Origin: a virus
Taxonomy: Duplodnaviria > Caudoviricetes
Direction: 5' to 3' (one strand)
Length of the DNA: 25,367 nt
IMG/VR virus record: IMGVR_UViG_3300017653_000011
Coordinates: 1-25,367 of that record
This document shows, piece after piece, positions 1 to 25,367 of the stretch (position 1 is its first letter; each line of letters opens with the position of its first letter). The translations under genes and the position numbers were made by a program. The notes beneath the pieces are model-generated. The model was not told the origin of the DNA. It searched no databases and saw nothing but the letters and a program-made list of their open reading frames with translations.

Positions 1-2
1 GA

Positions 3-242
3 GTGACGGAGTTGACCATGCTCATGAATTTCTACAGCTGGAACGATGATGAGAAGCAGCTTCGAGTCTACTGCCGAGAATCAGGCGGTATTGTCTACGA
101 GTGCTGTTACGCGAACTTCCGTGAGGCGAAGAAGGTCGCCGATGCCTTCGTGCAGATGTACGACCAGGGCAAGCGCCACGGAAAGCTGCTCGCCACTGAA
201 GAGGTGCGGCGAACGCTTGACCACATCGATGCTCCGTTCTGA
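3..242 (+). CDS. Hypothetical phage early-region protein (start uncertain, may extend beyond window)
   Basis: 79-aa ORF co-directional with the xis/int run; plausible composition; no family recognised. Confidence 0.6.
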   Translation: MTELTMLMNFYSWNDDEKQLRVYCRESGGIVYECCYANFREAKKVADAFVQMYDQGKRHGKLLATEEVRRTLDHIDAPF

Positions 243-262
243 ATTGCTGACCGGAGTAGCAA

Positions 263-610
263 ATGGGAATGTTTGATTACATCACGCACGAAGGCCGGCG
301 ATACCAGACGAAGGACACGCCGGACCAATATCTCAGCGAATACCGGATCGTGAATGGCCGGTTGCTGGGTGACGAATGGCACACCGAGAGCGTTCCCAAG
401 GCAGAGCGTCCACACCCCGACGCGCCGGACGACTCGTTTCTGGCGCTCGTCGGCTGCATGCGTCGGGTGATCGACAAGGCCGACATTGACCTCAACTGGC
501 ACGGCTACATCGATATGGTTCCGGACATCGGTGATGACGATGACGCCGACTACCGGGCCAAATTCACCGACGGGAACCTAGTCTCTTTCGAGAGACTCTC
601 GCAGACCTAG
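263..610 (+). CDS. Hypothetical phage protein (MGMFDY...YQTKD...Y.A.FTDG type)
   Basis: GGAG RBS upstream of ATG; the MGMFD N-terminus, QTKD motif and C-terminal AKFTDG resemble a recurrent uncharacterised phage family. Confidence 0.75.
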   Translation: MGMFDYITHEGRRYQTKDTPDQYLSEYRIVNGRLLGDEWHTESVPKAERPHPDAPDDSFLALVGCMRRVIDKADIDLNWHGYIDMVPDIGDDDDADYRAKFTDGNLVSFERLSQT

Positions 611-622
611 CTCGCTGCTCTC

Positions 623-964
623 ATGATCGCCGACTTCAAAACTCTGCAGACACTCGCTGGCGCCAAGAAGCCAGGCGCGGTGAAGGCATGGCTGGCCCGC
701 AACCGCATCAAGTACTTTATTGACAGCAAGGGTCATCCGTCCACTACCCTCTCCGCCCTTGATCACGCGCTACAGCGCCGTGGTCAATCGATCACCGAAC
801 CAAATTTCGATTTGCCAACATGGGACAGCTCACCTGCGGAATCTCCATCCCCGGCGTCTACGAGAAGGACGGCCGTTACTACAAGGTCATCAAAAACAAG
901 TGGCACCCTCTCACGCGGATCGATGAAGGGACCAACGTCCTCTTCCGAGCCCTCCACGAGCTAG
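623..964 (+). CDS. DUF4224-like small DNA-binding protein / probable excisionase (RDF)
   Basis: LQTLAGAKKPGAVKAWLARNRIKYFIDSKGHP...EPNFD pattern; immediately upstream of, and overlapping, the integrase. Confidence 0.65.
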   Translation: MIADFKTLQTLAGAKKPGAVKAWLARNRIKYFIDSKGHPSTTLSALDHALQRRGQSITEPNFDLPTWDSSPAESPSPASTRRTAVTTRSSKTSGTLSRGSMKGPTSSSEPSTS

Positions 965-1740
965 ACCCGCTCAAGCCTAGCACAGTCGGCGAGCTCCTGA
1001 ACCTCTACCGTGCCGTTGGGATGGACCATCTGGCGCCCGCGTCTAAAGAGGATTACCTGAACATCCTCAAGCGGCTGGATCACCACTTCGGGCACATGCC
1101 ACTCGGGTCACTGAAGACGAGCCACATCGCGCACTTCAAAGAGGTTCGCCGGCGCAAAGGCCGTGGCGGGGTGCGCGCGAACCGGGAAGTCGCCGTGCTC
1201 TCGGCTGCATTCGAGCTTGGCCTCCGCGAAATGGTGGTCGAGGTGAATCCTTGCCGCGGCAGCGCTCGCAACCGGGAAAGCCCGAAGCGACGCGTGGTCA
1301 CTGACGAGGAATTCTTGGATGTATTTGAGCGCTCCAATGAGCCGTTCCAGGACCTGATCGCCGCGGCCTATCTCTCGGGCGCCAGGCAGACCGATATCAT
1401 CTCCTGGAAGCGCTCAGAGCACCTGACGCCGAAAGGCATCGACTATGTCGAGAGCAAGACCGGCAAGCCCCACCTGAAAGAGTGGTCGAAGGCCCTGCAC
1501 TTCTTCGTCGAACGGGCCGCGGTTCGATTCCCAGATGCGGACCTTGTCTTCACAAACACTCGAGGCGAGCCGTGGACCACGTCCGGCATCGCGAGCCAGT
1601 TGGCGCGCCTCAAGTCGCCCTGGTGCTTCAAGGATCTGAGGGCGAAGGCGCAGACTGATGCTAAGCATTCGGTGCTGGGCCACAATGCCGTGATGGAGGC
1701 GGTCTACCGGAAGAAGCTCATCACGCAACCGGTGCGGTAA
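820..1740 (+). CDS. int: Tyrosine recombinase / phage integrase
   Basis: Catalytic motifs YLSGARQTDI (R), SKTG (K), FKDLRAKA (K in place of H in HxxR), LGH and the downstream Tyr (AVY); ANREVAVLS...NPC core-binding motif; adjacent to a tRNA-derived att core. Confidence 0.95.
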   Translation: MGQLTCGISIPGVYEKDGRYYKVIKNKWHPLTRIDEGTNVLFRALHELDPLKPSTVGELLNLYRAVGMDHLAPASKEDYLNILKRLDHHFGHMPLGSLKTSHIAHFKEVRRRKGRGGVRANREVAVLSAAFELGLREMVVEVNPCRGSARNRESPKRRVVTDEEFLDVFERSNEPFQDLIAAAYLSGARQTDIISWKRSEHLTPKGIDYVESKTGKPHLKEWSKALHFFVERAAVRFPDADLVFTNTRGEPWTTSGIASQLARLKSPWCFKDLRAKAQTDAKHSVLGHNAVMEAVYRKKLITQPVR

Positions 1741-1936
1741 CTTAGAGAGTACTTGGCTTTTCTTAGAGGATTTGTGGTAGATTCGTCGGTAATTAGAGGC
1801 AGGGGCGTTGGACTGTTAATCCGTTGGTCGCTGGTTCGAGTCCGGCCCGGGGAGCCATCCTTAGACGCCTTCGTCTCTAAGACACCCAATAGTTTCTGGC
1901 TGAAAAACGCCGGAAAACAACAGCGGTCTTAGAGGG
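1741..1936. repeat. TTAGAG-type repeats flanking the att core (putative integrase arm-type sites)
   Basis: CTTAGAGA 1741, TCTTAGAGGA 1761, TTAGAGGC 1793, CTTAGACG 1860, inverted TCTCTAAGA 1874-1882, TCTTAGAGGG 1927. Confidence 0.7.
1810..1857 (+). mobile_element. attP: Attachment-site core (probable attP): 3' portion of tRNA-Asn(GTT)
   Basis: GGA-CTGTTAA-TCC anticodon arm, T-arm GCTGG-TTCGAGT-CCGGC, acceptor 3' strand CCGGGGA-G-CCA. No 5' acceptor strand (TCCCCGG) or D-arm upstream. Phage genes lie on both sides. Confidence 0.88.
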
Positions 1937-1941
1937 GATTT

Positions 1942-2214
1942 ATGGCTCTTCCTAATGAGCATGTCAGCGTCCCGACCAAGCATCTGACCCCCACCTGGTG
2001 GGACAATCTCAGCCACGAGGTGGCCCTCATCTGGCTCTGGGTGGCCGTGCCCGCGCTCATCGCGGCAGTGGTGGGGGCGATCTATTGGGAGCAGCGCAAA
2101 GTGCGCGCCGTGCTGGCGGCTGGGCAGTACTATTGCCACCGTTGCCGGCGGGGCACCAGCTGGAGCGAGGACAAGTCGAAGTGCCTGGAGTGCCCGGCCG
2201 AGCCGGTGATCTGA
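1942..2214 (+). CDS. Small membrane protein with C-terminal zinc ribbon (moron-like)
   Basis: GAGGGG RBS; one TM helix (VALIWLWVAVPALIAAVVGAIYW) followed by CHRC...CLEC. Confidence 0.65.
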   Translation: MALPNEHVSVPTKHLTPTWWDNLSHEVALIWLWVAVPALIAAVVGAIYWEQRKVRAVLAAGQYYCHRCRRGTSWSEDKSKCLECPAEPVI

Positions 2215-2232
2215 ACAGAGTTAGGCATGGAA

Positions 2233-2314
2233 GCAAGCAAGATTAATCAATATGCTTGCATGTGCTCCAGCATGCATGCTCAAATGCAAGCATCACATCA
2301 CCGGATGCTTGCAT
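2233..2314. promoter_or_regulatory. Twin inverted-repeat operators GCAAGCA-N13-TGCTTGC with a central palindrome
   Basis: Copies at 2233-2259 and 2286-2312 (the second extends to a perfect 11-bp IR, 2284-2294/2304-2314); AGCATGCATGCT palindrome at 2269-2280. Confidence 0.7.
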
Positions 2315-3335
2315 GTCAACCGATACGACCACCGGACGCGCTCGCGGCGGCATGGCCCGGGCCCGCAACCTCTCCCCAGAGCGCAGAAGTGAAATAGCGC
2401 GTCTCGCGGCGCTGGCCCGGAAGGACGCGAGAGGCTCGTTGCCAAGAGCTATCAAATCCGGCCAGCTCAGGATCGGCAGGTTGACCATCCCGTGCTGCGT
2501 ACTAGATGACGGCCGTCGAATACTCTCAGAGCGCGGCATCACGAATGCATTCTTCCCTACCCGCCCGAACGGTAGGCAGTTTGATTTGGCCGCTGGCGCC
2601 GAATTGCCGGTTTTCGTCGCTCAGAATGAGCTTAGACCTTTGATCGATATGGATTATTGGGGTGGCGCCGGTTCACCGATCCACTACATGGACGAGGATA
2701 GGGAGTTCGTTGGATTCGAGGCGTCGGTCCTGCCTGCGGCATGCGAGGTGTGGCTGAAGGCCCGGGATGAAGGGTTACTGAAAGGCCGCCAGGGAAGTCG
2801 GGCAATACAGGCCGAGATCGTGATGCGCGCGCTGGCGCAGATCGGCATCGTCGCGCTGGTAGACGAGGCAACTGGCTACCAAGAGATTAGGCCGCAAGAT
2901 GCACTCCAACAGTATCTCGAAGCCATCATCAGTAAGGAGCTTGCAGTCTGGGTCAAGAAGTTCCCCGATGAATTCTACGAGAACATATACAAACTGCGCG
3001 GATGGAAGTGGACGGGAATGAGCAAGAACCGTTACAGCGTCGTTGCTCATTACACTCGTGATCTCGTTTATGAGCGCATGGCTCCAGGATTACTCAAGGA
3101 ACTCGAACAGAAGAGCCCGAGGGACGAGAACGGTCAGCGCAACAATAAGCTGCATCAATGGCTGACGGGTGATATCGGTGACCCAATGTTGGCAAGTCAC
3201 CTGCAATCGATTCTGACTCTGCAGCGCCTCGCGATCGCCAATAATTGGGGCTGGCAGAAGTTCATGGGCACGGTGGATAAGGTTATGAAGAAGAAGGGTG
3301 ATTCGCTCGACCTTCCTTTCCAGTTCGCCGATTGA
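2313..3335 (+). CDS. P63C-domain phage regulatory protein
   Basis: N-terminal GRARGGMARARNLSPERRSEIARLAA motif, IPCCVLDDGRRILS, GIVALVDEATGYQ, W.KKFPDEFY and KLHQWLT are typical of P63C proteins. The ATG at 2313 is preferred because 2256-2312 is operator sequence. Confidence 0.88.
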   Translation: MSTDTTTGRARGGMARARNLSPERRSEIARLAALARKDARGSLPRAIKSGQLRIGRLTIPCCVLDDGRRILSERGITNAFFPTRPNGRQFDLAAGAELPVFVAQNELRPLIDMDYWGGAGSPIHYMDEDREFVGFEASVLPAACEVWLKARDEGLLKGRQGSRAIQAEIVMRALAQIGIVALVDEATGYQEIRPQDALQQYLEAIISKELAVWVKKFPDEFYENIYKLRGWKWTGMSKNRYSVVAHYTRDLVYERMAPGLLKELEQKSPRDENGQRNNKLHQWLTGDIGDPMLASHLQSILTLQRLAIANNWGWQKFMGTVDKVMKKKGDSLDLPFQFAD

Positions 3336-3577
3336 CAAAGCCTGTGCCCGCCCCCGACATCCAGCCCATCATCGGCGCCCTCGCCCAATGCATCCTCATG
3401 CAAGAGCGCTGGGCCGCGGGGTGCCTGTACCTGCACGACGCCGGCGATGACGAGGCAGCTCTAGAGGCAATGGCCGAATCCGACCGGTGGCGCGACCGGG
3501 CGGCGGCGATTGAGCAGTTTATGCGGATGCGTGGCGCGAGGTCGCAGCGTCCAGCCGAGCCTCAGACGCCAACGTAA
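3332..3577 (+). CDS. Hypothetical protein
   Basis: TTGA overlap with the P63C stop; helical composition; 3' end overlaps the convergent last lysis-region gene. Confidence 0.45.
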   Translation: MTKPVPAPDIQPIIGALAQCILMQERWAAGCLYLHDAGDDEAALEAMAESDRWRDRAAAIEQFMRMRGARSQRPAEPQTPT

Positions 3578-3713
3578 TCGCCCGAACCTGAGCTTTCTCC
3601 TCGTCGGTGAGATCGTCGCGCCCTTCCGCCCGCGCCTGCTGGACGATAGTTGCCAGGGTGTTGATATGCGCCGTCGCCTGGACGATCAGCGCGAGTACGT
3701 CAACGACGTTCAT
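3519..3713 (-). CDS. Small amphipathic lysis-cassette protein (64 aa)
   Basis: ATG at 3713 overlaps the stop of the upstream lipoprotein gene (ATGA); sequence MNVVDVLALIVQATAHINTLATIVQQARAEGR... Confidence 0.7.
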   Translation of the reverse strand: MNVVDVLALIVQATAHINTLATIVQQARAEGRDDLTDEEKAQVRAITLASEARLDAATSRHASA

Positions 3714-4075
3714 GGGCGGCTCCGTTGCATGAGATAGGCGCAGTTGGGCTCGGTCGGTCGGTCCCCGCAGAGCAGATCCTGAGCGGCGCGAAGAAGCTCG
3801 AGCGCATCTGTCAGTGCATTCTCGCCAAGCTGCCCTGAGAGCGTACTGGCCGTATCGACCGTTTCGCGGGCTGCCTTGGTTTTCGCCAACACCTCGCGGC
3901 CGTCTTCCTTCGACACGGTGCCGGCGTTGACCAGGATGGTCGCGGTGTCGTTCGTGATGCTCAGGCCGGTATATGCAGCAGCAACACGCTCGCCGAACGA
4001 CTTCGGCGCGGGAATACCGAGCGTTGCGCACCCGGCTAGGATCAGCAGGCTACACGCCAGAATCTTGCGAATCAT
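3710..4075 (-). CDS. Lysis-cassette lipoprotein (possible spanin-like)
   Basis: Signal peptide II with lipobox LAGC (Cys16); helical mature region with a C-terminal Cys pair; AGGAG RBS; downstream of the endolysin. Confidence 0.75.
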   Translation of the reverse strand: MIRKILACSLLILAGCATLGIPAPKSFGERVAAAYTGLSITNDTATILVNAGTVSKEDGREVLAKTKAARETVDTASTLSGQLGENALTDALELLRAAQDLLCGDRPTEPNCAYLMQRSRP

Positions 4076-4289
4076 CGTCCTCTCCTTTCGGCGGCACAGG
4101 GAGTGCCTGAATGCGTCGAATCACCACCGCGGCGATGCCGATCAGCGACAGCACGCGGCCGGCGGCCTCCGGGCTGAGCCATGAGAGCAGCACGTCCGAC
4201 TGCGCCTGCACCTCGCCGATCACAACAAGCAGTAAGCCGCCGGCAACGATCGGATCGCTGAGCTGGGCTTTCAGAGTCTTCCAGGTCAT
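4050..4289 (-). CDS. Two-TM holin-like membrane protein
   Basis: Two hydrophobic segments; ATG 4289 lies just after the endolysin stop, with a GAGGG RBS. Confidence 0.65.
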   Translation of the reverse strand: MTWKTLKAQLSDPIVAGGLLLVVIGEVQAQSDVLLSWLSPEAAGRVLSLIGIAAVVIRRIQALPVPPKGEDDDSQDSGV

Positions 4290-4290
4290 G

Positions 4291-4632
4291 TCATGCCCTC
4301 TTCCCATCAGGGGTCAGTGAATAGTGGTTTCCGTCGTTGAATCGGCCGCCCCACCGGCAGTCAGGGTGCAACTTCTCCCACCACTGGCCGAGTTGGCGGT
4401 GGTCTTCGGTGCTGCCAAGGTAACGGCCGTCTTTGAACAGGTTCAGATCGATGGCGAGCCGGTCACAGTGAAGGCTGCTCTTCGTGCCCTTCCCGGCCTT
4501 GGCGTTGAGAATGGCTTGTTCCTGTGTTCTGTAGGTCTCACCAAACGAGAGTTCGTACCCCATCTCCGTCGCCTTCTGGATCAGCTGAGCGACCAGCCTC
4601 ACGAAGAGCGATTGACGTTCGCGTAGAGTCAC
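4291..4632 (-). CDS. Endolysin, M15-family Zn peptidase (L-Ala-D-Glu type)
   Basis: SLHCDRLAIDLNL (SxHxxxxAxD) and WGGRFNDGNHYS motifs; GETYRTQEQA; likely GTG start at 4632 (MTLRERQ). Confidence 0.9.
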   Translation of the reverse strand: MTLRERQSLFVRLVAQLIQKATEMGYELSFGETYRTQEQAILNAKAGKGTKSSLHCDRLAIDLNLFKDGRYLGSTEDHRQLGQWWEKLHPDCRWGGRFNDGNHYSLTPDGKRA

Positions 4633-4684
4633 GGTGGCACCATCCGAAAGGAGCACAGAGCGATGAACATTGTGAGAATTTCGA

Positions 4685-4879
4685 TCATCTGATCGGCTCC
4701 TTACCCATCAGCCGGCGCACGGTATCTGTCTCATAGATCCGAATCGCCATCCACACGATGGACAGGATGGCCGCAATGTGCGGAAGCCAGCCCAAAAAGG
4801 TTGCCACAACGGTCCCGATTGAAACGCCATCCAGGGCCGGCTTTACCGCATCAGTGATGTGATCTATCTCACGCTGCAT
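4685..4879 (-). CDS. Putative holin
   Basis: 64 aa, hydrophobic core (GTVVATFLGWLPHIAAILSIVWMAIRIY), charged C-tail, directly upstream of the endolysin. Confidence 0.7.
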   Translation of the reverse strand: MQREIDHITDAVKPALDGVSIGTVVATFLGWLPHIAAILSIVWMAIRIYETDTVRRLMGKEPIR

Positions 4880-4944
4880 ACGTTTTTTAAGTTAAAAACA
4901 TGGAATGAGATGAAGAACATAGCTACTCTCAGAACTTCTTAAAA

Positions 4945-5298
4945 ATGAGGTCTACCGCGATCATGGAATGTTCCTTATTCGCCCTCATCGCCTGTTTTTC
5001 CTGGTCCAATCTCTATATCGACAACCAGATCAGCTACCAAGACCGATCTTTGCCGAGACACTACTGGAAGGATGTGAGTCCGCCTGCGGGCCCCACAGGC
5101 GCAGCAGAAACAGCCTATGTGGCTACCATAGAGAACGAGAATCAGAATCCGTATTACCGTGGAGCAATTGGCATCAAGCTGCCGTTCCGATCCATTGACC
5201 TCTCAGCGGAGGTTTTCCACGATTCGAGCGTTGCCACGAAACGGGATCGCGGCGTGAATGGCGTTGCGATTAGGGCGACGTGGTTTCCATTCCGCTAG
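4945..5298 (+). CDS. Moron: exported beta-strand-rich protein with PagL-like HxS signature (start 4945 or 4963)
   Basis: Hydrophobic N-terminus, alternating beta-strand pattern, FHDSS...DRGVN motif, aromatic C-terminus (ATWFPFR); antisense to the late operon behind an AT-rich spacer. Confidence 0.6.
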   Translation: MRSTAIMECSLFALIACFSWSNLYIDNQISYQDRSLPRHYWKDVSPPAGPTGAAETAYVATIENENQNPYYRGAIGIKLPFRSIDLSAEVFHDSSVATKRDRGVNGVAIRATWFPFR

Positions 5299-5699
5299 AG
5301 AACGATGTAGATCGCCCTTGGCGACGGCGATGTTGATGTCCAGGCCAGATCAGTTCCTGTTCCCCACGTCCATATGCTGTTAGCAGGCCCGCTTGTAAAT
5401 GCACTGACGTTCTGTTGACTATATTGCGTCCATGCTCCGTTCGTCCTCTGAACCATGACATACTGAAAATATGTCTGAGCCACGACTCCATTCAAAGCAA
5501 GATTGAAGTTGTACTGACCGCCTTTGCTTGAAACATCGATTAATGTTAAGCCTCTGAACAAAGATGGAGATATCGCGCCAGATGGCACAGAACCTGAGTT
5601 ATATCCGTAGGTACTTGCAACTCCACCAACGTTCGCAATAGTGACTGAGTAACTAGCCTTGTTTCCACCTGCCACCATCACATTCAGCACGCCGCTCAT
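5295..5699 (-). CDS. Small tail-tip / receptor-binding-type protein
   Basis: ATGA-coupled to the tail gene; Gly/Ser/Thr/aromatic-rich beta composition (YGYNSGSVPSGAISP); visibly AT-richer than its neighbours. Confidence 0.65.
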   Translation of the reverse strand: MSGVLNVMVAGGNKASYSVTIANVGGVASTYGYNSGSVPSGAISPSLFRGLTLIDVSSKGGQYNFNLALNGVVAQTYFQYVMVQRTNGAWTQYSQQNVSAFTSGPANSIWTWGTGTDLAWTSTSPSPRAIYIVL

Positions 5700-6346
5700 G
5701 ACAGGCCTGACCCACTGGCAACCCAATCGTTGGTGGCGATCTTCAGCAAAGTTGCAACGCTATATAGCCCAGCACCGCCGGCCAGTGTCCTCGTGCCGGT
5801 GGTACTGGTGCCAGCTAGGGTGATGGTCACTCCAACGCCCTGCGCGATAAACATGTTGCCAGCACCGTTCTGGTTAACGATTGTCACAACCGTGCCTACC
5901 GGGAAAGCCACTGATGAGTTTGGCGGGACAGTAACTGTTGTCCCGCTCGACGTGTTGGCGATGTACTTGCCGGCGTCGGTCAGTACCAACGTGTAGTTGC
6001 CCTGGGAGTTCTGAGGCAATCCTTTGTAACCCACCTCATCCGCCGTCGTGTTGTCGGTCGTCAGTGAGCCATTGATTGTGATCGGGCCTGCAATCGGCAC
6101 ATTGGGGTTTTGCCACCAATCGCGCGTGATGAGGTCAGTTCCCGCGGTGGGCGCGCCTGCGTTTACCGCACGGAAACCGCCTAGATCGAAATTGGCCAAC
6201 ATCCCGCCGCGGCCCGTTCGATCAAGTGAATCAGTCAACGCTTGACCGGCGTCCGAGAAGTTCGTGTTGACCTGGGAGGACGAAATGACGGTATTCGGCG
6301 TGAACGTGTTCGGGACGGTATAGACGCCCGCGCTATTCCTAGGAAT
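5696..6346 (-). CDS. Short tail fibre/tailspike-anchor protein (216 aa), non-canonical ATT start
   Basis: The frame is open 36 codons upstream of the track's TTG (6238): (I)PRNSAGVYTVPNTFTPNTVISSSQVNTNFSD..., a typical podoviral tail N-terminus. AGGAG lies 8 nt before ATT 6346. The C-terminal YTLVLTDAGK...TVTVPPNSSVAFPVGT...ATLLKIATNDW domain is common in tail proteins. Confidence 0.8.
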   Translation of the reverse strand: MPRNSAGVYTVPNTFTPNTVISSSQVNTNFSDAGQALTDSLDRTGRGGMLANFDLGGFRAVNAGAPTAGTDLITRDWWQNPNVPIAGPITINGSLTTDNTTADEVGYKGLPQNSQGNYTLVLTDAGKYIANTSSGTTVTVPPNSSVAFPVGTVVTIVNQNGAGNMFIAQGVGVTITLAGTSTTGTRTLAGGAGLYSVATLLKIATNDWVASGSGLS

Positions 6347-6433
6347 GGCCGTGTCTCCTATGCAGTTATGTGAAATTAGTCACTATCGCTTGGTCGGTCC
6401 GAGCGCTACGATCCGGGGCCGGAGGATCCAACA

Positions 6434-6715
6434 ATGAACAAGGTCGTCATCCTGGCTGCTGCGCTGCTTCTTGCTGGCTGCATCACTCACAAGCCGGTGG
6501 CGTTGCCCAGTGGGGAACAGGGTTTAGCGATCAACTGTCCTGGCGCTGATCGAAGCATTGCTGACTGTATGAGCCACGCGGCGAAGGTCTGTGATGGCCC
6601 TTACGAGATCATCCACAGCGACGGCTCGCGCAGTAGCGGCACGGTAGTTCCTGTTGGAACGAGCGCCATGTGGGTGTCGAGCGTCCAGCGCACTCTCATC
6701 GTGAGCTGCAAGTGA
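6434..6715 (+). CDS. Moron lipoprotein
   Basis: GGAGG RBS; lipobox LAGC (Cys16); four more Cys; antisense to the late operon. Confidence 0.85.
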   Translation: MNKVVILAAALLLAGCITHKPVALPSGEQGLAINCPGADRSIADCMSHAAKVCDGPYEIIHSDGSRSSGTVVPVGTSAMWVSSVQRTLIVSCK

Positions 6716-6858
6716 AAGACTGGGCACTGGCGCTACTGCTGAAGCCATTCATCTCGATGGCGATCATGGTTCCAGTCGCTATCGTGGCGCGATTGATGTT
6801 CCGGCGAATGCCAGAGGGAAAAGCAAAGCGCCTACTCTTTCGCCGAATTGGCCCCTGA
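6712..6858 (+). CDS. Small single-TM membrane protein (48 aa)
   Basis: GTGA overlap with the lipoprotein stop; MKDWALALLLKPFISMAIMVPVAIVARLMFRR with a basic tail. Confidence 0.65.
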   Translation: MKDWALALLLKPFISMAIMVPVAIVARLMFRRMPEGKAKRLLFRRIGP

Positions 6859-8712
6859 TGCCGTCACGGGCCCGAACGCAGCTTGATATCGCAGTAGGCC
6901 GATCTTGTCTGGCGGCACGCCCAGACGCAGCAGTTCCTCTGCCACCTGCGGGTCCATCGCAGCCTCGGCCAGTCGACTCATTGCGCGCTGCTCGCCGAGT
7001 TTCCCGACGAACTGCGCCGGACGCATAATGCTCTGCAAGAGCGTGCTCTCCGCCACCCTCTGTAGCGTCGATTCCGGCAGTCCAAGCGGCCCCAAGAACT
7101 GGCGCAGAATGTTCTGACTGACCATGTTCTGGCCAGTATTTGAGCCAACTGCGCGGCCCAGCTCATCCGCGTTCGTGCGCCTCGCCAGCTGCTCGCCGAT
7201 CAAGCGGAGCTTGCGCATCTGCTCGGGCGACATGACCTTTTCCATGCTCGCCGAATTGCGTCCCAGCGCCTTCGTAGCCGTTGCATCTCCTTCCCGCAAG
7301 GCTCGCGCATACATCTCGGGACGAAGGCGAGTGTTGCCCCCGAATTCAGCCAGTGCCGGCTGCAGCTTGTCTCGCAGAACGGCGCCAATCTCCATCTGAT
7401 TGATCGGCTGCGACATGGACGCATAGGTCTCGCGCGCTTGGCGATACTGCGGGATCTGTTCTTCGATCTGGTTCAGCAGCGCAGCTCGCGTGTCATTGAT
7501 CGAGCGCGCTTCATGAGCGCCGATACCCGCTGCTTCTGGATTGTCGGCAATGTCATCCATCGACATTTTCAAATAGTGGAGCGCTTTGCCGGAATACGCT
7601 GGCTCACTCGCCAACGGCACGATTCGCCCTGGATTTGAGACCGTAACTTCTGTTTCGAGCGAGTCTCCAGCCTCGGCAGCGAGTTTTCGCGCACGATCCC
7701 ATGCCCCTTTCATCGAGGGGCGCCTGAGCAAGTCTGAAAGATCCTTGCTGACCTTGACCTTTACCTCTTTTGCCGCTTCGTATAGTGGACTCGAGGCAGC
7801 CTTTCTGGCAGCTTTGGCAGCCTCCATCCGCGAGGAATCCCCCGCGATATCCTCCAGCGTGTCCATGATGACGCCGCGGTTCGCCTGCGACCGCTCAGTG
7901 AGCGCTGTCATGTACTCCGGATTGTTCCGCAGCGTCCGTTCGAGTTGGGCAAGACCGGCATTGTCGGCGAGTTCCGCCGTGGTGGGCTGAATGCCCGGCA
8001 GAACGTTCTGACGATTGCGCGCGACATTCTGGGCGGCCTGCTGGGCAGCGTCACGGCCACCCGCGAAAGCCTCAAGCGTCCTGGCAGCAATGCGTTCCTG
8101 TCCGCCCTTCGTGAAAGGCTCTGCGAGTGCTTTGGCGCCTCGCCATCCACCGCTCAATGCTCGGCCGCCTGCGAGCGCCGCTGGCGATAGCACGCCGCCC
8201 AGTGCGACGTTCTGCAGGGTCTCCTTCGTCGATTCCGATGGCTGCAGCACGCCAAGGCCAGCGCCAACGGCAGCGGAACCAGCCATTGTGTTTGCGCCAG
8301 GGACGAACATCGCCGGCAGAGCCCCGGCGACCGTTCCAGTTAGCGCGCCTGCCGTGCCTGCGCCCGTATCCATCAGATCCCGGTCTAGCTGCCGCGATTC
8401 CGAGATATCGTCACGCGAAATCAGACCCACCAGCTGACCCGCGCCACGAGCGAGATCGGTCAAGCCCTTCCCAACACCCGCACGGAATCTTTCGACTCCG
8501 CCCATGCCGGAGGTCGCGCCGTACTTCTCCCTGAACTCAGGGCTCTCCGGATCGTACTCATCTGGCCTTGCGCCCTTGAGGTAGCCAACGCGGCTGGAGA
8601 AATCCTTGAACTCCAGCTGCGGATAGAACTTCTGATGGAGAGCGCGCGCGAGCTCGTCATCCGACAGCACGTCGTACTGCGGGTATTTTGCGCGAATCTC
8701 CTGCAGGTTCAT
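6832..8712 (-). CDS. DNA ejection / internal virion protein (large)
   Basis: N-terminal EIRAKYPQYDVLSDDELARALHQKFY motif, Gly/Ala-rich hydrophobic segment, long helical region; third in the run of ejection-type genes. Confidence 0.75.
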   Translation of the reverse strand: MNLQEIRAKYPQYDVLSDDELARALHQKFYPQLEFKDFSSRVGYLKGARPDEYDPESPEFREKYGATSGMGGVERFRAGVGKGLTDLARGAGQLVGLISRDDISESRQLDRDLMDTGAGTAGALTGTVAGALPAMFVPGANTMAGSAAVGAGLGVLQPSESTKETLQNVALGGVLSPAALAGGRALSGGWRGAKALAEPFTKGGQERIAARTLEAFAGGRDAAQQAAQNVARNRQNVLPGIQPTTAELADNAGLAQLERTLRNNPEYMTALTERSQANRGVIMDTLEDIAGDSSRMEAAKAARKAASSPLYEAAKEVKVKVSKDLSDLLRRPSMKGAWDRARKLAAEAGDSLETEVTVSNPGRIVPLASEPAYSGKALHYLKMSMDDIADNPEAAGIGAHEARSINDTRAALLNQIEEQIPQYRQARETYASMSQPINQMEIGAVLRDKLQPALAEFGGNTRLRPEMYARALREGDATATKALGRNSASMEKVMSPEQMRKLRLIGEQLARRTNADELGRAVGSNTGQNMVSQNILRQFLGPLGLPESTLQRVAESTLLQSIMRPAQFVGKLGEQRAMSRLAEAAMDPQVAEELLRLGVPPDKIGLLRYQAAFGPVTASGANSAKE

Positions 8713-9926
8713 TTCAGGATTCCGAGCGGATCGTCTTGGGCTGCGTCTCGCGGATGAATGGTCATTTCATCGATCGGCCCAGCAGCACGGCCGCCCATTT
8801 GGCGCATGCCTTCCATCGCCTGCAACCGAGCGCGACGCTTCTGCTCAATGGTAGCCCGCGAATCGCCGGGCACGGGGAAGTAAGTCTTGATCTCCTGCGC
8901 CATTTCCTCGGGAGAGATCACAGCGCCAGACTCTTTGCGCAGCTTGGCGCGCACCCAATCTGCGGCAGCCTGATAGTATTGCTGTCCTTCGTCGCTGAGT
9001 ATCTGGTTGGCAATGCCTGTGCTCACAGGCCCCCCGCTCATCATGCGCTGTGCGGCCATGTAGTCCGGCATGGAGGGCGTATAGCCGCCAAGCAGCCCTT
9101 CTGCGGCCTCCATTCGGCCGAGATAGTTCGCCGACGTGCGCTCGCCCTCGGTTGGTGCGCCTTGCGTTGATTTCGGGGGAGCCTTCTGACCAGTCGGGCG
9201 AATTTCTCCGGTGCGCTGGTCAAGCACGCCATAGGTGCCGTCCCCAAGAGGGATAGAAGAGAACGATGGCGTGACGTTCTGAGGATTGCGCGCCTGAATG
9301 TATTCCAGCACGGTCAACGGCTGCTTACCTGCCTGCTGCATCTGCTGCGCATAGAGGTTGTATTCCTGAAGCATCGCTGCCTGTGCACCGCCCTGAGCCG
9401 TGAAAGGCTGCTTTCCTGCCGCCTGCGAACGCGCGACGAGCACTGGCTTTCCATCGGGACCGATCACCGTCTCGAGCGGCTCCGACTCCTGCGGCCGGAA
9501 CTGGCTCGCAAACATCTGCGCCATGACGGGATTGCTCTGCAGCGCTCGCGTGCCTTCAGGCGCCATCGCAAGTTCCATTGCTTCGTTGCGATCCGGAATC
9601 CGTTGCGGCGTGGTTTCGACCATCTGGAGCTCACCGGGCGACTGGGCGTTGAACTCAGCCACTTCGACGTTCGCTGGATTCGTGCCACCCATCAGGGAAC
9701 GCGCCAACTTTTGCGCATGTTCAGTGCCACGCTTCTCTGCCGCTGCTTCATCCTTCTCTGCATCTCGCATCATCTTTGTGCCTACGAGGGCACTTGCGAT
9801 CTGTGCGATACCTTGCAGGTGGGAACCGACCGGTGCTCCTGACATCGATTGACCCATGAGCGCTTCTGCCAGTCGACGGCGACGCTCCAATGATTCTGGC
9901 GTGTACTGACCGCTATGCACAGGCAT
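8709..9926 (-). CDS. DNA ejection / internal virion protein (middle)
   Basis: RRRRLAEALM...QGIAQIASALVG N-terminus, Q/A/M-rich, C-terminal LRKESGAVIS...YFPVPGDS motif; position in the late operon. Confidence 0.7.
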   Translation of the reverse strand: MPVHSGQYTPESLERRRRLAEALMGQSMSGAPVGSHLQGIAQIASALVGTKMMRDAEKDEAAAEKRGTEHAQKLARSLMGGTNPANVEVAEFNAQSPGELQMVETTPQRIPDRNEAMELAMAPEGTRALQSNPVMAQMFASQFRPQESEPLETVIGPDGKPVLVARSQAAGKQPFTAQGGAQAAMLQEYNLYAQQMQQAGKQPLTVLEYIQARNPQNVTPSFSSIPLGDGTYGVLDQRTGEIRPTGQKAPPKSTQGAPTEGERTSANYLGRMEAAEGLLGGYTPSMPDYMAAQRMMSGGPVSTGIANQILSDEGQQYYQAAADWVRAKLRKESGAVISPEEMAQEIKTYFPVPGDSRATIEQKRRARLQAMEGMRQMGGRAAGPIDEMTIHPRDAAQDDPLGILK

Positions 9927-10623
9927 GGAATGCCCTCTCTAGAGGTTCCATATCGGTTGAGACTGCATCTCTGATGCTCGCGAGTCGGCGAATGACTTCG
10001 GATCTACGGCCCTCTGGAAGATTGCGTATCCGCTCGACATTCTCATCGAGGTAAGCCGTGCAATCCCAGCAGTCCCGTGAGGTTAGCTCCGAATCATAGT
10101 GCGCAGGGATTTCAGCGCCGACATCTTTTAGGTACTTGAACACCTGCTCTGCACTCCAGCTCTCGATTGGGAAGATGTATTCGATTCCATCCTCAGTGTG
10201 GCCGCTCGATAGGCCGTTTGTACGTCGCTCGTCCTTGCGTTGACCGCGGATGATTAGCTTAATACCGCGGCGTTTCATCTCGGCCTGCATCGGCAACCAG
10301 ATATTCTCGGCGCAGCACTGCCAAGCGCTCTGCAACTTGTAAGTCTGTGCAGACTTTACGACCCCACGGCCCATCGGCGTGTAACTCAGAGGCACCACAT
10401 CGCAAGGGTAACCATTACGCTCAATCTGGCCAGGCTGGTTCGAGGAAATTTCCAGGAAATGCGGCAGCCGATCACGCCACTTTCGCATGAGTTCAACTAT
10501 TTCTGGATACGCTGCGCCTGTGTTTACCCAACACACCAGGATCTCATCCCAATGCTCTCGATAAAGATAAAGACATGCCAGCGAGTCCTTACCGCCGCTG
10601 AAGTGAAGCGCAGTCGAGATCAT
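9913..10623 (-). CDS. PAPS/APS-reductase-family (PP-loop) protein, probable Fe-S
   Basis: FSGGKDSLACL, VNTG, QCC, IRGQRKDE, FPIESWSAEQVFKYL, DCWDCT; lacks the CysH C-terminal ECGLH. Confidence 0.9.
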   Translation of the reverse strand: MISTALHFSGGKDSLACLYLYREHWDEILVCWVNTGAAYPEIVELMRKWRDRLPHFLEISSNQPGQIERNGYPCDVVPLSYTPMGRGVVKSAQTYKLQSAWQCCAENIWLPMQAEMKRRGIKLIIRGQRKDERRTNGLSSGHTEDGIEYIFPIESWSAEQVFKYLKDVGAEIPAHYDSELTSRDCWDCTAYLDENVERIRNLPEGRRSEVIRRLASIRDAVSTDMEPLERAFHACA

Positions 10624-11462
10624 CAGAAGTACATTGCCGCCATGGTTGCCAGTCCATATAGACCTGACATGTTTGATTGATATTGGCCCATCTCAGCACC
10701 GTACTGAGCCAAGTTGTGCTGATTCTGCATGGCCACTCCGCTCATCACGTCAGTGGGTGCAACGCCAGGCTGTGGCGTACCGCCGAAGCTAGGTTGACTA
10801 ACCTGACCGCCTCCGCGAATGGCGCTAAGCTCATTGATGGGCTGATTCCGAAGCGCGAACGCCTCATCGGCGTATTGGCTGCGGGCCTGATTGCCGAAGG
10901 CTGCTTCCTGACGTGCAAGCTCAGCTAGGCGACTCTGCTCCTGGCCGCCAGCGAGTAGCGCAGAGGTTCGTGCATCCTGCTCCCGCTGAGAGAAATCGGA
11001 CATGGCATTGGAATATGCCTCAGATCCCTGAGCAATTCCTTTATTTGCAAGATCCTGCTCAAGCGATGCACGATCCTGGCCAAGCTGCTCATTGAGACGC
11101 CCGAGCATGGCATCCTCAACTCGCCTTCGATCGGCAGAGAAATCGTTATTGTAACCAGTGCGAAGCGCTGGAGCGCCGCCCAAATTGAACGGTTGCTGCA
11201 TCCTTCCATAGACATCTGAAGTAATCTGTCGCTGGGCATCTAGATTGCGCTGGTCCGCAGGATTGAGCGTCTGATACTGCTCATAGCGTGGCGTCCCATC
11301 AGGCCAGTACCCGACGATCTCATATTCCTGAGAACCATACGGTGTGTACTGATTGGTCGCGCCGAGCTGATACTGACTCGCCGCCGTCTGGCGGTTCTGT
11401 ATGCCCTGCTCGCGGGCTGCGCCTACAGTATCGGGGGGAGGAGGTGCGTCAGGACTATCCAT
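10623..11462 (-). CDS. Small ejection / pilot protein (P22 gp7-like position)
   Basis: N-terminal APPPPD...NQYTPYGS, LANKGIAQGSEAYSNAM, Q/A/G-rich, hydrophobic C-terminus (GLYGLATMAAMYF). Confidence 0.7.
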   Translation of the reverse strand: MDSPDAPPPPDTVGAAREQGIQNRQTAASQYQLGATNQYTPYGSQEYEIVGYWPDGTPRYEQYQTLNPADQRNLDAQRQITSDVYGRMQQPFNLGGAPALRTGYNNDFSADRRRVEDAMLGRLNEQLGQDRASLEQDLANKGIAQGSEAYSNAMSDFSQREQDARTSALLAGGQEQSRLAELARQEAAFGNQARSQYADEAFALRNQPINELSAIRGGGQVSQPSFGGTPQPGVAPTDVMSGVAMQNQHNLAQYGAEMGQYQSNMSGLYGLATMAAMYF

Positions 11463-11874
11463 GCTTTAACCACTTCTTTGCGCTTTCGCGGTGAATGACA
11501 AACACGAGTCCATCATCGCTTCGCTCTGGACCGAAATATCGCTTCTGTGAGAACTCAAAACTAAACCCAAGCTTTGGAAGCAGCCTTCGAGCCAGCACAT
11601 TGCTACGTCGAGTACGTGCGCTGATGCGACTGCATCCGCACGTCACAAAGGCATACCGGAAACACCAGCGAATAAAGTCCTTCTGCCATCGTTCACCCGC
11701 TACAGTGATTTCAATGTTTCCGCCTCGGTAGAACTGAGTCCAAACGACTCCACCAATCAGTGTGCCGCGATCATCAATCAAGCCCACCGCAGCGAAGGGT
11801 GGCCGAAACTGCATCCCGGTCCTGGTGCTCACCCACTCGGCGACCGCAGCATCGTGACCGGTCAGAATCCCCAT
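11455..11874 (-). CDS. GNAT-family acetyltransferase in the virion module
   Basis: FRYAFVTCGCSRISARTRRSNVLARRLLPKLGFSFE matches the RimJ/RimL-type GNAT motif; sits between the tail hub and ejection genes. Confidence 0.85.
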   Translation of the reverse strand: MGILTGHDAAVAEWVSTRTGMQFRPPFAAVGLIDDRGTLIGGVVWTQFYRGGNIEITVAGERWQKDFIRWCFRYAFVTCGCSRISARTRRSNVLARRLLPKLGFSFEFSQKRYFGPERSDDGLVFVIHRESAKKWLKHG

Positions 11875-13449
11875 TCAGATGTAAGCGCCGTCCTCTACCT
11901 GCACATCAAACGAGTTGATCTGCAGGGTGACCGGCTCAATCGGTGCTCCAGTGGAGATCTCCACGAACATGCGGATGGATGCGCAGTAGCCGATGCCAGA
12001 AATCGATTTCCAGTCATCTGAGACAGTGAGCTGACCTGACCAGCTCGCAACATCCCATAACGCCACGTCCCAAATGGCAGATCCGGGGAAAAACGATCCA
12101 GCCTGCGATAGCGGAGCATTGTCCTGAAAGTCGACATTGACAGCGATCGATGGATCGACTGCACCGTCCGTCGTGATTAGCGGCCTGATCATTGTCCAGC
12201 GCTTCTGCCGACCTCGAGTGCCGTAATAATTGAATGCACCGCGCATGTCAGCCTCAAGGATGCCGGTCGCGTCGACGCCTGCCTCATCGGCCAGATAGAC
12301 AATCCCGTCATTGCCTCCGAAGTATGCGCGATCCTCGAACACCTCCCAGCAATTCGCGTTCTGAGCGGTAAACCGACACCATGCGCCGGTAATAGTGTTC
12401 TGGACGAACTGCTCCTGCTGCGTACCCTCAATGATTGGAACATTAAGGATTGCCATCGTAGAACGTGGGTAGCTGATCAGCTGCCAGCCGAAGACCGTCT
12501 TTTGATTTCGTGCTGATTGGGTAACTACGGGCTGGATGTTCTTGCTGATCGACACTTGCAGCAACGCCGCTCGGTCATAGCTCAGCACCTTGCTGAGTGG
12601 CAACAGACCATCGATGCAGATCAGGATCAGATCCGACCCAAACTTCGCGGTACAGCGGCGCCCCACTGGCGGACCAATCCGTGCCGTGCCCAAATAGTTG
12701 ATCCCACTCGCCTGAGTCGGATCATTGATCATGTAGATTGCAATCTCGCCCCGGCTCGAGATAAACGCAATGTATTCGTTGGGTCCGTCGATCGTATCTG
12801 TCGACCACGTGCCAATGGCGATGAGCTCACCGCCCAATGTGAACTGAGGGCCAACCTCGAACGTTGCCGCCGCACCCTGAATGGAATCGAGCGGTAAGTA
12901 AGCGGCCTTGGTTGAGCTCTTGAGGACCGTCCATATACGATTGCGATAGACGGTGACATGGATCATGTCCTGCGGCGTCACGCCGGTGATCGTGGCCGTC
13001 TGCCAGGCCGTACCGTTGTAGTAACGGGGCACGTCCTGGCCGTTACAGGCCCAAAGGAAACTCCCAGCAGCATTCGCGAAGTTGGTGTGTTGCCAGCGAT
13101 CGTTGCTCAGCCCCGTGACGGCCTGCACCGGTGTCGCATTAGTGACGTCATAGATCGAGCCATCAGAGGCAGCAAAGAGACGCGGCGAAGCAACGGTCGC
13201 GCCCGTATATGCCATCAAGCTTTCAACAGGAGCCGCAGTTCCGGTATCGCACTGCGAGACATAGCCGCGGCGAACTTCCACCCAACCAGGCTGCGGGAAC
13301 CAGTTGACGAGAGCAACCGCATTCTGCGGTGGCATCTCGGATAACGGACTGATGGCATCCCAGCCGCCAATTGGAGCCACCACTGACATGCCGCGGGCCA
13401 CTCCGCCCGGATTGCCCTTCGAGCGACTGAAGCGAGCTGTCAGGCGCAT
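11875..13449 (-). CDS. Tail hub / nozzle (P22 gp10-like packaged-DNA stabilisation protein)
   Basis: APIGGWDAISPLSEMPPQNAVALVNWFP N-terminus, beta-propeller-like repeats, WDVALWDVASW; follows the adaptor gene. Confidence 0.8.
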   Translation of the reverse strand: MRLTARFSRSKGNPGGVARGMSVVAPIGGWDAISPLSEMPPQNAVALVNWFPQPGWVEVRRGYVSQCDTGTAAPVESLMAYTGATVASPRLFAASDGSIYDVTNATPVQAVTGLSNDRWQHTNFANAAGSFLWACNGQDVPRYYNGTAWQTATITGVTPQDMIHVTVYRNRIWTVLKSSTKAAYLPLDSIQGAAATFEVGPQFTLGGELIAIGTWSTDTIDGPNEYIAFISSRGEIAIYMINDPTQASGINYLGTARIGPPVGRRCTAKFGSDLILICIDGLLPLSKVLSYDRAALLQVSISKNIQPVVTQSARNQKTVFGWQLISYPRSTMAILNVPIIEGTQQEQFVQNTITGAWCRFTAQNANCWEVFEDRAYFGGNDGIVYLADEAGVDATGILEADMRGAFNYYGTRGRQKRWTMIRPLITTDGAVDPSIAVNVDFQDNAPLSQAGSFFPGSAIWDVALWDVASWSGQLTVSDDWKSISGIGYCASIRMFVEISTGAPIEPVTLQINSFDVQVEDGAYI

Positions 13450-13452
13450 GGA

Positions 13453-14391
13453 TCAGGCTAGGCCGCCCGGGAAATATCCATCTTGGACATTTTCGGGTCC
13501 AAGCAACACAGTACGCGGACGAGGCTTGGCCAGCGTCAGATCCGCAGCCCCGCCATCGCGCGCGGCAAGACGTGCAACGTAGTCGTTGTACTCGGCTTGC
13601 ATGGCGAGGTAGTCGAAGCCCTTGGCCTGCCACAAACGCCACTTGACCGAAAGGATCAGCGCCTGTTCGTCGATGATTGGAGAGTCCGTATCTGCCGAGA
13701 ATCGCGGCTTTGCTGTGCCATCAACACCCAACACCCAAAATTTCGACTGGTGCTCGAACACCATCGTCCCTGGATAGTCGCTAGGCGCGGTCGGCGGCGG
13801 CCACAGACGCCAGATATTCGGCTTGACGCCAATCTGGCGCCAGCGCCGCCGGGGACCAGTGGTGACCACGCCAGAGCGCTGCCATTCATCGATCTGAGGT
13901 GAGATTGGTCCGATCAATTCCCACCTGTTTGTCCGATCCCACATCGTGCGGGCAATCCACCAGCCGAAGTTGTCAGGGACTGAGTAAGTGTCCTGAGCGA
14001 ACGTCAGCGCCGTGGCAACAATCGTCTCTGAGGCCGGCATATCCATGCGCACGGTATTGCCGTCGACGACTTCGATGACCCGCGCCGCAATCGGAATGGA
14101 ATCACCCGAAACTGCCCAGAGGTTCGCGACGATGCCGGTCGTGCTCGGAATGTTGGTGATCAGATCCGAATCAGCCGTCAAATCGCCGGTCGTGCTGATC
14201 GGCGCGGCAATGTTGACGATTCGCTCCTGCTGGAGCGCTGTCCATCCCTGGGTCTGATAAATCTCGTCACCGGCCCGATTCGTGAGCGCATACAGCTGTC
14301 TCGCGGTCGGATCATTGCTGCCCGCGACGAGAGATGGAGGCGTGAGCCCCAGCTCGTCACAAACAGCGGTGACGATCTCCAGCAGATTCAT
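13453..14391 (-). CDS. Head-tail adaptor protein
   Basis: MNLLEIVTAVCDELGL N-terminus, WDRTNRW, LWPPP, LILSVKWRLWQAKGFDY; contains an inserted ~65-aa beta domain. Confidence 0.75.
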   Translation of the reverse strand: MNLLEIVTAVCDELGLTPPSLVAGSNDPTARQLYALTNRAGDEIYQTQGWTALQQERIVNIAAPISTTGDLTADSDLITNIPSTTGIVANLWAVSGDSIPIAARVIEVVDGNTVRMDMPASETIVATALTFAQDTYSVPDNFGWWIARTMWDRTNRWELIGPISPQIDEWQRSGVVTTGPRRRWRQIGVKPNIWRLWPPPTAPSDYPGTMVFEHQSKFWVLGVDGTAKPRFSADTDSPIIDEQALILSVKWRLWQAKGFDYLAMQAEYNDYVARLAARDGGAADLTLAKPRPRTVLLGPENVQDGYFPGGLA

Positions 14392-14774
14392 GCTGCGCCA
14401 GAGACAAACGCACGCCAGTTGGTCGGGGTGGTCTTCACAAACCGCGCATTCTTGTTCGCGGTGGTGAAGGCCAGACCGGCATTGGCAGCTAACAGGTCAA
14501 TGGACTGGCCTGTCGACGGATAGACCGTAATCAGCGGTGTCGCAACCGTTGGAACGATCACCACTTCGCTGTTGATCTCGGCATTCGCCGGCAACTGAAC
14601 GCCCTGCTGGTTCGCCGCTGAAGTGACGATCGCAAATAGATTGCCGTTGCCATTGAGCGCCGTAGCGGTGCCCTGAGTTGTGCCCGCGGCATTCACTACC
14701 AGCCGCTCGGTTCCAAGGCGCAGCGCCTGCTCAGCCGGCAGCCCAACGCCCATCAAATCTTGTGCGAGTGCCAT
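14388..14774 (-). CDS. Small virion structural protein
   Basis: AAGTTQGTATAL...GVQLP...ITVYP motif; AGGAG RBS; ATGA-coupled to the adaptor gene. Confidence 0.7.
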   Translation of the reverse strand: MALAQDLMGVGLPAEQALRLGTERLVVNAAGTTQGTATALNGNGNLFAIVTSAANQQGVQLPANAEINSEVVIVPTVATPLITVYPSTGQSIDLLAANAGLAFTTANKNARFVKTTPTNWRAFVSGAA

Positions 14775-14783
14775 GGTGTTCTC

Positions 14784-15359
14784 CTATGCCGCCTTTTCTT
14801 TGGCGGCCATCAAGATGGCGATCTGTTCTTTCAGTTCCTTCAGTTCAGCGGCCTGCTCCTGGATGGTCCGCTCGAGAGCGTGGAACTTCTTGCCCTTCTC
14901 GGCACCCTCCAGGAACTGCTGCGCCTTCTTGCGCATCTCGCCGCCGAATTGCAGGTTGCCGGCTGCGGTGTCCGACAGGTTCGCAAGCTGTTGTACGGTG
15001 GTGATGCTCCACGCGCGCAAGGTGGCGACGATGACCGGGTTGTCGGGATAAAGCAGTTCCAGCGGCGTGCCATCGGCGGCCTGCGACTTCTTCTGCAGAT
15101 ACGCCTGCCACTTTGCCGGCCAGCGCTGTTTGTCCAGTTCCTTCACCGGGCGGTCGACGATGTCCTTCTCGCCAGGCTGGATGATCTTCACGAAATCCTT
15201 CTCGACAAAATGCGGTCGGCCAGTGGCCTTGGACTGAAACTCGTCCTGAACCGCGCGCTTGTAGAATGCGACGATCAGCTTGTCGTCGGAACCGAGCTGA
15301 AGTGAGCCATCGGGGTTGATGCCGCTGGCTACAGCGGCTGGGATTTCCGAATCGAACAT
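14784..15359 (-). CDS. Conserved phage head-region hypothetical protein
   Basis: ATG 15359 with GAGG RBS (MFDSEIP...); FVKIIQPG, GTPLE, ITTVQQLANLSD, C-terminal coiled coil. The track's longer start runs through the structured RNA element. Confidence 0.75.
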   Translation of the reverse strand: MFDSEIPAAVASGINPDGSLQLGSDDKLIVAFYKRAVQDEFQSKATGRPHFVEKDFVKIIQPGEKDIVDRPVKELDKQRWPAKWQAYLQKKSQAADGTPLELLYPDNPVIVATLRAWSITTVQQLANLSDTAAGNLQFGGEMRKKAQQFLEGAEKGKKFHALERTIQEQAAELKELKEQIAILMAAKEKAA

Positions 15360-15385
15360 TGGAACCTCTTTGGGGTTGAGAGAAA

Positions 15386-15523
15386 TTGACGCGGGCCGGG
15401 CGCTACTCCGGCGAGGAGCCGAGGTGGGAGTCTGGAACTTGTCCAGGGCCACTACTGTCGGGGGTTAATTGCCTCTTTAGGCTCCAACCGTTAGCGTGTC
15501 TGCATTCCACGCCGCCGCGTCAA
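15386..15523 (-). ncRNA. tRNA-shaped structured RNA element (uncharacterised)
   Basis: 9-bp closing stem TTGACGCGG/CCGCGTCAA, 2-nt linker, hairpin GCGTG/CACGC, long arm GGAGCC..GAGG/CCTC.GGCTCC with inner CTGGA/TCCAG, then GCCGG-AGTAGCGC-CCGGC stacked on the 3' strand. Confidence 0.65.
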
Positions 15524-15528
15524 AACTG

Positions 15529-15846
15529 TTACAGCGGGCTCGTCGTCTTCTTCACCCAACCACTCTCACCAGCCGAGAAAGCAGTCGTATTGGTATACGT
15601 GCCGCCCGAGGCCGCGGTGATGTGGAAGTTGGCATTGATCGTCACCGCCGTCTGATTAGCCGTAACCGGCACGTCCGCGACCACGAACACCCACGTGGAG
15701 TTGTCCGTGCCGAGAACGGGAGTACCCAGCGCAAAAGGCGGATCCGGCGTGAGCGGGAAGCTCGAATTCGACGCCGCCGGATAGCGATCATCGAAGTTCA
15801 CGCCGAGCGTGTTGGAAGTGCTGTACGGACCGTATGCATTGGCCAT
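15529..15846 (-). CDS. Capsid decoration/cement-type protein
   Basis: FALGTPVLGTDNSTWVFV motif; AGGAG RBS; directly after the capsid gene. Confidence 0.7.
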   Translation of the reverse strand: MANAYGPYSTSNTLGVNFDDRYPAASNSSFPLTPDPPFALGTPVLGTDNSTWVFVVADVPVTANQTAVTINANFHITAASGGTYTNTTAFSAGESGWVKKTTSPL

Positions 15847-15858
15847 GGTGGTCTCTCC

Positions 15859-16860
15859 TTAAGAGTTGAACAGCACGCCCTGCATACGGCGGTTGCTGAT
15901 GGTGAGGTTGCCCGCCCAGCCCTGCAGCTTCACCACTGCGTCTTGGTTGACGCTGTAGCGATCCGGATTCAGCGGGGTGAAGTTCCGCGAGCGATGTGGG
16001 CGATACTGGATGTACTTCGTGTTCAAGAAATACATCGTGCTGGCCGGCGCACCACCGAGCGGGATCGGATCCGAGCTGTAGCCCTGGAAGCCGCCGTCGA
16101 GCACGACATCGGCGTCCATGTACTTCAGGTTCATGAATCCGCCTTCGGCGAGCTTGGCGTTGGTGATCCGCTGCAGCGGCTGCAGGCTCTCGTTGTAGGC
16201 GAGCCATGCATTGTTGTCCGCCACCAGCAGATCAGCTCGGTCGGTGCCGCGAACCAGCTGCACCCAGATCTGATCCATGTAGCGGCGGATGTTGGCGCTC
16301 GTCATCGCAGCGCCGCCGTTCGTCACAGCGGAGAAGGCGATGTTGCGCCAGAACTGCCAAGTGGAGGCGTCGATGCCGCCGACCGTGCCCGTTGCGGGAG
16401 AATCGGAGATCAGCAGCTGCAAGCCGCCGATTTCCTTCGGCTGAGAGCCGTCGGAGTAGACGCCCTGAGCGATGAGCGAGGTCAGCGTGTTCTCCGCGTT
16501 CTTCACGCGGCCCTCGATGAGATCGATCATCTGCTCTTCGCCAGCGTTCTGCAGCTCTTCCAAACCCGAGATGCTGACGGCCACAGCCGCCTGGCGAATC
16601 GGGAAGGTTGCCGCAGTGAAAATCTGGCTCGGAGCGATGTTGATCACCTCGTAGCCCGAGTACCACATCGCTGTCTGATTCAGTGCGTACTCGAGTTCCT
16701 GCCAGATCTCGCGACCACCGGAGAACGGCTTTGCATTGCCGCGCTCCTTCAGGCGCATCAAGAGAGCGTTGTTACGAGTGACGTTGTCGGCGGCCTTCTT
16801 CGAACGGTTTTCCAGCGTGGTCGCGACAATGTCACCAATTGCGGGATTGGGATAAGCCAT
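15859..16860 (-). CDS. Major capsid protein
   Basis: 333 aa; ATTLENRSKKAADNVTRNNALL, SGGREI, WYSGYE, GGIDAST...FWRN, WAGNLTISNRRMQGVL; strongest codon bias in the window; follows the scaffold gene. Confidence 0.92.
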   Translation of the reverse strand: MAYPNPAIGDIVATTLENRSKKAADNVTRNNALLMRLKERGNAKPFSGGREIWQELEYALNQTAMWYSGYEVINIAPSQIFTAATFPIRQAAVAVSISGLEELQNAGEEQMIDLIEGRVKNAENTLTSLIAQGVYSDGSQPKEIGGLQLLISDSPATGTVGGIDASTWQFWRNIAFSAVTNGGAAMTSANIRRYMDQIWVQLVRGTDRADLLVADNNAWLAYNESLQPLQRITNAKLAEGGFMNLKYMDADVVLDGGFQGYSSDPIPLGGAPASTMYFLNTKYIQYRPHRSRNFTPLNPDRYSVNQDAVVKLQGWAGNLTISNRRMQGVLFNS

Positions 16861-16887
16861 GATTGTTCCTCAATTGGATATGGCTGC

Positions 16888-17928
16888 TCACTGCACCCGG
16901 TGCTGATCGAAGGCCCACTTCACTGAATCGCGAATCGAATCGAACTCAGGCGCACGCGCGGCAGGGGCCCGCACTGGAGCGCCGGTGACGCTGACCGCAC
17001 CTTTCTTGGCCTTTCCAACCTTTTCTCGTTCGACACGCTCACGCTCAGCGCGCGCGTTGGTCTCGCGCTCAGCAAGCAGTCGCTCACGAATGGATGGAAG
17101 TGCCCAGACAGCTTGGTCGTATGCGTCTTGCAGACTCTCGGCCGTACCGGATTCGAGCAGGCGCCCCATGTGGTCGCGCACCTCATCGAAATACGGCTTG
17201 TCCTTCGCGAACGTGCTGATCTCCGTTTGGATCTCAGCCTGCTCGCGAGCAGTAAGGGTCTGTTCGAGCTGATTCAGCTTTTGAGAGAGTGATTGGACGA
17301 TCGGATCAACGCGCGGGGCTGCTGGAGCAGCCGCGAGTTGGGTTAAGTCGATACCACGAGATTGCGCCAGCCACCGAATAGCGTTTACGGGATCGCGTTC
17401 GAGATAGTCATTTGCCATCACGAGGCGCTTGAGCCCCTCGTGCTCTGAAATGCCGTATCTCTGCGCAGCCGCGCGCACCGGTGTCAGTGCTTCTTCGTAG
17501 CGTCGCTTCTCTTCGGACCACTGTCGCCCGCCGTTACTGATTTCGCCTTCCCGCTTGATGACTGCCGCTTGAATGGCAGGCGGAAGTTGAGACCACAACG
17601 TCTTTGCGTCAGCCGGCCAACCGCTGGGAGGTCCGTCAGACGTTGAGGTCTGAGCGGGTTTCTCTGCGGGTTTGTCCGCGCCGGTAACTTCTTTGGATGC
17701 CTGAGTTGTATCAGGCTCGACGGTCTCTTTCGGAGCCGCCGTCTTGGCAAACCGCCCCTGCTCATCGCGAGCGCGAGTCGACTTGCCTTCGTCGTTCGAC
17801 ACTTCCTCGGCAGCAACCTCCGCCACCTCGGTTTCAACTGGAGCGCTGTGCTTTTCGAATGCAGCTAAAACATCCGCGCGCACGTCATCGCCGCCGACTT
17901 CGTCAGTCGGTTGAGCTTGATCAGCCAT
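16888..17928 (-). CDS. Scaffolding protein
   Basis: Acidic, disordered N-terminus with RARDEQGRFAK, PPSGW, coiled coils, SLQDAYDQAVW; between portal and capsid. Confidence 0.8.
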   Translation of the reverse strand: MADQAQPTDEVGGDDVRADVLAAFEKHSAPVETEVAEVAAEEVSNDEGKSTRARDEQGRFAKTAAPKETVEPDTTQASKEVTGADKPAEKPAQTSTSDGPPSGWPADAKTLWSQLPPAIQAAVIKREGEISNGGRQWSEEKRRYEEALTPVRAAAQRYGISEHEGLKRLVMANDYLERDPVNAIRWLAQSRGIDLTQLAAAPAAPRVDPIVQSLSQKLNQLEQTLTAREQAEIQTEISTFAKDKPYFDEVRDHMGRLLESGTAESLQDAYDQAVWALPSIRERLLAERETNARAERERVEREKVGKAKKGAVSVTGAPVRAPAARAPEFDSIRDSVKWAFDQHRVQ

Positions 17929-17937
17929 GTAGCCTCA

Positions 17938-18252
17938 CTAGTCGAGATTTTCTGGAAGCACGCGCGGCCGATAGCCCTCGCGCACCATGTGGATGGCGCG
18001 CTTGATGTCATCGCGCGTCACCTGATCGATCCTGCGGCGATCCACCTGCCGCTCGTTGCCGACTTCCTCGCATCCGTGCGCCTTGGTCACGCGGCGGAAC
18101 GACGATTTGCTCTCGTACTTGCGGCCGTCGGCTGGATGCCAGAGCGCATCCATGGAGTCAGAAATAACAAATGGCGCCGCAGCGCCCTGTTGTTGACCTT
18201 TTGGCACCAATCGATTCTCGACTGGGCACCAGATGAATGACTGTCTAGGCAT
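17938..18252 (-). CDS. Conserved small head-region protein
   Basis: VISDSMD...HPADGRKYESKSSFR...HGCEEVGNE motif; between portal and scaffold. Confidence 0.7.
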   Translation of the reverse strand: MPRQSFIWCPVENRLVPKGQQQGAAAPFVISDSMDALWHPADGRKYESKSSFRRVTKAHGCEEVGNERQVDRRRIDQVTRDDIKRAIHMVREGYRPRVLPENLD

Positions 18253-20452
18253 TCGGCCTCTGCTCCGCCGGTTGCATCGCTCTCAGGGCCATCTCACGCT
18301 CTCGCAACGCAAGCTCCTGAGTCTTCAGCTGCAGCTTCTGAGCCTCAAACGCCATCTCAGCCTGCATGTGCTCAAGCTTCATGGCGTGCTCGCGTTCCTT
18401 CATCTTCAAGTCCATCTCTTTCGAGCGTGAGTCCATTTCGAAGTCCATCTGAGCGCGCTGCGCTTCCATCTCCTGCTTCTTCTGTTCGCCCTCGGCCTTG
18501 ATCTGCTCGGGGCTTGGAGGCTGCTGTTTTGGCTTCTCCAGTCGCTTGGCCAACTGATCAATCGATTCCTCAAGCGAGGCTTCGATGGTCCGACCAACGC
18601 GGAAGCGTCGGTATGCAAACAGCAACAGTTTGCCGACCGGATCAACCAGCTCCGGCGCACTCACCACTAGCTGGCCAGCTTGGCCGAGGCCCTGCAGGGT
18701 GGATGTCACGAGCTCAACCGCGGCTTGTTTGTCTTCGTTCGCGTCGACCTGGATGGTCGAGTCAGTCTCGATATCGATGCGGAAACCGCGCAGCTTGTCC
18801 GAGCGCAGGATCTGCAGCGCGGCCTGGAACTCCTTGAAGCACTTCTTCTGAGCCTGCTGGGCAGCCTGCTGTTGGGCAGCTTGGAACTGCTGCTGGGCTT
18901 GCATCTGTTGCTGCTGAATGACCTCAGGCGGCATCCCAGGCTGTGGCTGAGGCTGCTCTGGCGACGGCACAGCATCGACAGCCTCGCGAACCTTGTCCGC
19001 GATGATCTGCTCGTAACCTGACATCAACATCAGGCTCTCATCCGAGAACTGCTCGCAGATGATCTCAGCCTTGATCGCGAGCGAATCACGGCAGAATCGA
19101 GCAACTGCTGCCTGCCGGTCCTGTAAGCGCAAGGATGCGAATTGGCCCTTGATCCGCTGCTCTGTTGCCGTCTTCGCCGGTCCGCCGGAGTAACCCCGGA
19201 CGATGTCCGAAATGCCGGTCACTTCGTACAGGTCGGCCTTGACCTGTCCGCGCGCCTCGTGAAGCCGCAGTAGCGCCTCGACGATGTCCTTGAGCGGGAT
19301 CAGAGAGATCGCGCCAGGAATGCCGCCCTTCTCAGCGAAGGCTGCCCAGGAGTCGACCGGAATCAGCTTGTTGTCGACGCCCTCTTGCAGTAGGCGCGCC
19401 AGTTCTTTGACCGATGCGTCATAGACGCCAGCCACCTTGACCGCACTCGTCAACTTCGCGATGCGCTCGGTGAGCTCGTCAAGTTCCTGCGCCTGGTCCT
19501 GGTAGAGGACGTAATCCGGGACCGGCACGATGGAATCATTGGTCTGCGTGGCAAAGAGCGGCTTCGGGCACGGCCAGAAACCCTCCAGCTGCAGCGGATC
19601 ATCACGTTCTTCGAGCACTACGTCCGGCGTGCTCGGCGCGATGAAATAGACCTTGCGATCCGCCTTATTCCAGATCTCCCAGACTTCAGCTTTCTTGAAG
19701 TAGCCGACAATCTGCTCATCGTCCGCAGCATGCGGCGGCGTATAGTCGAGCGTGATGCGCTTGGCCTGCGCGAGATCGCCGCCATAGAACCGCATTGCGA
19801 TCTGCGAATGCGTCAGATACGAACGCTTGGCGACCCAAGGAACCTCACGCCAGATCCGCGCTGGCGACCAGAGGAAGTCCTTGTAGTACACGTAGTCCGT
19901 GCAAGACTTCTCATAAGCCAGCGTCTCATATGGCTCGCCATCGCCCTCTTCCTGGACATCCTCGGCCGTCTTCTCCTGTGCCTGGACTTCCGCATTCTCA
20001 GCGGCGGCAACCTGGGCTTCGAACTGCGGCTCATAGCGTTCCCACAGCTGTCCTATGCCGGCCAGCAGATAGTCGAGCACCGACTGGCTGGCGGACTCGT
20101 GGTAATAGCCCACCTCCATCTGGAACTTCAGTGTGCGCTCCAGGATGAGCGACGCCGTGCGCGCAACCGGATCTCGGTCCATGAAGCGCCGTTCGACAAT
20201 CGGAATCGGCTGGCGCCCGTATAGCGCCGGCTTCAGCGTCTCAACGTTCGACCACAGGATGTTGAGCTTGCGCTTGTTCTTCTCGGAGGCGTTCTTGCGC
20301 TCGTCCTTATAGCGCTTGGCAATCTCCTCGCAGCGCTTGATCCACTCGACGTACTCCTTGTCCTTGCGCGCGAAATCAATCTCTGCCTTCCAGCGGGCAA
20401 AGGTGTCCCGTGCCTGCTGAGTGGGCACAGGAGCGGGCGCGGTTTCAGCCAT
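18245..20452 (-). CDS. Portal protein (P22-like, long C-terminal coiled coil)
   Basis: 735 aa; NILWSNVETLKPALY, VWEIWNK, YEVTGISDIVRG, TATEQRIKGQF, FRIDIETDSTI. Confidence 0.9.
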   Translation of the reverse strand: MAETAPAPVPTQQARDTFARWKAEIDFARKDKEYVEWIKRCEEIAKRYKDERKNASEKNKRKLNILWSNVETLKPALYGRQPIPIVERRFMDRDPVARTASLILERTLKFQMEVGYYHESASQSVLDYLLAGIGQLWERYEPQFEAQVAAAENAEVQAQEKTAEDVQEEGDGEPYETLAYEKSCTDYVYYKDFLWSPARIWREVPWVAKRSYLTHSQIAMRFYGGDLAQAKRITLDYTPPHAADDEQIVGYFKKAEVWEIWNKADRKVYFIAPSTPDVVLEERDDPLQLEGFWPCPKPLFATQTNDSIVPVPDYVLYQDQAQELDELTERIAKLTSAVKVAGVYDASVKELARLLQEGVDNKLIPVDSWAAFAEKGGIPGAISLIPLKDIVEALLRLHEARGQVKADLYEVTGISDIVRGYSGGPAKTATEQRIKGQFASLRLQDRQAAVARFCRDSLAIKAEIICEQFSDESLMLMSGYEQIIADKVREAVDAVPSPEQPQPQPGMPPEVIQQQQMQAQQQFQAAQQQAAQQAQKKCFKEFQAALQILRSDKLRGFRIDIETDSTIQVDANEDKQAAVELVTSTLQGLGQAGQLVVSAPELVDPVGKLLLFAYRRFRVGRTIEASLEESIDQLAKRLEKPKQQPPSPEQIKAEGEQKKQEMEAQRAQMDFEMDSRSKEMDLKMKEREHAMKLEHMQAEMAFEAQKLQLKTQELALREREMALRAMQPAEQRPNA

Positions 20453-20453
20453 C

Positions 20454-21215
20454 TCAGCTCAGCACAAAGCCCGTGATGTTGCCGGTAGCATCGACCTGCG
20501 CCGTGATGGTATCGGTATATGTGCCAGTCACCGGTACCTGCAGTCCGATACCATTGGCGATGATCGCCGCATTCGGCGGCAAACGAGCCTTCGGAATGTT
20601 GCTGTCAAAGTTGAATGTACCACCCACCCCTGCGGAACCGGAATTGATCTGGATCTCTACTCCATCGCCCGTACTCATGATTGAGTCTGCGGCATTGGAT
20701 AACGGGAAGTTCTGCCAGGCGCCCTGATTGATCGCGACCGTAGCGCCGGCCGCCTTTCCCCTGCCGTCAACGATTGTGACAGGACCAAGGTTTACCGCGA
20801 TCCGCGTAACCGCATTGGCCAGCGTGAACGTCGCAACGTTGGCCGCGATGCTGTAATTAGCTGCGAATGAACCCGAGCCATCGAACTGATTAACATCGAT
20901 GCTCGCCCCGCCAGAGTTGAATACGGCGTAATTCCCACCGAGACGGATGCTGTCGATCTGTCCCGCGATCACTGCGGCCGGAGACGTGGCGAGCGTTGCG
21001 CCCCCATTCGATGTCTTGATTACGATCTGATCGTTTTGGTCGACAAAGCACGTTGTCGCGGACTGCAATTCAAATCCAGTCAATGCGCCATTGGCGACGA
21101 CAGCCACGGCATTGTGCGCATCCTGGCCGTCCGAGTTGCTGACGGACACAACCTCGCCGTTCGTCACCTCCACACCATTTGGCGGGATGTGAAAGATGCT
21201 GTACGCCTTGAGCAT
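20454..21215 (-). CDS. Beta-rich repeat protein, probable virion fibre/decoration
   Basis: About six degenerate ~40-aa units; coupled to both neighbours. Confidence 0.65.
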   Translation of the reverse strand: MLKAYSIFHIPPNGVEVTNGEVVSVSNSDGQDAHNAVAVVANGALTGFELQSATTCFVDQNDQIVIKTSNGGATLATSPAAVIAGQIDSIRLGGNYAVFNSGGASIDVNQFDGSGSFAANYSIAANVATFTLANAVTRIAVNLGPVTIVDGRGKAAGATVAINQGAWQNFPLSNAADSIMSTGDGVEIQINSGSAGVGGTFNFDSNIPKARLPPNAAIIANGIGLQVPVTGTYTDTITAQVDATGNITGFVLS

Positions 21216-21514
21216 TACTGCCCCTGGCCGCGCGTGAAGTACAGCGTGGCCGTGTCGCCGGTGGCACAGATGCCGGCAACGTGCGTCGCATCCGCCCCGA
21301 TGGTGAATGTGTAGGCAGCCGTAGGCAGGATCGGCGTCGAGCTCGCCTCATCCGCCTCCACCGTCGCATCACCGAACTGGATGAACGCGAGCGAGCTGTT
21401 CGGAGCGCTCGTCACCATGACCTGACCCGACAGGCCAACAGGGAGCGCCACGGCAGCACTCGCTTCAGTCACGGCCAGCGTGGCGGTCGGCCCTGGTGTA
21501 AATGGATTCAGCAT
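21215..21514 (-). CDS. Small beta-rich structural-type protein
   Basis: TGATG overlap with the TerL stop; AFIQFGDATV...TPILP...TLYFTRGQG motif. Confidence 0.7.
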   Translation of the reverse strand: MLNPFTPGPTATLAVTEASAAVALPVGLSGQVMVTSAPNSSLAFIQFGDATVEADEASSTPILPTAAYTFTIGADATHVAGICATGDTATLYFTRGQGQ

Positions 21515-22866
21515 CAAATTCTCCCACTCGGACTTGGCTGGCTATCCCAGAGATCGTCCAAACTCACTGTGCTCGTTGCATGGGGCGCGATGCCCAGAGT
21601 CTTCGGCGCGGGCTGCACTTCAGGCGCGGGCATCGTCTGCATCACCTGGCAACCATACGAGAACCCATCAGACGGGTGGCTGGCCCAGTTATGCACCGGC
21701 TCCTTGGAAAAGGTCTGCGTGTCCGCATTCCACTCGTATTCCCAGGCACGTAGGCCATCTAGCCCTTCCTCGCAACGCGTCTTGTTGAACTCGCAGCGCC
21801 GAATGACAGTGCGAGCAGCGTTGATCCGATCGCTCTTCGAAGTCACTGGAACAATGCCCACTCTCGTGGACCCGAAGCCCTGAAGGAACTGCTCGACTGC
21901 GCTGTGCTTGCTCTGGAACGTCTTCACTCGCGCATCGTGCGGCAGCCAGACCTTGCCGAGCGGCCATGCACGCTCATCCAGGTGCCGCTGCAGCCGCTCG
22001 ATCCATTCCTTGGCATCAAGCCCGCTATCACCTTGGTAGTCGATTAGCGAAAAGCCGCCGACACTCCGCTGCCAGAACCACCACGTGGCTGTATCCCGAA
22101 AGCCCAAATCGCTGGATATCTCTATCGCCGGGCCTTCCGGGTTGTACCCGACGCGGTCATGGATGCGGCCATCACGCTCGGCACGGTCAACCCAGCGGGC
22201 GAGGATGGCGCCATGCTGGAGACCGTAGCCGCCTTCCCAAACGTGCTCGGCCGTTTCTGGATCGACGGACTTGTCGTGCTCCATTTCCTTGCGCAGCACG
22301 TCCGGAAACCAGGGATTGTCCCGCCAGTTCACCAGGATACTGGTCGCATCCGGTGGCGGATTCTTCCGAAAGAACTTGTCGACTGGGTCCGTACGGTGAC
22401 GAGGATTCCAGCTGAACCATAACTCGGAGCCTTCGGCGCGAATTGTCGGGCGCAATAGCTCAAGTGATTTCTCGCTCAGCGTCTGCGCTTCCTCCACCCA
22501 TGCGATGTCATACGCCTCCAGAGACTTGATCGTCTCGGCGTTGTACGACTGCATACCGCGGAAGATGATTAGCGAGCCATTGCGGCCACGAATCTCAGCG
22601 TCCAGAACTTCGAAATACTCGCCGAGGCCAAACTTCTGGATCTTGTCGACCAGCAGCTGCCTGACCGAATCCCTGAGCGAGTGCTGTATCTCGCGGATAC
22701 AGACGGCACGAGTCGTACGCTGGAAACAGCGGAGAATCAGCTGCTCGGCAAAGAAATGGCTTTTCGCGCCGCCACGCCCGCCATATGCACCCTTGTATCG
22801 CTTTGGCCTGAGCAGCGGCGAGAAAGCTGGCGCAATCTCAACCTTTATCCGCTGGACGATGGTCAA
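21514..22866 (-). CDS. terL: Terminase large subunit (PBSX/Terminase_3 type)
   Basis: Walker A YGGRGGAKS, Walker B AWVEEAQ, RPTIR, SWNP, nuclease SDLGFRD...HNWASHPSDGF. Confidence 0.96.
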   Translation of the reverse strand: MTIVQRIKVEIAPAFSPLLRPKRYKGAYGGRGGAKSHFFAEQLILRCFQRTTRAVCIREIQHSLRDSVRQLLVDKIQKFGLGEYFEVLDAEIRGRNGSLIIFRGMQSYNAETIKSLEAYDIAWVEEAQTLSEKSLELLRPTIRAEGSELWFSWNPRHRTDPVDKFFRKNPPPDATSILVNWRDNPWFPDVLRKEMEHDKSVDPETAEHVWEGGYGLQHGAILARWVDRAERDGRIHDRVGYNPEGPAIEISSDLGFRDTATWWFWQRSVGGFSLIDYQGDSGLDAKEWIERLQRHLDERAWPLGKVWLPHDARVKTFQSKHSAVEQFLQGFGSTRVGIVPVTSKSDRINAARTVIRRCEFNKTRCEEGLDGLRAWEYEWNADTQTFSKEPVHNWASHPSDGFSYGCQVMQTMPAPEVQPAPKTLGIAPHATSTVSLDDLWDSQPSPSGRI

Positions 22867-23101
22867 TGATGTGTTGCTCGATCACATGCTTGACCGGCTT
22901 ATCAGGATCACCGGACATCTGCACTGCAGACAAATCCGGCAAAACCTTGTTCAGCAAGGTCTTTGCCGCATTAACTTGGGAGGCATCCAAAAGTGGCGAA
23001 TTAGACAGGACATGGGTCTGCAGCCTATTGATGAGCTGCGCCGCTTGGATCTTCTTACGGGTGTCCTCGTGGTGACGAAACCCCGCTTTCCGGCCGGCCA
23101 T
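22838..23101 (-). CDS. terS: Terminase small subunit (putative)
   Basis: KIQAAQLINRLQ...LLNKVLPDLSAVQMSGDPDKPV; directly upstream of and overlapping terL. Confidence 0.7.
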   Translation of the reverse strand: MAGRKAGFRHHEDTRKKIQAAQLINRLQTHVLSNSPLLDASQVNAAKTLLNKVLPDLSAVQMSGDPDKPVKHVIEQHIIDHRPADKG

Positions 23102-23111
23102 CTCTAAGCCT

Positions 23112-23564
23112 TTACTTCCCCGCCTGCCGAAGAATGCGGCCCATCACCTGATTCTTCGGAGGCTGCAGAACGCCACTCATGCTCTGGTTCTTCGGAGGAG
23201 GCAAAACACCACCCATGGCGGTCAGTCCTGGCACCTGACGGGTGGGCGCCTGGCCTCGCGGAACACCTCTCGGGGTGGGCTGAGACATTGGACCGCCATA
23301 GACCTGATTGCGCAAAGTGTCTGCGTACTGTTCATAGTTCCTGAATGGCTGGCCGGTCGCAGGATCAACCCCCATCTGTTGAGGGTTATGCATAGAGGGA
23401 TTGTTAGCCCAAGCTCGCCATTGCTGCTGCTGTTCAGGCGAATCAGCCATCTGCCAAGCGAAAGCACCGCGCACGCTTGGAATACGGTATTGCAAGTCCC
23501 GTAGAGCGGCCTCTTGCATGAGATTGCCAGCAGTTTGACGAATACCGTCTGCCACTGAAGTCAT
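23112..23564 (-). CDS. Hypothetical Q/P-rich protein
   Basis: ATGA-coupled; low-complexity C-terminus with a duplicated GVLxPPKNQxM. Confidence 0.6.
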   Translation of the reverse strand: MTSVADGIRQTAGNLMQEAALRDLQYRIPSVRGAFAWQMADSPEQQQQWRAWANNPSMHNPQQMGVDPATGQPFRNYEQYADTLRNQVYGGPMSQPTPRGVPRGQAPTRQVPGLTAMGGVLPPPKNQSMSGVLQPPKNQVMGRILRQAGK

Positions 23565-23734
23565 GTCGGTTTCCTCTGCAGCTCTCGTCCCAGCTTCTTG
23601 CTGTGCTCACGGCGCTTGCGTGCGTCTGCATCATTGAACTCTTTGGCTACAGACACAGGCGGACACTTTTCGTAGTTCGCCCTGTGAGCGCAAGCCGCCA
23701 TCAGACGAGCCTGAGCCGGCGATTTACTCGGCAT
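23561..23734 (-). CDS. Small conserved phage protein (MPSKSPAQARLMAA...VAKEF type)
   Basis: GAGGTG RBS before ATG 23734; the motif recurs ahead of terminase genes. Confidence 0.7.
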   Translation of the reverse strand: MPSKSPAQARLMAACAHRANYEKCPPVSVAKEFNDADARKRREHSKKLGRELQRKPT

Positions 23735-24071
23735 TCCACACCTCAGTGAGCTTCGCAAACTTCCGGCCGATTTCGTAGCTCATGTCCCGTCCGCCCACAA
23801 ACTCCACGTAGGCCTTCAAGTGCCCGTTGCCGAAGACAAATGCCGAGATGCCGATCTCTTCGTCGCAAAGCATCCCAGAAACACAATAGGCGTCCTTCGC
23901 CAGCTGCCCATTGATTCTCTCGGTGCGGACGACATTCAGCGGTGGATCGAATGCGTCGGCGAAGGCTTGGGCGGCTTCGTGGTTCTTGCCGGTCATAGAA
24001 TGGCGCACCCTCGCATGGTTGGATGCTGCCACGAGTTTGGTGACGTCATCAAAGCTCTTTCTCCGATGCAT
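23724..24071 (-). CDS. Hypothetical protein, first late gene
   Basis: AGGGG RBS; first ORF after the late terminator; overlaps the next gene. Confidence 0.6.
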   Translation of the reverse strand: MHRRKSFDDVTKLVAASNHARVRHSMTGKNHEAAQAFADAFDPPLNVVRTERINGQLAKDAYCVSGMLCDEEIGISAFVFGNGHLKAYVEFVGGRDMSYEIGRKFAKLTEVWNAE

Positions 24072-24144
24072 CGATGAACCCCTATTTCCGCCTCGTGCAA
24101 CTCAAGGTGCAGCGTGTGTCGTAGTGACGGGCGGGAGGGGCCAG

Positions 24145-24175
24145 AAACAAACGACCCCGCTCGGGGCGGGGTTCG
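24145..24175 (-). terminator. Intrinsic terminator (tR'-like)
   Basis: CGAACCCCGC-CCCGA-GCGGGGTCG followed by TTTGTTT on the - strand. Confidence 0.75.
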
Positions 24176-24197
24176 GGGGATAGCATCGGATGCCAGC

Positions 24198-24226
24198 ATC
24201 CTATGCGGTGGTTTGTTATAACACAA
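24198..24226 (-). promoter_or_regulatory. Late promoter (pR'-like)
   Basis: -35 TTGTGT (24226-24221), 17-bp spacer, -10 TAGGAT (24203-24198), overlapping the end of the Q-like gene and just upstream of the terminator. Confidence 0.6.
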
Positions 24227-24755
24227 CTGCTTTTGCTGCCTTCCTGCCGTCAAGATAGTCCCGAACGGATCTACGAGCACGGTAGAGGACTTGCCGAAAG
24301 TTGGACGCTGACATACCAAGTTCGCGCGCTGATATCTCGGGAGACTCGAAATGCATGTACACGCGCACGACGACATTTCGCTCAGTGAGCGTGAGTCGCA
24401 TGACAGCCGCCTCCACCCAGGCGCATAGCTCGTCGTATTCGATCATGCCACCGACAACGAGCAAAGTGCCGCTGCCGCGTTGAGCCGCCCCGAGCACGCC
24501 GCATTCAATGATCCTGGCCAAAAGCGTCCGCGGCGGCCACCCGATACTCGACAGTGCTGATTTTGCCCATGCCGCCCAATGCTCGAGCGCCGCATCTGCG
24601 TCCGATAGTTCCGCCTCGGCCTGCTCTCGTAACGATTCCTTCGTAAGCATCGTACGCGGTGGCGCTGGTGGCTCTCGAACGAGAGGCAGCCTGTCACCGT
24701 CGTACCTCAAGCCAGGGCGGCCGCGATCGATATACGGTTGCGGGTCTTTACTCAC
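24216..24755 (-). CDS. Late-gene antiterminator Q-like protein
   Basis: LEHWAAWAK...IGWP N-terminal motif and sigma-region-4-like HTH (SARELGMSASNFRQVLYRARR); directly upstream of the promoter, terminator and late operon. Confidence 0.75.
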   Translation of the reverse strand: MSKDPQPYIDRGRPGLRYDGDRLPLVREPPAPPRTMLTKESLREQAEAELSDADAALEHWAAWAKSALSSIGWPPRTLLARIIECGVLGAAQRGSGTLLVVGGMIEYDELCAWVEAAVMRLTLTERNVVVRVYMHFESPEISARELGMSASNFRQVLYRARRSVRDYLDGRKAAKAVVL

Positions 24756-25027
24756 ATCGTCACCTTGATTCCGAGGTAAGCCATAGCCTCGTGCGCGTAC
24801 TCGATGACCGGCACGTCCCAGAGTTTCAGCATGTCGAGCTGCTTCTGGGAGCGCTTCCTATATCGGTTGTTCGGGTTGCTGATCTCCATCCAGTGGAGCC
24901 GGCCCTGGTACTTGACTGTCAGGTCCGGGAAGTCCTGCTGATGCACCAAACAGCCCACGGCACGCAGGGCGTCGATGATTGGCCCCTCGTTCCCATCTCG
25001 CTTCTTGGCGAATCGATTGAGGCCCAT
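24752..25027 (-). CDS. PD-(D/E)xK nuclease (VRR-NUC / resolvase-like)
   Basis: AKKRDGNEGPIIDALRAVGC...FPDLTV...WMEIS...SQKQ; the catalytic ExK appears as EIS. Confidence 0.7.
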   Translation of the reverse strand: MGLNRFAKKRDGNEGPIIDALRAVGCLVHQQDFPDLTVKYQGRLHWMEISNPNNRYRKRSQKQLDMLKLWDVPVIEYAHEAMAYLGIKVTM

Positions 25028-25365
25028 CAGCCATCTCCCGTAGGTTGGGATGGTCCGTCGGGCAGCGGCATCCAGTGCGTCGGGTAGGCGGCGGTCCCGA
25101 AAGAAATAGCTGCGTCGTCGGGTGTATCCTCAGTTCGATAGTAGATTCCAGGCTCCCCGCACTCCCAGCCCAGGAAGTCCTTTCCATCCTTTGGCGCTGT
25201 CTCGATTGGCTGCACCAGCTGTGCCGCCACCTGCTTGTAGTGCTTGTTCTCGGCCATCACGATGGCATGGGCGGATTCGGTGCGGCGGAGGTCCTCGCGG
25301 AGGCGCTGGATTTCTTCAGCCGCCTGCCGGAAGCAGTCCGCCCCCTTCAGGGTGTACCAGCCGCG
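25027..25365 (-). CDS. DUF551-like protein (5' end outside window)
   Basis: QPIETAPKDG and PTHWMPLP motifs; the frame stays open to the window end (...RQAAEEIQRLREDL...). Confidence 0.75.
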   Translation of the reverse strand, partial: RGWYTLKGADCFRQAAEEIQRLREDLRRTESAHAIVMAENKHYKQVAAQLVQPIETAPKDGKDFLGWECGEPGIYYRTEDTPDDAAISFGTAAYPTHWMPLPDGPSQPTGDG

Positions 25366-25367
25366 AA

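Follow-up and report, generated by a model that had tools for sequence, protein, structure and literature searches.

A tRNA-shaped RNA shell around exchangeable inserts in an apparently uncatalogued family of phage elements

The stretch of phage DNA analyzed here (25,367 nucleotides, hereafter the window) carries one copy of a family of RNA elements that is widespread in phages and apparently uncatalogued. Its members share a paired shell on a defined strand, conserved loops that are not those of tRNAs, and a variable, replaceable cargo, and they have no fixed neighbor gene. The shell has the geometry of a tRNA, i.e., 7+5 bp of acceptor-like and T-like stem, a 2-nt linker, and a D-like arm, without tRNA sequence. 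The interpretation that we favor, and to which we would give an even chance, is that the shell yields a defined and protected RNA, either on its own or cut from an operon, whose exchangeable cargo acts in trans on a protein of the host or of a rival phage through its shape.

These 25 kb come from a temperate tailed phage. An excisionase and an integrase are encoded at the left end of the window, and the minus strand has the gene order terminase, portal, probable scaffold, and major capsid protein, after which come tail genes and structural genes. Behind the integrase lies a 3′ fragment of a tRNA-Asn(GTT) that is flanked by phage genes on either side (window 820-1857, plus strand) and has the appearance of an intact attP; the contig is therefore likely a free phage that integrates at tRNA-Asn. 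Another observation is a PAPS-reductase-family gene (phrog_424; 9913-10623, minus strand) within the virion gene run. The major capsid protein (15859-16860, minus strand; PHROG match phrog_9953) is 45-53% identical to the capsids of Mx8, Mx9, BUCT555, and ppBjS10J-1. Its gene is directly followed by a gene of 105 aa without PHROG match (15529-15846, minus strand), the homologs of which also come after the capsid gene in relatives and the product of which is, from this gene position, likely a head-associated protein. Next in the late operon is a gene of 191 aa (14784-15359, minus strand; phrog_20268) that starts at ATG 15359 behind an AGAGG at 15369-15365 and has homologs at 45 of 80 capsid loci.

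Between these two genes lies the element, which runs from 15523 to 15386 on the minus (mRNA) strand. It starts 5 nt past the TAA of the 105-aa gene, ends with its stem 26 nt before the ATG of the 191-aa gene, and occupies the only large gap (15360-15528) in the gene run from the terminase (22866) down to 6832. The original prediction of a closed fold on the mRNA strand that begins 5 nt after a stop codon and fills this gap was thus verified for strand, position, and gap. The acceptor-like stem is formed by 7 nt at 15515-15521, with G15521 as the predicted mature 5′ end, and by a 3′ strand at 15388-15394 that is not followed by an encoded CCA. The longer outer stem that had been proposed does form, but its conserved part comprises only these 7 bp: TT at 15522-15523 and AA at 15387-15386 add a weaker two-pair extension, typical of operon-embedded copies and predicted to be present in the precursor only, in which the outermost T-A pair has a probability of 0.42. 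The stem is followed by a CG linker (15513-15514) equivalent to tRNA positions 8-9, which is CG in 211/224 members of the family. The D-like arm (15494-15512) has a 5-bp stem, with double-sided changes in the family, and a 9-nt loop, GAATGCAGA (consensus GAAAGCAGA). The T-like arm (15395-15412) combines a 5-bp stem, in which all five pairs vary double-sided in the family, with an 8-nt loop, AGTAGCGC (consensus NKUAGCGN), that is not TTCRA. Outer stem, linker, and both arms fold as had been claimed, with pair probabilities of 0.92-1.0 apart from that outermost pair, and the element indeed has no TTCGA, anticodon loop, or CCA, with ARAGORN and Rfam silent over it.

In place of an anticodon arm, the shell encloses a cargo of 81 nt (15413-15493). 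The single arm of about 70 nt initially drawn here is suboptimal: the insert prefers two predicted arms (15489-15463 and 15461-15419) at -22.7 kcal/mol, and the one-arm fold lies 2 kcal/mol higher at -20.7 kcal/mol. The insert is no more stable than its shuffles (z -0.88), and the fold of the whole element on its own is just modestly beyond chance (z -2.22, 2/200 shuffles); we accept this fold as real because of the family covariation and the model match described below. The plus strand folds as well (z -1.95) and was rejected as the functional strand by tRNA co-orientation and promoter position (see below). Translation from a GTG at 15452 through the element, which would have argued against an RNA, was also rejected: this GTG has no Shine-Dalgarno sequence and ATG 15359 has one, and in 45 relatives no tblastn match begins before residue 8 of the protein read from ATG 15359. 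A search for an intrinsic terminator at the window element found none, and three DNA sequencing runs held no variant across it.

The first homolog surfaced as a weak 27-nt match in phage POI1126, where a full element lies between two tRNA genes. Exact arm-motif scans returned about 410 (D arm) and about 510 (T arm) stretches of IMG/VR and about 140 stretches of GTDB, of which 120, 121, and 120, respectively, entered our sample. A descriptor run over 444 loci and the window gave 285 matches, which are at least 231 distinct elements, and none in reversed sequence; after seven low-scoring elements had been dropped, 224 members were retained for later counts. The descriptor itself requires pairing, and the count was therefore redone without the acceptor requirement. 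The T arm was then present in 113 of 144 distinct D-arm matches; among the remaining 31 are matches by chance, variants of the T loop, and a single CRISPR spacer. A spacer containing the family's D arm was seen in a Lichenihabitans assembly (L391 2997-3032), within repeats that we take to resemble type I-C.

Among the 113 members not selected for it, acceptor pairs 1-7 are Watson-Crick in 102-113, and the stem often extends beyond 7 bp (pair 8 in 85/113, pair 9 in 66/113). Mutual information across 187 representatives reaches 1.1-1.9 bits at six acceptor pairs; shuffles do not exceed 0.15 and off-register pairings 0.19. In an alignment of 56 members with short inserts, 95.1% of cells pair (slid controls: 33-44%), and 17 of 19 pairs show double-sided changes, so the covariation in homologs that had been proposed as a check of the fold is strong. 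A covariance model built from this alignment with the window excluded (R1) matches exactly 15386-15523 on the minus strand with 75.4 bits and also finds phages POI1126, Persinger, PotUPM1, D14H, and Orimi01. In Orimi01 and PotUPM1 (L542 3993-4118 and L543 3993-4197), the element overlaps the starts of annotated hypothetical CDSs, which are probably mis-called. Transposon-like terminal repeats were considered and rejected as an account of the paired ends, as 119 different stem sequences among 187 members speak against a fixed recognition sequence.

Rfam, a search that had also been proposed at the outset, has no match over the window element nor over the elements of three further sets of 20, 20, and 9 loci. 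A literature search with subscription journals mostly outside its coverage found no description of the family, and the family motif did not occur in full texts or in seven files of Fremin 2023 (PMC10690425), which may not hold sequences.

The loops of the shell remain nearly invariant over loci of 37-72% GC. The D loop equals the consensus GAAAGCAGA in 202/224 members, with the variant of the window present in two. The UAGCG positions of the 8-nt T loop are kept in 142-146 of 146 members found through their D arm, with one mismatch allowed by the descriptor. Seen against the tRNA model (RF00005), the family has the 7-bp acceptor stem, the 5-bp T stem, and a D arm, and lacks the anticodon arm with its 7-nt loop, the TTCRA T loop, G18G19, and U8, with C at position 8 instead. 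The final base of the insert is A in 196/224 members and C in the window copy. An encoded CCA occurs at any single offset in at most 9/224 members, compared with 44/59 real tRNAs of the same loci.

The D arm of the family resembles that of leucine tRNA, yet similarity was weak when the arms were aligned directly to 114 real tRNAs, so tRNA-Leu is at most a conceivable ancestor. As a separate observation, the T-like arm opens with 13 nt (15412-15400, minus strand) that resemble an ordinary tRNA 5′ start, i.e., 7 nt followed by TAGC, and TAGC occupies positions 8-11 or 9-12 in 45/107 tRNAs of the loci; the T-like arm may be derived from the start of a neighboring tRNA. D and T loop both contain a GC dinucleotide, and these might conceivably dock into an elbow-like surface, a loop-loop contact that shows no covariation because both loops are nearly invariant. 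Neither inserts nor flanks are enriched in CGCUA, the sequence with which the UAGCG loop could pair.

In stark contrast to the shell, the inserts range from 32 to 270 nt and fall into 187 clusters among 224 members, with 174 of the 187 being singletons. They differ at homologous loci, and the idea of a scaffold with a variable payload arm is thereby supported. For example, the shells of L130 and L144 are identical and their flanks nearly so, yet their inserts measure 157 and 63 nt and are 31% identical. Among 24 element pairs with homologous flanks, the insert family differs in 12 of the 21 with one flank matched, while the three pairs with both flanks homologous at the BLAST cut-off each share the same insert family. 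Cargo might be exchanged by recombination between the conserved arms. Some cargoes form subfamilies with conserved cores of their own, several of them across distant phages. Such cores, like the canonical T-arm motif of certain inserts (see below), are RNA-like traits of the cargo and favor the reading that it is functional. One such subfamily of 16 members (L095, L109, L134, L136, L137, L142, L177, L185, L197, L201, L219, L299, L350, L376, L381, and L403) has conserved ends of its own on either side of a second variable region and is thus a nested scaffold; five members scanned had no Rfam match. For the insert of the window, a pattern scan of metagenomes gave no independent homolog, as among 95 stretches only L526 contains this element, in identical form, and is probably the source contig. 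E. coli genomes gave no match to this cargo, and a cargo-specific pattern occurred in one of 151 genomes of a Ramlibacter family sample, namely the query genome itself.

The contrast between shell and cargo could also mean that the shell alone matters, i.e., that it mimics a tRNA elbow and titrates a conserved host factor (RNase P, or a nuclease or sensor of tRNAs) around a near-neutral insert. The constancy of the loops across the GC range would fit this, as would the length range of the inserts and their folding, which on average is no better than that of the flanks (mean z -0.58 for both) and which also weighs against our favored reading. In addition, a canonical T-arm motif is found in 10/187 inserts versus 1 and 1 in controls, and some inserts look like captured pieces of tRNAs. 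However, the loops are unlike the real tRNA loops that a host tRNA mimic would be expected to retain, anticodon nucleases would find no anticodon loop as a decoy, and several cargo cores are conserved across distant phages. We therefore regard a shell-only mimic as unlikely. A different decoy, directed at CsrA, was rejected because ANGGA is under-represented in the inserts (85 versus 107.7, sd 10.8).

C4 antisense RNA of phages P1 and P7, the counterpart of which in P4 is the CI RNA, has fixed target loops. By analogy, the elements could be processed antisense RNAs that use the loops of their cargo to bind short targets in mRNAs of phage or host. C4 is likewise an RNA of temperate phages and a substrate of RNase P according to PMC11143913, and many copies of the family lie in early or immunity regions. 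Against this, none of 23 inserts had exact matches in its own genome above shuffles, a test with 7-9-nt seeds and host targets below its reach, and the best own-genome match of the window's insert is 10 nt. Moreover, no Rfam C4-clan match overlaps any element scanned, and the insert of the family, compared with the fixed loops of C4, is freely replaced. Antisense pairing thus appears improbable to us, and the reading of a shape-dependent cargo acting in trans is the one that we follow.

Several features point to the 5′ end of such an RNA. A sigma-70 -10 hexamer lies exactly 12 nt before the 7-bp stem in 16/169 representatives, against a background of 0.62 per position and a maximum of 8 at any position in 1000 shuffles. 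Given standard sigma-70 spacing, a -10 box at this position makes the first stem base +1 (equivalent to 15521 in the window), which argues strongly that the working RNA begins at the first base of the 7-bp stem. Four more copies from Ramlibacter with diverged flanks have -10-like hexamers 13-14 nt upstream. An extra outer (-1) pair is present in 7/21 promoter-led copies versus 121/148 copies without promoter (Fisher p 1.1e-5). Two loci, L117 and L191, are complete promoter-element-terminator units without ORF, of which L117 matches a unit in Pseudomonas phage Persinger; promoter and terminator occur together in only these many, i.e., 2/169 copies, and a terminator follows the element in 12/169 compared with 4 in the control. 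Genes for tRNAs lie within 1.5 kb at 26/136 loci and within 300 nt at 21/136, and they are co-oriented with the element 68 to 1. The existence of a discrete RNA, as originally predicted, is therefore supported indirectly, by promoter position, the two units without ORF, and tRNA co-orientation.

The window copy has no -10 box at -12, and the same 5′ end (G15521) would thus need cleavage; we consider it likely that its RNA would be released by processing, with RNase P as the candidate enzyme. According to PMC11143913, RNase P places its cut by a distance of 12 bp from the T loop, cleaves minihelices, and prefers CCA, while non-native T loops lower its efficiency and shift the site. The T loop of the family, which is not TTCRA, and the lack of an encoded CCA thus speak against RNase P. 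The 7+5 bp of the shell equal this 12-bp distance, so a cut at the first base of the stem is expected, and stems of 8-9 bp could shift or hinder it.

The genomic contexts of the family are diverse. No dedicated protein partner emerged, as any neighbor family is found at no more than 5/136 loci and any shared family in no more than 9/24 carrier genomes. Among 50 chosen carriers, the model has one match in 39 and two or three in 11, some of which are halves of one long element. Near 26 GTDB copies, phage hallmark genes are present at 13 (by reading) and housekeeping genes at two. Two cases deserve mention in their own right. In L326 (3386-5966, minus strand), genes for an OLD-type TOPRIM protein and a UvrD helicase, a pair that we take to be Gabija-like, directly precede an element and share its strand. 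The other case is a subfamily in which one cargo is conserved (L363, L398, L402, and L606-L609); it comes from Ramlibacter and a sample of this genus, with near full-length matches in 6/101 genomes of the genus sample and -10-like hexamers at 13-14 nt before the element. Its member L363 sits among housekeeping genes, and this subfamily is possibly a host-adopted copy.

An element specific to capsid loci was rejected, as one of 80 capsid relatives carries one, antisense and upstream of the gene in scaffold position. Among 45 relatives with the downstream gene, the slot of the window copy holds an element in 0/45 and a terminator in 26/45 (17 distinct sequences), and the window copy therefore appears as an accessory insertion that replaced a terminator. 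The proposal that the element sets capsid-versus-tail stoichiometry accordingly fails as the family's purpose, given this one carrier in 80 and the diverse contexts, while a local effect is plausible: the window copy may step down late expression, which cannot explain the family.

A broader version of this local effect would be that the elements punctuate or stabilize mRNAs in cis, with the shell as a cut site or 5′ cap structure that lowers downstream expression and the insert as tolerated filler. We see this as possible, though doubtful. The terminator in the same slot of relatives, with none in the window, is in its favor, as are the ATG that follows 26 nt past the stem and the finding of a Shine-Dalgarno sequence and ATG within 100 nt downstream of 41/169 copies versus 20 in the control. 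However, stand-alone promoter-element-terminator units exist, other copies are wedged a few nt from tRNA genes, and the copy in L018 is antisense to a late operon. Conserved cargo subfamilies would also be superfluous for a cut site, and 79/80 capsid relatives have no element nearby. We thus keep to the reading of a released RNA with a trans-acting cargo.

The architecture of the family is of the type of RNA1 and RNA2 of phage T5 and of species 1 RNA of T4, as judged from PMC9697503 and PMC12685909, while homology with them was not found. The two T5 RNAs are annotated as “tRNA-like stable RNA with unknown functions” (AY543070) and share with the family an acceptor stem, a D arm, a large folded insert that replaces anticodon and variable arms, and a T arm; the D loop of RNA1 even has a similar GGAA...AGAC frame. 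However, the T5 RNAs have a canonical TTCRA loop where the family has its 8-nt UAGCG loop and C8-G9, and they lie in a large tRNA cluster, whereas 23 of the 24 carrier genomes examined have 0-1 tRNA genes. Searched with model R1 up to an E value of 5, the T5 region gave no match.

Species 1 and 2 RNAs of T4 (rnaC and rnaD) are stable, non-decoding RNAs of 139 and 119 nt, detected by Northern blotting as late RNAs of unknown function (PMC9697503). T4 rnaC likewise ends in a T arm and an acceptor-like stem, but its T loop is canonical and a D arm like that of the family is missing; model R1 had no match in the T4 tRNA region and shows no homology to rnaC or rnaD. We also observed that in the rnaC-rnaD region (L323 1909-2172), rnaC contains GAGTAGCG twice, the same word as in the T-like arm of the family. 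The 5′ hairpin of rnaD is complementary to this word, with a predicted duplex of -16.2 kcal/mol, and the two T4 RNAs might therefore form a pair. No Rfam C4-clan match and no own-genome target (among exact matches of 23 inserts) link the family to C4.

Allo-tRNAs and irregular tRNA polycistrons resemble the family as non-canonical tRNA-like genes of soil bacteria and phages, some of them non-translating, but allo-tRNAs and tRNA-Sec have an 8/4, 9/3, or 8/5 branch and an anticodon where the family has 7/5 and none (PMC5389517 and PMC7609411). The family motifs are absent from one allo-tRNA/polycistron supplement. The element is also not a tmRNA, as GCCA end, T loop, tag ORF, and Rfam or ARAGORN matches are all missing. 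YrlA, a bacterial Y RNA (RF02553) whose partner gene is Ro60/Rsr, was rejected since no scanned element matches its model and no partner protein is shared. Engineered tRNA scaffolds carry foreign RNA in place of the anticodon arm and keep a true tRNA elbow and CCA, whereas the family is a natural shell with a loop consensus of its own.

Taken as a working model, a conserved phage family of this kind would present a constant tRNA-shaped shell around an exchangeable insert, and host tRNA-processing enzymes would release the RNA from a late transcript. Copies led by a promoter would be transcribed from the first stem base onward, and in operon-embedded copies such as that of the window, RNase P would cut at that same base. 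An exonuclease or RNase Z would then set the 3′ end by trimming back to the stem. The free RNA is predicted to be a stable carrier in trans whose folded cargo binds or distracts an RNA-binding protein of the host or a rival phage, and the rapid turnover of cargo might reflect conflict with host defenses. As a side effect in the window, the late mRNA would be split between head genes and downstream genes. More tentatively, and well short of an even chance, the family could be a natural modular system with which temperate phages deliver RNA: a dedicated non-tRNA shell, bearing an elbow code of its own, that is placed in any operon or driven from its own promoter and refilled by recombination with hundreds of folded effectors such as anti-defense decoys or aptamers, one of them taken over by bacterial chromosomes.

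In annotation, the function of the tRNA-like stable RNAs from T4 and T5 is still given as unknown. The family described here supplies natural variants by the hundreds, in which the shell is sharply delimited, the 5′ end predicted, and the cargo replaceable, and cultured carriers exist, including the compact promoter-RNA-terminator unit of Pseudomonas phage Persinger. This combination makes the role of such RNAs directly testable, i.e., shell versus cargo and cis versus trans. The shell could also serve as a non-tRNA scaffold for RNA expression. If the cargoes are indeed RNA effectors against host defense, protein-based annotation would be overlooking a large class of accessory phage genes that is still unread.
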